Shown: piece by piece, positions 1-37,535 of the stretch
Position numbering within the stretch: position 1 is the first letter of the stretch
How the letters are laid out: each line of letters starts with the position of its first letter
Virus record (IMG/VR): IMGVR_UViG_2681813154_000004
DNA: 37,535 nucleotides
Reading direction: 5' to 3' (one strand)
DNA from: a virus
Lineage: Duplodnaviria > Heunggongvirae > Uroviricota > Caudoviricetes
Translations under genes and position numbers: made by a program
The notes under the pieces: generated by a model
The model's input: only the letters and a program-made list of their open reading frames with translations
What the model was told of the DNA's origin: nothing
Databases searched by the model: none

Positions 1-170
1 GGCAGTTCAGTTGACACTGGTATTACTTTGTTTTCCTGTGCTGCACATTTAGCTTCAAGCGCATCGAATTTACGCACTACGTATTCAGCATCTGTTTCAT
101 TTACTTTCAGATCTCGCGGTACACATCTCCCACGAAGAAACCCTTCCATTTCGAAAACATTCATGCGCAT
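1..170 (-). CDS. Hypothetical early protein, 5' portion only (continues beyond window start); possibly YfdS-like
   Basis: Reverse complement of 1-170 opens with ATG at 170..168 and reads MRMNVFEMEGFLRGRCVPRDLKVNETDAEYVVRKFDALEAK...; its start overlaps the yfdR stop. Confidence 0.5.
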   Translation of the reverse strand, partial: MRMNVFEMEGFLRGRCVPRDLKVNETDAEYVVRKFDALEAKCAAQENKVIPVSTEL

Positions 171-697
171 TTGCGTAACTCCGATAACTCGTTAAAGCGT
201 TCCATAAACATCCCGTAGGCATGGCCCGGAGCCAGTGGAATCACGTTGAACATCTCTGTTGCCGGGATACCTTCCAGTACAGGCCAGAAAGAGCCATCAT
301 CAAGCCCGAGATCGCGGCGTTCGGTTGCCAGCATGATGAGATCGGCATATTTCACGGGCGTACTCATAACTGGGGGTAACCCGTATTTCTCACGGATTAC
401 GGCGTCTATTTTTTCTTCCATTTGTTTATAGTCAGGAAGAAGGCGTTTCAGTGGTGCGGGAATGTCCTGGCAATACGCTTCTGTTGCATCATGCATTAAC
501 GCTTCAAAAGCAAATTCCTGCGGCACCAGCTGGCTGCAAAGAACCGCATGTTGGGCGACGCTGTAGAAGTGCGAAAGATGGCCGGCAAAGCGACAGATAT
601 TTGAAAGGGAAACCGCGATATCGTTAATATCGATGTCGTCTTTATTTATCCTGTCATAATAAAAATGCTTCCCGGAAAAAGTTTTAATAAATGACAT
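161..697 (-). CDS. yfdR: HD-domain 5'-deoxynucleotidase, YfdR-like
   Basis: Track ORF 161..724; likely start is the ATG at 697 (MSFIKTFSGKHFYY...) preceded by GGAG; H...HD motif visible (LSHFYSVAQHAV...MHDATEAY). Confidence 0.8.
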   Translation of the reverse strand: MSFIKTFSGKHFYYDRINKDDIDINDIAVSLSNICRFAGHLSHFYSVAQHAVLCSQLVPQEFAFEALMHDATEAYCQDIPAPLKRLLPDYKQMEEKIDAVIREKYGLPPVMSTPVKYADLIMLATERRDLGLDDGSFWPVLEGIPATEMFNVIPLAPGHAYGMFMERFNELSELRKCA

Positions 698-824
698 TTT
701 GTTCTCCACGTATATGCGCTGCACCGCGCTGAATTCTGGTAAAAAGAATCCCTCACCATCCGGCGATTATTGAGTAAATTACGTTTCCATAAATGCCCCC
801 GCAGGGGCATTTGCAGTAATGAAA

Positions 825-1649
825 TCAGGCGGTGAAAGTACCAATAAAGGTTTCTACTTTGCTGTCCTTGAATTTCTCAACAAGCAGATCACGAAATTCG
901 TTAGCCATTTCTTCCTGCACCGCCTCCAGCTGAATAATGCGCAGAACCAGTACAGGACGATCGCCAGTGATAATACTGAGGCGTAATTTAAACGGACGTT
1001 CTTTCAGACCTTCAAACGGAACGCATTTAAATTCAAATGCCACTGGCATAATGTCTTTGGTCTTCGCTTCGACAGACTCCATCAGGGAGCGTTTGCCGCT
1101 GAAGTCATTATCTTCAAAATCAGCGGTCTGGTTTGCTTCAATCGTGATTTTACGGACAGCCGCAGCCGCTTTTGTTGCCTGAATAGCGTCACCATTAGCA
1201 TCAAAGCCCACAAGATAGTCGGCCCAGTCTTCAATCCATTCTGCCAGTGACTTCTGGGAGTTACGCTCGCCGTTAACAGACAACAGAGCAGAGAACGGTG
1301 CTGTCTTTTTCAGTTTGAGTGTGGCGGTGTTATCTGCGTGACCTGGTTCATCAATAGTACCCAGGTTAAGCACACTGACGGCACGCATATTATCAGCATC
1401 GATAAAGCAGCGGGTGCCTTCATCTGCAAGATCTTTAGAATAACGGGTAAAGTCATCGATGCTGGCAGTGGAAAACGCACCACGGAAACGGAAGCGATTT
1501 AAATTAAATTTTTCCAGATCATGAATGCGGAAATTCTCAGGCAATGCCACAGCATCGGCACCAATCTTACTGATAATTTCATTAACACCCTGAGCAGAAA
1601 TAAGGGCATGGATTTGATTAATTGCGGTTGCGTCTAAGTTCTGAGACAT
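825..1649 (-). CDS. yfdQ: YfdQ-like prophage protein (DUF2303-type)
   Basis: 274-aa ORF starting [20 protein letters not shown] with GAGGA RBS; recognised as the CPS-53 YfdQ family. Confidence 0.75.
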
Positions 1650-1714
1650 AATAAGTCCTCACTATATAAAGATATTCAGTGATGAGATAAATAATCAGTT
1701 AATTAAAAACGATA

Positions 1715-2077
1715 TTAACGACCTGCTGCGCGGAGTTTTCCGTCAGGTTCACCGGCAAGAGTCAGTAACTGTCCCTGGTCTTCCTGCAGAATAGTCAGGC
1801 GACCACCGCGATTGACATACATCGGCGTTTCGGTGGTGTCTTCTTCGGAAATTTTCCCGCGGTTAGTCGGGCGAACATATGAGAGTTTGTGTTTGATTTT
1901 CACTCGGTTCTCATCAAACGGTTCGATTTCCAGGTTGAGCGAGACCTTACCTTTGGTTTTCGTGTTCATCACACCGGAAGCGACTTCACTGAGAACTGCG
2001 CCGATTTTGGTTTCAAATACGCCGCCGTCCAGCTCCCCGATAAATGCCTGCACATCAGTACTGCGTTCGCTAGCCAT
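1715..2077 (-). CDS. yfdP: YfdP-like small prophage protein (120 aa)
   Basis: Internal ATG (MASERSTDVQAF...) with GAGGAG RBS inside track ORF 1715..2395; the upstream extension is Arg-rich junk. Confidence 0.65.
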   Translation of the reverse strand: MASERSTDVQAFIGELDGGVFETKIGAVLSEVASGVMNTKTKGKVSLNLEIEPFDENRVKIKHKLSYVRPTNRGKISEEDTTETPMYVNRGGRLTILQEDQGQLLTLAGEPDGKLRAAGR

Positions 2078-2545
2078 TTTGCTGCTCCTCATCATATCGA
2101 CCCTGCAAGGTCGGTTAGTTTCTCCACAAAACAGAGAAGAACACCTGCGGTGACTGCCGCCCGGATGGATTGGGTTATGAGCCCGTCGTCCGGTGATGCT
2201 CTTCTCTGTTTTGTAAAAAGGACGGTACCAGCCGGAAGCAAGGGTACAAGCTGGTACCGCCAAGACTACACACAGCATAAAGTTGTGGTGCCGGGTGCCT
2301 CCCGGTGCCTGGCGAAGGTTGCACACCAGGCGGGTGGGTATCCACAGAAGGTCGACTGTCAGCCTCAACCTTAACCCGCGTGCGCTGAGCCGCATTCACC
2401 ACAACGCTAAGGATTCTCTCTGGTTGAAAATACTTAGCTGTTATGTGCCTGCTTTTAGCCACATCAGGCGAGGTGGACCTAGTTATTCCCCAACAACAAG
2501 GATTCGGTTAATCTGGTTATCCCCAACAACGCAAAAGGAAAAGAA

Positions 2546-2980
2546 ATGTCCGGTAATATCTATACGCTGTACAAATCCCACTGTGAAAATGTTGGAAAGT
2601 ATCGGGGCATTGAAATCAGTGGGGTAGTGTCATCAGTCGAAATAAGCAAAGTTGAATCAAGGGCAACATTACTTACTCTTTTGGACCTTGTCTTACATGA
2701 GCACCGGAAGAAATTCGGCACTCCCTATAATCAGTTGAATGGGAAAAAGGCTCTGGTTCACCTTATTCTGATGAAGCATCACTGGATGCCAAAACAGATT
2801 AATGAGATGAAATTTGATGAACTTCTTCTTTCAATTCAGGATGAACTCACACTTGATAAAATAAGCGTAACCGCCCAGAAATTTTTAGATTATCGAGACT
2901 GGAGATCACAAATTCATCACTTTGATGATTTTGACGAAAATGAATGGGATCCTAATTTGTCTGCACAATATCTAAAGTAA
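2546..2980 (+). CDS. Hypothetical 144-aa soluble protein, AT-rich accessory gene
   Basis: Long ORF in an AT-rich stretch, ATG with AAGGAAAAG RBS, direct repeats upstream, intrinsic terminator downstream; no family recognised. Confidence 0.6.
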   Translation: MSGNIYTLYKSHCENVGKYRGIEISGVVSSVEISKVESRATLLTLLDLVLHEHRKKFGTPYNQLNGKKALVHLILMKHHWMPKQINEMKFDELLLSIQDELTLDKISVTAQKFLDYRDWRSQIHHFDDFDENEWDPNLSAQYLK

Positions 2981-3158
2981 CATCCTGTGATAAAACCGTG
3001 ATTTCCTGATCCAGTTTTTTTAAGGAGTCTATTGTTTCCTGTCGATAAGACAGCACTTCACGAAGCTGGTTTATAGCTGCCAGCTTCTTTGTCATCCACT
3101 CATAAATTTCCTCATCTGTGTAGCCAGGCGCGACGATTTTGGGTTCTGTTTTGTGCAT
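2952..3158 (-). CDS. Hypothetical 68-aa protein, first gene downstream of the pL-like promoter
   Basis: ATG at 3158 (MHKTEPKIVAPGYTDEEIYEW...) with GAGGAG RBS 7 nt upstream; track ORF 2952..3173 begins at an in-frame TTG; overlaps the 3' end of the 144-aa ORF by 29 bp. Confidence 0.5.
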   Translation of the reverse strand: MHKTEPKIVAPGYTDEEIYEWMTKKLAAINQLREVLSYRQETIDSLKKLDQEITVLSQDVTLDIVQTN

Positions 3159-3217
3159 TTCACATCTCCTCAAGTTATCAGTTACTTGTTGATGGGGACC
3201 AGATTGTTAAAGAGCTA

Positions 3218-3240
3218 AGCGTCCTGTAGGGCGCTTTTTT
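3218..3240 (+). terminator. Intrinsic terminator (7-bp stem with one G-U pair, TGTA loop, T6 run)
   Basis: AGCGTCC-TGTA-GGGCGCT followed by TTTTTT. Confidence 0.55.
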
Positions 3241-3319
3241 GTTGCTAACGAATCATCCTGGACTTCATATGCCCCAGGCGGCTACTTCGTGGGCGTCCTG
3301 CCTGTTCGTTGTTTCGCTT

Positions 3320-3355
3320 GGGTACATTATGTATCTCAAAGGTACATTGTCAAGT
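3320..3355 (-). promoter_or_regulatory. pL-like leftward promoter with overlapping operator half-sites
   Basis: On the minus strand: TTGACA (3353..3348), 16-bp spacer, CATAAT (3331..3326); GGTACA half-sites at about 3322-3327 and 3341-3346. Confidence 0.5.
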
Positions 3356-3357
3356 AT

Positions 3358-3380
3358 AAAAAAACCTGCCGAAGCAGGTT
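3358..3380 (-). terminator. Intrinsic terminator downstream of cI
   Basis: Minus-strand hairpin ACCTGC-TTCG-GCAGGT followed by a run of 7 U, 14 nt after the cI stop. Confidence 0.6.
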
Positions 3381-3392
3381 CATAAACATTGA

Positions 3393-4067
3393 TTAGGCTT
3401 TGATTTTGTATCTTCTTGGTTTTCCTGAGAAAATCACTGTACCAATTATAGAGCAATTACCGTTGATCTTAATGTAAGGCTCAGGCCAGTTTGGGTTTAA
3501 CGCTTTGAGATAACGCTGTGTCCCATCTTCTATCAACCTTTTGAAGGTGGTTTCGCCTGTATCGTGCATCAATGCAATAACGTCGTCACCGTGGCAGGCA
3601 GGTACTTCAGGATCGACAAAAATCATGTCTCCCGGGCGGTACTCATCAATCATTGAATCACCTATCACCCGCAAGATATAAGTCATTTCCCCACAGGGTA
3701 CAGGGCAGGGATACGTTTCTGCTGTGCTCAAATCAACCTCAGAATATCCAACTTCTTTCCATGCTCCGGCCTGTACCCATGATATGACAGGGACTAATGT
3801 GATTTGTTTATTAGTGATTGAAACATCAGGTTTTTTTGTGATGTTCGTTGTCTGGTGTTCTTGATCGAGCCATCCGACAGGCAGGTCGAAACATTTTTCG
3901 ATGTGTCGTGCCATGCTGTCACCGATATTTTTAGTAGCACCATCTCCCATAAACCTGCTGGTCTGGGTTGGCTCGCGATCAATCATAGTGGCAAAGGAAG
4001 AATTCCCGCCAACACCATCTCTCAGTTTTCTGGCGTTAGACCGCCGGATGTCATGGATTGTTTTCAT
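3393..4067 (-). CDS. cI: CI-type prophage repressor, LexA/S24 peptidase family
   Basis: N-terminal HTH region, Ala-Gly cleavage site (VQAGAW), S24 Ser (GDSM) and Lys (TFKRL); divergent from the cro-like gene. Confidence 0.9.
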   Translation of the reverse strand: MKTIHDIRRSNARKLRDGVGGNSSFATMIDREPTQTSRFMGDGATKNIGDSMARHIEKCFDLPVGWLDQEHQTTNITKKPDVSITNKQITLVPVISWVQAGAWKEVGYSEVDLSTAETYPCPVPCGEMTYILRVIGDSMIDEYRPGDMIFVDPEVPACHGDDVIALMHDTGETTFKRLIEDGTQRYLKALNPNWPEPYIKINGNCSIIGTVIFSGKPRRYKIKA

Positions 4068-4157
4068 AACGAAATTAAAACCCTTGTACCGTTAAGGTAC
4101 AAGTATCTTGAAGGTTCATTTCAATCATGTAATATGTACACCGGAGGTACATATTGT
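4068..4157. promoter_or_regulatory. OR-like operator/promoter region (pRM leftward, pR rightward)
   Basis: 21-bp palindrome CTTGTACC-GTTAA-GGTACAAG (4083-4103); palindrome ATGTAC-N7-GTACAT (4134-4152); pR candidate TTGAAG (4108-4113) and TAATAT (4130-4135); TTTAAT -10 just upstream of the cI ATG. Confidence 0.6.
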
Positions 4158-4358
4158 ATGAAAGCGTATTGGGACTCTTTAACCAAAGAACAGCAGGGCG
4201 AGTTGGCCGGAAAAGTTGGCTCAACACCTGGCTACTTACGGCTGGTTTTCAATGGCTATAAAAAAGCCAGTTTTGTGCTGGCTAAAAAACTTGAGCAATG
4301 CACGTCAGGTGCAATTACGAAATCTGACTTAAGACCGGATATCTATCCGAAAGATTAG
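4158..4358 (+). CDS. cro: Cro-like HTH regulator (66 aa)
   Basis: ATG at 4158 with GGAGGT RBS; MKAYWDSLTKEQQGELAGKVGSTPGYLRLV...; divergent from cI across the operators. Confidence 0.75.
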   Translation: MKAYWDSLTKEQQGELAGKVGSTPGYLRLVFNGYKKASFVLAKKLEQCTSGAITKSDLRPDIYPKD

Positions 4359-4389
4359 CAGAACACTTTCAATTTTTAACCACAGAACG

Positions 4390-4953
4390 ATGAGGCTAAC
4401 CGTGGGTAAGCATCACTGGAAAATAGAAAAACAGCCTGAGTGGTACGTGAAAGCTGTCAGAAAAACTATCGCGGCGTTGCCGGGTGGTTACGCTGAAGCG
4501 GCTGACTGGCTCGATGTAACAGAAAACGCTTTATTCAACCGCCTTCGTGCAGATGGCGATCAGATTTTCCCGCTGGGATGGGCAATGGTTTTACAGCGTG
4601 CTGGTGGCACTCACTTCATTGCTGATGCTGTGGCGCAGTCTGCAAATGGCGTCTTTGTGTCTCTTCCTGACGTCGAGGATGTGGACAACGCCGATATCAA
4701 CCAACGCCTGCTGGAAGTCATTGAACAGATCGGCAGTTATTCAAAACAGATTCGTTCAGCAATTGAAGACGGTGTAGTGGAACCGCATGAGAAGACAGCA
4801 ATTAACGATGAGCTGTACCTCTCAATTTCGAAGCTGCAGGAGCATGCAGCACTGGTCTACAAAATCTTTTGCGTTTCAGAAAGTAGTGACGCCCGCGAGT
4901 GTGCAGCTCCGGGCGCCGTGGCGTGTCGTGACTGTGGAGAAACTAACGCATGA
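4390..4953 (+). CDS. CII-like early regulatory protein (YdaT / phage CP76 type)
   Basis: Position directly after cro; 187-aa ORF; family call from memory only. Confidence 0.5.
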
Positions 4954-5288
4954 ACAGTTTAACAACACACTACCGTCGCTCGCAACTGATTGCGCTTCCT
5001 GTACCGGGTGGAAAAGCGAAGGTGGAGTATTGCTATGCAGTAAATGTACTAGGTGACAGGGAAATTGTAACCCACAGCTTTGCAGAGTGGGCTGTGGGTG
5101 ATTTCAACCGGCAGAAGGAGACAGTCCTTTGCGACAAGTTAACCGCTGGTTCAAAGATCACTACGGAGTGCCCGTCAGAGTCATTCGTTGGGAGCCGGAA
5201 ACACAACGGGTTATCTACCTCCGTGAAGGCTATGAGCATGAGTGCTTCAGCCCGCTCGAACAGTTTCGTTGTAAATTCAGGGAAATAG
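4950..5288 (+). CDS. Hypothetical ORF (112 aa) with doubtful 3' half
   Basis: ATG overlaps the CII-like stop (ATGA coupling), but the C-terminal half is Ser-rich and low in complexity while another frame reads better. Confidence 0.35.
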
Positions 5289-5308
5289 AGGTCGGTCATG
5301 AGCACTAA
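5129..5308 (+). CDS. Hypothetical 59-aa protein in an alternative frame (just under the ORF-track cutoff)
   Basis: TTG start 9 nt after AAGGAG (5114-5119); reads [59 protein letters not shown]; stop overlaps the replication gene start. Confidence 0.45.
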
Positions 5309-6239
5309 ATTAACCGGCTATGTATGGGATGGTTGCGCTGCGTCAGGCATGAAATTATCCAGCGTGGCAATTATGGCCCGCCTGGCTGATTTCAGTAATG
5401 ACGAAGGTGTGTGCTGGCCATCAATTGAAACCATTGCCCGTCAGATTGGCGCGGGGATGAGTACCGTCAGAACGGCTATCGCACGGCTGGAAGCAGAAGG
5501 CTGGTTAACGCGTAAGGCGCGTCGCCAGGGTAACCGCAATGCGTCGAATGTTTATCAGCTTAACGTTGCGAAGCTTCAGGCAGCGGCATTTTCTCAACTG
5601 TCAGATTCTGACCCGTCAAAATCTGACGCATCAAAATCTGACCCGTCAAAATTTGATGCGTCGAAATCTGGCAAAAAAGCGGGTTTTCACCCGTCAGAAT
5701 CTGGCGGGGATCCGTCAGTAAAATCAAAACATGATCCGTCAGATAAAAAAACTTCTCGTCCGGACGCTTCGCAACCGGACACGCAGACGGCTGAACAGGA
5801 GTTTTTAACTCGCCATCCTGATGCGGTTGTATTCAGCCCTAAAAAGCGCCAGTGGGGAACGCAGGATGATTTGACCTGCGCACAGTGGCTCTGGAAAAAA
5901 ATCATCGCCCTGTACGAGCAGGCCGCCGAATGTGACGGCGAGGTGGTTCGTCCCAAAGAACCGAACTGGACAGCCTGGGCAAACGAAATTCGCCTGATGT
6001 GTGTGCAGGATGGTCGTACTCACAAACAAATCTGCGAGATGTACAGCCGCGTCAGCCGCGATCCGTTCTGGTGCCGTAACGTGCTCAGCCCGTCGAAGCT
6101 GCGGGAAAAATGGGATGAGCTTTCCCTGCGCTTATCGCCGTCCGTCAGCACGTACACAGAAAAACGCGAAGACCCGTACTTCAAAGCCAGTTACGACAAC
6201 GTGGACTACAGCCAGATCCCGGCAGGATTCAGGGGGTGA
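5298..6239 (+). CDS. Replication initiation protein, lambda O-like (YfdO-like), N-terminal HTH
   Basis: N-terminal winged-helix-like region, central SDxSK pentapeptide repeats encoded by tandem DNA repeats (iterons), position after cII. Confidence 0.8.
   Translation: MSTKLTGYVWDGCAASGMKLSSVAIMARLADFSNDEGVCWPSIETIARQIGAGMSTVRTAIARLEAEGWLTRKARRQGNRNASNVYQLNVAKLQAAAFSQLSDSDPSKSDASKSDPSKFDASKSGKKAGFHPSESGGDPSVKSKHDPSDKKTSRPDASQPDTQTAEQEFLTRHPDAVVFSPKKRQWGTQDDLTCAQWLWKKIIALYEQAAECDGEVVRPKEPNWTAWANEIRLMCVQDGRTHKQICEMYSRVSRDPFWCRNVLSPSKLREKWDELSLRLSPSVSTYTEKREDPYFKASYDNVDYSQIPAGFRG
5598..5750 (+). repeat. Candidate replication origin iterons (15-bp tandem repeats, core CCGTCAAAA) inside the replication gene
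   Basis: TCTGACCCGTCAAAA / TCTGACGCATCAAAA / TCTGACCCGTCAAAA / TTTGATGCGTCGAAA at 5607-5666, then degenerate CCGTCAGA copies and an A-rich tract. Confidence 0.55.
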
Positions 6240-6241
6240 TC

Positions 6242-6730
6242 ATGAGTCTTTTGAATGAAGTTCAGAAATACATTGAAGCCCATCCGGGCTGTACTTCCGG
6301 AGATATTGCGGATGCTTTTGCCGGTTACTCACGGCAGCGCGTTCTGCAGTCAGCAAGCAAGTTACGTCAGAGTGGGCGTGTGGCTCACCGTTGTGAAGGA
6401 GATACACGCAGACATTTCCCGCGCCTGACTGAGAGAGCGCAGGAACCGGAACCACAACCAGTTCGTGAAACCAGACCTGTGCGCAATTTCTATGTCGGCA
6501 CTAACGATCCCCGTGTGATTTTGTGCCTGACCCGCCAGGCGGAAGAACTGGAGTCCAGGGGCTTATACCGTCGTGCTGCAACGGTGTGGATGGCGGCATT
6601 CCGTGAAAGCCACTCCCAGCCAGAACGAAACAATTTTCTGGCGCGTCGTGAGCGGTGCTTACGGAAAAGCAGCAAGCGCGCTGCATCGGGTGAAGAGTGG
6701 TATCTGTCAGGGAATTACGTGGGGGCTTAA
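6242..6730 (+). CDS. Regulatory protein with PerC-like C-terminal region
   Basis: ATG at 6242 after AGGGGG; C-terminal LESRGLYRRAATVWMAAF...RERCLRKS resembles the PerC/Pch motif from memory. Confidence 0.5.
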   Translation: MSLLNEVQKYIEAHPGCTSGDIADAFAGYSRQRVLQSASKLRQSGRVAHRCEGDTRRHFPRLTERAQEPEPQPVRETRPVRNFYVGTNDPRVILCLTRQAEELESRGLYRRAATVWMAAFRESHSQPERNNFLARRERCLRKSSKRAASGEEWYLSGNYVGA

Positions 6731-7383
6731 TGAGTAATAAATATTGCCAGGCGCTGGTGGAACTGCGGAACAAACCAGCCCATGAACTGAAGGAAGTGGG
6801 CGATCAGTGGCGCACGCCGGACAACATTTTCTGGGGAATTAACACCCTGTTTGGCCCGTTTGTTCTGGATCTGTTCACTGACGGTGATAACGCCAAATGT
6901 GCCGCGTATTACACGGCGGAAGACAACGCGCTGGCGCATGACTGGTCAGAACGTCTTGCGGAGCTTAAAGGTGCTGCCTTTGGTAATCCCCCATACAGCC
7001 GCGCCAGTCAGCATGAGGGGCAATACATCACCGGCATGCGTTACATCATGAAACATGCCAGTGCCATGCGTGATAAGGGCGGGCGCTATGTTTTCCTGAT
7101 CAAAGCTGCCACCAGCGAAGTGTGGTGGCCGGAAGATGCAGATCATATTGCTTTTATTCGCGGGCGTATTGGTTTTGAACTGCCTGTCTGGTTTATCCCG
7201 AAAGACGAGAAGCAGGTACCGACAGGAGCTTTTTTCGCTGGTGCTATTGCTGTTTTTGACAAGACCTGGAAGGGACCGGCAATCAGCTACATCGGGCGCG
7301 ATGAACTTGAGGCATGTGGTGAGGCGTTTCTGGCGCAGGTTCGCCAGCAGGCGGAAAAACTGGTCAGGGAGATGGCGGCATGA
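6730..7383 (+). CDS. Phage DNA N6-adenine methyltransferase (Dam-like)
   Basis: NPPY catalytic motif (GNPPYSRA); ATG overlaps the upstream stop (TAATG). Confidence 0.85.
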   Translation: MSNKYCQALVELRNKPAHELKEVGDQWRTPDNIFWGINTLFGPFVLDLFTDGDNAKCAAYYTAEDNALAHDWSERLAELKGAAFGNPPYSRASQHEGQYITGMRYIMKHASAMRDKGGRYVFLIKAATSEVWWPEDADHIAFIRGRIGFELPVWFIPKDEKQVPTGAFFAGAIAVFDKTWKGPAISYIGRDELEACGEAFLAQVRQQAEKLVREMAA

Positions 7384-7706
7384 CGACGTTAACTCAATGC
7401 CAGCAGCAGGTGCTGGATATGCTGATTTCTTATCAGAAAGAACGTGGCTTCCCGCCAACCAATCAGGAGGTGGCAACCATGCTGGGATACCGTTCGGTGA
7501 ATGCAGCGGTGGAGCATCTTCGCGCACTGGAGAAAAAAGGCGTCATCACGATAAAGCGTGGCGTGGCCCGGGGGATAACGCTTCATACCGCGGTGAAGGA
7601 CGACGACAGCGAGGCGGTCGGGATTATCCGCGCACTGCTTGCCGGTGAGGAAAACGCAAGGCTGCGTGCAACCCACTGGTTACATGAGAGGGACCTGAAA
7701 GTATGA
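7380..7706 (+). CDS. LexA N-terminal DNA-binding domain protein (no peptidase domain)
   Basis: MTTLTQCQQQVLDMLISYQKERGFPPTNQEVATMLGYRSVNAAVEHLRALEKKGVI resembles the LexA winged helix. Confidence 0.7.
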   Translation: MTTLTQCQQQVLDMLISYQKERGFPPTNQEVATMLGYRSVNAAVEHLRALEKKGVITIKRGVARGITLHTAVKDDDSEAVGIIRALLAGEENARLRATHWLHERDLKV

Positions 7707-8092
7707 AGCTGATCCTGCCTTTTCCGCCCAGCGTGAACACGTACTGGCGACACCCCAACAAAGGGGCGTTTGCTGGTAAGAGCCTGATAAGCGCGGCGGG
7801 GCGAAAATTCCAGAGCGCGGCGTGCGCAGCAATAGTTGAGCAGTTACGTCGTCTGCCGAAACCAACGTCGGCACCTGCTTCAGTGGAGATCGTGTTGTTT
7901 CCTCCGGATAACCGGATCCGCGATCTGGACAACTATAACAAGGCGCTGTTTGACGCCCTGACTCACGCTGGTGTGTGGGAAGACGACAGTCAGGTGAAAA
8001 GAATGCTGGTGGAGTGGGGACCGGTTATCCCGGAAGGGAAGGTCGAGATCACTATCAGTAAGTACGAGAAAACGGCGGGTGCAGCCGCCTGA
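7703..8092 (+). CDS. rusA: Holliday junction resolvase RusA
   Basis: LPFPPSVNTYWR and RDLDNYNKALFDALTHAGVWEDDSQV motifs typical of RusA. Confidence 0.9.
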   Translation: MKLILPFPPSVNTYWRHPNKGAFAGKSLISAAGRKFQSAACAAIVEQLRRLPKPTSAPASVEIVLFPPDNRIRDLDNYNKALFDALTHAGVWEDDSQVKRMLVEWGPVIPEGKVEITISKYEKTAGAAA

Positions 8093-8111
8093 TTAAGAGG
8101 AGAAACGAAGT

Positions 8112-8921
8112 ATGAATAATCTGATGGTCATTGATGGTATTGAAGTTCGTCGTGATGCTTATGGGCGTTACAGCCTGAACGATCTGCATCGCGCAGCAGT
8201 AGCATCTGGTGCAAATGCCAGAACCAAGGAGCCGGGAAAGTTTCTTTCCAGCCAACAAACTGTTGAGCTTGTTCATGAATTGACCAACACCCAGAATTTG
8301 GGTGTTGACCCGGTGAGTGTGATTCATGGGGGAAATGAACGGGGAACGTATGTCTGCAAGGAACTGGTGTATGCCTATGCAATGTGGATCAGCCCGTCAT
8401 TCCATCTGAAGGTGATCCGTACTTTCGATATGGTAACCAGCGCACCGGAAAAATTATCCGGACAGGCTGCTGACAAGATGCAGGCTGGCGTGATCCTGCT
8501 GGACTTTATGCGCCGGGAGTTAAACCTGTCTAACTCTTCAGTGCTTGGTGCCTGTCAGAAACTCCAGGAGGCTGTTGGCTTACCGAATCTGGCACCGCGC
8601 TATGCCATTGATGCTCCTGCTGACGCGCCTGATGGCTCAAGCCGCCCCACGCTGTCACTGAGTGCACTGCTGAAGCAGTATGGTATCCGCCTAACAGCTA
8701 ATCAGGCATATCACCAGATGGTGAAACTGGGGATCGTCGAGCAGCGCGAACGATACAGCCGTACCGCGATTAACAACATCAAAAAATTCTGGTCGCTGAC
8801 AGCGAAAGGCTGCATGTTCGGCAAGAACATCACCAGTCCCGCAAATCCGCGCGAGACGCAGCCGCACTTCTTCGAATCCCGATTCCCTGAGCTGTTAAAG
8901 CTGCTCGATACCGTTCATTGA
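8112..8921 (+). CDS. KilA-N domain protein
   Basis: N-terminal IDGIEVRRDAYGRYSLNDLHRAA... pattern; AGGAG RBS. Confidence 0.7.
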   Translation: MNNLMVIDGIEVRRDAYGRYSLNDLHRAAVASGANARTKEPGKFLSSQQTVELVHELTNTQNLGVDPVSVIHGGNERGTYVCKELVYAYAMWISPSFHLKVIRTFDMVTSAPEKLSGQAADKMQAGVILLDFMRRELNLSNSSVLGACQKLQEAVGLPNLAPRYAIDAPADAPDGSSRPTLSLSALLKQYGIRLTANQAYHQMVKLGIVEQRERYSRTAINNIKKFWSLTAKGCMFGKNITSPANPRETQPHFFESRFPELLKLLDTVH

Positions 8922-8922
8922 G

Positions 8923-9918
8923 GTGACCGTGAGAGCACTACTGACCCCTGAAATTGCCCCGCGTATGGGGATCGTATTGTTCAGACCAGGTTCAGAGCTG
9001 ATGCCCCTGTTTATGCAGGGGCGTGTCCTGCTGGAGCCTGAGCCGGAACGTTATTCATCTTTCGCCAGTGGTGCTGTTCCGGCGGCATCACAACCGCTGG
9101 CGGATGATCCTGCCGTTCGGGCCGTGTTCCGCAATGAGGCAGTGATCCGTCGTGCTGGTGGCGTGGAATGTCTTGAAAGCTGGTTACTTCGTGAAAAAGG
9201 CTGCCAGTGGCCTCATTCCGACTGGCACAGCGAGAACATGACCACAATGCGACACGCGCCGGGTGCAATCCGTCTGTGCTGGCACTGCGATAACCAGCTG
9301 CGCGATCAGTTCACGGAACGGCTGGAATCAATGGCAACGGATAACTGTGCCCGCTGGGTGTTGTCTGTTGTGCGTCGGGATCTCGGTTTTGATGACAGTC
9401 ACGTTGTGACAATGCCGGAACTGTGCTGGTGGCTGGTTCGTAATGACCTGGCGGGAGCCTTGCCGGAAAGTGCAGCCCGTAAGGCACTGAGATTACCGAA
9501 GCCTGTTGTGCCGTCTGTCACCCGGGAAAGTGACCTTGTTCCTTCGGTTCCTGCCACCAGCATCATCCAGGATAAAGTGAAAAAGGTGCTGGCGCTGAAA
9601 GTGGATCCGGAGTCGCCGGAGTCTTTTATGTTACGCCCAAAACGTCGCCGCTGGGTTAACGAAAAGTACACGCGCTGGGTTAAGACACAGCCGTGTGCAT
9701 GTTGTGGAAAGCCTGCTGATGATCCCCACCACCTGATAGGCCACGGTCAGGGCGGAATGGGTACAAAAGCGCATGACCTCTTTGTATTGCCTTTGTGCAG
9801 AAAGCATCACGACGAGCTGCATGCGGATACCGCGGCATTTGAAGAGAAGTATGGCTCCCAGCTGGAGTTGATATTTCGTTTTATCGATCGTGCGCTGGCA
9901 ACTGGCGTGCTGGCCTGA
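8923..9918 (+). CDS. Prophage protein with C-terminal Cys/His zinc-binding HNH-like motif (DUF968-like)
   Basis: [21 protein letters not shown]...[10 protein letters not shown] near the C-terminus; start codon uncertain (GTG at 8923 or 8929). Confidence 0.55.
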
Positions 9919-9935
9919 TTTTGTGGAGAAAGTTG

Positions 9936-10313
9936 ATGCGTGATATTCAGATGGTTCTTGAGCGTTGGGGAGCGTGGGCGGCTAATAATCATGAAGATGT
10001 GACCTGGTCGTCCATTGCCGCCGGTTTTAAGGGATTAATTCCTTCAAAAGTAAAATCTCGCCCACAATGTTGTGACGATGACGCGATGATCATTTGCGGG
10101 TGCATGGCCCGTCTGAAAAAGAACAACAGCGATTTGCATGATTTATTGGTGGACTATTATGTCGGCGGCATGACTTTTATGGCGCTTGCACGTAAGCATG
10201 GGCGATCTGATTGTTGGGTTGGCAGGATGCTCCAGAAAGCTGAGGGCGTAGTGGAGGGTATGCTGATGGTGTTGGATCTCCGATTGGAGATGGATGCTGA
10301 TTGTTCGAAATAA
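9936..10313 (+). CDS. Late-gene antiterminator Q (QuuD-like)
   Basis: [33 protein letters not shown]...[17 protein letters not shown] matches the DLP12 Q family from memory; ATG at 9936 with GGAG RBS. Confidence 0.85.
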
Positions 10314-10319
10314 TTAAAG

Positions 10320-10440
10320 GAAAAGTTGCTGTCTGATTGTCATTAGTCTAACATTTTAAATGTTGGAATCGCAACGTAGTTATTACCATATAACAGCTTG
10401 TTTCCTGATTTAGCCAGCCTCCCCAAAGGCTGGTTTTTTT
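10320..10440 (+). promoter_or_regulatory. Candidate late promoter/qut region ending in a tR'-like intrinsic terminator
   Basis: Hairpin CCAGCCT-CCCCAA-AGGCTGG plus T7 at about 10412-10440; possible -35/-10 TTGCTG (10326-10331) and TAACAT (10349-10354), weak. Confidence 0.5.
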
Positions 10441-10468
10441 CTAATAAGTATTATTTCGGGTAGGGATT

Positions 10469-10993
10469 TTATTGTTTAACCCATAATAATTCATTGACAT
10501 TGAATCCCAACTTTTGAGCGGTTCGCACATAGTCTGCTTTTACTTTATCTGGAATAGTTGGGGTCCTTGCCAGAATCCATAGGTATTCTCTGTTCGGACC
10601 ACTGACAAGAGCATACTTATACTCATCATCCAGTTTGATTACATTATAGCCACCATAGAAGGGGCCAAAAAACGAAACCTTCAATGCTGCAGTTTTAGTA
10701 TCTCCAGTAAAGTATGCTTTACCTTCGCTCTCGCTCCATTTATTTTTCGTTGGATCGTATCCACGGTTAAGTACACGAATCCCTCCGTCGTTCCGTTTTC
10801 CATAAGTAGCGCTGACCTGTTCCAGATCACGTTCGAACCGGTTCTCGAGGCGAGCTATTTCATACCATTTTCCGAGGTAGCGGTTGGCGTCAAAATTTGT
10901 AATCGGCTGCACACCTTTAGGTGGTGTCGGGGCCTTACATGCTATAAGAGTGAAAGAGAGTGCAATGCCAGTCAACACAGGCCATAACTTCAT
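10469..10993 (-). CDS. blc: Outer-membrane lipocalin lipoprotein, Blc-like
   Basis: Signal peptide plus lipobox (LIAC), YLGKWYEIARLENRFE and FFGPFYGGYNVI lipocalin motifs; divergent from E. coli Blc. Confidence 0.85.
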   Translation of the reverse strand: MKLWPVLTGIALSFTLIACKAPTPPKGVQPITNFDANRYLGKWYEIARLENRFERDLEQVSATYGKRNDGGIRVLNRGYDPTKNKWSESEGKAYFTGDTKTAALKVSFFGPFYGGYNVIKLDDEYKYALVSGPNREYLWILARTPTIPDKVKADYVRTAQKLGFNVNELLWVKQ

Positions 10994-11185
10994 AATAAAT
11001 CCTGTACTTTTGATAGTTGAGAGTAAGTATGAAAGATAGATGATTACGACCGATCACTTAAAGAACTTTCATACTATATTAGGAATAGTCCATAACAGAA
11101 AAATTGTCAGTGATGACGCCAGAAAGGCAATTTATTCCGTGCACTACACAGTTTATGTGTTAATGAATTAGTCAAGGGGGAGAAT

Positions 11186-12145
11186 ATGATAAAAAAACCT
11201 GTGATTGGAATCAGCGGTTGTTTGGCCGGTTCTGCTGTTCGTTTTGATGGTGGTCACAAAAGAGCTGACTTTTTAATGGACAAATTAGTGGAATGGGTAA
11301 CATTCAGACCAGTATGTCCGGAAATGGCTATAGGGCTGCCAGTTCCGCGTCCTGCTCTACGTCTTGTGCGCTCGACGCAAGGAAATATACGGATGTGTTT
11401 CAGCCACGACCAGAATGAGGATGTGACAGAGAGAATGACAGAGTTTAGTCGTTCTTATATGGACAAATTAAAGGATGTATCGGGGTTTGTGGTTTGTGCT
11501 AAATCTCCCAGCTGTGGCATGGAGCGCGTGCGTGTCTATGATGAAAATGGTAATCGAGGTCGTAAAGATGGAGTGGGACTATTTACGAGTACTTTGATGG
11601 AAAAGTTTTCCTGGCTACCGGTTGAAGAGGATGGGCGATTACATGATCCAGTGCTTCGTGAGAATTTTGTTGAAAGAGTTTTTGCTTTGCATGAGCTCAA
11701 TCACCTTTACAAGGAGAAATTATCAAGAAGAGAGTTATTAGCTTTTCATAGTCGTTATAAGCTTCAGTTGTTGGCGCATAGTCAGGCAGGCTATAAAGAT
11801 ATGGGACCATTTGTGGCTGCAATACACGAGTGGGCGGACCTTGAATCATACTTTGAGGTGTATCGTGATAAGCTGATGGCGATTCTCAGAAAACCTGCAT
11901 CACGTAAAAATCACACGAATGTGCTGATGCATATACAGGGGTATTTTAGTAACTACTTAAGTACACGCCAGCGTAAAGAGTTGAGCGAGGTTATACTTAA
12001 CTATCGTTCTGGCACATTACCTCTTCTTGCGCCGTTGACTCTGCTGAAGCATTATCTGGGTGAGTATCCTAATGATTACTTGCTTACACAGAATTACTTC
12101 GATCCCTATCCGGACGAACTGGCTCTAAGACTGATGGTAAATTAA
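11186..12145 (+). CDS. YbgA-like protein (DUF523/DUF1722 family)
   Basis: IGISGCLAGSAVRFDGGHK...PVCPE N-terminal motif typical of the family; strong GGGGGAG RBS. Confidence 0.7.
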   Translation: MIKKPVIGISGCLAGSAVRFDGGHKRADFLMDKLVEWVTFRPVCPEMAIGLPVPRPALRLVRSTQGNIRMCFSHDQNEDVTERMTEFSRSYMDKLKDVSGFVVCAKSPSCGMERVRVYDENGNRGRKDGVGLFTSTLMEKFSWLPVEEDGRLHDPVLRENFVERVFALHELNHLYKEKLSRRELLAFHSRYKLQLLAHSQAGYKDMGPFVAAIHEWADLESYFEVYRDKLMAILRKPASRKNHTNVLMHIQGYFSNYLSTRQRKELSEVILNYRSGTLPLLAPLTLLKHYLGEYPNDYLLTQNYFDPYPDELALRLMVN

Positions 12146-12496
12146 TTGTATGCGATATCATCCAAAAGGATGAGTTCCTGCATGCAGGATATTTACAATC
12201 GTAAAAACTACACTATGATACCCAGAGTGTCAGTTTGTATAAAAACTCTGTTTACGCTGAAGAAACAATTGAGATGCAACTTAAAGTTGGTAAACATGCC
12301 AGTCAAAATATATAATATTATGATTCCACGCAGCTATATATAATATAACAGATTGGTTTAATAATTTGTCTTTGTGAGTTAAATACATAATTTTATACTT
12401 GTGATGCAATGAAATTTTCCTTATTGTTGAACTTGCGAATATTGATTTTCCACCTATACTTACCTGGTGTAACCCCAATGATATCAGGTGGATAAT

Positions 12497-13228
12497 ATGC
12501 CATACATATGTTCTATCATTTTGGTGTTGAACTCGTTTGATGTCCGAATTGGTAAAGAAGATATTTTGTTTAAAAAAGGAAGTGCTGTTCTCATTGATTA
12601 CAATTTAAAAGATTTTTTTTCATCAAATATAGATCATGTAATGATCGTAGATGTTGAAGAGAAAACAGTTAATGATTTCTTTAAAAGCAACACACTCTCA
12701 CCTTTTTCTGTAAGAAGGTTTTATCCGGCATACTTGATGGTGGAATGTGAAGATTTTTCATTGTTAAAGAACTTGATTGCATGCTTGAATTGTGATGGCA
12801 GAACTGTGGATTTTGTTAGAAATCAAATATCACTTGCATGTCTTGCTATCTTATCTTCAGAGAAAATAGTGCAAAGTTTTTTATTTGGATGTCTTAATAG
12901 TTTAGGAAGTAAAGTTAAGGCTATTATTCACACGGATATATCTGCAGCATGGAGACTTTGTGATATATCTTCAAGACTGTATCTGAGTGAAAGTCTGTTA
13001 AAAAGAAAATTAAAGCACGAAGGCTTATCATTTAGTAAGTTAATTCTTGAAGAGCGAATGGTGATGGCGGAAAGGTTATTAAGCTACAATTTATATTCTG
13101 TTGGAAAAGTTGCTGAGATATGCGGTTATGAAAACACGTCATATTTTGTGAGTGTTTTCAGAAGATATTTTGGTGTTCCTCCCCATCAATATTCATCAAG
13201 ATTTTTTTTAGAAAAAGACATGATGTAA
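12497..13228 (+). CDS. AraC/XylS-family transcriptional regulator, AppY-like
   Basis: C-terminal AraC HTH (VGKVAEICGYENTSYFVSVFRRYFGVPPHQY); very AT-rich gene with AT-rich upstream region; ATG at 12497 after GGTG. Confidence 0.8.
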   Translation: MPYICSIILVLNSFDVRIGKEDILFKKGSAVLIDYNLKDFFSSNIDHVMIVDVEEKTVNDFFKSNTLSPFSVRRFYPAYLMVECEDFSLLKNLIACLNCDGRTVDFVRNQISLACLAILSSEKIVQSFLFGCLNSLGSKVKAIIHTDISAAWRLCDISSRLYLSESLLKRKLKHEGLSFSKLILEERMVMAERLLSYNLYSVGKVAEICGYENTSYFVSVFRRYFGVPPHQYSSRFFLEKDMM

Positions 13229-13289
13229 CGTGATGCGTTTTAATGATTTTGTAATTTTCGTATTTGATAATTGTATGATGCTTTCAGCT

Positions 13290-13320
13290 ACGCCAGAATA
13301 ATCGCTGGCGTTTTTCTTTT
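13290..13320 (+). terminator. Intrinsic terminator after the AraC-like gene
   Basis: ACGCCAG-AATAATCG-CTGGCGT followed by TTTTTCTTTT. Confidence 0.6.
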
Positions 13321-13416
13321 TGAATAGATGTTCAAGCCTTACGCTAATGTAACTTCTATACCTTTCCTCTTCGTTCCGAACCGTGTACACCATCCGTTAT
13401 TTGCGGAGGTGAGGCT

Positions 13417-13632
13417 ATGAAATCTATGGATAAGTTAACAACGGGCATTGCCTACGGCACCTCCGCAGGCAGTGCTGGCTACTGGTTTTTACAGCTGCTC
13501 GATAAAGTCACGCCCTCACAGTGGGCAGCAATAGGTGTGCTGGGTAGCCTGGTATTTGGCCTGCTGACGTACCTGACAAACCTTTATTTCAAGATTAAAG
13601 AAGATAAGCGCAAGGCTGCGAGAGGTGAATAA
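13417..13632 (+). CDS. Pinholin, phage 21 S21-like, dual-start (MKSM)
   Basis: 71 aa; [26 protein letters not shown]...; GGAGGTGAGG RBS. Confidence 0.85.
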
Positions 13633-14129
13633 TGCCTCCATCATTACGAAAAGCCGTTGCTGCGGCTATTGGTGGCGGGGCTATTGCTATAGCATCTGTG
13701 TTAATCACTGGCCCAAGTGGTAACGATGGTCTGGAAGGCGTCAGCTACATACCATATAAAGATATCGTTGGTGTATGGACTGTATGTTACGGGCATACCG
13801 GAAAAGACATTATGCTCGGTAAAACGTATACCGAAGCAGAATGCAAAGCCCTCCTGAATAAAGACCTTGCCACTGTCGCCAGACAAATTAACCCGTACAT
13901 CAAAGTCGATATACCGGAAACAACGCGCGGCGCTCTTTACTCGTTCGTTTACAACGTTGGTGCTGGAAATTTCAGAACATCGACACTTCTTCGCAAAATA
14001 AACCAGGGCGATATCAAAGGCGCATGTGATCAGCTACGGCGCTGGACATACGCTGGCGGTAAGCAATGGAAAGGGCTGATGACTCGCCGTGAGATTGAGC
14101 GTGAAGTCTGTTTGTGGGGGCAACAATGA
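13632..14129 (+). CDS. SAR endolysin (lysozyme, GH24) with N-terminal signal-anchor-release domain
   Basis: Gly/Ala-rich weakly hydrophobic N-terminus followed by E...D...T catalytic residues ([21 protein letters not shown]). Confidence 0.85.
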
Positions 14130-14569
14130 GTAGAGTAACCGCGATTATCTCCGCTCTGGTTATCAGCATCATCGTCTGCCTGTCATGGGCTGTTAATCAT
14201 TACCGTGATAACGCCATGACCTACAAAGAACAGCGCGACAAAGCCACATCCATCATCGCTGACATGCAGAAGCGTCAACATGATGTAGCTGAACTCGACG
14301 CCAGATACACAAAGGAGCTTGCTGATGCTAACGCGACTATCGAAAGTCTTCGTGCTGATGTTTCTGCTGGTCGTAAGTGGCTGCACGTCAAAGCAGTCTG
14401 TCCGGACAAGCATAAAACCACCGCCGCCTCCGGCGTGGATGATGCTTCCAGCCCCAGACTTACTGACACCGCTCAACGGGATTATTTCGTTCTCAGAGAG
14501 CGCATCGAAACCATAACTAACCAATTGAATGGCCTGCAAGAATATGTGAGATCACAGTGTTCATATTAG
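14126..14569 (+). CDS. Rz i-spanin
   Basis: N-terminal TM segment then coiled-coil; ATG overlaps the endolysin stop (ATGA). Confidence 0.8.
14325..14516 (+). CDS. Rz1 o-spanin lipoprotein, embedded in Rz in another frame
   Basis: Lipobox LVVSGC, proline-rich [18 protein letters not shown] 7 nt before the ATG at 14325. Confidence 0.8.
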
Positions 14570-14607
14570 AAAAGTCTTATCATAAGATTTTTGTATATGG
14601 ATGCATT

Positions 14608-14982
14608 ATGTCTCAATACGCTCACGTTGCTTTAATCGCTTATCATTTGGTGGCTGATAGCTCAATGACTCCTCGTGATGCATGGGATGCAGCTATCGCA
14701 GAGGTTACAGAAAGCGAATCGTCAAGAAAGAAGATATGCCCAAGGGCAACATTTCTCGCCCTGGCGGATAGCGGTTACCTGAAGAATGTAAAACCACTGC
14801 ATGGGGAGAAAAAAGGCGGTAAGTTGTACCAAAGGGCAATTGAAGTTGCGAATCTGATTCTTGATTTACCCGGAATCAGTAAAGCTGAATTGGTTGATAA
14901 AACTGGTTACAAAGACAGGCAAGGGTCTTATGACCTGATTCTCGCTCTGTATCATCATGAGCAACTCCAGCGATCGGAATAA
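14608..14982 (+). CDS. Hypothetical protein (125 aa)
   Basis: ORF 14557..14982; most likely start is the ATG at 14608 (MSQYAHVALIAYH...); no family recognised. Confidence 0.5.
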   Translation: MSQYAHVALIAYHLVADSSMTPRDAWDAAIAEVTESESSRKKICPRATFLALADSGYLKNVKPLHGEKKGGKLYQRAIEVANLILDLPGISKAELVDKTGYKDRQGSYDLILALYHHEQLQRSE

Positions 14983-15099
14983 TTATCCCAGCATCAGTGT
15001 CAAAAATAGGCAGTGATACGCTATTTTCCTGAAAATACTTTACTAACATTTTATGAGAATTATCCTAGTAATGTGTTTATTTAAAAGGAGTTTGGGTTT

Positions 15100-15303
15100 A
15101 TGAAAATTCTCTGGGTCATCAGTCTTTTGTGTAGTGCTATTGGATTTATTGAAGGAATCCTCGGGGTTTTCGGTGCTCAGAGTGCTCCACAACAGGCTGC
15201 AGGTGCAGCAATGGGAGTAGCATGGGCAGTTATTCCATATTGTATTTGTCGTGCTATCCAACAATTGCGCCCTCGAGAAGTCATTATTAAAAAGGAAGAA
15301 TGA
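15100..15303 (+). CDS. Small membrane protein (67 aa), moron-like unit
   Basis: AAGGAG RBS, two hydrophobic segments, AT-rich upstream region and its own downstream terminator. Confidence 0.55.
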   Translation: MKILWVISLLCSAIGFIEGILGVFGAQSAPQQAAGAAMGVAWAVIPYCICRAIQQLRPREVIIKKEE

Positions 15304-15334
15304 CCAGATCTTATCCGGTGTTTTTTCTGTCTAA

Positions 15335-15359
15335 GCCTCGCGTCGCGGGGCTTTTTATT
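15335..15359 (+). terminator. Intrinsic terminator after the small membrane protein gene
   Basis: GCCTCG-CGTCG-CGGGGC followed by TTTTTATT. Confidence 0.5.
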
Positions 15360-15368
15360 GGAGCCAGC

Positions 15369-15719
15369 ATGCCACCACGAACCCCAAAAGCCTGCCGTGT
15401 TCGCGGCTGCCGCCATACCACAACTGACCCGTCAGGCTATTGCGAAAGCCACAAAAGTGAAGGCTGGAAGCAATACAAGCCGGGCCAGTCCAGACACCAG
15501 CGCGGTTATGGTTCGAAATGGGATGTTATCCGTGAACGTGTGCTCAAGCGTGACAAAGGACTGTGTCAGTTATGTCTGCGTGGTGGTGTGGTACGTGAGG
15601 CGAAAACCGTTGACCACATCATCCCTAAAGCGCATGGCGGCACTGATGCCGACAGCAATCTGCAGAGCCTGTGCTGGCCGTGTCATAAGGCGAAGACGGC
15701 CCGTGAACGGTTGAAGTAA
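15369..15719 (+). CDS. HNH endonuclease (terminase-associated)
   Basis: Cys/His motifs CRVRGCRH...CQLC...VDHIIPKAHGG...CWPCH; ATG at 15369 after GGAG; directly upstream of terS. Confidence 0.85.
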   Translation: MPPRTPKACRVRGCRHTTTDPSGYCESHKSEGWKQYKPGQSRHQRGYGSKWDVIRERVLKRDKGLCQLCLRGGVVREAKTVDHIIPKAHGGTDADSNLQSLCWPCHKAKTARERLK

Positions 15720-15844
15720 GAACCAGTTCCCACTGCCAGAGGGGAGGGGCGGGTCAAATCCCTGTGACCTGACGTCTTCCGGACTGCCCGCCCCGTCGTT
15801 TTTTTATACCCGCGAAAAATGAAATTTAACCAGGAGTGCCGCAT
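15720..15844 (+). other. Candidate cos / packaging-initiation region
   Basis: GC-rich inverted repeat GGGGCGGG (15746-15753) / CCCGCCCC (15787-15794) followed by TTTTTTTA, between HNH and terS. Confidence 0.35.
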
Positions 15845-16339
15845 ATGGCTGGAACGGCGGGGCGTTCCGGGCGTCGCCCCAAGCCAACGGCGCGCAAGGC
15901 GCTGGCCGGAAACCCCGGCAAGCGAGCCCTGAACAAAGATGAACCTGTTTTTACGCCCATCAAAGGTGTTGAGCCACCGGAGTGGTTCGCAGAAGAAGAT
16001 CTCCCTCTCGCCACGATCATGTGGCAACTGACAACCAAAGAACTCTGCGGTCAGGGCCTGCTGTGCGTGACTGACCTTGCGGTACTTGAGCGGTGGTGCG
16101 TGGCCTATGAGTTCTGGCGACGTGCCGTGAAAAATATTGCCAGACAGGGCAACACCATCACCGGTGCAATGGGTGGCATGGTTAAAAATCCGGAGCTGAC
16201 CGCCAAGAAAGAACAGGAGTCCGAGATGAGCAGCACGGGGGCAATGCTCGGACTCGACCCCAGCAGCCGCCAGCGTCTGATTGGCCTGGCGGGGCAGAAG
16301 AAAGCCACTAACCCGTTTCTGAAAATCATCGAATCATGA
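15845..16339 (+). CDS. Terminase small subunit (P27/HK97-like)
   Basis: ATG at 15845 after GGAG; position before terL; recognised from sequence. Confidence 0.8.
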
Positions 16340-18069
16340 GCCGGAAATCTTACCCCAACGTAAATGCTGCCAATCAGTATGCCCGTGATGTCGTGCGCGG
16401 AAAGATTGTGGCCTGCCAGTTTGTGATTCAGGCCTGCCAGCGCCATCTTGATGACCTGATGGCGGAAAAAAGTAAGTCGTTTCGTTACCGCTTCGACAAG
16501 GACCTGGCTGAACGGGCCGCGAAATTTATTCAGCTGTTGCCACACACCAAGGGGGAGTGGGCATTCAAGAGGATGCCCATCACACTGGAACCGTGGCAGC
16601 TCTTTGTGATCTGCTGTGCGTTTGGCTGGGTCAATAAAGGCTCCCGGCTGCGCCGCTTCAGGGAGGTGTATACCGAAATCCCCCGTAAGAACGGCAAATC
16701 GGCAATCTCTGCCGGTGTTGCCCTGTATTGTTTTGCCTGTGATAACGAGTTTGGCGCGGAAGTGTATTCCGGTGCCACGACAGAGAAACAGGCGTGGGAA
16801 GTCTTTCGCCCGGCGCGACTGATGTGTAAACGCACACCCATGCTGACGGAAGCGTTCGGGATTGAGGTTAACGCCTCAAACATGAACCGTCCGGAGGATG
16901 GCGCGCGGTTTGAACCGCTGATCGGTAACCCCGGTGATGGTTCATCACCCCACTGTGCCGTGGTGGATGAATATCACGAGCACGCCACCGATGCGCTTTA
17001 TACCACGATGCTTACCGGGATGGGCGCGCGACGTCAGCCACTGATGTGGGCCATCACCACCGCCGGGTACAACATTGAGGGGCCGTGCTACGACAAGCGG
17101 CGGGAAGTTATCGAGATGCTCAACGGTTCGGTACCCAACGATGAACTGTTCGGGATCATCTATACCGTTGACGAAGGCGATGACTGGACCGACCCGCAGG
17201 TGCTGGAAAAAGCCAATCCAAATATTGGCGTGTCGGTTTATCGCGAATTTTTGTTAAGTCAGCAGCAGCGTGCGAAAAATAACGCCCGTCTGGCAAACGT
17301 CTTTAAAACAAAACACCTCAATATCTGGGTGTCGGCGCGTTCGGCGTATTTCAACCTGGTGAGCTGGCAGAGCTGCGAGGATAAATCACTGACCCTTGAG
17401 CAGTTCGAGGGGCAGCCGTGCATTCTGGCCTTTGACCTGGCGCGTAAGCTGGATATGAACAGCATGGCGCGACTTTATACCCGTGAGATTGACGGTAAAA
17501 CGCATTACTACAGTGTGGCCCCGCGTTTCTGGGTACCGTATGACACGGTGTACAGCGTCGAGAAAACTGAAGATCGCCGGACCGCCGAACGCTTTCAGAA
17601 ATGGGTGGAAATGGGCGTCCTGACCGTTACCGATGGTGCAGAGGTGGATTATCGCTACATCCTCGAAGAGGCCAAAGCGGCGAACAAAATCAGCCCGGTC
17701 AGCGAGTCACCCATCGACCCCTTCGGGGCGACCGGGCTCTCACATGACCTTGCTGATGAAGACCTGAATCCCGTCACTATCGTCCAGAACTTCACCAATA
17801 TGTCCGATCCGATGAAAGAGCTGGAAGCAGCGATTGAATCGGGACGTTTTCATCATGACGGCAATCCCATCATGACCTGGTGTATCGGCAACGTGGTCGG
17901 CAAAAACATGCCGGGTAACGATGATGTGGTGAAGCCTGTCAAGGAGCAGGCGGAAAACAAAATTGACGGTGCAGTTGCGCTGATTATGGCGGTTGGCAGA
18001 GCCATGCTGTACGAGAAAGAAGACACGCTGTCTGACCACATTGAGTCCTACGGGATCCGCTCGCTTTAA
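16336..18069 (+). CDS. Terminase large subunit
   Basis: 577 aa, start overlaps the terS stop; terminase ATPase/nuclease layout recognised. Confidence 0.9.
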
Positions 18070-18080
18070 CTGAGGTAATT

Positions 18081-18263
18081 ATGATCATGCTGATTCTCGC
18101 GCCTCTGGTGGGCGTGCTGGGTGCGCTTTTGCTGGCATATGGTGCCTGGCTGATTTATCCCCCGGCGGGTTTTGTTGTTGCCGGGGCGTTGTGCCTGTTC
18201 TGGTCGTGGCTGGTAGCGCGATATCTCGATCGTACACAGCTGTCTGTTGGTGGAGGTAAATAG
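18081..18263 (+). CDS. Small two-TM membrane protein between terL and portal
   Basis: GAGGT RBS; hydrophobic 60-aa ORF whose stop overlaps the portal start. Confidence 0.5.
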
Positions 18264-19504
18264 TGTTCTTTTCGGGATTATTTCAACGAAAAAGTGACGC
18301 ACCGGTGACCACGCCAGCAGAGCTGGCGGATGCCATCGGGTTGTCCTACGACACCTATACCGGAAAGCAGATCAGCAGTCAGCGGGCCATGCGACTGACG
18401 GCGGTTTTTTCCTGCGTCAGAGTGCTGGCAGAGTCGGTCGGGATGTTGCCCTGCAATCTGTATCACCTGAACGGCAGCCTGAAGCAGAGAGCCACCGGCG
18501 AACGTCTGCATAAACTGATCTCCACGCATCCCAATAGCTATATGACGCCGCAGGAGTTCTGGGAGCTGGTGGTCACCTGTCTGTGCCTGCGGGGAAATTT
18601 TTACGCCTACAAAGTGAAAGCATTTGGCGAAGTGGCTGAACTGCTGCCCGTCGATCCCGGTTGTGTGGTACCGAAGCTTAACAGTAGCTGGGAACCGGTT
18701 TACCAGGTCACATTTCCGGACGGCTCCACGGATGTACTGAGCCAGGAAGATATCTGGCATGTGCGCACGCTGACGCTGGACGGTCTGGTGGGACTGAATC
18801 CCATCGCCTATGCCCGCGAGGCAATATCGCTGGCGGCAGCGACCGAAGAGCACGGGGCCAGACTGTTCAGCAATGGCGCGGTGACGTCGGGTGTGTTGCG
18901 TACAGAGCAGACGCTGTCGGATCAGGCTTATGAGCGCCTGAAGAAAGATTTTGAGGAGCGTCACACCGGGCTTGGCAATGCTCACCGCCCGATGATCCTT
19001 GAGATGGGGCTGGACTGGAAGTCGATGGCGTTGAACGCAGAGGACAGCCAGTTCCTGGAAACCCGCAAGTTTCAGCTTGAAGAAATCTGTCGTCTGTTCC
19101 GGGTGCCATTGCACATGGTGCAGAACACCGATCGCGCCACCTTCAACAATATCGAAGAACTGGGGCTCGGATTTATCAACTATTCACTGGTGCCGTATCT
19201 GACCCGCATCGAACAGCGGATCAACACCGGACTGGTACGAAAAAGTAAGCAGGGCGTTTATTACGCCAAATTTAACGCCGGGGCGTTACTGCGCGGGGAT
19301 ATGAAGTCCCGTTTTGAAGCCTACGCCACCGGGATTAACTGGGGAATTTACTCTCCCAATGACTGCCGCGACCTGGAAGATATGAATCCGCGTCCCGGTG
19401 GGAATGTCTATCTCACACCGATGAACATGACCACGAAACCCTCCGATGGCAGTAAAGCCGGTAAGCAGAAGGATAACGCCAATGCAGACGAAACAACGTC
19501 TTGA
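18263..19504 (+). CDS. Portal protein (HK97 family)
   Basis: GTG start after GGAGGT; 413 aa; position and sequence typical of HK97-type portals. Confidence 0.9.
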   Translation: MFFSGLFQRKSDAPVTTPAELADAIGLSYDTYTGKQISSQRAMRLTAVFSCVRVLAESVGMLPCNLYHLNGSLKQRATGERLHKLISTHPNSYMTPQEFWELVVTCLCLRGNFYAYKVKAFGEVAELLPVDPGCVVPKLNSSWEPVYQVTFPDGSTDVLSQEDIWHVRTLTLDGLVGLNPIAYAREAISLAAATEEHGARLFSNGAVTSGVLRTEQTLSDQAYERLKKDFEERHTGLGNAHRPMILEMGLDWKSMALNAEDSQFLETRKFQLEEICRLFRVPLHMVQNTDRATFNNIEELGLGFINYSLVPYLTRIEQRINTGLVRKSKQGVYYAKFNAGALLRGDMKSRFEAYATGINWGIYSPNDCRDLEDMNPRPGGNVYLTPMNMTTKPSDGSKAGKQKDNANADETTS

Positions 19505-20132
19505 TGTACCGCTGAGTCTGAAATCTGTCAGTGACTCCGGTGAGTTTGAAGGGTATGGCTCCGTCTTTGGTGTAAAGGACAGCCACGATGATGTGGTGAT
19601 GTCCGGGGCATTTGCTGCTTCCCTGCGGGCGTGGAGTGACAGAAAAGCGTTACCTGCGCTGCTCTGGCAGCACCGCATGGATGAACCCATCGGTGTTTAC
19701 ACCGAAATGAAGGAAGACGATGTCGGGCTTTACGTCAGGGGACGGTTGCTTATTGATGATGATCCCCTCGCAAAACGCGCACATGCACACATGAAGGCCG
19801 GTTCGTTAACCGGCCTTTCTATTGGGTACGTCCTGAAAGACTGGGAATACGACCGGAGCAAAGAAGCCTTTCTGCTGAAAGAAATCGACCTCTGGGAAGT
19901 CAGCCTGGTGACGTTCCCGTCTAACGACGAGGCGCGGATCAGCGACGTCAAGAACGCACTGGCCCGCGGGGAAATCCCCGAACAGAAAAAAATCGAAAGA
20001 GTCCTGCGTGATGTCGGACTCTCCCGTACCCAGGCCAAAGCATTCATGGCCGGGGGCTATGGCGCACTGTCCCTGCGCGACGCTGAGGATGTGGGCTCTG
20101 CACTGAATGCACTGAAAAATCTGAACTTCTAA
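19482..20132 (+). CDS. Prohead protease (HK97 type)
   Basis: Position between portal and major capsid; start taken at the ATG at 19482 (track ORF starts at 19446). Confidence 0.8.
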   Translation: MQTKQRLDVPLSLKSVSDSGEFEGYGSVFGVKDSHDDVVMSGAFAASLRAWSDRKALPALLWQHRMDEPIGVYTEMKEDDVGLYVRGRLLIDDDPLAKRAHAHMKAGSLTGLSIGYVLKDWEYDRSKEAFLLKEIDLWEVSLVTFPSNDEARISDVKNALARGEIPEQKKIERVLRDVGLSRTQAKAFMAGGYGALSLRDAEDVGSALNALKNLNF

Positions 20133-20146
20133 TCAGGAGAAATACG

Positions 20147-21352
20147 ATGGCGGTTGATATTAAAGATGTCGAACAGGTCGCGCAGGAGCTGCAGCAGAAG
20201 TTTGACGACTTCAAAGCAAAGAACGACAAGCGCGTGGATGCGATTGAGCAGGAAAAAGGCAAGCTTGCCGGGCAGGTGGAAACCCTGAACGGGAAACTCA
20301 GCGAGCTGGAAAATCTCAAAAGCGACCTTGAAAAAGAGCTGCTTGAGCTGAAACGTCCGGCAGGTGGTGCGCAAAATAAACTGGCCACCGAGCATAAAGA
20401 GGCGTTTGTGGGCTTCCTGCGTAAAGGCCGTGAAGACGGTCTGCGCGATCTGGAGCGTAAGGCATTGCAGGTGGGTACCGATGAAGACGGTGGCTACGCC
20501 GTGCCGGAAGAACTGGATCGCAACATTCTTAACCTGCTGAAAGATGAAGTGGTGATGCGTCAGGAAGCCACGGTGATCACCGTTGGCGGTTCCGACTACA
20601 AAAAACTGGTGAATCTGGGCGGTACGGCTTCCGGATGGGTGGGGGAAACGGATACGCGATCCCAGACTGCCACCTCCAGACTGGAGCTGATTGAACCTCT
20701 CATGGGGGAAATTTACGGCAACCCGCAGGCTACCCAGAAAATGCTGGACGATGCCTTCTTCAACGTGGAGGCCTGGATCAACAGCGAGCTGGCAACCGAA
20801 TTTGCCGAACAGGAAGAAATTGCCTTTACCTCAGGCGATGGCACCAAGAAGCCGAAAGGGTTCCTGGCGTATGAATCCACTGATGAAACCGACAAGGTCC
20901 GGGCGTTCGGCAAACTTCAGCATATTGTATCCGGCGAAGCGACCGCGGTGACCGCAGACGCCATTATCAAACTGATTTACACGCTGCGTAAGGCACACCG
21001 CACTGGCGCGAAGTTCATGATGAACAACAACAGCCTGTTTGCCATCCGTCTGCTGAAAGACACCGAGGGTAACTATCTGTGGCGTCCTGGGCTGGAACTG
21101 GGGCAGCCATCCTCTCTGGCGGGTTACGGTATCGCTGAAAACGAGCAGATGCCGGATATTGCCGCGGATGCGAAAGCCATTGCATTTGGTAACTTCAAAC
21201 GGGGTTACACCATCGTTGACCGTATCGGTACCCGCATTCTTCGCGATCCGTACACCAATAAACCGTTTGTCGGTTTTTATACCACCAAGCGCACCGGCGG
21301 CATGCTGGTCGATTCGCAGGCCATCAAACTGCTGAAGATTGCAGCGGCGTAA
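20147..21352 (+). CDS. Major capsid protein (HK97 fold) with N-terminal coiled-coil delta domain
   Basis: 401 aa; N-terminal about 100 residues coiled-coil-rich; AGGAG RBS. Confidence 0.9.
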   Translation: MAVDIKDVEQVAQELQQKFDDFKAKNDKRVDAIEQEKGKLAGQVETLNGKLSELENLKSDLEKELLELKRPAGGAQNKLATEHKEAFVGFLRKGREDGLRDLERKALQVGTDEDGGYAVPEELDRNILNLLKDEVVMRQEATVITVGGSDYKKLVNLGGTASGWVGETDTRSQTATSRLELIEPLMGEIYGNPQATQKMLDDAFFNVEAWINSELATEFAEQEEIAFTSGDGTKKPKGFLAYESTDETDKVRAFGKLQHIVSGEATAVTADAIIKLIYTLRKAHRTGAKFMMNNNSLFAIRLLKDTEGNYLWRPGLELGQPSSLAGYGIAENEQMPDIAADAKAIAFGNFKRGYTIVDRIGTRILRDPYTNKPFVGFYTTKRTGGMLVDSQAIKLLKIAAA

Positions 21353-21359
21353 TCACTCA

Positions 21360-21385
21360 GGGGCGCGGAACCGCGCCCCCTGTTC
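21360..21385 (+). terminator. GC-rich hairpin after the capsid gene (attenuator or RNA-stability element)
   Basis: GGGGCGC-GGAACC-GCGCCCC; weak T tract after it. Confidence 0.4.
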
Positions 21386-21401
21386 TGACGGGTGAAGAAT
21401 C

Positions 21402-21602
21402 ATGATCCTGAAACAAGATCTGAAATGGTCACCGGACGGTATGCGTGTTGATGTCATTCGGGCCGGTGAGTATGACGACGGGACGCTTCCTGCCCGGGTG
21501 CAGGAGATTGCACTTCAGGCCGGGTTAGCAGAGCGCGGAACCAGTGCAAAAAGCAGTAAAGCGACAAAAGAGAAAAAAGCCACGACCAGTAAAGAGGGCT
21601 GA
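21402..21602 (+). CDS. Hypothetical small head-module protein (66 aa)
   Basis: ORF with RBS; position after the major capsid gene. Confidence 0.45.
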   Translation: MILKQDLKWSPDGMRVDVIRAGEYDDGTLPARVQEIALQAGLAERGTSAKSSKATKEKKATTSKEG

Positions 21603-21604
21603 GT

Positions 21605-21928
21605 ATGCTTCTGACAATGGAAGAGATTAAAGCCCAACTCCGGCTGGATGAGGATTTCGATGCTGATGACCGCCATCTGCAACTGCTGGCCTGTGCGGCG
21701 CAAAAGCGGACGGAAACGTATCTGAACCGGAAGCTCTATGCTCCGGATGAAACCATTCCGGACAGCGATCCGGACGGGCTGCACCTGCCGGATGATATTC
21801 GTCTGGGGATGCTGATGCTTATCAGCCATTTTTACGAAAATCGCTCGTCGGTTACAGACGTTGAGAAAATGGAGTTGCCAATGAGCTTTAACTGGCTTGT
21901 CGGCCCGTACAGGTATTTCCCGCAATGA
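21605..21928 (+). CDS. Head-tail connector protein (gp6-like)
   Basis: Size, acidic composition and position typical of gp6-like connectors. Confidence 0.7.
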   Translation: MLLTMEEIKAQLRLDEDFDADDRHLQLLACAAQKRTETYLNRKLYAPDETIPDSDPDGLHLPDDIRLGMLMLISHFYENRSSVTDVEKMELPMSFNWLVGPYRYFPQ

Positions 21929-22335
21929 AAATTCGTCAGGCGCAGACCAGCGCAACCTACATTCTGCCGGACCCCGGTGAACTGAATAAACGCGTCCTGA
22001 TCCGCCAGCGGGTGGATATGCCCGCGGATAACTTTGGCGTGGAGCCTCAATACCCGGTTGCGTTCCGGACATGGGCGAAGGTTGTCCAGACCAGTGCCAC
22101 CACCTGGCAGGAAACCGCGCAGACCGGGGACGCCATCACCCATTACATCACCATTCGTTACCGCCGGGGGATCACCGCTGATTATGAGGTGGTCTGCGGT
22201 GACAGTGTGTACCGGGTGAAACGTCAGCGCGATCTGAACGGGGCGCGGCGCTTTCTGCTGCTGGAGTGTACGGAGCTGGGCGAATGTAGGCAGAGTCACG
22301 GAGGCAACAATGACGACTTCCTTTTTGCACGTTGA
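21925..22335 (+). CDS. Head closure / head-tail adaptor protein
   Basis: Position and size; overlaps neighbours at both ends. Confidence 0.65.
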   Translation: MKIRQAQTSATYILPDPGELNKRVLIRQRVDMPADNFGVEPQYPVAFRTWAKVVQTSATTWQETAQTGDAITHYITIRYRRGITADYEVVCGDSVYRVKRQRDLNGARRFLLLECTELGECRQSHGGNNDDFLFAR

Positions 22336-22878
22336 TTTTCAGCAGCCCGCGGAGATGCGCTTTAACCGCGCCCGTGTCCGGCGGGCGTTTGTCACGATTG
22401 GTCAGCGTCATATGCGTGATGCCCGTCGGCTGGTGATGCGCCGTGCGCGGTCGGCAACGGGTGAAAACCCCGGTTATCAGACCGGACGCCTGGCTCGTTC
22501 GATTGGTTACATGGTACCCAGAGCCAGTAAACATCGCCCCGGTTTTATGGCACGTATAGCCCCTAACCAGCGTAATGGAGAGGGAAACCGCCGTATCACC
22601 GGTGATTTTTATCCGGCTTTTTTGTTCTATGGCGTGAGGCGAGGGGCNNNNNNNNNNNNNNNNNNNNNNNNNNNNNNNNNNNNNNNNNNNNNNNNNNNNN
22701 NNNNNNNNNNNNNNNNNNNNNNNNNNNNNNNNNNNNNNNNNNNNNNNNNNNNNNNNNNNNNNNNNNNNNNNGTAATAACTTCATGGTGGAAACGCTTGAA
22801 AAGAACCGCAGCTGGACACGCTATTTTCTGGCGCGGGAATTGCGTAAATCACTGAAGCCGGAGCGACGACACAGATGA
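22310..22878 (+). CDS. HK97 gp10-like tail-component protein, interrupted by the assembly gap
   Basis: N-terminal part reads through to the N run; after the gap the frame ending ...LKPERRHR with a TGA overlapping the next ATG is the plausible C-terminus, so the gap length is not frame-preserving. Confidence 0.55.
22638..22771. other. Assembly gap (134 N)
   Basis: Uninterrupted run of n in the sequence. Confidence 0.99.
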
Positions 22879-23435
22879 AACTGACGCCTGTTATTGCTGC
22901 ACTGCGTGCCCGCTGTCCGTATTTTGAAAACCGGGTGGCAGGCGCGGCCCAGTTCAAAAATCTGCCGGAGGTCGGAAAGCTGAGACTCCCGGCGGCGTAT
23001 GTGGTACCGGGTGATGACTCTCCGGGAGAAAACAAAAGCCAGACCGACTACTGGCAGGAGCTGAAAGAGGGCTTCTCCGTGGTTGTCATACTGAGTAACG
23101 GGCGTGATGAGCGCGGTCAGTTTGCCTCGTATGATGTGGTGGACGATGTCCGGCAGATGCTCTTTAAGGCTCTGCTGGGCTGGAACCCGGAGGCGTGCGG
23201 TAACCCGATTACCTATGACGGCGGCACGCTGCTGGATCTGAATCGTCATGAGCTGATTTATCAGTTCGATTTTTCGGTCATCAGCGAGCTGACTGAAGAC
23301 GATACCCGCCAGCAGGATGATCTGAACAGTCTGGATGAACTGCAAACGCTGGCGATTGATGTTGATTATCTCGAGCCCGGTAACGGGCCTGACGGCGATA
23401 TCGAACATCACACCGAAATAACCCTTCCTTCCTGA
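22875..23435 (+). CDS. Putative virion morphogenesis / tail completion protein
   Basis: 186-aa ORF between head-completion genes and the tail sheath; family not firmly recognised. Confidence 0.5.
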   Translation: MKLTPVIAALRARCPYFENRVAGAAQFKNLPEVGKLRLPAAYVVPGDDSPGENKSQTDYWQELKEGFSVVVILSNGRDERGQFASYDVVDDVRQMLFKALLGWNPEACGNPITYDGGTLLDLNRHELIYQFDFSVISELTEDDTRQQDDLNSLDELQTLAIDVDYLEPGNGPDGDIEHHTEITLPS

Positions 23436-23443
23436 GGATCCTC

Positions 23444-23614
23444 ATGTTTGTCAAACCTGTTAAAGGGCGGTCAGTTCCTGACCCTGCCCGCGGCGACCTT
23501 TTGCCCGCCGAGGGGCGAAATGTTGATGAGAACAACTACTGGCTGCGCCGTGAAGCAGCGGGTGATATCCGGCGCGTGAATAAAAAGGTGAATACCGATG
23601 ACGATAAGCTTTAA
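23444..23614 (+). CDS. Small protein (56 aa), DUF2635-like, missed by the 60-aa ORF cutoff
   Basis: ATG at 23444 after GAGGA; MFVKPVKGRSVPDPARGDLLPAEGRNVDENNYWLRREAAGD...; stop overlaps the sheath start. Confidence 0.55.
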   Translation: MFVKPVKGRSVPDPARGDLLPAEGRNVDENNYWLRREAAGDIRRVNKKVNTDDDKL

Positions 23615-25094
23615 CACCATTCCGTCGAATACGCTGGTTCCGTTGTTTTATGCGGAAATGGATAACCAGGCGGCGAATACTGCACAGGACAGCGGAGCAT
23701 CGCTGCTGATTGGTCATGCCAATAACGGTGCAGAGATTGTTGCCAACAGTCTGGTGCTGATGCCATCGGCAGACTATGCACGCCAGATTTGTGGTGCGGG
23801 AAGTCAGCTGGCGCGTATGGTCGAGGCTTATCGCCAGACCGACCCGTTTGGTGAACTGTATGTGATTGCCGTTCCTGAATCCACGGGCGCGGCGGCAACA
23901 GTTACGCTGACGGTGACCGGCGCGGCAACCGAAACCGGCACGGTGAATGTTTATGTGGGACGTACCCGCGTGCAGGCACCGGTGACCAACGGCGATAACG
24001 TCGCGACGATTGCCAGCAGTATCCAGGATGCCATCAATGCCGTTCCGCCCCTGCCGTTTACGGCTTCATCTTCGGCAGGCGTGGTCACACTGACCGCGCG
24101 TCATAAGGGGCTTTGCGGGAATGAAATTCCTGTCAGCCTCAATTACTACGGCTTTGGTGGGGGCGAAGTGCTGCCAGCGGGCGTACAGATTGCCGTGGCG
24201 ACGGGTACCGCCGGAACGGGCGCTCCTGTTCTCACCGGCGCGGTGGCTGCAATGGCGGATGAGCCGTTTGATTATATCGGCCTGCCGTTCAACGACACGG
24301 CCTCCGTTAACACGCTGGTGACCGAGATGAACGATACCAGCGGTCGCTGGAGCTATGCGCGTCAGCTGTATGGTCATGTGTACACGGCAAAGATCGGCAC
24401 GCTGTCAGAACTGGTGACCGCAGGTGACCAGTTTAACCAGCAGCACATTACCCTGGCGGGATACGAAAAAGAGACCCAGACGCCTGCCGACGAGCTGGCG
24501 GCAAGCCGTACCGCCCGCGCAGCGGTGTTTATTCGCAACGATCCGGCACGTCCCACGCAGACCGGTGAGCTGGTGGGTATGCTGCCTGCGCCGAAGGGGA
24601 AACGGTTCACGATGACCGAACAACAGACCCTGCTGTCTCATGGCGTGGCAACGGCGTATGTCGAAAGCGGGGTGCTGCGCATTCAGCGTGATGTCACCAC
24701 GTACAGGAAAAACGCTTACGGTGTTGCGGATAACAGCTACCTCGACAGCGAGACGCTGCATACCAGCGCGTATGTACTGCGCAAACTGAAATCCGTCATT
24801 ACCAGTAAGTACGGGCGTCACAAGCTTGCCAGCGACGGTACCCGCTTTGGTCCCGGTCAGGCGATTGTCACCCCGGCGGTGATCAAAGGGGAACTGCTGG
24901 CAACCTACCGTCAGCTTGAGCGTGCGGGGATCGTGGAAAACTACGAACTTTTTAAGCAGTACCTGGTTGTGGAGCGTGATGCCAGCGATCCGAACCGCCT
25001 GAACACGCTGTTCCCGCCTGACTATGTTAACCAGTTGCGTGTCTTTGCCGTGGTTAACCAGTTCCGTCTTCAGTATTCAGAGGAGTCCGCATAA
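23598..25094 (+). CDS. Contractile tail sheath protein (Mu L-like)
   Basis: 498 aa immediately followed by a tube gene; N-terminus MTISFNTIPSN... as in Mu-type sheaths. Confidence 0.85.
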   Translation: MTISFNTIPSNTLVPLFYAEMDNQAANTAQDSGASLLIGHANNGAEIVANSLVLMPSADYARQICGAGSQLARMVEAYRQTDPFGELYVIAVPESTGAAATVTLTVTGAATETGTVNVYVGRTRVQAPVTNGDNVATIASSIQDAINAVPPLPFTASSSAGVVTLTARHKGLCGNEIPVSLNYYGFGGGEVLPAGVQIAVATGTAGTGAPVLTGAVAAMADEPFDYIGLPFNDTASVNTLVTEMNDTSGRWSYARQLYGHVYTAKIGTLSELVTAGDQFNQQHITLAGYEKETQTPADELAASRTARAAVFIRNDPARPTQTGELVGMLPAPKGKRFTMTEQQTLLSHGVATAYVESGVLRIQRDVTTYRKNAYGVADNSYLDSETLHTSAYVLRKLKSVITSKYGRHKLASDGTRFGPGQAIVTPAVIKGELLATYRQLERAGIVENYELFKQYLVVERDASDPNRLNTLFPPDYVNQLRVFAVVNQFRLQYSEESA

Positions 25095-25450
25095 TGGCCC
25101 GTATCGGGGGAACCTGTTATTTCAAAATTGACGGTCAGCAGCTATCGCTGACCGGCGGCATTGAGGTGCCCATGAACAGGACGGTCAATGATGACATCAT
25201 CGGCCTGGACGGTTCAGTGGACCGCAAGGAAACTCACCGTGCGCCTTATGTCAAAGGGACCTTCAAGGTGCCGAAGAATTTTCCGGTGAGCAAAATCACC
25301 TCGTCTGATGAGATGACCATCACTGCCGAGCTGGCGAACGGTCAGGTCTATGTATTGTCGTCCGCCTGGCTGCACGGAGAAGCGAACCATAATGCCGAAG
25401 AAGGCACGGTTGATCTTGAGTTCCACGGTGAAGAAGGGGATTACCAGTAA
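25094..25450 (+). CDS. Tail tube protein (Mu M-like)
   Basis: 118 aa after the sheath; ATG overlaps the sheath stop. Confidence 0.8.
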   Translation: MARIGGTCYFKIDGQQLSLTGGIEVPMNRTVNDDIIGLDGSVDRKETHRAPYVKGTFKVPKNFPVSKITSSDEMTITAELANGQVYVLSSAWLHGEANHNAEEGTVDLEFHGEEGDYQ

Positions 25451-25719
25451 TGAAAGAGCTTGAGTTAAAGAAACCGATTACCGCTCATGGCGAGACACTC
25501 TCCGTACTGGAGTTTGATGAGCCCACCGGGAAAGATGTCCGCGAGCTGGGGTATCCCTACCAGATGAATCAGGATGAGTCCGTCAGACTTCTGGCGCATG
25601 TGGTATCGAAATACATTGTGCGGCTGGCGAAAGTGCCGCAAAGCTCTGTCGACCAGATGTCTCCGGCAGACCTGAATGCAGCGGCGTGGCTTGTGGCTGG
25701 TTTTTTCCTCCAGGCCTGA
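25450..25719 (+). CDS. Tail assembly chaperone, short form
   Basis: 89-aa ORF between tube and tape measure; ends just after a TTTTTTC slippery heptamer. Confidence 0.7.
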   Translation: MKELELKKPITAHGETLSVLEFDEPTGKDVRELGYPYQMNQDESVRLLAHVVSKYIVRLAKVPQSSVDQMSPADLNAAAWLVAGFFLQA

Positions 25720-25868
25720 CGGCTGAATACCTCACTGATCGCTTCTTTGACTGCGCCAGTTACTGGCGCATTAATCCTTTCGAATTGCTGAATATGCCGA
25801 TCAGTGAAATTCCCTTACTGGTCAGTCAGGCAAACAGGATAGAGCAGGAGAAACGCACACATGGCTGA
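25450..25868 (+). CDS. Tail assembly chaperone, -1 frameshift fusion product (slip at T_TTT_TTC, 25701-25707)
   Basis: Frame 0 reads ...GFFLQA*, the -1 frame reads ...WFFPPGLTAEY... to a stop at 25868 that overlaps the tape-measure start. Confidence 0.6.

Positions 25869-37535: not shown

What the first reader, a model, noticed from the sequence alone, without database searches (positions are those of the whole stretch)
2462..3260. Convergent, 3'-overlapping gene pair of unknown function in the accessory slot beside cI
A 144-aa ORF (2546..2980, +) sits in an AT-rich stretch with a good RBS, two direct repeats just upstream (GTTATTCCCCAACAAC at 2482-2497 and GGTTATCCCCAACAAC at 2515-2530) and an intrinsic terminator at 3218-3240. 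Its 3' end overlaps by 29 bp a 68-aa coiled-coil-like ORF (2952..3158, -) that is the first gene after the pL-like promoter. Each transcript must run antisense through the other gene, so the pair is wired for mutually exclusive lysogen versus lytic expression. I recognise neither protein. The position corresponds to where lambdoid phages carry exclusion or defence genes (rexAB, sieB).
Basis: partly seen in the sequence, partly recalled or inferred. Interest (0 to 1): 0.7.

Follow-up and report, generated by a model that had tools for sequence, protein, structure and literature searches.

The report
Conserved convergent prophage accessory gene pair
Next to the repressor gene of an SfIV-like prophage sit two small genes of unknown function that face each other and overlap at their ends. 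The same pair recurs in prophages of E. coli, Salmonella, Klebsiella, Yersinia and Pectobacterium, so it is a portable, probably lysogen-expressed accessory module rather than a chance arrangement.

Summary
The window is an SfIV/SfV-type lambdoid prophage. Positions 2477-3246 are a 770-bp swappable cassette between the pL-like promoter and the early-left genes.

- **The two proteins.** The 144-aa protein belongs to the uncharacterised "ECs1072 family" (NCBIfam NF033230, PHROG 5286). Its model is all-alpha, with no fold or defence-database match. The 68-aa protein is a YdfC-like single long helix.
- **New result.** This convergent, 3'-overlapping pair (29-194 bp) recurs in at least 9 diverged loci and in two, perhaps three, genomic slots: after pL, between Q and holin, and possibly after cro. 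Both genes are under purifying selection and co-diverge.
- **Expression.** Published RNA-seq shows that the ST64B member (STMMW_20121) is transcribed from its own start site in lysogens, antisense to the lytic genes. Its partner is also transcribed in those lysogens, so strict mutual exclusion is not general.
- **Repeats.** The direct repeats are part of a leader word that also occurs, inverted, in front of the 68-aa gene. Unrelated cargo genes in the same slot share it.

Function is inferred, not shown. The most likely reading is a lysogen-expressed accessory or exclusion protein with a tightly linked partner made from the lytic operon. No promoter for the 144-aa gene is recognisable.

The parts
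2477..3246 (.). Swappable 770-bp cassette holding both genes, their leaders and the + strand terminator
   Evidence: Homology with SfV stops at 2476 and resumes at 3247. The whole cassette is present in 408 of 5,426 complete E. coli genomes. Other genomes keep only its first ~54 bp and last ~79 bp around different cargo.
2482..2530 (+). Two direct copies of the leader word GTTAT(T)CCCCAACAAC (2482-2497 and 2515-2530) in an unstructured CA-rich 5' leader
   Evidence: The leader fold has z +1.6, i.e. it is unstructured. Unrelated cargo genes in L003 and L004 and a 34%-identical homologue in L020 share it.
2535..2539 (+). Shine-Dalgarno AAGGA of the 144-aa gene
   Evidence: Read directly from the sequence. 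Sequence divergence between cargoes begins just after 2530, so the RBS belongs to the cargo.
2546..2980 (+). 144-aa all-alpha protein of the ECs1072 family, oriented antisense to the pL operon
   Evidence: NF033230 scores 157.8 bits against a cut-off of 70. PHROG 5286, E 1.5e-90. An exhaustive HMMER search found 76 clusters, nearly all single-domain proteins of about 145-155 aa. dN/dS is 0.09-0.27. The AlphaFold model has pLDDT 82 and pTM 0.82.
2952..3158 (-). 68-aa acidic YdfC-like protein (one long helix); first ORF of the pL transcript
   Evidence: PHROG 1744, E 6e-35. About 40% identity over 66 aa to YdfC of Qin-type phages. dN/dS is 0.18-0.42. The model shows a helix at residues 15-67. 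pI 4.8.
2952..2980 (.). 29-bp 3' overlap of the two coding regions
   Evidence: An overlap of 29-194 bp is present in every locus that has the pair.
3062..3087 (+). 9-bp hairpin followed by UUUGU, inside the 68-aa gene; a possible first stop for the + strand transcript
   Evidence: -15.6 kcal/mol, z -3.1.
3186..3205 (-). Third, inverted copy of the leader word (AATCTGGTCCCCATCAACAA) in the 5' leader of the 68-aa gene
   Evidence: Inverted repeat with 2510-2529. The left and right copies vary together between cassettes.
3217..3236 (+). Intrinsic terminator ending the 144-aa gene's transcript just before pL
   Evidence: The + strand mRNA therefore carries the antisense of the entire 68-aa gene and its RBS.
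3326..3353 (-). pL-like promoter with an embedded operator dyad (3329-3347)
   Evidence: 11 of 12 consensus positions. The dyad is shared with the cI-cro intergenic region.
3362..3381 (-). Terminator of the cI transcript
   Evidence: SfV annotates a terminator at the equivalent place.
3393..4067 (-). cI-type repressor (LexA-like S24 domain); context, not part of the cassette
   Evidence: Pfam PF00717, E 1.5e-26. Annotated as cI in SfIV and SfV.

Best explanation
Positions 2477-3246 are a portable two-gene accessory cassette (a "moron") of lambdoid prophages.

**Shown**
- Gene 1 (144 aa, ECs1072 family) is read against the direction of the repressor-controlled pL operon. Its transcript ends at an intrinsic terminator just short of pL.
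- Gene 2 (68 aa, YdfC-like long helix) is the first ORF of the pL transcript.
- The two coding regions overlap at their 3' ends. This convergent, overlapping arrangement recurs across diverged phages and in different genomic slots.
- The + strand mRNA carries the antisense of all of gene 2. The pL transcript must read antisense through gene 1 to reach yfdP, yfdQ and yfdR.

**Inferred by homology**
- Gene 1 is expressed in the lysogen from its own start site, as measured for the ST64B member.

**Inferred from position and linkage only**
- Gene 1 gives the lysogen an accessory benefit, most likely exclusion of or interference with other phages.
- Gene 2 is made when a lytic promoter fires. It cancels or modulates gene 1, as a protein, through convergent transcription and antisense pairing, or both, so that the prophage's own lytic growth is spared.
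- The 3' overlap keeps the two genes genetically inseparable.
For: - **Family membership.**
- **Real coding genes.** dN/dS is below 0.45 for both genes in every informative pair.
- **Pair conservation.**
  - An HMM built from clear YdfC-like partners, searched against all 2,636 ORF segments of the fetched loci, picks out only the convergent partners in Pectobacterium, ST64B, Yersinia and the Klebsiella phage (E 0.001-0.012). The next hit has E 8.7.
  - Profile-profile comparison gives E 9.5e-6.
  - New IMG/VR loci L019-L023 all carry the pair beside an S24 or HTH repressor.
- **Different slots.** The pair lies between Q and holin in ST64B and Klebsiella phage KPP5665-2. In metagenome locus L025 the ECs1072-like gene lies downstream of cro with a convergent overlapping ORF; that ORF resembles the partner only by motif and the partner HMM did not detect it.
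- **The partner belongs to the cassette.** The partner disappears with gene 1 when the same backbone carries another cargo.
- **Co-divergence.** Mantel r 0.87; 1 of 5,000 permutations reached it.
- **Lysogenic expression.**
  - STMMW_20121 has the same coordinates and length as the ST64B ORF. It has its own TSS and 60-270 TPM in 16 of 17 conditions, against 0.3-33 TPM for the flanking holin (PMC7067206).
  - The Sakai ECs1072 gene gives a significant signal in uninduced cultures (PMC2241611).
- **Slot character.** SieB lies beside the Yersinia homologue. The cassette is AT-rich and has a + strand terminator.
Against: - No promoter is recognisable upstream of gene 1 in the window.
- In ST64B lysogens the partner is also at 23-258 TPM, so it is not lytic-only there.
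- The pair is not obligatory. ECs1072-like genes occur without a partner in L006 and L015. YdfC occurs without an ECs1072 gene in Qin-type phages.
- The E. albertii allele has a frameshifted partner tail and shows recombination between the two genes.
- No phenotype data exist in the searched literature.
Confidence: 0.45

Rival explanations
1. Reversed roles. The YdfC-like protein is the active early-lytic effector, a host-directed and mildly toxic pL-proximal protein of the same kind as its Qin neighbours DicB and DicF. The ECs1072 protein, together with its full-length antisense 3' UTR, is a safety catch in the lysogen that neutralises leaky expression of that effector.
For: - The + strand mRNA covers the whole 68-aa gene and its RBS in antisense.
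- Both genes are transcribed in ST64B lysogens, as expected for an inhibitor and its target.
- YdfC sits in the dicBF operon of division inhibitors (PMC5069750).
- Partner transcript levels rise 1.5-2.5-fold under inducing shocks while gene 1 does not rise.
Against: - Qin-type phages carry YdfC with no ECs1072 gene.
- ECs1072-like genes exist without a partner.
- No toxicity of YdfC is reported in the papers read.
Confidence: 0.2
2. The two proteins have unrelated functions. The YdfC-like gene is simply the usual first gene of this type of early operon. The ECs1072 gene is a moron that lodges antisense in the long untranslated stretch behind it. The recurrence of the pair reflects linkage and horizontal spread of one DNA block.
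For: - The Qin layout of ydfC, an sRNA-bearing untranslated stretch and dicB resembles the window's layout of ydfC-like gene, antisense gene 1, STnc100-like RNA and yfdP.
- Linked genes co-diverge regardless of function (caveat).
- Recombination between the two genes is seen in E. albertii.
Against: - The pair also occurs in the Q-holin slot, and possibly behind cro, rather than only behind pL.
- The partner is lost together with gene 1 in alternative cassettes on the same backbone.
- A 3' overlap is kept in every pair despite about 20-35% protein identity.
Confidence: 0.2
3. The unit is mainly a transcriptional device of the lysis-lysogeny switch. Convergent transcription from gene 1 dampens leaky pL transcription, and pL dampens gene 1 in return, as with the face-to-face promoters of coliphage 186 and P2. 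On this reading the proteins are secondary.
For: - Convergent units with no terminator between the two ORFs.
- Type-B loci (Yersinia, Pectobacterium, L022, L023) have no terminator before pL.
- The leader word is shared by both genes.
Against: - Both proteins are under purifying selection with invariant residues.
- The window has a strand-specific terminator that stops + strand transcription before pL.
- The pair also works outside the immunity region, in the Q-holin slot.
Confidence: 0.1

Closest known systems
STMMW_20121 / STMMW_20131 locus of Salmonella prophage ST64B (Owen et al. 2020, PMC7067206)
   Same: It is the same two protein families: the ECs1072-like ORF matches the profile at E 5e-42 and the partner at E 2.5e-3. 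The genes are convergent with a 71-bp 3' overlap, and the ECs1072-like gene is antisense to the lytic genes. It was experimentally shown to be transcribed from its own start site in lysogens and was proposed as an accessory or regulatory gene.
   Different: It lies between the Q-like gene and holin rather than beside cI. Identity to the window protein is only about 32%. Its partner is longer (85-119 aa) and is also transcribed in lysogens. The paper does not describe the pairing or the family. Function is unknown there too.
sieB of phages lambda and P22 (with esc and the sas antisense RNA)
   Same: From my own knowledge: sieB is a lysogen-expressed exclusion gene embedded in the pL region, and self-protection by a second product and antisense RNA control are described for P22. 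Shown here: a SieB gene sits beside the Yersinia homologue.
   Different: There is no sequence or domain similarity (no PF14163 hit). SieB is a membrane protein, and the 144-aa protein has no hydrophobic segments. Esc is an internal product of sieB, not a convergent gene.
BstA / aba (prophage defence with cognate self-immunity, PMC8585504)
   Same: It is a repressor-adjacent gene that is highly expressed in lysogens. Its TPM profile is similar to that of STMMW_20121 in the same data set. It also embodies the idea that a prophage defence needs a linked self-immunity element.
   Different: There is no homology. BstA is larger (from my own knowledge). Its immunity element is a DNA site inside the gene, not a convergent protein-coding gene.
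YdfC in the dicBF operon of the Qin prophage (ydfA-ydfB-ydfC-dicF-dicB)
   Same: The 68-aa protein is about 40% identical over its full length. It is also a promoter-proximal gene of a repressor-controlled early operon, followed by an untranslated stretch with an sRNA-like element.
   Different: Qin-type loci have no ECs1072 gene. YdfC's own function is unknown (PMC5069750).
Type I toxin-antitoxin pairs with convergent 3'-overlapping transcripts (for example txpA/ratA and bsrG/SR4 in B. subtilis prophage-like elements)
   Same: Convergent transcription units overlap at their 3' ends and sit in prophages. They offer the potential for duplex RNA and mutual control.
   Different: Both partners here encode conserved soluble proteins. 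There is no small hydrophobic toxin and no non-coding antitoxin.

Membership tests
ECs1072 family phage-associated protein (NCBIfam NF033230 / PHROG 5286) | Whole-protein score above the curated cut-off over the full profile | tested here: met
   157.8 bits against a cut-off of 70, covering profile positions 2-142 of 142. PHROG 5286, E 1.5e-90, full length.
YdfC-like small proteins (PHROG 1744; Qin YdfC) | Full-length sequence similarity to YdfC, including the N-terminal (E/D)P.II.AP.YT.EE.Y.WM motif | tested here: met
   tblastn gives 39-41% identity over residues 1-66, E 2e-9. The motif is aligned in A6. PHROG 1744, E 6e-35.
YdfC-like small proteins (PHROG 1744; Qin YdfC) | Promoter-proximal position in a repressor-controlled early operon | tested here: met
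   It is the first ORF after the pL-like promoter that carries the operator dyad.
Moron (autonomous accessory unit in a phage genome; Juhala/Hendrix sense) | Own terminator and atypical base composition; present or absent between conserved flanks | tested here: met
   Terminator at 3217-3236. GC is 0.34-0.43 against 0.54-0.58. The cassette is replaced in SfV and in other E. coli genomes.
Moron (autonomous accessory unit in a phage genome; Juhala/Hendrix sense) | Own promoter, expressed in the prophage state | tested here: inconclusive
   No sigma-70-like site was found upstream in the window. The ST64B homologue has a mapped TSS and about 100 TPM in lysogens.
SieB superinfection exclusion (PF14163) | Match to the SieB domain | tested here: not met
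   Neither protein has a Pfam hit at E below 0.1 apart from a non-significant NICE-3 hit.
Known anti-phage defence systems (PADLOC-DB v2, including RexAB, Abi and PD systems) | Match to any component model | tested here: not met
   No families match either protein at E up to 1.
Type I toxin-antitoxin with 3'-overlapping convergent RNAs | Small hydrophobic toxin peptide plus a non-coding antisense RNA | tested here: not met
   Both ORFs are conserved, hydrophilic and under purifying selection. Only the convergent 3' overlap is shared.
Type II toxin-antitoxin | Co-directional bicistronic operon with a DNA-binding antitoxin | tested here: not met
   The genes are convergent. There is no HTH, RHH or AbrB hit.
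Invertible (site-specific inversion) switch bounded by inverted repeats | Both orientations of the segment found in natural genomes | tested here: not met
   A 120-nt query for the inverted junction finds no place covering 80% or more of the query in 5,426 complete E. coli genomes.
HD-domain phosphohydrolase | H...HD...D metal-binding motif and a significant fold match | tested here: not met

The most novel reading that the evidence does not exclude
The ECs1072-like and YdfC-like pair is a previously unrecognised two-component prophage immunity module. A lysogen-expressed effector with a new all-alpha fold blocks incoming phages. Its cognate neutraliser is encoded convergently, with overlapping 3' ends. 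The two therefore cannot be separated by recombination, and lytic-promoter firing switches effector expression off and neutraliser expression on in one step.
Probability: 0.3. Interest if true: 0.7.

Novelty: new variant of a known kind. Interest (0 to 1): 0.5.

Why it matters
- **Prevalence.** The cassette is in about 7.5% of complete E. coli genomes. Relatives occur in Shigella, Salmonella (ST64B, common in S. Typhimurium), Klebsiella, Yersinia and Pectobacterium prophages.
- **No assigned function.** Neither protein has a known function, fold relative or defence-database entry.
- **A testable two-gene candidate.** Showing that the two genes travel together, always convergent and overlapping, turns an anonymous hypothetical protein into a defined candidate for prophage-encoded exclusion with self-immunity, or for a new lysis-lysogeny control device.
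- **An annotation gap.** The ST64B and Klebsiella phage records do not annotate the ECs1072-like ORF.

Tried and rejected
**Searches that gave nothing**
- Literature searches by accession, locus tag and family name found no functional study.

- The afdb50 library was not available.
- Alignment-based locus searches failed for lack of a conserved stretch. Two single-protein scans found nothing.
- Brenes & Laub 2025 is not held in the library.

**Ideas rejected**
- An HD-domain idea, prompted by several weak HD hits. There is no HD motif among the conserved residues.
- An invertible-segment idea, prompted by the inverted repeat 2510-2529 / 3186-3205. No inverted allele exists in 5,426 genomes.
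- The direct repeats as gene-specific operator sites. The same leader precedes unrelated cargo genes and the opposite gene.

**Left open**
- Promoter search on the + strand, both with the standard scan and with a relaxed custom scan, found none.
- A CsrA/Hfq-site reading of the two ACAAGGA/AAGGA motifs was considered but not tested.
- The locus in Yokenella (L024) is disrupted by an IS element and is uninformative.
Full report
**1. Where we are**

The window is 98% identical over 2000-3500 to Shigella phage SfIV and is mosaic with SfV. The local order on the - strand is yfdR-like, yfdQ (DUF2303) and yfdP. A GC-rich structured spacer follows, then the finding. After that come the pL-like promoter, the cI terminator and cI (S24 domain). 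Cro and a CP76-type CII lie on the + strand.

**2. Observation**

- ORF 2546-2980 (+) with AAGGA 6 nt upstream.
- The two direct repeats.
- The + strand terminator at 3217-3236.
- ORF 2952-3158 (-) with GAGGAG 7 nt upstream.
- The 29-bp overlap.
- The pL-like promoter at 3353-3326.

The promoter encloses the dyad ATGTAC-N7-RTACAT at 3329-3347. The only other perfect copy in 37.5 kb lies between cI and cro at 4134-4152 (expected 0.28). Calling this promoter a repressor-controlled pL is therefore justified. The cassette is AT-rich relative to its left flank. The terminator hairpin is strand-asymmetric and has a U-run only on the + strand.

There are three additions.
- A third, inverted copy of the repeat word lies at 3186-3205.
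- A second strong + strand hairpin lies at 3062-3087.
- There is no recognisable + strand promoter, even at relaxed thresholds.

**3. The two proteins**

The 144-aa protein:
- It is a full-length member of NCBIfam NF033230, "ECs1072 family phage-associated protein" (157.8 bits, cut-off 70), and of PHROG 5286. Neither family has a known function.
- An exhaustive profile search found 76 clusters at 50% identity. Nearly all are single-domain proteins of about 145-155 aa.
- In an alignment of 40 members only H72 and W134 are invariant. R54, G66, A69 and W80 are nearly so, and the C-terminus carries an acidic (D/E)EW(D/N)P motif.
- Pfam, PADLOC and PDB sequence-profile searches are empty.

The 68-aa protein:
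- It belongs to PHROG 1744 and is about 40% identical over its full length to YdfC of Qin-type prophages.
- It is acidic (pI 4.8).
- It is predicted to be one long helix preceded by a 14-residue extended N-terminus.

Both genes are under purifying selection. dN/dS is 0.09-0.27 for the ECs1072-like gene and 0.18-0.42 for the partner.

**4. The pair is a conserved unit**

This is the main new result. In distant family members the ECs1072-like gene is again met at its 3' end by a convergent small ORF on the opposite strand. That ORF has the N-terminal motif (E/Q)P.(I/F)..(P)G.T.EE...W(L/M) followed by a helical stretch.

| Locus | Partner length | 3' overlap |
|---|---|---|
| Window | 68 aa | 29 bp |
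| E. albertii (L007) | frameshifted tail | 64 bp |
| IMG/VR L019 | 87 aa | 95 bp |
| IMG/VR L020/L021 | 64 aa | 29 bp |
| IMG/VR L022 | 75 aa | 62 bp |
| IMG/VR L023 | 85 aa | 95 bp |
| Yersinia (L010-L012) | 117 aa | 194 bp |
| Pectobacterium (L013/L014) | 119 aa | 194 bp |
| Salmonella phage ST64B (L017) | 85-119 aa | 71 bp |
| Klebsiella phage KPP5665-2 (L018) | 85-118 aa | 95 bp |

- **Homology of the partners.**
  - An HMM built only from the clear YdfC-like partners was searched against all 2,636 stop-to-stop ORF segments of every fetched locus. Beyond its own relatives it recovered only those convergent partners (E 0.001-0.012). The next hit has E 8.7.
  - Profile-profile comparison gives 83% probability, E 9.5e-6.
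- **The unit changes address.**
  - In most loci it sits between a cI-type repressor and the early-left genes.
  - In ST64B and the Klebsiella phages it sits between the Q-like gene and holin, where the ECs1072-like ORF is not annotated.
  - In metagenome locus L025 the ECs1072-like gene lies behind cro, again facing a convergent ORF that overlaps it by about 197 bp. That ORF resembles the partner only by motif, and the partner HMM did not detect it.
  - In every case the ECs1072-like gene is antisense to a lytic or repressor-controlled operon, and the facing ORF is co-directional with that operon.
- **The partner belongs to the cassette.**
  - On the window's own backbone the slot holds other cargoes: a 171-aa ORF in strain Ec-U1, a 167-aa ORF in TUM13867, and orf33 in SfV.
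  - The YdfC-like gene is absent from those.
- **Co-divergence.** Partner divergence tracks ECs1072-like divergence (Mantel r 0.87; 1 of 5,000 permutations). Linked genes are expected to co-diverge, so this is weak evidence on its own.
- **Exceptions.**
  - L006 and L015 have the ECs1072-like gene without a partner.
  - Qin-type phages have YdfC without an ECs1072 gene.

**5. Expression evidence from the literature**

Owen et al. [quoted passage not shown] Their Table S5 gives these positions:
- STMMW_20121: 2090066-2090500 (435 bp), directly after the holin.
- STMMW_20131: 2090430-2090789, a 71-bp overlap.

These are exactly the geometry and lengths of the ECs1072-like ORF and sb50 in my ST64B locus. 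The ST64B ORF matches the family profile at E 5e-42.

| Gene | TPM across the 17 conditions |
|---|---|
| STMMW_20121 (ECs1072-like) | 60-270 in 16 of 17; 4.9 in late stationary phase |
| STMMW_20131 (partner) | 23-258; highest under peroxide and nitric oxide shock, when lytic genes come on |
| Holin | 0.3-33 |
| STMMW_20141 | 1.5-7 |

The family is therefore lysogen-expressed. In that phage, however, the partner is expressed too. In E. coli O157 Sakai, ECs1072 itself changes significantly in uninduced cultures (PMC2241611).

**6. The repeats and the cassette borders**

- The region from 2477 to about 2530, containing both direct repeats, is shared by cassettes with unrelated cargo. The region from about 3168 to 3246, containing the inverted copy and the terminator, is shared in the same way.
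- Divergence between cargoes starts just after 2530, so the RBS belongs to the cargo.
- The word AATCT(G/T)G..CCCCA.CAAC precedes the RBS of the + strand gene. In inverted orientation it precedes the RBS of the first - strand ORF.
- Its left and right copies change together between cassettes: GGT/GGT in the window, GGAT/GGAT in L020 and L003, and CTT/CTT in L004.
- The leader is unstructured.
- No inverted allele of the cassette exists in 5,426 E. coli genomes.

I read the repeats as a shared leader or junction element. They could be a recombination linker, a common regulator site, or a 5'-3' RNA pairing element. They are not operators specific to the 144-aa gene. Which of these they are remains open.

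**7. Mechanism**

Shown:
- A portable two-gene cassette.
- Convergent coding regions with 3' overlap.
- A + strand terminator placed so that the gene 1 mRNA is antisense to all of gene 2.
- Gene 2 as the first ORF of an operator-bearing pL.
- Lysogenic transcription of a family member.

Inferred:
- Gene 1 is a lysogen-expressed accessory protein, most plausibly interfering with other phages. The grounds are the repressor-adjacent and Q-holin moron slots, a SieB neighbour in Yersinia, and a TPM profile like that of bstA in the same data set.
- Gene 2, produced when a lytic promoter fires, counteracts gene 1 as a protein, by transcriptional collision or antisense pairing, or both.
- The overlap locks the two genes together.

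I put this reading at about 0.45. The rivals are a reversed "safety catch" model (0.2), functional independence with mere linkage (0.2), and a mainly transcriptional switch device (0.1).

**8. Comparison with known systems**

- The closest described object is the ST64B STMMW_20121 locus itself. It belongs to the same families, and its function is also unknown.
- In logic the module resembles lambda and P22 sieB (with esc and sas), BstA with aba, and type I toxin-antitoxin pairs with overlapping 3' ends.
- The defining features of each of these were tested and not met (see the membership table).
- It fits the moron definition except that its promoter could not be found in the sequence.

**9. 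Verdict**

This is a real, conserved and widespread feature with no assigned function. I rate it a new variant of a known kind (prophage moron or accessory locus), with interest 0.5.

Noticed in passing
window 2212-2435 (-): STnc100-like structured RNA (RF02076, 43.4 bits against a gathering score of 47, E 3e-8 on the local stretch). It ends in a hairpin plus U-run on the - strand. It lies in the untranslated part of the pL transcript between the ydfC-like gene and yfdP, which mirrors ydfC-dicF-dicB in Qin. SfV has it at the same place (39.5 bits). At the equivalent place L020 has a DicF-like hit (34 bits) and L023 has a tRNA.
   Followed up: partly
window 2447-2476: Possible H-type pseudoknot: GCCTG (2447-2451) pairs with CAGGC (2465-2469), and CCAC (2459-2462) pairs with GTGG (2473-2476). 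It is conserved, with variable loop lengths, upstream of ECs1072-like genes in Yersinia, Pectobacterium and IMG/VR loci, and also in SfV, which lacks the gene. The strand and the function are undecided, and no covariation statistics were run.
   Followed up: partly
window 2126-2140 and 2200-2214: 15-nt perfect inverted repeat (ACAAAACAGAGAAGA / TCTTCTCTGTTTTGT) forming a long hairpin just upstream of the yfdP start. RefSeq annotates a frameshifted hypothetical pseudogene across this non-coding stretch.
   Followed up: no
window 3015-3021 (T7 on +, A7 in the 68-aa gene): Homopolymer run inside the 68-aa gene. The E. albertii allele has one extra base, which gives an 85-aa frameshifted tail. Several database variants of 77-82 aa exist, so the C-terminal third of the partner is variable or slippage-prone.
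   Followed up: partly
window 3245-3319 (-), pL leader: The 5' leader of the pL transcript (..GTAGCCGCC.GGGGC..CC(A/G)GGATGATTCG..) is conserved across all pL-slot loci, including distant Yersinia and Pectobacterium phages. These phages have no N gene, so it may be a cis-acting RNA element.
   Followed up: no
L003 2571-3086, L004 2571-3074 and 2914-3207, L002 3679-3975: Alternative cargoes of the same slot in other E. coli prophages. They are a 171-aa coiled-coil protein with a C-terminal Cys-rich motif, a 167-aa protein with a convergent overlapping 97-aa ORF, and SfV orf33. None has a significant Pfam or PADLOC hit.
   Followed up: partly
L017 2845-3279 (ST64B) and L018 2818-3291 (Klebsiella phage KPP5665-2): The ECs1072-like ORFs of these deposited phage genomes are not annotated. 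In the ST64B GenBank record only sb50, on the opposite strand, is called.
   Followed up: yes
L002 6065-6253 (SfV): SfV carries IsrK (64 bits) and C4 antisense RNA (82 bits) matches downstream of its cII-like gene. No such hits occur in the first 6 kb of the window, which has different genes there.
   Followed up: no

Follow-up and report, generated by a model that had tools for sequence, protein, structure and literature searches.

Prophages of Salmonella, EHEC and EPEC carry a family of small RNAs known as STnc100 or PasD. PasD1/2 depend on Hfq, have been confirmed by Northern blotting and interact with many mRNAs (PMC8550237), while copies of STnc100 are expressed in EDL933, one of them with Northern confirmation (PMC5331693). 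PasD and STnc100 have been reported to be related in a recent preprint on Pas RNAs, which mentions neither a pseudoknot, nor DicF, nor RNase III (bioRxiv 10.64898/2026.05.13.724894). Canonical members of the family lie in the late region of the prophage, near Q, stx, esterase and lysis genes.

Three other systems are relevant here. DicF, encoded in the dicB operon of the Qin prophage, is made in a pL-equivalent operon by a combination of RNase III/RNase E processing and termination (bioRxiv 10.1101/2023.04.14.536235; PMC5069750). The put RNAs of phage HK022 (~70 nt, two stem-loops, close to the promoter, one site per early operon; PMC9378689) are structured nascent transcripts in the early operons of a lambdoid phage without a recognised N protein. 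Finally, in the lambda N leader and in rRNA precursors, a long stem formed by the sequences that flank a structured RNA serves as an RNase III processing site.

The locus described here was found in a 37,535-nt stretch of caudoviral DNA (IMG/VR record IMGVR_UViG_2681813154_000004), which as a whole is referred to below as the window. The gap of ~380 bp before yfdP consists of a conserved cassette of non-coding RNA on the minus strand, within the leftward early operon, and it is made up of three conserved modules rather than of one structure (Table 1). Module 1 (2438..2215, minus strand) comprises a 5' hairpin, a ~124-nt core of five helices, a conserved 15-mer and a strong terminator. Module 2 (2214..2126, minus strand) is a three-way junction with a 20-bp closing stem and no D arm, and module 3 consists of a small hairpin followed by the yfdP ribosome-binding site.

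Table 1. Features of the cassette and of the upstream part of its operon, in the direction of transcription
Feature	Position	Strand	Details	Evidence
pL	3326..3353	-	TTGACA, 16 nt, CATAAT	promoter search
nutL-like site	3204..3236	-	hairpin AAGCGCCCUACAGGACGCUU 3236-3217, then perfect boxA GCUCUUUAACAA 3215-3204	
5' flanking hairpin	2406..2438	-	GCUAAG...CUUAGC	MFE fold, full-length STnc100 alignment
STnc100/PasD-type structured core	2282..2405	-	~124 nt, five helices	Rfam, own model, covariation
Core P1	2405-2397 with 2290-2282	-		
Core J1/2	between P1 and P2	-	AAU	
Core P2	2393-2378	-	loop UCAGC, bulged A	
Core pseudoknot, 5' strand	2372-2366	-	AAGGUUG	
Core variable region with hairpin	2345-2334	-		
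Core P4	2330-2308	-	loop CAACCUU (2321-2315) pairs with 2372-2366	
Core P5	2305-2291	-	CCGGG AGGCA CCCGG	
Single-stranded linker	2262..2281	-	UUUAUGCUGUGUGUAGUCUU	unpaired in MFE fold
Conserved 15-mer within linker	2276-2262	-	GCUGUGUGUAGUCUU	
Rho-independent terminator	2215..2261	-	13-bp stem 2261-2249 with 2233-2221, C + UUUUU 2219-2215	repeat search, folding
tRNA-like three-way junction	2126..2214	-	closing stem 20 bp (2214-2195 with 2145-2126)	repeat search, folds
Anticodon-like arm	2193-2189 with 2165-2161	-	CCGGA with UCCGG	
Apex	2184-2172	-	GGG 2184-2182, loop CUCAUAA 2181-2175, CCC 2174-2172	
Third arm	2160-2157 with 2150-2147	-	GCGG with CCGC, loop CAGUCA	
Small hairpin	2098..2113	-	CGACCU UGCA GGGUCG, between tRNA-like element and ribosome-binding site	fold
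Shine-Dalgarno and yfdP start	2075..2090	-	GAGGAG 2090-2085, AUG 2077-2075	sequence, RefSeq coordinates, K-12 yfdP alignment
yfdP	1715..2077	-		

Two perfect inverted repeats had been noticed in this gap, and a repeat search recovers both where they had been placed. The larger one, I1, has arms of 25 nt (2126-2150 / 2190-2214) that are 84% complementary; its outer 15 nt are perfect (2126-2140 / 2200-2214), with 59 nt between the perfect arms. The smaller one, I5, has arms of 10 nt (2223-2232 / 2250-2259) that are 100% complementary and enclose a loop of 17 nt. By an arithmetic estimate, a perfect 15-bp inverted repeat within 100 nt is expected by chance ~0.003 times per 37.5 kb; a 10-bp repeat alone is expected about once, and I5 is significant because of its U-run and its conservation. 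The structures had been assigned to the leftward transcript, and it is indeed the minus strand, the sense strand of yfdP, that folds better. With 200 dinucleotide-preserving shuffles as controls, the minus strand of 2440..2205 reaches -100.9 kcal/mol (z -5.1, no shuffle out of 200 being equally good) against a z of -2.5 for the plus strand, and the minus strand of 2222..2078 reaches -60.6 kcal/mol (z -5.5), both far beyond the shuffles. Further GC-rich hairpins, mentioned in passing in the original prediction, are present as well (2282-2438); what had been overlooked is that they make up the largest and most conserved element of the region.

The small-RNA unit and its relatives

Judged by its sequence and predicted fold, the unit 2438..2215 is an unannotated, divergent member of the STnc100/PasD prophage small-RNA family, so that the earlier suggestion of a small RNA was right for this part of the gap. 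An Rfam scan at gathering thresholds returns nothing in the window. The relationship emerged only when E-value thresholds were applied: the STnc100 model (RF02076) then matches from end to end (model positions 1-206) with 43.4 bits and an E-value of 2.5e-6 over the whole window, though below the gathering score of 47 bits, which is why this copy is unannotated in RefSeq. A covariance model of our own (R1) gives the window core 79.6 bits and finds homologous cores in ST64B, phiES15, P1, SJ46 and the K-12 Qin prophage as well as in seven other genera.

The window copy shares with STnc100/PasD a 5' leader, a closed multi-helix core, a linker and a terminator over the 206-position model, identical GGUGAAU and CACCGGGAGGCACCCGGCACCA blocks, and the prophage location. 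It differs in that compensatory changes have given P2 another sequence (GCGGC..GC-A-CGC where canonical members have CCCCC..GG-N-GGG), that its place is ahead of yfdP in the early-left operon, and that it carries a DicF-like 3' module followed by the tRNA-like hairpin. The 5' flanking hairpin directly adjoins P1 and corresponds to model positions 1-30; at this position the hairpin is a different one in each of ST64B, P1/SJ46 and phiES15 (by eye).

The homologues show the compensatory changes expected of a conserved RNA fold. In a MAFFT alignment, P1 and P2 are paired in 91.8% of cases and their covariation is 0.252 versus 0.088 in shuffles (0/500); the pairs of P2 switch from CG to GC in the subfamily of the window and the outer pairs of P1 covary. 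For all four helices (P1, P2, P4 and P5) pairing reaches 95.3%, with 16 pairs changed on both sides (0/500 shuffles), in a count made on a model-fitted alignment that leans towards the structure. The MAFFT alignment of 40 cores is good for P1, P2 and P5 and inconsistent for P4 and the pseudoknot. The pseudoknot was therefore tested in each sequence separately with a partner-swap control: the mean complementary run is 7.5 bases with a sequence's own partner versus 5.2 with a swapped one (0/10000 permutations). This interaction of the P4 loop, which is common to canonical STnc100 members and the window copy, is backed by covariation among more than 20 sequence variants. The conservation and complexity of the core far exceed what a base-pairing small RNA requires.

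Downstream of the core, 15 of 25 yfdP-leader loci, drawn from many genera, retain the conserved 15-mer with up to three mismatches; the length of the terminator that follows is variable. A search of the window for its complement matched the locus itself and no other target. The linker is a putative seed or RNase E-accessible region and, by analogy with the related PasD RNAs, the small RNA probably acts by base pairing through it. The 10-bp hairpin and its U-run had been interpreted as a possible terminator on the leftward transcript; this is borne out by an intrinsic terminator inside the early-left operon, whose stem (-23 kcal/mol) contains I5 and which aligns to the terminator of the STnc100 model and, weakly, to the DicF model.

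The similarity to DicF extends beyond this stem. The DicF model (RF00039) scores 19.4 bits in the window (E 0.15), under its gathering score of 48, compared with 76.7 bits for K-12 DicF itself. In a global alignment, 48 out of 58 nt of the 3' module are identical to DicF (z 6.4), the common blocks including UUGGCGGUAYCAG and CCGYCCUUUUU, and the region of the 15-mer aligns with the 5' part of DicF. Both RNAs precede an early gene within the pL-equivalent operon of a lambdoid prophage, and in K-12 dicF physically adjoins a core of the STnc100 type. However, the order is reversed, from core to DicF-like module in the window and from DicF to core in K-12, and the apical loop, which in DicF pairs with ftsZ, is different. 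RNAduplex against ftsZ (-60..+30) yields z +0.9 relative to shuffles for the window module in a comparison of low power, since DicF itself attains only z -1.2. The ~137-nt 5' extension of the 190-nt K-12 DicF precursor was considered as a further copy of the core, with which it does not align; its fold is weak (z -2.0).

A terminator is found 34-127 nt downstream of the core in 74 of 98 unique family members (76%); the remaining 24% have none. Cores without a terminator of their own occur inside operons, namely in the K-12 dicF-dicB spacer, the P1 ban operon and ST64B, and because of these copies, and of its conservation and complexity, acting as a small RNA may not be the core's primary role. 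The core might instead be mainly a cis-acting module for processing and insulation, in which P1 is an RNase III site that parts upstream RNA from the early message (yfdP, dicB, kil or tciA) and the pseudoknotted fold protects the new ends. The terminator-less copies in K-12 Qin (dicF-core-dicB), P1/SJ46 (upstream of tciA) and ST64B do lie directly upstream of early genes, and no promoter is evident before the window copy. Moreover, the published RNase III 3' end of the 72-nt DicF (PMC5069750) maps by arithmetic to about L264:1954, i.e., at the first or second base pair of the extended P1 in the K-12 core. We nevertheless consider this role unlikely to be the main one. An RNase III site needs neither ~60 invariant nucleotides, nor a pseudoknot, nor a conserved P5 loop, P1 is short for RNase III with only 9-11 bp, and set against it are the 76% of the family that have their own terminator and the accumulation of its members as Hfq-bound RNAs (PMC8550237).

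A tRNA-like junction in the yfdP leader

The 15-bp repeat, which in the original prediction formed the larger structure of a put-like element or a small RNA, turned out to belong to neither: it is contained in a separate tRNA-like three-way junction in the leader of yfdP. The apex of this junction is identical in 14 of 14 nt to the anticodon stem-loop of the E. coli initiator tRNA-fMet, the sequence of which was confirmed in 5426/5426 genomes. Thus, a 7-nt loop with the anticodon CAU, U33 and a purine at position 37 is flanked by three G-C pairs, and the junction as a whole, with 59 nt inside the stem, is of tRNA-like size. On the other hand, the element is not a tRNA cloverleaf. It has three arms only, without a D arm, a T arm with its T-loop sequence or a 3' CCA position, its acceptor-like stem is of 20 bp instead of 7, and it forms part of an mRNA leader. 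ARAGORN reports 0 tRNA or tmRNA genes in the window, the Rfam tRNA model has no match there at E-values up to 10, and no Rfam family matches the element. In the literature searched there is nothing on it either, and this hairpin with its copy of the initiator-tRNA anticodon arm is apparently undescribed.

As in the core, compensatory changes are found here. Across 22 sequences from ~15 enterobacterial genera, 95.7% of the positions are paired versus 35-50% for slid partners, and nine pairs have changed on both sides (0/500 shuffles). Klebsiella and Raoultella phages have a second version, of ~70 nt, among the tRNA-Asn and tRNA-Arg genes of their tRNA arrays. This version has an acceptor-like stem and an ACCA/GCCA tail, and its only Rfam matches are at chance level, to its downstream terminator. 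Since a related version sits in tRNA arrays, descent of the element from a tRNA gene is plausible, and one could go further and regard the long hairpin as a tRNA gene in decay, or as a palindrome in the DNA, without a function as RNA, all the more as the plus strand of the hairpin also folds well (z -4.6). We consider this quite unlikely in view of the nine two-sided changes and this degree of pairing in ~15 genera. The conserved U-G and G-U pairs fit the minus-strand RNA only, as they would be A-C mismatches on the other strand. The third arm ranges from 4 bp to ~25 bp among homologues and yet keeps its base pairs, and the place of the element between the terminator and the yfdP ribosome-binding site is fixed.

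The long stem resembles the RNase III processing stems of the lambda N leader and of rRNA precursors in that it joins the sequences flanking a structured RNA, in this case directly before an early gene's ribosome-binding site. It differs from them by a mid-stem mismatch that is conserved in 18/22 sequences. From the length of the stem and this analogy we infer that it may be a processing site of the RNase III type.

In other genera, the place of the small hairpin of module 3 is occupied by GGCGG-U(U/G)GCAG-CCGCC; by eye, the stem thus changes from genus to genus around a constant loop U(K)GCAG. Both elements are absent from K-12 CPS-53, in which yfdP received its name; homology there begins only ~25 nt before the start codon, and K-12 data on the CPS-53 yfdP locus are therefore unhelpful.

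Transcription of the cassette and its possible roles

The probable source of the cassette transcript is pL, on both sides of which there are operator-like palindromes similar to those at pR. The boxA sequence, which we take to be the rrn boxA consensus, has one exact match (GCTCTTTAACAA); together with the adjoining hairpin it gives the arrangement of a nut-type site shortly after an early promoter. A boxA-like copy with two mismatches is present after pR (4174-4185, plus strand). Among the products of the pL operon none was recognised as N-like; the window does encode a Q-like protein. With a repressor-controlled pL and a nut-like boxA upstream, the terminator is probably read through on induction, and the need for antitermination put forward earlier is plausible. 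A convergent gene (2546..2980, plus strand) lies between pL and the small RNA, and the stretch between 2440 and 2545 contains no convincing sigma-70 promoter for the latter. As no good promoter precedes the small RNA, its 5' end probably arises, like that of DicF, when the pL transcript is processed.

Taken as a whole, the cassette is probably best explained by an STnc100/PasD small-RNA gene, read-through of its terminator and a processed tRNA-like unit. Transcription without termination resistance would stop at the terminator and yield an RNA of ~190-225 nt that ends, as Hfq-dependent small RNAs typically do, in a terminator/U-tail module; it would probably depend on Hfq. Once the prophage is induced, polymerase molecules that have gone through the boxA/hairpin site, ~100 nt after pL, would read through into yfdPQRST-xis-int, and the tRNA-like unit would occur in this read-through RNA only. 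Cleavage of its stem would separate the small RNA from the yfdP message and would also free an RNA of ~60-75 nt displaying a copy of the initiator-tRNA anticodon arm. It is conceivable, if rather improbable, that such a miniature tRNA-like mimic acts as a decoy for nucleases that attack the initiator-tRNA anticodon (such as VapC/MvpT of Shigella/Salmonella), or as a ligand of MetRS or of the 30S P site, in which case it would protect or re-program translation initiation during phage development. The mimic would then be delivered in two ways, either cut from the 20-bp stem in yfdP leaders or processed from a tRNA array in the Klebsiella-type phages.

Terminated riboswitch leaders have often been catalogued first as small RNAs. 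Following this precedent, the core could be a sensor, i.e., a riboswitch-like or factor-binding aptamer that controls the terminator and thereby gates yfdPQRST-xis-int. The layout is that of an aptamer with an expression platform, a conserved domain with invariant junction and loop nucleotides being followed by a variable 3' segment that usually ends in a terminator. A role of this kind is nonetheless highly doubtful. There is no conserved antiterminator pairing between core and terminator, but only a 6-bp possibility that is not conserved (by eye), and the spacing between the two is as variable as described above where a terminator exists at all. In addition, the downstream genes are unrelated (esterase, yfdP, kil, dicB and tciA), and the linker is conserved like a seed.

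The original prediction had also proposed a put-like RNA that renders RNA polymerase resistant to termination without a protein. The lack of a recognised N-like protein would be in keeping with this, as would a structured RNA just before a strong terminator that has to be passed for expression of the integration and excision genes. The idea is unsupported by the comparison with HK022, however, and we regard it as very improbable. The window contains a single copy, rather than one put site per early operon, and this copy is larger (~124 nt, five helices), folded differently and positioned ~880 nt from pL. There is no sequence or model similarity to put: our own model has no match in HK022 24000-30000, a stretch not confirmed to span both put sites, and no HK022 record is among the blastn matches listed. 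A conventional boxA/hairpin site is already present after pL. Furthermore, STnc100/PasD members terminate rather than antiterminate and accumulate as discrete RNAs on Northern blots (PMC8550237, PMC5331693), which counts against a put-like role because an antiterminator just before the terminator would give the opposite.

That the gap contains no convincing open reading frame holds true. The only RefSeq annotation in it is a frameshifted "hypothetical protein" pseudogene. Homologues of the hairpin module are 97, 98, 99, 101, 105, 116, 120, 122 and 124 nt in length, and as these differences are not multiples of three no reading frame is kept; substitutions in the core and the hairpin module are compensatory for RNA helices. 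Despite an open frame from 2395 into yfdP and the RefSeq pseudogene, a real protein-coding gene (the 95-aa or 226-aa minus-strand ORFs, with their low-complexity, Arg/Pro-rich peptides) is thus extremely unlikely.

Of 5426 complete E. coli genomes, 2861 carry all or part of the region, among them 1324 with no less than 80% of it. A common element is thus mis-annotated, its RefSeq label being that of a broken hypothetical gene. STnc100 has been catalogued as a base-pairing small RNA; its core is a domain of five helices and a pseudoknot, which travels as a unit among the early operons of lambdoid and P1-like phages, and STnc100 looks like more than a base-pairing RNA. Since the dicF-dicB spacer of E. 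coli K-12 carries the core, its role, be it as a processing signal, in factor binding or other, is testable in a standard strain. Most of the biology proposed here for the cassette remains predicted. Its small-RNA part belongs to a known family; the tRNA-like hairpin, matched by nothing in Rfam or in the literature searched, could represent a new instance of tRNA mimicry by temperate phages.

A probable STnc100-type small RNA upstream of yfdP

The window is an SfV/SfIV-type lambdoid phage; identity over the query is 99.8% for Escherichia phage Kati and 97.8% for Shigella phage SfIV. Of 5426 complete E. coli genomes, 2861 contain the studied DNA, whole or in part, and 1324 of these have at least 80% of the region. 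RefSeq annotation over it consists only of a frameshifted 'hypothetical protein' pseudogene. On the plus strand, GTTATYCCCCAACAAC occurs in two direct copies (2482-2497 and 2515-2530, 33 bp apart) directly upstream of the ECs1072-family gene; these could serve as a binding site for a regulator or belong to the promoter or leader of that gene.

A repeat search located the two inverted repeats of the original prediction precisely where it had placed them. The 15-bp perfect repeat grows to 25-nt arms with 84% complementarity. On the minus strand, the 10-bp repeat becomes a 13-bp stem, after which come C and UUUUU. The minus-strand fold of 2440..2205 beats shuffles with a z of -5.1, versus -2.5 for the plus strand of the same stretch, as does that of 2222..2078 (z -5.5).

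An Rfam scan of the window at gathering thresholds gave no match. Under E-value thresholds, 2435..2212 aligns with the full length of STnc100 (RF02076, positions 1-206), scoring 43.4 bits versus a gathering threshold of 47 (E 2.5e-6 over the whole window), and the hairpin previously proposed as a terminator coincides in this alignment with the terminator of the model. The conserved domain corresponds to model positions 31-147 and comprises about 124 nt (2405..2282). Elsewhere, near the tail-fibre end, IS009 gives a sub-threshold Rfam match at 33586-33783 on the plus strand (43.2 bits versus gathering 117, E 7e-7).

Sub-threshold copies of the same core precede the yfdP homologue in Salmonella phage ST64B, kil in Cronobacter phage phiES15 and, within the ban operon of P1, SJ46 and RCS47, tciA. 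The P1-type core (L002:2405-2534 in phage P1, L006:1503-1632 in SJ46) sits inside the C1-controlled ban operon, between tRNA-Asn/tRNA-Thr genes (with upl and plp on the opposite strand) and tciA; in this operon, the P1 authors also annotated a 'dicF-like region'. When viral contigs were scanned for the P5 block, it turned up at more than 120 loci, which gave about 100 unique cores; 2 or 3 copies share a contig in some cases. Since an intrinsic terminator follows 34-127 nt downstream (median 54) in 74/98 unique cores, the usual unit is core, single-stranded linker and terminator. Terminator-less cores (viral loci L012, L027, L029, L042, L045, L079, L082 and others) have a conserved UCCUGGUAAAUCGGUAGCUCGGAC about 100 nt later, a stretch whose sequence looks like a tRNA gene start and would again tie STnc100 cores to phage tRNA arrays.

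PasD1 and PasD2 of EPEC are Hfq-dependent, Northern-confirmed and have many RIL-seq partners (PMC8550237), and EDL933 has 11 transcribed STnc100 copies, one of them Northern-confirmed (PMC5331693). According to Zhu, Shabalina and Storz, PasD and STnc100 are related, and most of these RNAs are located close to Q, esterase and lysis genes (bioRxiv 10.64898/2026.05.13.724894). Within this known family, the window small RNA constitutes a new subfamily, so far unannotated, with an unusual operon position and a fusion to a DicF-like module.

Features of the locus, of the STnc100-type core and of the tRNA-like junction
Feature	Position	Strand	Remarks
yfdP	1715..2077	-	left neighbour of the studied region
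tRNA-like junction	2214..2126	-	in the yfdP leader
Long arm of junction			CCGGA..UCCGG, apex GGG CUCAUAA CCC
Short arm of junction			GCGG CAGUCA CCGC
Small-RNA unit	2438..2215	-	5' hairpin, core, linker, terminator
P1 closing helix			GGUG/CACC plus variable outer pairs, then AAU
P2 hairpin			loop UNNGC, bulged base
After P2			short strand pairing with P4 loop, variable hairpin, block CGCGG
P4 hairpin			followed by P5
P5 hairpin	2291-2305	-	CCGGG AGGCA CCCGG
ECs1072-family gene	2546..2980	+	right neighbour of the studied region
pL-type promoter	3353..3326	-	TTGACA, 16 nt, CATAAT; near-consensus
cI-like repressor gene	3393..4067		to the right of the region
K-12 core (Qin prophage)	L264:1947-2087 = NC_000913.3 about 1649446-1649586		between dicF and dicB

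Architecture of the core and its pseudoknot

Inspection by eye and counting revealed a single plan common to all core copies. P2 of the window subfamily has been remade by compensatory changes, GCG/CGC and GC/GC replacing CCC/GGG and CC/GG. When 40 non-redundant cores are aligned with MAFFT, pairing in P1, P2 and P5 amounts to 91.8% versus 38-49% for slid partners, with a covariation of 0.252 versus 0.088 in shuffles (0/500); P5 is invariant here because the search pattern fixed it. When divergent copies are included in an alignment to our own covariance model, P5 covaries (CCGGG/CCCGG, CCUGG/CCAGG, GGUGG/CCACC), and overall 16 pairs are altered on both sides and 95.3% of cells are paired, figures that lean towards the structure since the alignment is fitted to the model.

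The last two G-C pairs of P5 and its loop are constant, so that the heptamer GGAGGCA is kept and a Shine-Dalgarno-like GGAGG is therefore always on display. The outer pairs covary and the heptamer (last two stem Gs plus loop) is invariant in the window as well as in its homologues. The nearest AUG, 19 nt off, stands too far from this GGAGG for a start codon.

For the pseudoknot between the strand after P2 (2372-2366) and the P4 loop (2321-2315), more than 20 distinct covarying sequence pairs were seen, including AAGGUUG/CAACCUU (window), CCAGUC/GACUGG, AUCAGC/GCUGGU, CUGGUG/CACCGG, UGGUUAU/AUAACCA and AGACUGACAAA/UUUGUCAGUCU. The longest complementary run in 33 representatives has a mean length of 7.5 for own partners versus 5.2 for swapped ones, and 0/10000 permutations attained the observed mean of 7.5. 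The pseudoknot is absent from the structure line of the Rfam STnc100 model as printed, is not mentioned in the 2026 preprint on STnc100/PasD (bioRxiv 10.64898/2026.05.13.724894), and appears not to have been described before. In the window (2351-2372, minus strand), the pseudoknot strand AAGGUUGA may also pair locally with UCGACCUU (2358-2351), the pairing picked by the MFE fold; in this subfamily the two pairings, only partially conserved in ST64B, might possibly form a conformational switch.

The DicF-like module and a core in E. coli K-12

Linker and terminator (2283..2215) are identical to DicF at 48 of 58 DicF nucleotides (z 6.4 versus shuffles) and score only 19.4 bits with the DicF model; the ftsZ-pairing loop of DicF differs from that of the window module. 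The 15-mer GCUGUGUGUAGUCUU is kept in 15/25 yfdP-leader loci from many genera and the hairpin behind it varies in length, a sequence pattern that a seed would show.

The unannotated STnc100-type core of the K-12 Qin prophage receives 34.1 bits from Rfam and 64.7 bits from our own model; its P2 is of the window type, its P5 covaries and it has a pseudoknot of its own (CAGUUAA/UUAACUG). Because it stands beside dicF, the relationship between core and DicF is physical in K-12. This copy also appears to be undescribed. The 72-nt form of DicF has a reported RNase III 3' end (PMC5069750), which by our own position count falls in the first two base pairs of the extended P1 of the K-12 core. It is because this end maps to the base of P1 that the core may be regarded as a processing module, which we think rather unlikely.

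The tRNA-like junction and a conserved cassette

The 15-bp repeat is the outer portion of a 20-bp stem closing a three-way junction with two inner arms. Its apex shows 14-nt identity, three loop-adjacent G-C pairs included, to the anticodon stem-loop of E. coli initiator tRNA-fMet, whose sequence was checked against 5426 genomes. ARAGORN called no tRNA in this hairpin, Rfam gave no family match, and neither Rfam nor the literature searched gave a counterpart of the element.

Two forms were found by blastn and pattern scans. Form A, that of the window, is always preceded by a terminator that ends in CCUUUUUAC and followed by the ribosome-binding site of a yfdP homologue; it was seen in Escherichia, Shigella, Salmonella, Citrobacter, Enterobacter, Kosakonia, Mixta, Leclercia, Klebsiella, Phytobacter, Erwinia and others. 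Across 22 form-A sequences, 95.7% of cells are paired versus 35-50% for slid partners, nine pairs are altered on both sides, and no shuffle attains the observed covariation; the conserved U-G and G-U pairs are compatible with minus-strand RNA only. The third arm ranges from 4 bp to about 25 bp. Invariance of the apex is not independent evidence since the search pattern fixed it; a variant, CUCAUUA, occurs in ST64B and a Klebsiella phage. Form B belongs to Klebsiella and Raoultella phages, where it comes after tRNA-Asn and tRNA-Arg downstream of Q, and has a 6-bp acceptor-like stem with an ACCA or GCCA tail. At L127:1470-1545 (Klebsiella phage RCIP0034) and in about 15 IMG/VR contigs it measures about 70 nt without a D arm, with the loop CUCAUAA and a covarying third arm, and ARAGORN makes no call.

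The pL promoter, just left of the repressor gene, is flanked by palindromes resembling those at pR. Some 100 nt further downstream, 3204-3236 of the same (minus) strand comprises a hairpin and, after it, a perfect boxA, GCUCUUUAACAA, which we take to be the rrn boxA core; a second copy, ACUCUUUAACCA, which has 2 mismatches, is located about 40 nt past pR (4174-4185, plus strand). A Q-like protein but no N-like protein was recognised in the phage, and by their sequence the hairpin and boxA sites suggest antitermination of the nut or rrn type, although no N protein is recognisable.

We propose that the structured RNA would be made from pL or some other promoter, transcription mostly ending at 2215-2219, and that the product would be an Hfq-type small RNA with the conserved linker as its likely pairing region. 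On induction, boxA-modified polymerase would pass the terminator and the 20-bp stem, incorporating the U-run, could then form. RNase III would probably cut this stem, parting the small RNA from the yfdP message and freeing the tRNA-like piece. For the window RNA, it is the sequence features alone that the analysis shows; we infer processing, Hfq dependence, read-through and targets from its relatives. The put-like role initially considered is poorly supported, and so is a riboswitch. The same holds for a protein-coding gene, whose predicted absence is borne out by homologue length differences that are not multiples of three and by substitutions that keep the helices.

With our own model, divergent cores precede the tRNA-like element in seven further genera and even in mEp460; the whole order of core, DicF-like terminator, tRNA-like hairpin, small hairpin and yfdP is therefore an old, conserved cassette.

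Follow-up and report, generated by a model that had tools for sequence, protein, structure and literature searches.

The region between the CII-like gene and the replication gene of this phage holds two overlapping reading frames, and the question it raises is whether these encode two proteins or one protein assembled from both frames. The initial annotation had left both branches standing: either two small genes, or the N terminus of one frame fused to the C terminus of the other through a −1 shift, whether real or a sequencing indel. The window analyzed here is the whole stretch of phage DNA, 37,535 nt in length (IMG/VR record IMGVR_UViG_2681813154_000004), and it represents a lambdoid phage of the e14/SfII/SfIV type. 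Positions 4390 to 6300 are 98.4% identical to Shigella phage SfIV, and the segment from 4900 to 5350 was found in 2,606 of 5,426 complete Escherichia coli genomes, or about half. The gene order is a LexA-like repressor, a Cro-like gene, the CII-like gene ymfL, the region with the two frames, an O-like replication gene, and a PerC-like gene (Table 1).

Table 1. Positions of the features discussed, in window coordinates
Feature	Position	Strand	Evidence or remarks
LexA-like repressor	3393-4067	-	
ymfL, CII-like regulator (Phage_CP76/NCBIfam YmfL family)	4402..4953	+	Pfam E = 1.4e-13; NCBIfam NF041471, 169.8 bits; PGAP coordinates
ymfM long ORF, 112 aa, stop TAG 5286-5288	4950..5288	+	Orthologue of K-12 e14 b1148; full-length phrog_1170 match
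YmfM N-domain, ~60 aa, part conserved at the protein level	4950..5135	+	
TGA closing the DUF4222 frame upstream of its start	5099..5101	+	
AAGGAG Shine-Dalgarno for DUF4222, 8-nt spacer to TTG 5129	5115..5120	+	
DUF4222 gene within ymfM (59 aa from a TTG start; −1 frame with respect to ymfM; stop TAA 5306-5308)	5129..5308	+	PF13973
YmfM tail, Ser/Thr-rich, predicted disordered, stop-free	5136..5285	+	
Junction TAG-AGGTCGGTC-ATG; ymfM stop abuts or overlaps the replication-gene GAGG Shine-Dalgarno	5286..5300	+	
Replication initiator, HTH_36 type, O-like	5298..6239	+	

Neighboring genes of the early operon overlap by 4 nt (GTGA or ATGA), at 4950 to 4953 and at 6236 to 6239. At the first of these sites the TGA stop of ymfL and the ATG of ymfM can be read directly from the shared ATGA, as expected from the initial annotation, which had coupled the long frame to the CII-like stop. 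Because successive genes overlap in this way, the whole ymfL-ymfM-replication gene-yfdN block appears to be packed for coupled translation. A search of Rfam returned no RNA element at E ≤ 1 across 4300 to 5500, and no internal sigma-70-like promoter was found in 3900 to 5600. Inside the replication gene, 5 to 6 tandem 15-nt units, TCAAAATCTGACNCG, lie at 5601 to 5675 (the family spans 5586 to 5708) and encode SKSD/PSKSD repeats; these units look like origin iterons, as in lambda O.

We asked what the long frame is. By nucleotide identity (98% over the 359 nt compared) and by its position after ymfK-ymfT-ymfL and before the replication gene, an order shared with K-12, it is orthologous to ymfM of the e14 prophage in E. 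coli K-12 (b1148, SfiC), whose annotation reads "cell division inhibitor YmfM". The initial annotation had missed this identity, and it had also missed that the frame is kept open by selection, which we take up below. The 112-aa frame has no family in Pfam or NCBIfam, and its PHROGs family, like that of the second frame, is of unknown function. ORF length in this frame is kept at 108 to 117 aa, and the two-frame layout dominates the clusters of its database proteins, one of which comprises 1,295 members of 112 aa. Shortened proteins also occur in the databases (88 aa and similar). We did not count these toward tolerated premature stops, since they all break off after "...HNGL" and derive from short contigs or from prophages that have been rearranged. 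Indeed, many chimeric or shortened proteins of this frame diverge right after "...RKHNGL" (window ~5213 to 5216), which suggests either contig ends or a junction, formed by deletion or recombination, that recurs in degenerate prophages. The copy in the window carries a rare variant of its own, Leu34 where nearly all relatives have Pro (T for C at 5050).

The second frame encodes a different protein. It had been described as a 59-aa ORF that begins at a TTG preceded by AAGGAG, related to the long frame by a −1 shift and overlapping the start of the replication gene, and all of this holds. Its translation scores 67.4 bits against Pfam DUF4222 (E = 8.2 × 10−19; gathering cutoff, 27 bits), with residues 2 to 53 aligned to profile positions 3 to 52 of 53, and the ORF also matches phrog_1343. 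The frame is open only from 5102, and its stop lies 8 nt inside the replication gene. We collected 139 homologues across the Enterobacteriaceae (63 to 98% identity), and those that we aligned share the position of the start. In other genera an ATG start with a GGAGG-like Shine-Dalgarno sequence stands at the same place, and every locus examined has a Shine-Dalgarno sequence and start belonging to this gene. Its pN/pS is 0.17 (78 pairs of diverged sequences), and among 44 close haplotypes the variable sites of the overlap number 1, 0, and 10 at the first, second, and third positions of its codons, respectively. Together, these features identify the 59-aa frame as a real, conserved DUF4222 gene under strong purifying selection. 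An AlphaFold2 (AF2) model of the protein predicts a small beta-barrel of the SH3/Tudor/KOW/DUF1653 type (pLDDT 83), and structure comparison of this predicted fold gave no functional lead. None of the papers that we found to mention the family deals with its function or with this locus, and we found no description of DUF4222 sitting inside ymfM. The DUF4222 protein of this phage has a Cys at the nearly invariant Arg48 (T for C at 5270), again a rare variant.

Unlike its tail, the first part of YmfM behaves as a protein. The segment ending in ...EWAVGDF shows amino acid conservation across many synonymous differences, and its pN/pS is ~0.55; the module evolves fast, and it too is a real gene. 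At least three divergent subtypes of this N-domain occur; the three compared all start with MNSL and are homologous by hhalign (96.5%, 90.6%, and 73% probability). A search of 1.8 billion proteins yielded just 48 representatives of this small family. The AF2 model of YmfM reaches a pLDDT of 63 to 73 over residues 11 to 60. The N-domain also occurs by itself: relatives have standalone proteins of 59 to 68 aa that lack the tail. In loci L121 and L122, a 59-aa N-domain lies between the CII-like gene, which it follows directly, and a KilA-N gene, and DUF4222 is absent. In loci L123 and L124, the CII-like gene is followed by the N-domain (62 to 67 aa), a KilA-N gene, DUF4222, and the replication gene, in that order; the two modules thus stand apart with KilA-N between them, indicating that they are independent proteins. 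Throughout, the N-domain follows the CII-like gene and DUF4222 abuts the replication gene. By phmmer, residues 11 to 50 of the N-domain (window 4980 to 5100) match repeat units of DUF7507 proteins (E = 9 × 10−13 to 3 × 10−4). The motif common to the N-domain and the repeats of these large proteins is LPVGGGDVTYCYAVDNTGDV, and the likeness may be merely a shared beta-hairpin motif.

In the window the replication ATG follows 9 nt after the ymfM stop and in the same frame. In each of 26 loci compared, a TAG or TAA ends the ymfM frame shortly ahead of the replication ATG, in the frame of the replication gene and beside its AGG/GAGG Shine-Dalgarno sequence. The distance is 9 nt in 23 of these loci, and no locus falls outside −18 to +11. 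In L109 and L114 the stop comes 8 nt past the ATG, and in L112 it comes 3 nt ahead of it. The layout of stop and start is that of a coupled junction in all 26 loci, and it is kept despite at least five unrelated N termini of the replication gene. The stop arises from an Ile codon of DUF4222, for which 36 of 36 sequences use the rare ATA. These observations indicate that selection fixes the end point of the ymfM frame at the start of the replication gene. The L114 locus of Entomohabitans teleogrylli (2501 to 2737) is a variant of the arrangement: a naturally occurring in-frame internal deletion removes most of DUF4222, leaving ...PVDHFRERFKRVDR, and the resulting N-domain ORF (78 aa, with a 15-residue tail) still ends 8 nt past the replication ATG.

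Between the N-domain and this end point, the ymfM frame shows no sign of being selected for its amino acid sequence. The initial annotation had called the C-terminal half low complexity and Ser rich, and we found 31% Ser plus Thr, predicted disorder, and no constraint (pN/pS of 1.68 for the YmfM frame in the overlap; AF2 pLDDT below 50 over residues 68 to 112). If both frames were constrained, either protein-level conservation or reduced synonymous variability should be seen in the overlap; neither was found, and third positions of DUF4222 codons vary as much in the overlap (0.19) as third positions in the flanking genes (0.17 to 0.18). Only a compositional bias was detected. The tail thus shows no sequence constraint beyond what DUF4222 imposes on it. 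The frame is nevertheless open in 13 of 13 diverged lineages (11 clusters plus L109 and L112).

We propose that the locus is an out-of-frame nested gene pair in the early right operon with the ymfM tail serving as a bridge, and we consider this overall explanation likely. The ATG of ymfM is coupled to the stop of ymfL, and only the first ~60 residues behave as a selected domain. DUF4222 starts from its own AAGGAG and TTG inside ymfM and ends where the replication gene begins. Past the N-domain, ribosomes in the ymfM frame would read on through DUF4222 in its +1 frame, producing a disordered, Ser/Thr-rich tail of ~50 residues, and termination would always fall at the replication gene's ribosome-binding site. 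The tail would thus carry ribosomes over the nested gene, keeping ymfL, ymfM, and the replication gene coupled in that order and the mRNA covered by ribosomes. We infer that the tail is probably a translated read-through bridge for translational coupling. The case for coupling has a weak side: the replication gene has a good Shine-Dalgarno sequence of its own, and in the 59-aa variants the stop of DUF4222 abuts the replication start as well. We found no paper linking ymfM to ribosome profiling.

The main rival to the bridge is that YmfM has a function for its Ser/Thr-rich tail, a disordered region selected for composition and length, for example, as a degron, as a linker, or in division inhibition. 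Relative to shuffles of synonymous codons in which the frame had to stay open, the tail is enriched in Ser and Thr and depleted of aromatic residues in 11 of 11 lineages, and both the length of the ORF and the openness of its frame are preserved. A composition of this kind is also expected, however, if selection simply keeps a translated by-product harmless. Moreover, the amino acid sequence is free beyond the limits set by DUF4222. Relatives make do with N-domain proteins that lack the tail altogether, the Entomohabitans variant keeps just 15 residues of it, and the end point tracks the start of the replication gene rather than a fixed length. We therefore regard a function of the tail itself as unlikely and retain the bridge as the preferred reading.

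A second alternative is that codon choice left the long frame open by historical accident and to no selective effect, such that only DUF4222 and a short N-domain peptide matter. Open frames of this size do arise by chance: 9.4% of 53-codon windows in the real genes of the window have an open +1 frame. The antisense ORF 5033..5305(−), of 90 aa, is a case in point: it was considered as a gene and rejected as open purely by chance, since it keeps the register of the DUF4222 codons and only TTA, CTA, or TCA codons can close it, and it is open in most lineages. The number of lineages is harder to reconcile with accident. Given the DUF4222 protein and random synonymous codons, the exact probability of an open +1 frame is just 0.02 to 0.16 per sequence. 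The 11 clusters differ at ~30 to 80% of 4-fold sites (mostly 50 to 80%, near saturation), and the DUF4222 proteins of L109 and L112 are far more divergent in sequence. If the 13 open lineages were independent, the probability of all being open would be roughly 10−13 to 10−18, a figure that shared ancestry makes less extreme. Codon choice points the same way. Purine-ending Val, Leu, and Ile codons occur at 0 of 51 sites where they would risk a stop and at 17 of 48 safe sites, a signal resting on only ~5 codon pairs (Val/Leu), which is also the number at risk that makes an accident easier. Adjacent codons co-vary so as to avoid stops: at Val16, GTR (GTA or GTG) is used in 0 of 29 sequences in which the next codon begins with A, compared to 6 of 17 in which it begins with C. 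The rare ATA always makes the stop at the same position, and the +2 frame is shut right away, by a stop at +5 or +11 in nearly every locus. When DUF4222 stands alone, as in L123, its +1 frame contains at least 3 stops, although the standalone genes of L123 and L124 are very divergent in sequence and are not like-for-like controls. An accident is thus very improbable, and the data argue that selection holds the frame of the tail open and leaves its sequence free to drift.

The remaining alternative, the fusion branch of the initial annotation, did not survive. Of 104 loci, 102 have exactly this two-frame arrangement, as do thousands of database members, which rules out sequencing error, and the locus is best described as two separately initiated genes, both real; the hidden 59-aa gene and the odd C-terminal half of the initial annotation stand, and its single protein does not. 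A ~118-aa fusion of N-domain and DUF4222, made by programmed −1 frameshifting or by a sequencing or mutational indel, would suit the geometry of the frames, the SD-like AAGGAG in the overlap, and the rare fused proteins in the databases (P0151, P0175, P0181, and P0086), but it is largely refuted and in our judgment scarcely credible. No X_XXY_YYZ heptamer lies in the window overlap, where the initial annotation had seen no obvious one, and 3 of 11 lineages show only isolated, nonconserved matches. The downstream frame has a start of its own; in L017 and L028 a stop shuts the DUF4222 frame 6 and 3 nt ahead of its ATG, and L123 and L124 encode the two modules in separate genes. Nor would frameshifting account for the 50 further codons over which the zero frame remains open. 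The one fusion inspected as a possible true product (L120) was rejected; it traced to a 1-nt insertion in a run of G in a single Logan contig.

The nested arrangement bears on what is known of ymfM, which was linked after 35 years to the division-inhibition phenotype SfiC of E. coli K-12. In research on uropathogenic E. coli the gene serves as a tool and is targeted for deletion. Ansari et al. (10.1101/2020.11.19.390815) cloned the ymfM "open reading frame" in pBAD24 and deleted ymfM by lambda Red. The block of Z-ring formation and the filamentation tied to YmfM expression come solely from whole-ORF clones and deletions, the nested gene included, and earlier screens recovered fragments covering ymfL′-ymfM-ymfN′. 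The nested DUF4222 ORF is intact in K-12, and the K-12 ymfM ORF includes this AAGGAG and TTG along with 53 of the gene's 59 codons, which cover the whole region matched by Pfam. A ymfM clone carries the Shine-Dalgarno sequence and these 53 codons, and deletions remove both frames. Going by how the constructs are described, the filamentation credited to ymfM (SfiC) may therefore come from either product. That the tail is a bridge and also that the SOS-inducible division block is caused by DUF4222 or requires it seems doubtful as a joint reading. The papers on ymfM that we found make no mention of a nested gene; one further paper, on a ymfM knockout (Gut Microbes 2025), was set aside as irrelevant to the coding question.

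If a far better-conserved protein is indeed encoded within ymfM, the clones and knockouts in the papers that we found, all of them whole-ORF or whole-gene, are ambiguous, and the real division inhibitor and its target could be misassigned. The pair also poses a problem of annotation, since each set of records calls a different gene of it. RefSeq/PGAP calls DUF4222 alone and leaves 4954 to 5128 empty, and the records of K-12, SfIV, SfII, and PhiR29 call only the 112-aa ORF; no record that we examined annotates both genes. Individually, both ORFs are already in the databases (PGAP for DUF4222; phrog_1170, phrog_20047, and phrog_1343). What is new here is that they form a conserved, co-occurring pair, that the overlapping part of the outer gene is open without sequence constraint, and that the assignment of SfiC to YmfM is confounded. 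The locus offers a clean natural case of an alternative frame kept open without constraint on the protein sequence.

Comparison with known systems places the pair as follows. With ymfM of the K-12 e14 prophage it shares the gene and the gene order; the difference is that the literature and annotation of K-12 describe a single 112-aa protein where we predict two products. The DUF4222/phrog_1343 match of the inner ORF is full length, and RefSeq names it accordingly; its position inside ymfM is what this locus adds. Out-of-frame nested genes are already known in lambdoid phages. In lambda Rz/Rz1, one gene is embedded out of frame within another, and both frames are functional and constrained. As there, a small gene with its own start lies almost wholly within a longer gene in another frame. 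Unlike Rz/Rz1, the ymfM overlap is without sequence constraint, only its openness and end point being conserved, and the inner gene extends 20 nt beyond the outer one. Compact operons use termination-reinitiation coupling at gene junctions, for example, in the trp operon. The ymfL/ymfM, ymfM/replication gene, and DUF4222/replication gene junctions resemble these in that stop and start overlap or lie a few nucleotides apart, but the putative coupling here would need ~50 codons to be read in the alternative frame of another gene. Finally, dnaX and lambda G/GT are genes with programmed −1 frameshifts, and the present locus is like them in that its two frames overlap at a −1 offset close to an SD-like element. 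It differs in lacking a slippery heptamer and a conserved fusion, and in that the downstream frame has initiation signals of its own.

What the first reader, a model, noticed from the sequence alone, without database searches (positions are those of the whole stretch)
5598..5750. Iteron-like 15-bp tandem repeats inside the replication initiator gene (candidate ori)
The replication gene contains four to seven tandem copies of a 15-bp unit (TCTGACCCGTCAAAA and variants; core CCGTCA[A/G]A) that also encode an SDxSK pentapeptide repeat linker, followed by an A-rich tract. This is the lambda arrangement of ori iterons embedded in the O gene. No helicase-loader homologue (P/DnaC-like) is evident downstream, so the replisome recruitment route is unclear.
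Basis: partly seen in the sequence, partly recalled or inferred. Interest (0 to 1): 0.45.

Follow-up and report, generated by a model that had tools for sequence, protein, structure and literature searches.

The report
Replication origin inside a phage initiator gene
The 15-bp repeats inside this temperate phage's replication-initiator gene are conserved as DNA rather than as protein, so they are very probably the phage's replication origin, arranged as in phage lambda: an ordinary kind of element, but undescribed for this very common initiator family.

Summary
The rep gene (5298-6239) of this SfII/SfIV-like phage holds five dyad-symmetric sites (GTCAGAWTCTGAC) every 15 bp (5600-5672). A sixth lies at 5693-5705. 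Two 24-bp GATC-headed, A/T-rich units follow (5709-5756). All of this lies in DNA coding for a disordered linker between an N-terminal winged-helix domain and a C-terminal domain.

Eighty prophages from many Enterobacterales genera show selection on the DNA itself:
- The site is about 100-fold or more denser in the linker than in the flanks.
- Linker serine codons are 85% TCA/TCT, against 31% elsewhere in the gene.
- A ~70-bp block (5682-5750) is equally conserved at all three codon positions. The DNA-binding domain shows 0.85/0.91/0.54.
- Two relatives read the same site in another reading frame.
- The site sequence changes together with the DNA-binding-domain subtype.
- Mosaic breakpoints fall just after the block.

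This is the lambda/phi80/P22 arrangement, so I call it a new member of a known kind. Origin activity and initiator binding remain untested.

The phage does lack a P/DnaC/DnaB gene. A side lead bears on this: the initiator ends in the invariant C-terminal tail of host DnaT (…IPxGFRG). In relatives, that tail occurs only where no phage loader gene follows.

The parts
5298..6239 (+). Replication initiator gene, 313 aa. 99.9% identical in DNA to SfIV gp41, which records annotate as 'replication protein', 'primosomal protein' or 'DNA replication protein O'.
   Evidence: ORF; megablast to SfIV, SfII and related phages; PHROG 391 'replication initiation O-like', E 1.6e-135.
5298..5591 (+). Coding region for the N-terminal winged-helix DNA-binding domain (aa 1-98). 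This is the presumed origin-recognition domain.
5600..5672 (.). Five tandem dyad-symmetric sites (iterons) on a 15-bp lattice: 5600 GTCAGATTCTGAC, 5615 GTCAAAATCTGAC, 5630 ATCAAAATCTGAC, 5645 GTCAAAATTTGAT, 5660 GTCGAAATCTGGC. The alternative register TCTGAC-CS-GTCARA is equally symmetric.
   Evidence: Across 79 related loci the spacing is 15 bp in 220 of 308 neighbouring pairs, with core T-C-A-R-A-W-T-C-T-G-A. Copy number varies from 3 to 6 SDxSK units among loci with an identical N-domain.
5673..5692 (.). Spacer AAAAAAGCGGGTTTTCACCC between sites 5 and 6, holding an A-tract and a T-tract. On the minus strand it scans as a terminator-like hairpin.
   Evidence: Sequence. The T-tract and ACCC are highly conserved; the rest is moderately conserved. 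Terminator-like match at 5693-5680.
5693..5705 (.). Sixth, separated site GTCAGAATCTGGC. It is the best conserved of the sites.
   Evidence: It is retained even in the deletion variants examined, which have lost most or all of the tandem array. phiP27 (L005) and L169 read it in a different frame.
5709..5756 (.). Two 24-bp GATC-headed, A/T-rich units (GATCCGTCAGTAAAATCAAAACAT and GATCCGTCAGATAAAAAAACTTCT). This is the candidate DNA-unwinding region.
   Evidence: the repeat finder D6; pattern scan. GATC at 5709 is present in 79/79 related loci and GATC at 5733 in 66/79. The unit occurs three times in L164. 70-72% A+T.
5682..5750 (.). The ~70-bp block conserved at the DNA level with no codon periodicity. 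I take this to be the core of the origin.
   Evidence: Top-base frequency by codon position is 0.875/0.858/0.841, against 0.85/0.91/0.54 in the N-domain and about 0.55-0.60 just downstream.
5592..5780 (+). Coding region for the disordered inter-domain linker (about aa 99-161), which is what the origin DNA encodes.
   Evidence: AlphaFold pLDDT is below 50 over aa 102-160, between two confidently folded domains.
5781..6137 (+). Coding region for the C-terminal helical domain (about aa 162-280), homologous to the C-domain of phi80 gp15.
6195..6236 (+). Coding region for the C-terminal tail …DNVDYSQIPAGFRG, which matches the invariant C-terminal tail of host DnaT.
   Evidence: 8 of 9 identical to E. 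coli DnaT SQIPPGFRG. The tail is invariant in 17 DnaT orthologues. Related initiators match DnaT tails at E 1e-7 and 4e-9. In relatives the tail is never followed by a loader gene.

Best explanation
The segment 5600-5756 is the phage's origin of replication, embedded in the initiator gene as in lambda.

Inferred mechanism. The initiator's N-terminal winged-helix domain binds the dyad-symmetric sites, five on a 15-bp lattice plus a sixth 33 bp further on, probably as dimers. The resulting nucleoprotein complex destabilises the adjacent A/T-rich, GATC-headed 24-bp repeats. The C-terminal part of the initiator then brings in the host replicative helicase, because the phage has no loader or helicase of its own. 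The origin DNA can sit inside the gene because it codes for a disordered linker whose amino-acid sequence is barely constrained.

Shown here:
- The repeats exist and are dyad-symmetric.
- They and the following ~70 bp are under selection as DNA.
- They co-vary with the DNA-binding domain and travel with it as a module.
- No loader gene is present.

Inferred, not shown: initiator binding, unwinding, origin firing, any role for Dam methylation of the two conserved GATCs, and the helicase recruitment route.
For: 1. Repeat anatomy.

2. In 79 loci from the one-genome-per-species (GTDB) genome scan, spanning about 30 genera, matches to GTCAGAWTCTGAC are concentrated in the linker:
- <=1 mismatch: 118 matches in 17.8 kb of linker, 0 in 417 kb of flanks.
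- <=3 mismatches: 383 in the linker, 85 in the flanks.
- Typical loci carry 4-7 sites, with 15-bp spacing dominant.

3. Codon evidence. Linker Ser codons are 51% TCA and 34% TCT, against 19% and 12% in the rest of the gene. Lys AAA is 95% against 64%. At conserved residues of the N-domain, synonymous codons are well randomised, with a mean top-codon share of 0.50. The loci are therefore diverged enough for the test to mean something.

4. Codon-position conservation is 0.875/0.858/0.841 in 5682-5750 and 0.85/0.91/0.54 in the N-domain.

5. Frame independence. phiP27 reads GGTTTTGACCCTTCAGAATCTGGAC as V-L-T-L-Q-N-L-D, where the window reads the homologous DNA as G-F-H-P-S-E-S-G. L169 has a perfect site in frame 1 while all its others are in frame 2.

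6. Co-variation:
- STVRT/GNRN domains go with TCTGAC/GTCAGA arms.
- STVIT/GQR domains go with TCTGAA/TTCAGA arms.
- TTVSAA/SGGR domains go with TTGAC-CCC-TCAA, present in both orientations and encoding different peptides (DPSNI against EGSTV).

7. Modularity. Many relatives share only aa 1 to about 161-171 with the window and then switch C-domain. phiNP shares nt 2-479, and mEp460_4F5 shares nt 446-942.

8. The repeats code for a disordered linker between two folded domains.

9. Precedent. phi80 gp15 has four annotated gp15 binding sites at the same place in its gene, and it shares this protein's C-domain. Lambda, P22 and L have iterons inside the initiator gene (PMC8022706). In lambda-type Stx phages, synonymous mutations of in-gene iterons abolish plasmid establishment (PMC7466680).
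Against: - There is no experimental evidence for this family. The SfIV genome paper says nothing about an origin, and I could not read the SfV paper.
- The 15-bp lattice is about 1.4 helical turns, and the half-site centres are only 7-8 bp apart. Both are unusual for iteron arrays and for wHTH dimers. I cannot tell which of the two palindrome registers is the real site, or whether monomers bind.
- No DnaA-box or IHF consensus lies nearby.
- Some database homologues have lost most or all of the tandem array: P0017 keeps one site, and P0031 (seen on 128 Salmonella contigs) keeps two. Either the array is partly dispensable or those prophages are defective.
- Uniform conservation could in principle come from recent spread of this short segment by recombination rather than from purifying selection. 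That would need breakpoints tightly flanking the block in many lineages.
Confidence: 0.8

Rival explanations
1. The repeats are selected only as a peptide: a flexible, low-complexity SDxSK linker between two domains, amplified by slippage. The DNA regularities would then be by-products of recent duplication.
For: The region does encode a disordered linker. Copy number varies by whole 15-bp or 30-bp units, as replication slippage or unequal recombination would produce.
Against: - Third codon positions are as conserved as first and second positions.
- Ser and Lys codons are fixed across genera whose N-domain synonymous sites are randomised.
- The same DNA is read in another frame in two lineages.
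- The peptide varies (SDPSK, SESER, DPSNI/EGSTV) while the DNA dyad is kept.
Confidence: 0.03
2. It is a cis-acting DNA or RNA element with a role other than origin firing. Examples are autoregulatory or copy-control binding sites for the initiator, sites for another phage or host protein, a structured mRNA or antisense-RNA element, or a hairpin or cruciform that regulates translation of the C-domain.
For: - DNA-level selection by itself does not say what the element does.
- The strand folds much better than shuffles (z = -5.2).
- A terminator-like hairpin lies on the minus strand at 5693-5680.
- The arms of the dyads change symmetrically between subtypes. That fits a hairpin as well as a dimer site.
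Against: - No promoter-like site in 5200-6300.
- No Rfam family above threshold; the only match is a sub-threshold microRNA hit caused by the palindromes.
- The site sequence tracks the subtype of the adjacent DNA-binding domain.
- The position, the dyad sites and the following A/T-rich repeat copy the origins of lambda, phi80 and P22 (PMC8022706).
- A phage of this type must have an origin, and nothing else in the replication module looks like one.
Confidence: 0.12
3. The conserved block and repeats are a recombination hotspot or mosaic joint that has spread recently among phages. Their conservation would then reflect youth, not function.
For: Mosaic breakpoints do cluster just downstream of the block. 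Conservation drops to about 0.55-0.60 immediately after it.
Against: - The block is contiguous with an N-domain whose synonymous sites are saturated in the same loci.
- The tandem sites differ in lineage-specific ways yet keep the core.
- The site co-varies with the DNA-binding subtype.
- Module boundaries next to origins are what the lambda paradigm predicts.
Confidence: 0.05

Closest known systems
Phage lambda ori inside gene O (also the 933W and 'P27' Stx phages)
   Same: - Initiator-binding repeats with internal dyad symmetry lie inside the initiator gene.
- They sit in the segment between the N-terminal DNA-binding domain and the C-terminal domain.
- An A/T-rich region follows on the downstream side.
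- The repeats add linker residues to the protein, and repeat number differs between relatives (PMC7466680, PMC8022706).
   Different: - Lambda iterons are about 19-20 bp (ATCCCTCAAAACGAGGGA); here a 13-bp dyad sits on a 15-bp lattice.
- The lambda O N-domain is Pfam Phage_rep_O; this one is HTH_36.
- Lambda has the P loader next door; this phage has none.
- The A/T-rich part here is two GATC-headed 24-bp repeats and is only about 70% A+T.
Phage phi80 gene 15 / gene 14 replication module
   Same: The C-terminal domain is homologous: 35% identity, E 2e-25. phi80 gene 15 carries four annotated gp15 binding sites, 21 bp apart, at the equivalent place in the gene.
   Different: - The phi80 gp15 N-domain is Phage_rep_O, and its sites are TTCCCGAAAACGGGAA-like.
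- gp15 ends in a W-rich acidic tail (DFNNTDWAYGVIR) and is followed by the P-like gp14.
- The window protein ends in the DnaT-like tail and has no gp14 homologue.
P22 gene 18 and phage L gene 18 origins
   Same: Different initiator specificities each have their own imprecise repeats within the initiator coding region. Phage L has six repeats of an 11-bp unit, a short unit like the one here (PMC8022706).
   Different: Those modules encode their own DnaB-type helicase (gene 12). Their initiators are only distantly related to this one.
Plasmid iteron replicons (winged-helix Rep proteins) and GATC-containing unwinding elements (oriC 13-mers, P1 oriR)
   Same: A winged-helix initiator, a repeated binding-site array and an adjacent A/T-rich repeat. 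The GATC-headed A/T-rich repeats recall the oriC 13-mers and the P1 oriR GATC repeats; that comparison is from my own knowledge and was not tested here.
   Different: - The array lies inside the initiator ORF.
- Spacing is 15 bp rather than about 22 bp.
- No DnaA box was found.
- There is no evidence for a Dam or SeqA role beyond conservation of two GATCs and a phage Dam gene nearby.
E. coli DnaT (primosomal protein I)
   Same: The last 9-20 residues match DnaT's invariant C-terminal tail. This probably explains the 'primosomal protein' annotations in phage records.
   Different: - No Pfam DnaT match.
- Profile comparison with the DnaT C-domain is weak: E 0.028, probability 1.8%.
- The protein is an origin-binding initiator, not a restart factor.

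Membership tests
Lambda-type origin embedded in the initiator gene | Several repeated sites inside the initiator ORF, between the DNA-binding N-domain and the C-domain | tested here: met
   Six sites at 5600-5705, within DNA coding for the disordered linker (about aa 99-161).
Lambda-type origin embedded in the initiator gene | Each site has internal dyad symmetry (a dimer-type site) | tested here: met
   GTCAGA-W-TCTGAC is a perfect palindrome in copy 1 and matches 5/6 arm pairs in the consensus. The binding register is ambiguous.
Lambda-type origin embedded in the initiator gene | A/T-rich unwinding region directly downstream of the sites | tested here: inconclusive
   5715-5756 is 70-72% A+T, the highest in the gene but only about the 95th percentile of the window. 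It is highly conserved and repeated.
Lambda-type origin embedded in the initiator gene | Sites selected as DNA, co-varying with the N-domain and exchanged with it as a module | tested here: met
   DNA-level selection; frame independence; co-variation; module boundary.
Lambda-type origin embedded in the initiator gene | Initiator binds the sites, and the fragment supports initiator-dependent replication | not testable with these tools
   Needs EMSA or footprinting and a plasmid replication assay. No published experiment was found.
Lambda-type origin embedded in the initiator gene | Adjacent phage-encoded helicase loader or helicase (P, DnaC-like, DnaB-like) | tested here: not met
   None among the early-region ORFs scanned with Pfam. 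None within 2.5 kb downstream in 67 of 76 related loci.
Pfam Phage_rep_O (lambda O / phi80 gp15 N-domain) | N-terminal domain matches PF04492 | tested here: not met
   Best match is HTH_36 (PF13730). There is no Phage_rep_O hit, whereas phi80 gp15 hits it at E 6e-25.
phi80 gp15-type initiator C-domain | Sequence homology of the C-terminal domain | tested here: met
   35% identity over 114 columns, E 2e-25.
Plasmid-type iteron origin | Direct repeats of about 17-22 bp at about 22-bp phasing, intergenic, usually with DnaA boxes | tested here: not met
   15-bp lattice, inside an ORF, and no DnaA-box or IHF consensus in 4800-6800.
DnaT (PF17948) | DnaT C-terminal three-helix ssDNA-binding domain | tested here: not met
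DnaT (PF17948) | Invariant C-terminal tail S-x-P-D-x-x-I-P-x-G-F-R-G | tested here: met
   The window protein ends YSQIPAGFRG. The tail is invariant in 17 DnaT orthologues. Relatives P0022 and L121 match DnaT tails at E 1e-7 and 4e-9.

The most novel reading that the evidence does not exclude
The initiator's C-terminal tail (…DYSQIPAGFRG) mimics, or was captured from, the invariant C-terminal tail of host DnaT, whose function is undefined in the structural papers I read. Through that tail, 'loader-less' phage initiators would plug an origin-bound complex directly into the host partner that DnaT uses to bring in DnaB/DnaC. The phage distribution fits this. The tail sits on two unrelated C-domains, and it is never followed by a phage loader gene (0 of 42 loci, against 9 of 34 with other tails). 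That would point to the DnaT tail as the missing helicase/loader recruitment element of the restart primosome.
Probability: 0.3. Interest if true: 0.7.

Novelty: new member of a known kind. Interest (0 to 1): 0.4.

Why it matters
This initiator-plus-origin module is very common. The 5298-5800 segment matches 2107 of 5426 complete E. coli genomes, and 1576 of them cover at least 80% of it. It recurs across Enterobacterales prophages, including the Shigella serotype-converting phages. Yet records annotate the gene only as 'helix-turn-helix protein', 'primosomal protein' or 'replication protein O'.

Defining the origin has three practical uses:
- It gives a concrete target for replication assays, for incompatibility and exclusion studies, and for building phage-derived plasmids.
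- It gives a marker for telling intact prophages from origin-deleted ones.
- It is a clean example of how selection on DNA can be read from codon-position statistics inside a gene.

The side observation on the DnaT-like tail offers a testable handle on two open points: how loader-less lambdoid phages recruit DnaB, and what DnaT's conserved tail does.

Tried and rejected
- PDB sequence searches with the whole protein and with a C-domain profile found only MarR-type HTH matches or noise.
- NCBIfam gave nothing useful.
- Rfam gave only a sub-threshold microRNA match caused by the palindromes.
- The promoter scan found nothing.
- DnaA-box and IHF consensus searches found nothing in 4800-6800.
- GATC pairs within 30 bp are not rare in the window (13 pairs). 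The case for the two GATCs therefore rests only on their conservation.
- The 'P27' origin studied by Kozlowska et al. has lambda-type iterons, so it is not a precedent for this family, even though the phiP27 record encodes a homologue of this initiator.
- The SfIV paper does not discuss an origin. The SfV genome paper is not held. Searches for 'initiator-solo' and HTH_36 with iterons gave nothing relevant.
- The 80 IMG/VR loci were too close to the window for substitution tests, having identical N-domains, and were used only for copy-number variation.
Full report
**Context.** The window is a temperate phage of the Shigella SfII/SfIV group. The gene at 5298-6239 is 99.9% identical in DNA to SfIV gp41 and 98-99% identical to genes of SfII and several E. 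coli phages. Records annotate those genes as 'replication protein', 'primosomal protein' or 'DNA replication protein O'.

It lies in a lambda-like early right operon. The order is: cI-like repressor (3393-4067, minus strand), a cro-like gene by position (as annotated in SfIV; not itself scanned), CII-like (4390-4953), DUF4222 (5129-5308), rep, PerC-like (6236-6730), Dam methylase (6697-7383), LexA-like, RusA, KilA-N, DUF968/HNH and Q.

**The observation.** Tandem Repeats Finder reports a 15-bp unit TCTGACCCGTCAAAA, 4.3 copies, at 5607-5670. The repeat finder extends this to six in-register copies spaced 15, 15, 15, 15 and 33 bp, and shows that the copies are also inverted repeats of one another.

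The simplest description is a 13-bp palindrome GTCAGA-W-TCTGAC. It starts at 5600, 5615, 5630, 5645, 5660 and 5693, with 0-3 mismatches. Because palindromes are tandem, the register TCTGAC-CS-GTCAGA is equally symmetric, and I cannot tell which one a protein would use.

Two further CCGTCAG copies (5712, 5736) belong to a different repeat. This is a 24-bp unit beginning with GATC and otherwise A/T-rich: GATCCGTCAGTAAAATCAAAACAT and GATCCGTCAGATAAAAAAACTTCT, at 5709-5756. The stretch 5715-5756 is 70-72% A+T, the richest 40 nt of the gene. In frame, the array encodes SD(P/A)SK units.

**Protein anatomy.** Pfam finds only an N-terminal HTH_36 winged helix (aa 23-70), not Phage_rep_O. PHROGs places the protein in 'replication initiation O-like'.

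An AlphaFold model built on 46 homologues has three parts:
- a folded winged-helix domain (aa 1-98);
- a disordered stretch (aa 102-160, pLDDT below 50);
- a confidently folded helical C-domain (aa 162-280), followed by a disordered tail.

The repeats and the GATC units lie exactly in the DNA that codes for the disordered stretch. The C-domain is homologous to the C-domain of phi80 gp15, at 35% identity and E 2e-25. phi80 gp15 is the O analogue of phage phi80. Its own gene carries four annotated gp15 binding sites at the equivalent position, and its N-domain is Phage_rep_O.

**DNA element or peptide repeat?** I fetched 80 loci from one-genome-per-species bacterial genomes, covering Escherichia, Shigella, Citrobacter, Enterobacter, Klebsiella, Kluyvera, Pantoea, Erwinia, Yersinia, Providencia, Proteus, Rahnella, Tatumella and others. 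I added eight annotated phages. Six lines of evidence follow.

- *Site density.* Matches to the 13-mer with at most 1 mismatch number 118 in 17.8 kb of linker and 0 in 417 kb of flanks. With at most 3 mismatches the counts are 383 and 85. Typical loci carry 4-7 sites, and 220 of 308 neighbouring pairs are 15 bp apart.
- *Codon choice.* Serine codons in the linker are 51% TCA and 34% TCT, against 19% and 12% in the rest of the gene. Lysine AAA is 95% against 64%. The loci are diverged enough for this to mean something. At conserved Ser, Leu, Arg, Ala, Gly, Pro, Thr, Val and Ile residues of the N-domain, the commonest codon holds only 50% on average, and conserved serines use up to six codons.
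- *Codon periodicity.* Top-base frequency by codon position is 0.85/0.91/0.54 in the N-domain, the signature of protein-level selection. It is 0.875/0.858/0.841 in the block corresponding to window 5682-5750, with no periodicity at all. It falls to about 0.55-0.60 just downstream.
- *Frame independence.* phiP27 reads GGTTTTGACCCTTCAGAATCTGGAC as V-L-T-L-Q-N-L-D, where the window reads the homologous GGTTTTCACCCGTCAGAATCTGGCG as G-F-H-P-S-E-S-G. A Citrobacter prophage (L169) has a perfect site in a different frame from all its other sites.
- *Peptide varies, dyad stays.* The repeats encode SDPSK, SESER or DPSNI/EGSTV. In the last case the site TTGA-CCCC-TCAA occurs in both orientations and so encodes two different peptides.
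- *GATC conservation.* The GATC at window 5709 is present in 79 of 79 loci and the one at 5733 in 66 of 79. The 24-bp unit is triplicated in one locus.

Together these show a cis-acting nucleic-acid element. A peptide repeat does not explain them.

**Is it the cognate site of this initiator?** The consensus 15-mer changes with the subtype of the recognition helix and wing:
- STVRT with GNRN goes with CTGAC…GTCA.
- STVIT or STVTT with GQR goes with CTGAA…TTCAG.
- TTVSAA with SGGR goes with TTGAC-CCC-TCAA.

The N-domain and the element also move together. Many relatives match the window only over aa 1 to about 161-171 and then carry a different C-domain. Among phages, phiNP shares nt 2-479 of the gene and mEp460_4F5 shares nt 446-942. 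This is the modular structure known for lambdoid initiators, where origin specificity resides in the N-terminal half together with the iterons (PMC8022706).

**Copy-number variation.** Among 80 IMG/VR contigs with an identical N-domain, most encode a 313-aa protein. Variants of 308, 318 and 323 aa differ by whole SDxSK units. In the protein database there are also 303-, 296-, 288-, 287-, 286- and 282-aa forms that have lost part or all of the tandem array. Those I examined keep the sixth site and the GATC block. These may be crippled prophages, or they may show that one or two sites plus the block suffice. In lambda, two iterons plus the A/T-rich region are the minimal unwinding substrate (discussion in PMC7466680).

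**Interpretation.** I put it at about 0.8.

What is shown is the anatomy, the DNA-level selection, the co-variation and the modularity. What is inferred is binding, unwinding at the GATC-headed A/T-rich repeats, origin firing, and any role of methylation. The phage carries a Dam gene, and many relatives have one directly after rep, but I have no evidence beyond conservation of the two GATCs.

Some points fit less well. The A/T richness is modest. The 15-bp lattice and closely spaced half-sites are unusual. There is no DnaA box or IHF site. There are no experiments on this family.

I considered three rivals:
- A pure peptide linker, which the evidence above contradicts.
- Another cis function, or an RNA or hairpin element. 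This is not excluded, but there is no promoter, no Rfam family, and the link to the DNA-binding subtype argues for protein recognition.
- Recent spread of the block by recombination. This is unlikely because the contiguous N-domain is saturated at synonymous sites in the same loci.

**Helicase recruitment.** That is correct for the window and for most relatives.

More telling is the tail. The protein ends …DYSQIPAGFRG, and E. coli DnaT ends …SQIPPGFRG. In 17 DnaT orthologues the tail S-x-P-D-x-x-I-P-x-G-F-R-G is invariant while the preceding linker varies. Some related initiators match DnaT over 20 residues or more:
- VNHISEPDTEIPPGFRG against VNTVSEPDSQIPPGFRG, E 1e-7.
- ERDINAISRPDTTIPPGFRG against KRDINAISQPDSQIPPGFRG, E 4e-9.

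The tail occurs on two unrelated C-domains, the phi80-gp15 type and Phg_2220_C. Among 76 intact loci, none of the 42 with a GFR tail has a P-like, DnaC-like or DnaB-like gene within 2.5 kb downstream. Nine of the 34 with other tails do (Fisher p = 4e-4, not corrected for relatedness). All phi80-type C-domains with a W-rich acidic tail like that of gp15 are followed by a gp14/P-like gene.

**Novelty and verdict.** Origins made of iterons inside the initiator gene are textbook for lambda, phi80, 82, P22 and the Stx phages, and have been inferred from sequence for phage L (PMC8022706, PMC7466680). This is a new member of that kind, for an HTH_36-type initiator family that lacks a loader.

The family is very common. 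The 5298-5800 segment matches 2107 of 5426 complete E. coli genomes. I found no description of its origin.

The particulars are new details rather than a new principle: a 13-bp dyad on a 15-bp lattice, a separated sixth site, and GATC-headed 24-bp A/T-rich repeats. Interest is moderate at 0.4. The DnaT-tail lead is the part that could matter more if it holds.

Noticed in passing
window 6195-6236 (tail of the rep protein); L091-L170; E. coli dnaT in L010 2979-3518 (minus strand): The initiator ends in the same tail as host DnaT (…IPxGFRG). That tail is invariant in DnaT orthologues. In relatives it sits on two unrelated C-domains. It is never followed by a phage helicase-loader gene: 0 of 42 loci, against 9 of 34 with other tails. 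phi80-type C-domains with a W-rich acidic tail always have a P-like gene next door.
   Followed up: partly
window 5709-5712 and 5733-5736; Dam gene 6697-7383: Two GATC sites 24 bp apart head the A/T-rich repeats and are conserved in 79/79 and 66/79 related loci. The phage carries its own Dam methylase two genes downstream, and many relatives have one directly after rep. SfIV itself is reported to lack the methylase (PMC3851460), so the window is not SfIV proper in this part.
   Followed up: partly
window 5437-5458 and 5464-5476: Inside the coding region for the DNA-binding domain (A-R-Q-I-G-A-G-M), CCCGTCAGATTGGCGCGGGGAT resembles the sixth site plus its flank (CCCGTCAGAATCTGGCGGGGAT at 5690-5711), 82% over 22 nt, read in a different frame. 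A second CCGTCAGAACGGC lies 26 bp further on. This could be chance or an extra weak site.
   Followed up: no
window 4950-5288 versus 5129-5308: There are two overlapping ORFs in different frames upstream of rep. The SfIV record annotates the 112-aa ORF (gp40, no family match). RefSeq E. coli genomes annotate the 59-aa ORF, which matches DUF4222 at E 8e-19 and overlaps the rep start by 11 nt. The SfIV annotation is probably the wrong frame.
   Followed up: partly
window 5680-5693 (minus strand): The spacer between sites 5 and 6 scans as an intrinsic-terminator-like hairpin on the minus strand (CGGGTGAAAACCCG followed by CTTTTTTGCC). The stem is only moderately conserved in relatives.
   Followed up: no
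proteins P0015, P0017, P0019, P0031, P0064, P0069 (homologues of window 5298-6239): These natural deletion variants have lost most or all of the tandem sites but keep the sixth site and the GATC block. P0031 is seen on 128 Salmonella contigs. They may mark origin-crippled prophages, or they may define the minimal origin.
   Followed up: no
L007 2690-2790, L008 2690-2800, L009 2705-2800: More distant HTH_36 initiators carry unrelated repeats at the same place in the gene. Salmonella SI5 and Stx phage Min27 have GGGGCAGGAGCTGMC two or three times. Klebsiella RAH1 has CCCCTATGCCATCTGATGGCA-like units containing a perfect palindrome TGCCATC-T-GATGGCA. The in-gene arrangement therefore seems general for this superfamily.
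   Followed up: partly
window 6236-6730: The gene after rep overlaps its stop codon. It encodes a winged-helix plus PerC-family protein, named yfdN in E. coli annotation. It is present after rep in some relatives and absent in others, so it is unlikely to be an obligatory replication partner.
   Followed up: partly
window 5298-5800 against complete E. coli genomes: The N-domain plus origin segment matches 2107 of 5426 complete E. coli genomes, with up to 4 copies per genome. Eight of the 2676 matching places are on plasmids.
   Followed up: no

Follow-up and report, generated by a model that had tools for sequence, protein, structure and literature searches.

What are the three genes that separate antiterminator Q from the holin in this phage, where did they come from, and when would they be expressed? 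A sequence-only reading had described them as a low-GC island holding a Blc-like lipocalin, a YbgA-like protein and an AppY-like regulator. We followed it up across the whole stretch of DNA, 37,535 nucleotides of a Caudoviricetes record, referred to here as the window. The locus is probably a composite moron cassette of two modules, a captured lipocalin-RudS pair and a regulator of the PatE/YdeO/AppY type, placed within the late operon that Q controls in a lambdoid-type prophage. The cassette as such is common, already catalogued and partly published, and the novelty implied earlier was therefore overstated.

A swappable low-GC segment

ORF calling places the three genes at 10469-10993 (minus strand), 11186-12145 (plus strand) and 12488/12497-13228 (plus strand), and the ORF, terminator and GC scans confirm the genes, both terminators and the fall in GC content reported earlier. 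The island at 10314-13416 has 38.1% GC, against 51.0% in the remainder of the window. GC3 is 0.40 in the lipocalin gene, 0.39 in rudS and 0.27 in the AraC-family gene, against 0.43-0.54 in the genes for Q, holin and endolysin. Blastn breakpoints against porin-carrying sibling phages set the limits of non-homology at 10296-13405, and homology with these siblings resumes at 13406. The segment actually swapped is thus slightly larger than drawn earlier, taking in the last Q codons and the first terminator. The same slot holds an nmpC/ompD porin in the siblings and in DLP12, whose Q and lysis cassette are 87-88% identical to those of this phage. This shows the segment to be swappable and supports the earlier view of a low-GC cargo island between Q and holin, in the position that stx occupies in Stx phages.

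A moron, in the usage of Hendrix and Juhala, is an accessory gene unit between phage genes. The segment is present or absent at one site in close relatives (cassette against porin), differs from its surroundings in GC content and GC3, and has its own downstream terminator at 13290-13320, which is kept in phages 1H12 and IdasGreatGrand. Consensus-like sites for a promoter of its own are present, at a frequency no higher than in shuffled sequences. No toxin, porin or tRNA genes were found in the cassette.

Putative late-operon signals around the cassette

The plus-strand gene at 9936..10313 (ATG at 9936) encodes a 125-aa antiterminator Q (Pfam Phage_antitermQ, 2.5e-51) that is 88% identical to QuuD of DLP12. 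It is QuuD-like and a distant member of the Q21 family (phmmer E = 1.9e-8 to the Q21 structures 6P18 and 6JNX), and in this context it marks the start of the late operon. The canonical order of a Q cassette is Q gene, PR', pause element, terminator and late genes (bioRxiv 10.1101/651190). Q, a terminator and the holin and endolysin genes follow here in the order expected of a lambdoid late operon, with PR' and the pause element represented by candidates. The candidate PR', read from the sequence as TTGCTG-17 nt-TAACAT (plus strand, 10326..10354), scores under the threshold of the promoter scan; it is kept in IdasGreatGrand and, with little change, in 1H12. Two -10-like elements downstream of it, TGGAAT at 10364-10369 and TATAAC at 10389-10394, are possible sigma-dependent pause elements.

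An intrinsic, tR'-like terminator follows on the plus strand at 10412..10440 (hairpin 10412-10435 and a T-run), with a stem of nine pairs, five of them G-C. The region 10355-10445 folds at -24.1 kcal/mol (z = -4.0), and the hairpin lacks a U-tract when read on the minus strand. Since it directly follows Q and is oriented with the late operon, the most plausible reading of this terminator is a tR'-type signal belonging to the phage itself, one that Q-modified RNA polymerase has to pass. Both sites proposed earlier as bounding the island are real, and the first is more likely such a signal than an edge of the island. The second, at 13290..13320 (plus strand, hairpin 13290-13311 and a T-run), was found by the terminator scan between the AraC gene and the holin. 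Its hairpin alone is modest (z = -1.2), and it would halt cargo transcripts of the lysogen ahead of the lysis genes. These genes, a P21 S-type holin (13417-13632) and then an endolysin (Pfam), occupy 13417..14129 on the plus strand. The two terminator-like sites do not exceed the shuffle mean of 2.9, so that their number is not significant, and the weight is carried by their placement and the strength of the first hairpin. Promoter sites are likewise no more numerous in the scan than in shuffles, and all promoter assignments given here are at the level of consensus likeness.

RudS, the middle gene

The gene at 11186..12145, on the plus strand and hence on that of the late operon, encodes a 319-aa fusion of TudS (DUF523) and DUF1722 domains. 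Pfam matches to PF04463 (residues 7-149) and PF08349 (residues 192-309) each reach about 1e-40, and the N-terminal domain is of the DUF523/2-thiouracil desulfurase family. The protein matches phrog_3275 over its full length and is 93% identical to RudS_vir (gp66 of phage 1H12) and 100% identical to the IdasGreatGrand copy. Cys12, Cys44, Cys110, Glu46, Arg55, Ser107 and Ser109 are all present and invariant among phage alleles; Table 1 and the mutagenesis of the RudS study assign the three cysteines as [4Fe-4S] ligands and the Glu, Arg and two Ser as catalytic residues (PMC11417400). By these features the middle gene is RudS, a predicted [4Fe-4S] tRNA 4-thiouridine desulfidase that would turn s4U to uridine. 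RudS_vir itself has been assayed as such an enzyme; it was tested by overexpression only, which lowers tRNA s4U, and its tRNA desulfidation is seemingly weaker than that of other orthologs (PMC11417400). The same study links RudS to UVA/light stress and MerR-type control.

The earlier label "YbgA-like" captured the homology of the DUF1722 half and undersold the full TudS-DUF1722 protein. K-12 YbgA (b0707), with 169 aa and DUF1722 only, lacks the catalytic TudS domain; it is homologous solely to the C-terminal half of the phage protein, at 49% identity, and has no effect on tRNA s4U (PMC11417400).

The lipocalin and its chromosomal relatives

The gene at 10469..10993, on the minus strand and antisense to late transcription, encodes a 174-aa predicted outer-membrane lipocalin lipoprotein. 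It matches Lipocalin_2 (1.1e-43), the NCBIfam model of the Blc subfamily (314.5 bits against a cutoff of 267) and, over its full length, phrog_2809; among PDB entries it is closest to the Blc structures 3MBT, 1QWD and 2ACO. The N-terminus in the translation, MKLWPVLTGIALSFTLIAC19-K, shows the lipobox LIAC, Cys19 and a Lys rather than Asp at +2. Lipoproteins with a residue other than Asp in this position are sorted to the outer membrane.

K-12 Blc (b4149) shares the fold family, lipobox and length of the phage protein but is only 59% identical to it. Both this value and that for YbgA bear out the earlier claim that the two phage proteins are unlike the E. coli chromosomal versions. The lipocalin does not qualify as an ortholog of E. 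coli blc at its ampC-linked locus, as ampC-linked loci reach 59-61% identity among the matches listed. Loci of the canonical Blc clade (about 57-62% identity), to which K-12 Blc belongs, include none with RudS nearby and at least eight with ampC adjacent, again among the matches listed. RudS-linked lipocalins of Enterobacter, Leclercia, Serratia and a Cedecea-like genome are 73-82% identical. Sequence comparison thus places the phage lipocalin in the RudS-linked clade rather than the ampC-linked Blc clade, which, as far as we have found, is a new result.

In these chromosomal loci the lipocalin gene is divergent to that of a MerR/MlrA regulator, whose operon ends in RudS. All eight non-phage loci with a lipocalin at least 73% identical have RudS on the opposite strand and the operator ACTTACACA-N12-TGTnnAAGT, and in seven of the eight MerR lies 112-120 bp away (among the matches listed; the scan is a sample of genomes rather than a census). 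The phage shares with the loci of Enterobacter, Leclercia, Serratia rubidaea and the Cedecea-like genome the divergent orientation, RudS at 71-73% identity and a -10-like element. Phage and chromosomal loci share the conserved element AATATA(G/C)TA(T/C)GA, which precedes the lipocalin ATG by about 75-80 nt, and the candidate lipocalin -10 element, TATAGT (minus strand, 11073-11078), lies in the 192-bp divergent intergenic region between lipocalin and rudS (10994..11185). Unlike the chromosomal loci, the phage copy has neither the MerR gene and operator nor the intervening genes, which are either a transthyretin-like gene or the series SnoaL-SDR-FAD oxidase-DUF1365-CFA synthase-DUF2878-DUF3833, and it carries an AraC-type gene downstream of rudS instead. 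A tblastn search of the intergenic region with a MerR query gave no match, and neither the window nor L001 or L002 contains the pattern of the MerR-type operator. The phage appears to have kept the divergent pair and lost the MerR regulator and its operator. At an identity of only 71-82%, the nearest chromosomal loci do not identify the actual donor.

The PatE-like regulator

The third gene (12497..13228, plus strand, late-operon strand) encodes a 243-aa PatE-like AraC/XylS regulator of the GadX/YdeO/AppY subgroup. Its start at ATG 12497 is preceded by an AGGTGG Shine-Dalgarno sequence and is also used in RefSeq and phage annotations. The C-terminal domain has the double helix-turn-helix (HTH_18 1.1e-14, HTH_AraC 2.1e-11), and similarity to the GadX/YdeO/AppY/PatE subgroup spans the full length, including the N-terminal domain. 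Equivalence to individual members is not indicated: the NCBIfam models for YdeO and GadX give 127 bits against 348 and 85 against 500, and identity is 32% to both AppY and YdeO (alignments over residues 1-233/237). Identity reaches 54% (residues 1-235) with ECs_0287 of Sakai Sp1, which we take to be PatE from its location, as the sole AraC-family gene in Sp1, with Sp1 equated with OI-8/CP-933H. ECs_0287 is the closest relative with a likely characterised identity, although 54% does not guarantee the same regulon. The resemblance to AppY noted earlier thus applies at the level of the family and not to the closest relative.

Relatives at 64% and 56% identity stand alone directly after Q genes of other families, and the family is narrow, almost restricted to E. 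coli prophages. Together with the GC3 of 0.27 and the 54% identity to the presumed PatE, this marks the AraC gene, on comparative grounds, as a separate moron module that is found alone at Q-holin junctions elsewhere. The AT-rich leader upstream of the gene (12146..12496, 31.6% GC) contains several sigma-70-like hexamer pairs and, at 12343-12351, a second copy of ATATAACAG. No motif was found that ties the promoters of the lipocalin or rudS to the regulator.

Origin and expression of the cassette

The two-module reading assigns the cassette the following history and operation. The lipocalin and RudS would derive from one capture at a chromosomal locus of other Enterobacterales. Loss of the MerR-type operator, the regulator gene and the genes in between would have uncoupled RudS from its native control. 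The second module would be the very AT-rich regulator that is found repeatedly by itself just after Q genes. Transcription from the constitutive late promoter would, in the lysogen, end at the tR'-like terminator (10412-10440), the lipocalin and possibly also rudS and the regulator would be expressed from their own promoters, and the terminator at 13290-13320 would stop cargo transcripts short of the lysis genes. Once the prophage is induced, Q-modified RNA polymerase would pass both terminators; rudS and the regulator would then share a transcript with the lysis genes, and the lipocalin gene would be read in the antisense direction. RudS would be expected to reduce the s4U content of tRNA and the length of the growth delay caused by near-UV, a function without counterpart in K-12, which has the DUF1722 half only, and in BL21(DE3), which has a rudS stub. 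The regulator may feed the acid-resistance network (gadE/hdeA) by analogy with PatE, PsrB and AppY, which act on these genes (PMC10877973, PMC10057817).

The cassette, or at least RudS, might instead act as an auxiliary gene of the lytic cycle and not for the lysogen, with late RudS erasing s4U and sustaining translation while virions are made. Prophage induction is often triggered by UV, and near-UV also joins s4U8 and C13 of tRNA in a crosslink, with slower translation and higher ppGpp as the result. As rudS lies on the late strand between Q/tR' and the holin, any Q-dependent transcript reaching the lysis genes must contain it; immediately in front of rudS there is no convincing sigma-70 promoter, the light-linked MerR control of the native locus is deleted, and the UVA growth delay is shorter when RudS is overexpressed (PMC11417400). 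The sibling phages nevertheless manage with a porin in place of rudS, the antisense orientation of the lipocalin points to expression in the lysogen, and morons that are transcribed in lysogens typically have a terminator such as the one at 13290, ahead of the holin. We regard this explanation as a possible but doubtful one.

A bolder reading makes the cassette a rewired, phage-borne module for tolerance of sunlight (near-UV). The pair, taken from a MerR photostress locus without its light-linked regulator, would now be Q-dependent; the UV damage that induces the prophage would also set off the erasure of s4U, a UV-sensitive mark, from host tRNA and so keep translation available for virions, and in the lysogen the PatE-like regulator would tie the module and the acid-resistance genes to stationary-phase or acid cues. 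This is speculative and rather unlikely; if true, it would be the first temperate phage manipulating host tRNA modification within its induction programme.

The interpretation implied by the sequence-only reading, three independently acquired genes (Blc-like, YbgA-like and AppY-like) altering envelope stress tolerance and host regulons, appears distinctly unlikely. Its family assignments are correct at the domain level, the composition is foreign, and Blc is a family of outer-membrane lipoproteins. Lipocalin and RudS are, however, neighbours in every close chromosomal relative examined, the middle gene is not a DUF1722-only YbgA, and the regulator is nearer to the presumed PatE than to AppY. 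The lipocalin and RudS thus appear to have come jointly rather than separately, and the evidence permits something more specific than "envelope stress tolerance" for a pair from a MerR-controlled locus that the RudS literature ties to light and near-UV stress.

Spread and selection

The cassette occurs in 992 of 5,426 complete E. coli genomes (about 18-19%, or one in five) and in 12 deposited phages among 137 matching phage records. With this distribution and its low GC3, it is neither universal nor phage-like in codon usage. The backbones that carry it include myovirus-tailed, siphovirus and decayed prophages, and co-carriage of the genes is stable. In SRY149 the AraC gene is replaced by IS1, BL21(DE3) has rudS truncated to a stub, and several copies of the cassette have IS3 or IS1 insertions. 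Allele families differ by dS of 0.2-0.35, and dN/dS between them is 0.07 in the lipocalin gene (against 1H12), 0.10 in rudS and 0.27 in the regulator gene, values that indicate purifying selection on all three genes.

A neutral hitch-hiker or decaying remnant at a recombination-prone junction would account for the decayed forms just listed, and the Q-lysis junction is a known mosaic hotspot. Such an origin is very improbable given the low dN/dS at this divergence, the invariance of the RudS catalytic residues and the presence of intact copies in about 1,000 genomes on unrelated prophage backbones. An anti-phage defence or superinfection-exclusion island is hardly credible: the Q-lysis junction and other moron sites often house exclusion or defence genes, and receptor blocking, known from other prophage lipoproteins, is conceivable for an outer-membrane lipoprotein such as the lipocalin, but none of the three proteins matches a PADLOC defence-system model and all have housekeeping-type homologs in chromosomal non-defence contexts.

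Comparison with known systems

The segment has counterparts in the same position. The nmpC/ompD porin moron of DLP12 and related lambdoid phages occupies the same slot between Q/PR'-tR' and the holin with different cargo, and the lipocalin, like nmpC, is opposite in strand to late transcription. The stx operons of Stx phages also lie in this slot, and stx, like rudS and the AraC gene here, is on the late strand. A blc gene has been listed as a moron of intestinal lambda-like phages (PMC6969025).

PatE, PsrA/PsrB and AppY, which act on the GAD acid-resistance network of E. coli, are also prophage-borne AraC/XylS regulators with AT-rich genes and a two-HTH C-terminal domain (the presumed PatE, ECs_0287, and AppY were compared by alignment). 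PatE and AppY sit near the tail-fibre/att end of their prophages, whereas the regulator described here and its 56-64% relatives lie immediately after Q.

RudS_vir of 1H12 (H3V29_gp66; Jamontas et al. 2024) is the same gene in the same position of the same three-gene cassette, and likewise has 319 aa; the cassette, the linked lipocalin and the loss of MerR control are not discussed in that paper (PMC11417400). The two copies belong to different allele families (dS about 0.30), and 1H12 is a siphovirus, whereas the copy described here resides in a contractile-tailed prophage with a tail sheath.

Gene content and composition of the island

The three genes that the sequence-only reading had placed between Q and the lysis genes are present in ORF and domain searches, at 10469-10993, 11186-12145 and 12497-13228. 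The first (minus strand) encodes a 174-aa lipocalin (Pfam Lipocalin_2, 1e-43; 314 bits for the NCBIfam Blc subfamily, whose cutoff is 267), the second (plus strand) a 319-aa protein with DUF523/2-thiouracil-desulfurase and DUF1722 domains, and the third (plus strand) a 243-aa AraC/XylS protein whose ATG at 12497 is preceded by the Shine-Dalgarno sequence AGGTGG. They are flanked by the antiterminator gene Q (9936-10313, plus strand; Phage_antitermQ, 88% identity to QuuD of the K-12 prophage DLP12) and, 3' of the island, by a P21-type holin and an endolysin. The island is poor in GC, as had been claimed, with 38.1% against 51.0% in the remainder of the window. A terminator scan also recovers both hairpins of the earlier reading, one at 10412-10435 and the other at 13290-13311, and both have a T-run; since two terminator-like sites within 3.8 kb represent no excess over chance, their placement is informative and not their number. 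All three cassette proteins have full-length matches in PHROG families of unknown function, and defence-system models return no match to them. The window holds no tRNA genes, such as Stx phages have upstream of stx, and gives no Rfam match. Two small ORFs, at 11040-11171 and 12146-12343 (one of them annotated in phage IdasGreatGrand), have no PHROG match and were treated as non-coding.

Distribution and maintenance

The segment is common cargo, carried in very different prophage backbones. By megablast it is found whole in 12 deposited phages (98% in IdasGreatGrand, 90% in the 1H12/Lambda_ev group), and more than 100 further phage records match Q and the lysis genes only. Of 5,426 complete E. 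coli genomes, 992 contain at least 80% of the cassette, 1,047 the lipocalin-RudS pair and 986 the AraC gene. The window backbone is that of an SfV/KpLE1-like prophage, with tail sheath, HK97-type head and gtrABC; 1H12 and IdasGreatGrand have the backbones of lambda-like siphoviruses. The proposed comparison with related phages lacking the island bears out its cargo status: in siblings such as ev243 and in DLP12 the same site is occupied by an nmpC/ompD porin gene on the minus strand, and homology to these siblings stops at 10295, within the last Q codons, and restarts at 13406, 11 bp 5' of the holin ATG. In SRY149 the AraC gene is replaced by IS1. The blc gene has been listed as a moron, an accessory unit inserted between phage genes, in more than half of the intestinal lambda-like phages studied by Mathieu et al. 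2020 (PMC6969025), and the cassette is already present in public phage and genome annotations.

A comparison of the window with the 1H12 allele family gives dN/dS values of 0.07 (lipocalin), 0.10 (rudS) and 0.27 (AraC gene), and dS in the cassette (0.20-0.35) is like that of flanking phage genes. By these rates, all three genes are maintained and not decaying.

On the minus strand at 34054-36856 lie gtrA (120 aa, GtrA_DPMS_TM), gtrB (306 aa, Glycos_transf_2) and a gtrC-like gene whose 506-aa product gives no match in a Pfam search; an integrase fragment (37118-37492, minus strand) adjoins them. These genes are a second lysogenic-conversion module of the prophage, for O-antigen glucosylation. 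On the plus strand, the gene of a PerC-family regulator (6236-6730) precedes that of a Dam-type adenine methyltransferase (6697-7383). Positions 6733-7380 are unmatched in the otherwise 97-99% identical WP8-S18-ESBL-07 prophage, which has a LexA-like gene there instead; this is another swapped accessory slot.

The middle gene and RudS

The description of the middle protein as YbgA-like holds for one half of it: K-12 YbgA, a DUF1722-only protein of 169 aa, is 49% identical to the C-terminal half, whereas the phage protein has the full TudS and DUF1722 architecture. RudS is defined as precisely such a TudS-DUF1722 fusion, converting tRNA 4-thiouridine (s4U) to uridine (Jamontas et al. 2024, PMC11417400). 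The window protein is 100% identical to the IdasGreatGrand copy and 93% identical to RudS_vir (gp66 of phage 1H12, locus L002), which is among the enzymes assayed in that study. It keeps Cys12, Cys44 and Cys110 and has Glu46, Arg55, Ser107 and Ser109, equivalents of RudS_KT residues found essential by mutagenesis (PMC11417400). All overexpressed RudS variants reduced s4U, RudS_vir being apparently less active than the others, and stand-alone YbgA was without effect (PMC11417400). By domain content and conserved residues, the middle gene belongs to RudS and not to YbgA.

The statement that E. coli lacks RudS (PMC11417400) is true of K-12 and BL21, the strains on the basis of which the RudS literature treats the species as RudS-free, and false for the roughly 19% of complete genomes with the prophage gene. 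Prophages may therefore determine how strains differ in s4U level, in near-UV growth delay and in stringent response. The 'RudS-free' host of the published assays, BL21(DE3), itself holds a cassette remnant: in a decayed Qin-like prophage (locus L026, NZ_CP081489.1, 3623-5019), Q and an intact lipocalin gene are accompanied by rudS reduced to a 49-codon stub and joined to O-antigen genes (wbbD). K-12 ybgA (locus L005, 3093-4511) has the H-repeat transposase gene ybfD immediately 5' of it and phr downstream, and encodes DUF1722 only, unlike the full 319-aa RudS of other Enterobacterales. Two single-sequence clusters, P0002 (403 aa) and P0006 (500 aa), have RudS fused to GGDEF (PF00990) or DUF3833, the GGDEF fusion being an E. 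coli protein with 99% identity across the RudS part; both may have arisen from gene-calling errors or frameshifts.

Origin of the lipocalin-RudS pair

The lipocalin had been judged diverged from the E. coli chromosomal version, and it is 59% identical to E. coli's own Blc against 73-82% for its nearest relatives. Outside E. coli, the nearest RudS proteins (70-77%) are 319 aa long and chromosomally encoded, in Citrobacter, Serratia, Enterobacter and Klebsiella. Contigs with the 73-82% lipocalins display a recurrent locus, in which the lipocalin gene is divergent to that of a 241-242-aa MerR/MlrA-type regulator, 112-120 bp away, and the regulator gene heads an operon with RudS as its last gene. 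The operon is short in Serratia rubidaea, contains one transthyretin-like gene in Enterobacter, Leclercia and the contigs L018 and L019, and is long in Cedecea-like genomes (SnoaL, SDR, FAD oxidase, DUF1365, CFA-synthase-like, DUF2878, a 175-aa protein, DUF3833, RudS).

Linkage was surveyed in a sample of species-representative genomes by lipocalin alignment, with flanks scored locally. Among the matches listed, every non-phage locus with a lipocalin of at least 73% identity (8/8) has RudS (71-73%) on the opposite strand and the palindromic operator ACTTACACA-N12-TGTnnAAGT, and 7/8 have the MerR gene. Near the Enterobacterales lipocalins of about 57-62% identity no RudS was found among the matches listed; at least eight of these have ampC at a distance of 92-116 bp. 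The phage copies lack the MerR-type operator and retain a conserved -10-like element, some 80 nt 5' of the ATG of the lipocalin gene. A tblastn search of the cassette and the whole window with three MerR proteins found no remnant of the regulator, the one weak match lying in the AraC HTH region. From this arrangement of genes and operators we conclude that the divergent pair was probably acquired in one piece from a locus of this kind and compacted, with loss of its native control. The 175-aa and DUF3833 neighbours in the Citrobacter RudS operon, considered as diverged lipocalins, show no similarity.

MerR-adjacent RudS genes have been tied to light-responsive regulation (PMC11417400). The conserved lipocalin-MerR-RudS locus suggests a functional link between lipocalin and RudS, unmentioned in the Blc and RudS literature examined. 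Lipocalins of 51-54% identity stand beside a RudS homolog (42-43%), at 39 bp and 2.3 kb, in a Nitrospirota MAG (L081) and a gammaproteobacterial MAG (L098); linkage of the two genes thus reappears well beyond Enterobacterales, a hint that they are functionally connected. A 2,113-bp contig binned in a 'Candidatus Nanosynbacter' MAG (L028, JARKOR010000135.1) encodes a lipocalin with 99% identity to that of the phage; this contig is almost certainly a piece of E. coli prophage placed in the wrong bin.

The AraC-type regulator

The likeness of the regulator to AppY, proposed from sequence, stands at the family level (32%) and does not extend further: YdeO is equally distant (32%), all NCBIfam equivalog cutoffs are far from being reached, and ECs_0287 of strain Sakai is nearer, with 54% identity over the full length. 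ECs_0287 is the sole AraC-family gene in the Sakai prophage Sp1 (at thrW), which we take to be the same as OI-8/CP-933H. Because a review places PatE (z0321) on OI-8, we infer from this prophage location that ECs_0287 is PatE. PatE, PsrB and AppY are encoded by prophages and activate the acid-resistance genes gadE/hdeA (PMC10877973, PMC10057817). The regulator belongs to a known class, and with this cassette the position directly after Q becomes a third location class for prophage regulators of the PatE/PsrB/AppY type.

A homolog search returns a small family, essentially from E. coli only. Relatives of 64% and 56% identity lie directly 3' of Q genes from other Q families, one of them directly 5' of a holin and with neither lipocalin nor RudS. 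Because of these lone relatives after Q and its much lower GC3 (0.27), the AraC gene is probably an independent Q-junction moron, which the lipocalin-RudS pair now adjoins. A 39% relative in phiSTEC1575-Stx2k (locus L010, 3501-4214) lies between Q and the tRNA-stx2 genes; regulators of that lineage are thus found with toxin cargo as well at the Q junction. Local regulation through motifs common to the AraC upstream and lipocalin/rudS intergenic regions was considered and rejected, the motifs being short two-copy matches only.

Transcription of the cassette

The Q protein is a distant member of the Q21 family. In the canonical order, the Q gene is followed by the late promoter PR', a sigma-dependent pause element, a terminator and the late genes (bioRxiv 10.1101/651190). 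A candidate PR' (TTGCTG-17-TAACAT) is placed at 10326-10354 on the plus strand, and further -10-like elements also precede the strong hairpin at 10412-10440. Because this hairpin comes after the candidate PR' and is followed by a U-tract solely in plus-strand RNA, it probably behaves as tR', the terminator that Q-modified polymerase must read through. Of the two terminators said to bound the island, both exist as hairpins, but the first would thus be a tR'-type terminator of the phage itself and not an island edge. A Q-dependent transcript reaching the holin would contain the sense strands of rudS and the AraC gene and the antisense strand of the lipocalin gene, and cargo transcripts made in the lysogen would be confined by the terminator at 13290-13320. 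It seems unlikely that RudS, as a late-operon product, links prophage induction to the removal of a UV-sensitive mark from tRNA.

Two copies of the 9-mer ATATAACAG lie in the window, where 0.18 are expected, and both fall within the cassette: at 10388-10396, between Q and the first terminator, and at 12343-12351, upstream of the AraC gene. The 9-mer is present too in DLP12 (L006, about 1400-1420) and in locus L003; past Q, the DLP12/ev243 segment is otherwise non-homologous and shares few strings with the window, of which this is one. The 9-mer may belong to a late promoter or a pause element.

Relation to known systems

The analysis refines the annotation of the cassette, which is no new kind of system; its value lies in that annotation and in the basis it gives for simple experiments. 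Three points appear to be undescribed in the literature examined: that lipocalin and RudS come jointly from a MerR-controlled locus, that the phage has lost this control, and that the cassette is made up of two modules. The assayed RudS ortholog, the blc moron, the public annotations and the class of the regulator are known already.

Follow-up and report, generated by a model that had tools for sequence, protein, structure and literature searches.

The interval between the spanin gene Rz and the HNH gene in the window (the whole stretch of viral DNA that was analysed, 37,535 nucleotides) raises the question of whether the two small genes found there make up one inserted unit, and of what such cargo would do. 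The earlier note on this DNA described both genes as unrecognised and saw in the second, with a promoter-like spacer before it and a terminator behind it, the hallmarks of a moron. The comparative analysis favours, with moderate confidence, a division of the slot into two independent accessory elements, a moron cassette at about 15030-15360 and a DUF6979-family gene. The features of the slot are as follows:

14608..14982, + strand: DUF6979-family gene of 124 aa (open reading frame; PF22399, phrog_5039)
15039..15044, + strand: candidate -35 hexamer TTTACT, from comparison of related loci
15061..15066, + strand: candidate -10 hexamer TATCCT, 16 nt after the -35 hexamer and 33 nt before the ATG
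15085..15090, + strand: Shine-Dalgarno sequence AAGGAG, read from the sequence, 9 nt 5' of the ATG
15100..15303, + strand: gene for a 67-aa protein, a predicted two-TM inner-membrane protein (open reading frame; phrog_12304)
15333..15360, + strand: predicted intrinsic terminator on the 3' side of the 67-aa gene (scan and fold)

In this SfI-type prophage the stretch matches the right end of Shigella phage SfI with 100% identity, and E. coli prophages contain it with the same identity. The gene order in SfI is Rz, gp63 (which corresponds to the reading frame at 14608-14982), an unannotated stretch containing the 67-aa reading frame, HNH and cos. The terminus of the SfI genome consists of the lysis cassette and cos (PMC3636060). 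Among phages that have the HNH/TerS(P27)/TerL module in common with the window, the slot bounded by the spanin gene on one side and the HNH/terminase genes on the other, near cos, is variable: it contains no gene in 720R4, one unknown gene in SKA5, two genes in 118970_sal3, Sb54 and Sb55 in ST64B, and a KilA-N gene with one other gene in HK97. The Rz–cos end of lambdoid phages is a hot spot for lysogenic-conversion genes. The borders of the slot are visible in the megablast results, where the match to lambda-like phages having Rz and DUF6979 ends at window position 14934, that to phages having the HNH module begins at 15369, the HNH start codon, and that to ST64B begins at 15334. The base composition changes as well: the GC content is 49.6% in Rz, 55.8% in HNH and 58.7% in TerS, 40.5% in the 67-aa unit and 30.8% in the spacer at 14983-15099.

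The distribution of both genes is that of accessory genes. In the 5426 complete genomes of E. coli that were searched, the HNH/TerS module was found in about 1100, the DUF6979 region in 249 and the 67-aa unit in 52, always with at least 99% identity; about 5% of the E. coli prophages with the matching packaging module have the 67-aa gene. Neither gene is core in related phages. The earlier note had named presence in all related phages as the observation that would speak against an insertion, and the comparison with these phages shows the unit to be absent from most of them.

Both reading frames belong to described families, which corrects the earlier statement that no family could be recognised. 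The product of 14608-14982 matches Pfam DUF6979 (PF22399) with an E-value of 2.6e-28 and 99.1 bits, against a gathering cut-off of 27 bits, over profile positions 1-126 of 127, and phrog_5039 with an E-value of 8.2e-69 over 123 of 124 positions. The 67-aa protein matches phrog_12304 over 67 of 67 positions (E-value 2.1e-44), and the Pfam search gave no model covering its two-helix core. All three families are labelled 'unknown function', and a literature search found no paper naming the DUF6979 or phrog_12304 families. In E. coli, the NCBI annotation labels the first product 'DUF6979 family protein' and the second a hypothetical protein (WP_000699783.1). Selection acts on both genes. The dN/dS ratio of the DUF6979 gene is about 0.2-0.3, and in the 67-aa gene pN is about 0.12 versus pS of about 0.66-1.0, in both cases purifying selection. 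It might be supposed that one or both frames are chance reading frames, and the 67-aa frame is indeed absent from the annotation of two SfI records. The probability of this is practically nil, as strong conservation of the protein goes together with saturation of the synonymous sites, the searches gave from 45 to 1112 clusters of homologues, E. coli copies are annotated by NCBI, and Pfam and PHROG profiles are matched; the selection and homology data refute it.

The two TM segments described earlier for the product of 15100..15303 are also predicted here. The hydropathy profile shows hydrophobic helices at about residues 3-25 and 33-53, and the AlphaFold model (pLDDT 87.5) is a helical hairpin with helices at 2-25 and 29-55 and a short SAPQQ loop, free of charges, between them. 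Positive charges are confined to K2 at the N-terminal end and to R51, R57, R59, K64 and K65 behind helix 2; because the positive-inside rule applied to these positions places both ends in the cytoplasm, the topology is probably N-in/C-in with the SAPQQ loop in the periplasm. Helix 2 is rich in Ala and Gly, and small-xxx-small packing motifs are present. Neither a signal peptide nor a lipobox was found in the protein, and its comparison with solved structures revealed no relationship. Assignment to the Type IV secretion pilin family (PF18895) was rejected, with a score of 13.9 bits against a cut-off of 26.6; weak matches only to this model occur in 3 of 44 members of the protein's family. The ribosome-binding site was rightly called strong: AAGGAG at 15085-15090 lies 9 nt from the ATG, and GGAGT is kept in the alignment of upstream regions of the homologues.

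Collection scans provided 97 further loci with homologues of the 67-aa gene, which were pooled with the earlier loci and analysed by script. In the window, a hairpin at 15333-15353 with 9 pairs, 6 of them G-C, precedes a T-run that extends to about 15360; the stem is AAGCCTCGC / GCGGGGCTT with the loop GTC, and the element ends just 5' of the ribosome-binding site of HNH. A hairpin with a T-run is found 9-32 nt past the stop codon of the 67-aa gene in 87 of 92 homologous loci, although in this and the other conservation counts many sequences share ancestry and the counts do not equal independent events. The usual stem at the homologous loci is AGCCTCGC/GCGGGGCT, with differing loops, and in some lineages, e.g., Ewingella, Kluyvera and the loci L071 and L073, another G+C-rich hairpin takes its place. 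In an alignment of 22 terminator sequences 87% of the cells are paired, the unpaired cells corresponding to replaced, out-of-register hairpins. The intrinsic terminator proposed from the sequence is upheld, although it does not belong to the 67-aa gene exclusively. An Enterobacter-type prophage (L013) has no HNH gene, yet it carries the homologous terminator behind the homologous gene, and therefore the terminator travels with the 67-aa gene. ST64B, on the other side, has the same hairpin directly 5' of HNH behind different cargo, without the 67-aa gene, so the hairpin may also be a junction common to the cassettes of this slot.

The upstream signals are less clear. The spacer at 14983-15099 is AT-rich, as had been noted, while its promoter-like character was borne out only as a conserved candidate: a consensus scan for sigma-70 sites reported none on the + strand of the spacer, and the pair TTTACT-16-TATCCT agrees with the consensus at 8 of 12 positions, which is under the threshold of the scan. 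The candidate comes from an alignment of 60 distinct upstream regions of 67-aa homologues, in which the layout is CTTTACTA, a variable stretch, TTATCCTAAT, the ribosome-binding site and the ATG; the homology stops about 8-10 nt 5' of CTTTACTA, the -35 element. The -35 hexamer appears as TTTAC(T/A/C) in 48 of 58 distinct upstream regions, and among these 48 the -10 hexamer is TATCCT in 36 and TATCAT in 7. The spacing between the hexamers is fixed at 16 nt in spite of 28 distinct spacer sequences, and at most loci by far the -10 hexamer stands 30-33 nt before the ATG. The mean frequency of the majority base in the same 48 regions is 0.99 for the -35, 0.94 for the -10, 0.69 for the spacer and 0.44 far upstream. 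Synonymous sites being saturated between the lineages, this retention of the hexamers indicates constraint. At the orthologous site of Ewingella, TTGTTA-16-TAAAAT agrees with the consensus at 9 of 12 positions, is reported by the scan and lies 33 nt from the ATG. There is good comparative evidence that 15039-15066 is a weak sigma-70-type promoter. TATCCT is poor as a -10 hexamer, and the site may be a weak promoter, an activator-dependent one or no promoter.

The surroundings of the gene were compared in a set of 95 loci with protein identity of at least 62%. Lysis genes lie within three reading frames upstream and/or terminase genes within three reading frames downstream in 74 of them. The downstream terminase belongs to three unrelated types, HNH/P27 (20 loci), Nu1/A (25) and DUF1441/GpA (15), the lysis cassettes upstream comprise several endolysin and spanin types, and next to the gene stand small unknown genes that vary from locus to locus. 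More distant homologues occupy other places that are classic for phage cargo. The homologues of Edwardsiella phage Edno5 and of a Morganella element have a tape-measure-like gene immediately upstream, that of a Pantoea prophage directly precedes a tape-measure gene, and that of Tahibacter stands after one; in Buttiauxella and Pseudomonas the homologue is found together with a lipoprotein gene between the lambda-like tail genes K and I. In Ewingella it is a lone gene beside icd in a gene-poor remnant, with promoter and terminator retained, and in Rouxiella it stands alone between the chromosomal genes lpxM and pykA. Since the homologues of Edno5, Morganella, Pantoea and Kluyvera overlap or abut adjacent genes, they are not self-contained. 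As judged by these alignments, the gene, the terminator and the upstream hexamers move jointly among prophages with differing lysis and packaging modules.

The same neighbourhoods bear on the idea that the 67-aa protein is a lysis accessory, an antiholin or timing modulator made from the late transcript only, in which case the hexamers would not be a promoter. At 48 or more of the 95 loci a lysis cassette of the same orientation immediately precedes the gene; its product is small with two TM segments and an Ala/Gly-rich helix 2, as in some holins and SAR domains; and the -10 hexamer is weak, with no promoter reported by the consensus scan. A known protein of this kind, the S21 pinholin (Phage_holin_2_1), is encoded in the window itself at 13417-13632, in the same operon, and shares with the 67-aa protein the small size, the two TM segments and the Gly/Ala-rich helix. 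Unlike the pinholin gene, the 67-aa gene is linked to no single lysis cassette: the endolysins, spanins and holins near it are of several unrelated types, without a constant partner. It comes with a terminator of its own, and of the E. coli prophages that share the packaging module only about 5% have it; homologues occur in tail modules (Edno5, Morganella, Buttiauxella, Pseudomonas) and as lone chromosomal genes (Ewingella, Rouxiella). Homology with the S21 pinholin was not detected either, the hhalign probability being 0.1%. Membership in a holin or pinholin family was rejected, as the Pfam holin models gave no match and no endolysin accompanies the gene constantly. The variety of cassettes beside the gene and its occurrences away from lysis modules speak against a lysis modulator, and this reading is considered improbable.

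According to the definition after Juhala et al. 2000, as far as it is rendered in PMC3594210, a moron is an addition absent from relatives that has its own promoter and terminator and a deviating GC content and is expressed from the repressed prophage. The 67-aa gene is an addition, since in HNH/TerS relatives the slot is empty or filled with other genes. It has a terminator of its own, with the caveat that ST64B has the hairpin without the gene, and its GC content deviates, the 40.5% of the unit and the 30.8% of the spacer contrasting with 49-59% in the neighbours. The reading of the 67-aa gene as a self-contained moron appears well supported by these sequence comparisons. The moron proposed in the earlier note is retained for the 67-aa gene, on the grounds of mobility, distribution and GC content; the 124-aa gene is no part of it and is a separate accessory gene tied to this Rz type. 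Such cargo is also exemplified by the bor gene of phage lambda, the product of which is an outer-membrane lipoprotein and which lies on the opposite strand. The 67-aa gene resembles bor and other Rz–cos cargo in its cos-proximal slot after the spanin genes; it differs in that its product is devoid of signal peptide and lipobox and in that it lies on the strand of the late operon.

The cassette would then consist of a weak TTTACT-16-TATCCT promoter, a strong ribosome-binding site, the 67-codon gene and an intrinsic terminator. In the lysogen it would be transcribed from its own promoter into a message of about 290 nt ending at its own terminator. During lytic growth the late transcript, modified by Q, would read through the cassette terminator, as the cassette lies on the late-operon strand; antitermination by Q in lambdoid phages is the basis for this step. 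The product would most likely be an inner-membrane protein expressed in the lysogen and protecting the host. Superinfection exclusion by blocking the entry of phage DNA at the cytoplasmic membrane is a possible function, proposed tentatively by analogy and short of an even chance. It is favoured because of the moron anatomy and the precedents of HK97 gp15 and P22 SieA, which block DNA entry at the cytoplasmic membrane (PMC3594210), and because placement beside tape-measure and tail-tip genes recurs and the gene is paired with a lipoprotein gene in some prophages.

HK97 gp15 is the closest parallel, described as a superinfection exclusion moron by Juhala et al. 2000 and Cumby et al. 2012, as cited in PMC3594210. 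Like gp15, the 67-aa unit is a short gene whose product is a small inner-membrane protein (predicted in the present case), with its own ribosome-binding site and terminator, co-directional in a lambdoid late operon; close relatives are devoid of it, and chromosomal homologues exist outside prophages. The gp15 slot is in the tail operon, whereas the 67-aa gene occupies the Rz–HNH slot, but homologues of the latter adjoin tape-measure genes in four lineages, as gp15 does. The proteins themselves are unrelated in sequence: gp15 combines a single TM helix with a long charged tail, the 67-aa protein has two TM helices, and the comparison by hhalign with the HK97 gp15 / YebO family gave a probability of 1.4% over 12 columns. 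The PADLOC models gave no convincing match to the 67-aa protein (best E-value 0.026, PycC), and neither they nor the gp15 comparison provided a link specific to exclusion.

The small size and hydrophobicity of the protein, with small-xxx-small motifs that could support oligomers, would also suit a membrane-damaging toxin acting as an abortive-infection effector or in an addiction module, a toxin having been among the functions suggested in the earlier note together with an exclusion factor and a lysis modulator. The PADLOC result speaks against this, as does the persistence of the gene as a chromosomal orphan. Moreover, the gene combines a strong ribosome-binding site with a conserved candidate promoter, and no antitoxin, antisense RNA or partner gene was seen. 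Given these signs of strong expression and the missing partner, a toxin must be regarded as very improbable.

A different light is cast by the wider family of the protein. A word-index search for homologues gave 45 clusters from Enterobacterales, which share the invariant stretch SAPQQAA-AA...A..VIPYC. A profile search with the two-TM core in 1.84 billion cluster representatives (clusters at 50% identity) gave 1112 clusters with E <= 0.001 as the limit and 155 with E <= 1e-10, with members in Pseudomonadota, Bacteroidota and Acidobacteriota, some of them outside prophages; genome matches were obtained in Pseudomonas, Dokdonella, Tahibacter, Caulobacteraceae, Bacteroidota and Acidobacteriota. 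The motif of the family can be given as SAPQ(Q/E)AA...(I/L)PY, in at least 1100 clusters of several phyla. The conserved portion is the two-helix core, which in other members is extended by cytoplasmic zinc ribbons or coiled coils and in one by a Ser/Thr kinase. On the evidence of these profile matches, the 67-aa protein belongs to a large unclassified two-TM family for which Pfam has no model.

This breadth makes a regulator of host physiology a serious, if unlikely, alternative to exclusion. The protein would in that case act on a transporter, a sensor kinase or the envelope machinery as a fitness factor, without a role in conflicts between phages. The wide occurrence of the core in 1112 clusters, with members in three named phyla and partly outside prophages, and its fusions to zinc ribbons, coiled coils and a kinase agree with this, and many moron products do change host physiology (PMC3594210). 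On the other hand, most enterobacterial copies lie in prophage moron slots, and no conserved host partner gene was found near the homologues. A further proposal takes the 67-aa protein as the phage-borne minimal form of an undescribed two-TM family that would constitute a new membrane-level anti-phage module, exclusion or abortive, the zinc-ribbon and kinase fusions being sensor-coupled effector versions; it is a doubtful one, with a low probability.

In its structure the cassette is an ordinary, well-delimited case of a well-known type of phage element. Morons are a route by which temperate phages bring genes of benefit to the host, and very few small membrane morons have an assigned function. 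The cassette of about 330 bp has clear bounds and is easily cloned, its candidate promoter and terminator being delimited by comparison. Serotype-converting Shigella and E. coli prophages carry it, as do many other members of the Enterobacterales, and the gene is absent from the reference annotation of SfI. A function, once assigned, would be the first for phrog_12304 and for the widespread unclassified two-TM domain; if none emerges, the cassette would count as ordinary mosaic cargo of the Rz–cos slot.

The DUF6979 gene is the other element of the slot. The reading frame reported earlier at 14608-14982 exists, but the product has 124 aa, the 125th codon being the stop; a longer GTG-started form begins at 14557. 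The AlphaFold model contains seven helices (pLDDT 89) and showed no convincing fold match among known structures; the protein is predicted to be soluble and all-alpha. The gene follows Rz in the window, in the lambda-like phages 4A7 and mEp460, in Salmonella prophages with a Terminase_3 packaging module and in a degraded E. albertii prophage adjoining icd; in the related lambda-like phages it occupies the Rz–cos slot. The distance from the Rz stop to the DUF6979 start is 38 nt, constant in the Rz-linked contexts examined, and the end of Rz and the spacer are nearly invariant even where the DUF6979 protein has just 67% identity. This spacer contains an AU-rich hairpin with a U-run (14570-14592, z = -2.6). 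The consensus scan found no promoter 5' of the gene, and folding revealed no convincing terminator 3' of it (z = -1.5). Most simply, it is a late-operon accessory gene tied to this Rz type, and since it is without signals of its own, co-transcription with the lysis genes from the late promoter is proposed. It lies upstream of the 67-aa gene only in the E. coli/Shigella group, where the 67-aa protein is 99-100% identical to that of the window; for this reason the two genes are regarded as mutually independent. In one Enterobacter-type prophage a DUF6979 gene with 44% identity lies in the interval from Q to the holin gene, with a colicin/pyocin immunity gene immediately following it, and a sister of this prophage has a pyocin-S DNase gene in the same place.

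The DUF6979 gene, which directly follows Rz (window 14608-14982, plus strand, 124 aa), has a mosaic 3′ end. At the nucleotide level, it resembles other DUF6979 alleles of E. coli only up to window 14934, 48 nt short of the stop codon (14934-14982), and the 13 C-terminal residues of the encoded protein are LILALYHHEQLQR in the window versus IVLILAQYGFLQR in the mEp460-type allele. Together, this places a mosaic joint within the gene, near its 3′ terminus. The stretch between the Rz stop codon and the DUF6979 start contains an AU-rich hairpin with a U-run behind it (window 14570-14592, z = -2.6), which is unchanged across five contexts, including that where the DUF6979 identity drops to 67%. The hairpin may serve as a weak terminator or attenuator, or may simply be a part of the Rz module.

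A second hairpin with a T-run (window 15333-15360) is the terminator hairpin of the gene for the 67-aa two-TM membrane protein. The same hairpin is present in Salmonella phage ST64B (L018, about 2500-2536) directly 5′ of its HNH gene, even though neither of the ST64B cargo genes, Sb54 and Sb55, is related to the 67-aa gene. It may be that this hairpin marks a shared recombination junction. A longer HNH reading frame (window 15300-15368) was also considered; its ATG at 15300 shares nucleotides with the stop codon of the 67-aa gene, and the frame traverses the terminator. This form was rejected, because homology with other phages first begins at the ATG at 15369, which is preceded by its own GGAG, and the short form is therefore taken as the HNH gene.

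Homologues of the 67-aa gene were found in tail modules. In Buttiauxella and Pseudomonas taiwanensis prophages (L027, 3582-4796; L028; L029), they are located between λ-like tail genes K and I, where a small lipoprotein gene is inserted along with them, and tape-measure genes adjoin other homologues in Edno5, Morganella, Pantoea and Tahibacter. Both public records of Shigella phage SfI (NC_027339 and JX509734) contain the gene without annotation at 37695-37898, corresponding to window 15100-15303; the identical gene is annotated by NCBI in E. coli genomes.

Two Enterobacter-type sister prophages (L013, 1302-4035, versus L014, 3379-4035) carry between Q and the holin gene either a pyocin-S/colicin-DNase gene or a DUF6979 gene, and the same colicin/pyocin immunity gene lies directly downstream of either one.

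In the window, a cargo block of low GC (10469-13311) separates the Q region from the holin gene, with a GC content of 0.29-0.34 around 12200-13300. The block includes the following features:

Within 10469-13311, minus strand: lipocalin gene
Within 10469-13311: YbgA-family gene
Within 10469-13311: AraC-type HTH gene
13290-13311: terminator closing the block

In phage SfI, the same slot holds tRNA-Asn and tRNA-Thr instead of these genes. The distal end of the prophage holds three successive ORFs of 506, 306 and 120 aa (window 34054-36856, minus strand), at the position that O-antigen glucosylation (gtr) genes occupy in SfI-type serotype-converting phages.

What the first reader, a model, noticed from the sequence alone, without database searches (positions are those of the whole stretch)
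25686..25719. Programmed -1 ribosomal frameshift site (T_TTT_TTC) in the tail assembly chaperone
The 89-aa chaperone ORF and the following ORF overlap in the -1 relationship, and the overlap contains a canonical slippery heptamer T TTT TTC (25701-25707). Slipping there yields a fusion ending at 25868, overlapping the tape-measure start. This is the conserved G/GT-type chaperone mechanism, here in a Mu-like tail module.
Basis: partly seen in the sequence, partly recalled or inferred. Interest (0 to 1): 0.45.

Follow-up and report, generated by a model that had tools for sequence, protein, structure and literature searches.

The report
Tail chaperone -1 frameshift site, phage SfI
This is an ordinary but unannotated example of a well-known phage trick: a few ribosomes slip back one base on a run of T's at the end of a small tail-assembly gene and so make a second, longer helper protein.

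Summary
The window is Shigella phage SfI. The 89-codon gene at 25450-25719 is a P2 gpE-type tail assembly chaperone (Pfam PF10109). It lies between the tail tube gene and the tape-measure gene. T_TTT_TTC (25701-25707) is in phase, read as GGT TTT TTC. The -1 frame is open from 25578 to 25868. A slip gives a 139-aa fusion (...AGFFPPGLTAEY...) whose stop overlaps the tape-measure ATG by 8 nt.

One sequence alone is weak evidence: about 0.04-0.37 such motifs are expected by chance. Comparison settles it. In 94 distinct related loci, some only about 22% identical in protein, 92 keep an in-phase T6 heptamer at the same aligned codon, and the other 2 keep the T6 run. All 94 keep a 49-65-codon -1 extension. 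That extension evolves as coding sequence and has no conserved start codon of its own. A profile of the fusions aligns with phage P2 E+E' across the junction, and P2's annotated slip site (T_TTT_TTG) falls on the same GF[FL] codons.

The kind is known and this member is new, because public records leave the 141 nt unannotated. No canonical stimulatory structure was found. A subclade-conserved hairpin 44 nt downstream is unexplained. Interest is low.

The parts
25094..25450 (+). Tail tube gene (118 aa). Its TAA overlaps the chaperone ATG by one base (TAATG).
   Evidence: PF10618 Tail_tube, E=2.4e-33. Annotated as tail tube protein in SfI NC_027339.
25450..25719 (+). Tail assembly chaperone, the zero-frame product (89 aa). 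It is homologous to P2 gpE.
   Evidence: PF10109 Phage_TAC_7, E=1.9e-16; phrog_166, tail. P2 gpE hits the same family at 1.5e-12.
25701..25707 (+). Slippery heptamer T_TTT_TTC, in phase: P-site codon TTT 25702-25704, A-site codon TTC 25705-25707.
   Evidence: Read directly from the sequence. An in-phase T6N heptamer is kept at the same aligned position in 92 of 94 distinct relatives, while the neighbouring wobble sites vary. It is positionally homologous to P2's annotated site T_TTT_TTG.
25707..25868 (+). -1 frame extension: 53 codons (PPGLTAEY...EKRTHG) plus TGA. It corresponds to P2 E'. The complete fusion is join(25450..25707, 25707..25868), 139 aa.
   Evidence: Conserved at protein level in all relatives, with the motif A-x-[FY]-W-[RK]-x-x-P...A-x-R-I. 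Synonymous fraction of codon differences is 0.51 in this frame against 0.08 and 0.11 in the other two. hhalign against P2 E+E' covers this part. phrog_32181, E=4e-40.
25861..27696 (+). Tape measure gene (611 aa). Its ATG lies 8 nt inside the end of the fusion ORF (ATGGCTGA), and an AGGAG lies about 10 nt upstream of the ATG.
   Evidence: PF10145, E=5e-27. The same 8-nt overlap is seen in 58 of 94 distinct relatives and in P2 (ATGAGTAA).
25752..25770 (+). Hairpin TGCGCCAG-TTA-CTGGCGCA inside the extension, 44 nt 3' of the heptamer. Its role is unknown, and it is probably not a canonical stimulator.
   Evidence: Local z-score is -2.9. The stem wobble sites are invariant in about 27 distinct enterobacterial relatives while the loop and flanking wobble sites vary. 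Covariation is weak. It is absent from more distant relatives.

Best explanation
This is a programmed -1 ribosomal frameshift of the P2 E/E+E' type. Ribosomes translating the chaperone mRNA reach GGU UUU UUC with tRNA-Phe on UUU in the P site and on UUC in the A site. Most of them read on, through L-Q-A to the stop, and release the 89-aa chaperone. A minority slip one base 5', re-pair with UUU UUU, and continue from CCU in the -1 frame for 53 codons. That makes a 139-aa fusion of the chaperone domain and an E'-like domain. The fusion terminates at a UGA that overlaps the tape-measure AUG. By analogy with lambda gpG/gpGT, the shared N-terminal domain should coat the tape-measure protein, and the extension should recruit the tube protein, so that the tail is built in a fixed chaperone-to-fusion ratio. 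Shown here: the anatomy, the homology, the conservation of the site and of the -1 ORF, and coding selection on the -1 frame. Inferred: that the slip happens on the ribosome, how efficient it is, and what each protein does.
For: Anatomy. Family and context. Ten other phages at 22-78% protein identity all have NNT TTT TTN at the aligned codon and a -1 ORF ending within -3 to +7 nt of the tape-measure start. The same holds in 17 of 17 loci from bacterial genomes and in 80 of 82 evaluable viral contigs; the other two have G_TTT_TTT with the same -1 ORF. Pooled, there are 94 distinct loci. Of these, 92 have the in-phase heptamer, the preceding codons are GGT/CGT/AGT/CCT/AAT/GAT (all ending in T), and the extensions are 49-65 codons. 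The adjacent Ala codon uses all four wobble bases, yet GGT and the first TTT never change. The coding signal is present only in the -1 frame. Seventeen of 28 loci have no start codon at all in the -1 frame near the site, and none of the others has a Shine-Dalgarno sequence. hhalign of the fusion profile against P2 E+E' gives probability 96.6% and E=5.5e-10 over 121 columns that span the junction. The P2 record annotates E+E' as a -1 frameshift at that site. U_UU.U_UU.C is among the heptamers measurably shift-prone in E. coli and is used by IS elements (PMC4066793). The conserved tail-gene frameshift and the P2 case are described in PMC5009743 and PMC3091744.
Against: There is no direct evidence for the protein. 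No stimulatory hairpin or pseudoknot lies 5-9 nt downstream and no conserved Shine-Dalgarno-like element lies upstream. The bare UUUUUUC heptamer gave only 0.12% in an E. coli reporter, so the real efficiency and any stimulator are unknown. The slip site is homopolymeric, so sequence alone cannot separate ribosomal slippage from RNA polymerase slippage. The Pfam model for P2 E' (PF06528) does not detect the SfI extension directly.
Confidence: 0.9

Rival explanations
1. Transcriptional slippage. RNA polymerase adds one extra U on the T6 run, and normal translation of that minority mRNA gives exactly the same ...GFFPPGL... fusion.
For: The site is a homopolymer in all 94 distinct relatives and is never a mixed heptamer such as G_GGA_AAG. 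Fifteen relatives have T7. The bare heptamer is a weak ribosomal shifter (0.12%) and no stimulator was found. The protein product would be identical, so mass spectrometry cannot tell the two apart (inference).
Against: From general knowledge, runs of 6-7 are shorter than the 8-9 or more usually needed for productive slippage by bacterial RNA polymerase (topic reviewed in PMC5009743). The run is held in the X_XXY_YYZ phase in 92 of 94 loci although the preceding amino acid varies among G, R, S, P, N and D; polymerase slippage would not require that phase. The homologous P2 site is annotated and cited as a translational frameshift.
Confidence: 0.06
2. The -1 ORF is a separate small gene (60 aa from GTG 25686, or a shorter form) that is translated from its own start. 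This is how it appears in PHROG 32181.
For: A GTG in the -1 frame lies at 25686. Some phage annotations evidently called the ORF on its own, which produced phrog_32181, 'unknown function'.
Against: No Shine-Dalgarno sequence precedes the GTG. Seventeen of 28 relatives have no ATG, GTG or TTG in the -1 frame between its upstream stop and 30 nt past the heptamer. In several relatives the -1 frame opens only 15-30 nt before the heptamer. The T6 heptamer would then have no reason to be conserved at its wobble sites.
Confidence: 0.02
3. This is a chance overlap, or a decayed gene (a frameshift mutation in a formerly single ORF), with no function.
For: In one sequence alone an in-phase heptamer in a 47-codon overlap is not rare: 0.16-0.37 are expected.
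Against: The arrangement is kept in 94 distinct loci from Enterobacteriaceae, Pseudomonas, Burkholderia, Bordetella and an alphaproteobacterium, with purifying selection on the -1 frame. The database 'fusions' P0001-P0006 are singletons whose sequences are garbled around the site, which suggests assembly errors.
Confidence: 0.01

Closest known systems
Phage P2 tail genes E and E+E' (-1 frameshift at T_TTT_TTG; Christie et al. 2002, as cited in PMC5009743 and PMC3091744)
   Same: Same Pfam family for the chaperone (PF10109). The profile alignment runs through both parts. The slip site lies on the homologous G-F-[FL] codons about 4-7 codons before the zero-frame stop. The product sizes are similar: 91 and 142 aa in P2, 89 and 139 aa here. 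The fusion stop overlaps the tape-measure ATG by 8 nt in both. Both lie between the tube and tape-measure genes of a contractile tail.
   Different: The last base of the heptamer is C here and G in P2. Overall identity is only about 21%. The surrounding tail module is Mu/SfV-like rather than P2-like. Pfam's E' model (PF06528) does not score the SfI extension. The frameshift has not been tested experimentally in SfI.
Phage lambda G/GT tail assembly chaperones (-1 frameshift at G_GGA_AAG; Levin 1993 and Xu 2004, 2013, 2014, as cited in PMC5009743)
   Same: Same gene position (between the major tail gene and the tape measure), same logic (two products sharing an N-terminus in a fixed ratio), and no obligatory RNA stimulator.
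   Different: No detectable sequence similarity. Lambda has a non-contractile tail and a mixed heptamer. The roles of the two domains are shown for lambda and only inferred here.
Phage Mu gp41 (tail assembly chaperone upstream of tape measure gp42)
   Same: The flanking genes are homologous to Mu L, M, gp43 and P. The position in the tail operon is the same.
   Different: Mu gp41 is 144 aa and belongs to PF23746, scoring only 24.7 bits against PF10109, just under the cutoff of 25. Mu has no T6 heptamer. Its -1 frame closes 107 nt before gp42, while the +1 (= -2) frame runs to 15 nt before it. That matches the -2 shift attributed to Mu by Xu et al., as quoted in PMC2628397.

Membership tests
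Conserved tail-assembly-chaperone frameshift (Xu, Hendrix and Duda 2004 class) | Two overlapping ORFs located between the major tail/tube gene and the tape-measure gene | tested here: met
   Tube gene 25094-25450, chaperone 25450-25719, -1 ORF running to 25868, tape measure from 25861.
Conserved tail-assembly-chaperone frameshift (Xu, Hendrix and Duda 2004 class) | [quoted passage not shown] | tested here: met
   T_TTT_TTC at 25701-25707, four codons before the stop.
Conserved tail-assembly-chaperone frameshift (Xu, Hendrix and Duda 2004 class) | Site and downstream frame conserved among diverged homologues | tested here: met
   92 of 94 distinct loci keep the in-phase heptamer and all 94 keep the -1 ORF. 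The coding signal is in the -1 frame only.
Conserved tail-assembly-chaperone frameshift (Xu, Hendrix and Duda 2004 class) | The fusion protein is made in vivo at a low fixed ratio, and both products are required for tail assembly | not testable with these tools
   This needs protein detection and genetics.
Pfam PF10109 Phage_TAC_7 (P2 gpE / gp41 / gp14 chaperones) | Score above the family's gathering threshold | tested here: met
   60.3 bits against a cutoff of 25, covering 4-86 of 89 residues.
P2 E+E' fusion protein | Homology extends across the frameshift junction into the E' part | tested here: met
   hhalign gives probability 96.6% and E=5.5e-10, query 6-132 against P2 7-135, with the GFF and GFL codons aligned.
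Pfam PF06528 Phage_P2_GpE (the E' domain) | The HMM matches the -1 extension | tested here: not met
   The SfI extension gives no hit at E<=10. P2 E' scores 2.1e-22. A Bordetella relative scores 0.0098, which is below threshold. The relationship is visible only at profile level.
Mu gp41 type (PF23746, -2 frameshift) | Gp41_Mu domain, with the downstream ORF in the -2/+1 frame | tested here: not met
   The SfI protein hits only PF10109. Its +1 frame closes 7 nt after the stop.
Canonical stimulated -1 PRF (dnaX or IS3 type) | A stimulatory hairpin or pseudoknot 5-9 nt 3' of the heptamer, or a Shine-Dalgarno-like element 10-14 nt 5' of it | tested here: not met
   Folding z-scores are -0.8 and -0.2. 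Only a 4-bp, non-conserved stem lies at +5. There is no consensus structure next to the site across relatives.

The most novel reading that the evidence does not exclude
The subclade-conserved hairpin at 25752-25770 lies 44 nt past the slip site and 33 nt past the chaperone stop, in RNA that most ribosomes never translate. It might be a functional RNA element that sets the chaperone : fusion : tape-measure stoichiometry. It could act as a non-canonical distal stimulator, for example by stalling a leading ribosome so that a queued ribosome sits on the heptamer. Alternatively it could be an mRNA stability or processing barrier between the abundant sheath/tube/chaperone segment and the scarce tape-measure segment. 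Either role would help explain how a heptamer that gives about 0.1% on its own could supply enough fusion protein.
Probability: 0.1. Interest if true: 0.5.

Novelty: new member of a known kind. Interest (0 to 1): 0.2.

Why it matters
The main value is for annotation. The fusion protein is missing from the GenBank and RefSeq records of SfI, SfV, SfII, SfIV, ST64B, phiP27 and others. It is also missing from the one PGAP-annotated E. coli chromosome I opened, and 12 sampled hits show the same three flanking products. The locus occurs in 917 of 5,426 complete E. coli genomes. One PHROG of 'unknown function' (32181) is simply this extension called as a separate ORF. The comparison also shows that SfV-like 'Mu-type' tails use the P2-type chaperone and slip site rather than Mu's own arrangement. 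It does not change what is understood about frameshifting.

Tried and rejected
(1) A downstream stimulatory structure. Folding 25708-25800 and 25680-25770 gave z-scores of -0.8 and -0.2. RNAalifold on 15 relatives, and per-sequence folds of 16 relatives, found nothing conserved next to the site.

(2) The hairpin at 25752-25770 as a conserved structure. It is locally significant and its synonymous sites are conserved within one subclade. Formal pair counting gave only weak covariation: 2 pairs and 5 cells, some of them in sequences where the helix is otherwise broken. The result is inconclusive.

(3) Rfam with permissive thresholds and a terminator/promoter scan of the region found nothing relevant.

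(4) Independent initiation of the -1 ORF was rejected.

(5) The full-length 'fused' database proteins P0001-P0006 were examined as possible natural fusions. They are singletons with garbled sequence around the site, so they were rejected as probable assembly or sequencing errors.

(6) A genome scan with the 11-phage alignment failed because no stretch was conserved enough. It was redone with a closer alignment.

(7) Xu et al. 2004 and Christie et al. 2002 could not be retrieved, so they are cited only through papers that quote them. No held paper describes the frameshift in SfI, SfV or SfIV.

(8) A PDB sequence search with the fusion profile found no solved relative.

(9) Structure prediction was not attempted.

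Full report
**Identity of the window.** The 4.1 kb around the finding is 100% identical to Shigella flexneri serotype-converting phage SfI (JX509734 / NC_027339) and about 98% identical to SfV and SfII. Window 25001-37121 matches SfI exactly, through gtrI. Window coordinate equals SfI record coordinate plus 15827.

**Checking the observation.**
- ORF 25450-25719 encodes 89 aa.
- The -1 frame is open from 25578 to 25868. The listed ORF from GTG 25686 is part of that open stretch.
- The zero-frame codons are GCT GGT TTT TTC CTC CAG GCC TGA, so TTTTTTC at 25701-25707 is a true X_XXY_YYZ heptamer.
- A -1 slip gives a 139-aa protein, ...AAWLVAGFF-PPGLTAEYLTDRFFDCASYWRINPFELL...EKRTHG.
- The TGA of that protein (25866-25868) lies inside the first codons of the tape-measure gene (ATG 25861; ATGGCTGA).

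The genes on either side are Mu-like:
- sheath (PF04984, PF17482, PF17481)
- tube (PF10618)
- tape measure (PF10145)
- DNA-circularisation protein (PF07157)
- baseplate hub

Taken alone, the motif is weak evidence. From the window's own density of such heptamers, 0.16-0.37 are expected in the 47 overlapping codons, or 0.04 for a T6 run.

**What the gene is.** The 89-aa protein matches Pfam PF10109, 'Phage tail assembly chaperone proteins, E, or 41 or 14', at E=1.9e-16 over nearly its full length. It also matches PHROG 166, a tail family. The -1 extension matches PHROG 32181, 'unknown function', at E=4e-40. That family is therefore just this extension called as a separate ORF.

**Comparative evidence.** I collected three sets of homologous loci:
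- ten other phages at 22-78% protein identity: EPP-1, AH07, BgVeeders33, ST64B, SfIV, DVM-2008, phiP27, Bordetella PBb002, Pseudomonas PG1 and a Haematospirillum element
- 17 loci from one-genome-per-species bacterial contigs
- 84 viral contigs found with more divergent queries

In every annotated phage there is an unannotated gap of 84-148 nt between the chaperone stop and the tape-measure start. In every one, NNT TTT TTN sits at the same aligned codon, and a -1 ORF runs from there to within -3 to +7 nt of the tape-measure start. Pooling all sets gives 94 distinct sequences:
- 92 have the in-phase heptamer: TTTTTTC 75, TTTTTTT 15, TTTTTTG 2.
- 2 have G_TTT_TTT with the same -1 ORF.
- Extensions are 49-65 codons long.
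- In 58 loci the extension overlaps a long downstream ORF's start by exactly 8 nt.

The codon before the run changes its amino acid (GGT, CGT, AGT, CCT, AAT, GAT) but always ends in T. The first Phe codon is always TTT. The Ala codon one step upstream uses all four wobble bases. So the nucleotides of the heptamer are constrained beyond what the protein requires.

The zero-frame tails after FF vary from 1 to 31 codons and are not conserved. The -1 extension is conserved, with the motif A-x-[FY]-W-[RK]-x-x-P...A-x-R-I. Among 13 relatives that align without gaps, variable columns downstream of the zero-frame stop fall 28/18/40 on codon positions 1/2/3 of the -1 frame. Of all codon differences, 51% are synonymous in that frame, against 8% and 11% in the other two. 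The other two frames also contain stops.

Independent initiation is not supported. Seventeen of 28 loci have no ATG, GTG or TTG in the -1 frame near the site, and none of the rest has a Shine-Dalgarno sequence.

**Relation to known systems.** The P2 reference record annotates E (91 aa) and E+E' (142 aa, joined, 'site of -1 translational frameshift'), followed by T, the tape measure.
- The P2 site is GTC GGT TTT TTG, on the G-F-L codons. E+E' ends 8 nt inside T, at ATGAGTAA.
- A profile of the 11 fusion proteins aligns with P2 E+E' at probability 96.6% and E=5.5e-10 over 121 columns. The alignment spans the junction, with GFF opposite GFL and YWRINPFEL opposite FHWPPSEL.
- P2 gpE is in the same Pfam family.
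- Pfam's E' model (PF06528) does not score the SfI extension directly, although it weakly scores a Bordetella relative.

Mu itself differs. Its gp41 is mainly PF23746, it has no T6 run, and its -1 frame closes early while the +1 (= -2) frame runs almost to gp42. This agrees with the statement that Xu et al. proposed a -2 shift for Mu (PMC2628397). The SfV-like 'Mu-type' tail module therefore carries a P2-type chaperone and slip site.

The general mechanism and the roles of the two products are reviewed in PMC5009743, which also says that P2-type efficiency is 2-3 times lambda's. In lambda, G coats the tape measure, the T domain recruits the major tail protein, and the ratio is about 30:1. PMC3091744 reports that the P2 site is conserved in Burkholderia P2-like phages and that no hairpins lie downstream.

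**Mechanism and open points.** tRNA-Phe can re-pair from UUU/UUC to UUU/UUU. In E. coli, U_UU.U_UU.C is among the heptamers that shift measurably and are under-represented in genes, and it is used by IS elements (PMC4066793). The measured values for UUUUUUC in that study's reporter are 0.12% without a stimulator, 0.9% with the IS911 elements and 7.6% with the IS3 pseudoknot.

I found no canonical stimulator here, so the efficiency in its native context is unknown.

Because the site is a homopolymer, addition of one U by RNA polymerase would give the identical protein. I rate this as unlikely. The run is short, and it is held in the ribosomal phase in 92 of 94 loci. Sequence alone cannot exclude it.

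**An unexplained extra.** A perfect 8-bp hairpin, TGCGCCAG-TTA-CTGGCGCA, lies at 25752-25770. That is 44 nt past the heptamer, in RNA that is untranslated for ribosomes that terminate at 25719.
- It is locally stable, with z = -2.9 here and down to -5.5 in relatives.
- In about 27 distinct enterobacterial relatives that encode C-A-[SRK]-[YF]-W-R, the stem wobble bases (TGC, GCC, CGC) never vary, while the loop and flanking wobble bases do.
- Two sequences carry a G-C to A-T double change that keeps a pair.
- Relatives that have lost the 3' arm relax the 5' arm.
- Formal covariation is weak.
- The hairpin is absent from the ST64B/SfIV-type, Pseudomonas and Burkholderia relatives. P2 has an unrelated strong hairpin in a similar place.
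- It has no Rfam match and is not terminator-like.

**Novelty.** The kind of system is textbook. This member is not described in the SfI or SfIV genome papers. It is not annotated in any public record I opened, including a PGAP-annotated E. coli chromosome. The locus is present in 917 of 5,426 complete E. coli genomes.

**Verdict.** It is a new member of a known kind, and interest is low (0.2).

Noticed in passing
window 25752-25770 (+): Perfect 8-bp hairpin TGCGCCAG-TTA-CTGGCGCA inside the -1 extension, 44 nt past the slip site. The stem wobble sites are invariant in about 27 distinct enterobacterial relatives while the loop and flanking wobble sites vary. Covariation is weak, and the hairpin is absent from distant relatives. 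Function unknown.
   Followed up: partly
window 30122-30128 (+): An in-phase A_AAA_AAG heptamer lies 11 codons before the stop of the Mu P-like baseplate hub gene (29082-30161), and the -1 frame there is the next gene (30161-30709). That gene has its own AGGAGG and ATG, so the heptamer is probably an incidental product of a KKKK stretch. Its conservation was not tested.
   Followed up: partly
window about 25478-25487 (start of the chaperone gene); SfIV NC_022749 and phage vB_EcoM-720R4: Mosaic boundary. SfIV-type phages are about 97% identical to the window through the sheath and tube genes. The match stops within the first 30-40 nt of the chaperone gene, and their chaperone is then only about 45% identical in protein. 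The SfIV paper gives under 50% identity for both the chaperone and the tape measure (PMC3851460). The chaperone, its frameshift extension and the tape measure appear to be exchanged as one module.
   Followed up: partly
SfI NC_027339 9893-10033 (= window 25720-25860); E. coli NZ_CP021935 3126307-3126447: The 141 nt between the chaperone stop and the tape-measure start are unannotated in GenBank and RefSeq phage records and in the PGAP-annotated E. coli chromosome I opened. The locus occurs in 917 of 5,426 complete E. coli genomes.
   Followed up: yes
proteins P0001-P0006: Six database 'proteins' of 107-139 aa look like natural chaperone-extension fusions. They are singletons whose sequence is garbled around the T-run (for example ...AGFSSSLTAEY......GFFLQARRLNTSLIAFFDC...). 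They are most likely indel errors in metagenome or long-read assemblies, not real fused genes.
   Followed up: partly
L094 (phage Mu NC_000929) 2553-3132: Mu gp41 has no T6 heptamer. Its -1 frame closes 107 nt before gp42, while the +1/-2 frame stays open to 15 nt before it. This fits the -2 shift reported for Mu and shows that the SfV-like tail module does not share Mu's own recoding site.
   Followed up: partly
PHROG 32181: This 63-position PHROG family, labelled 'unknown function', matches the -1 extension at E=4e-40. It is the E'-like part of the frameshift product called as a stand-alone ORF.
   Followed up: partly
L189 and L190 (IMG/VR contigs), T6 at locus position 650: These are the only two relatives whose T6 run lies in phase 0 (AAG TTT TTT ACG, that is G_TTT_TTT). 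The homologous 64-codon -1 ORF is still intact, so this may be a weaker or tetramer-type (U_UUU) slip site.
   Followed up: partly
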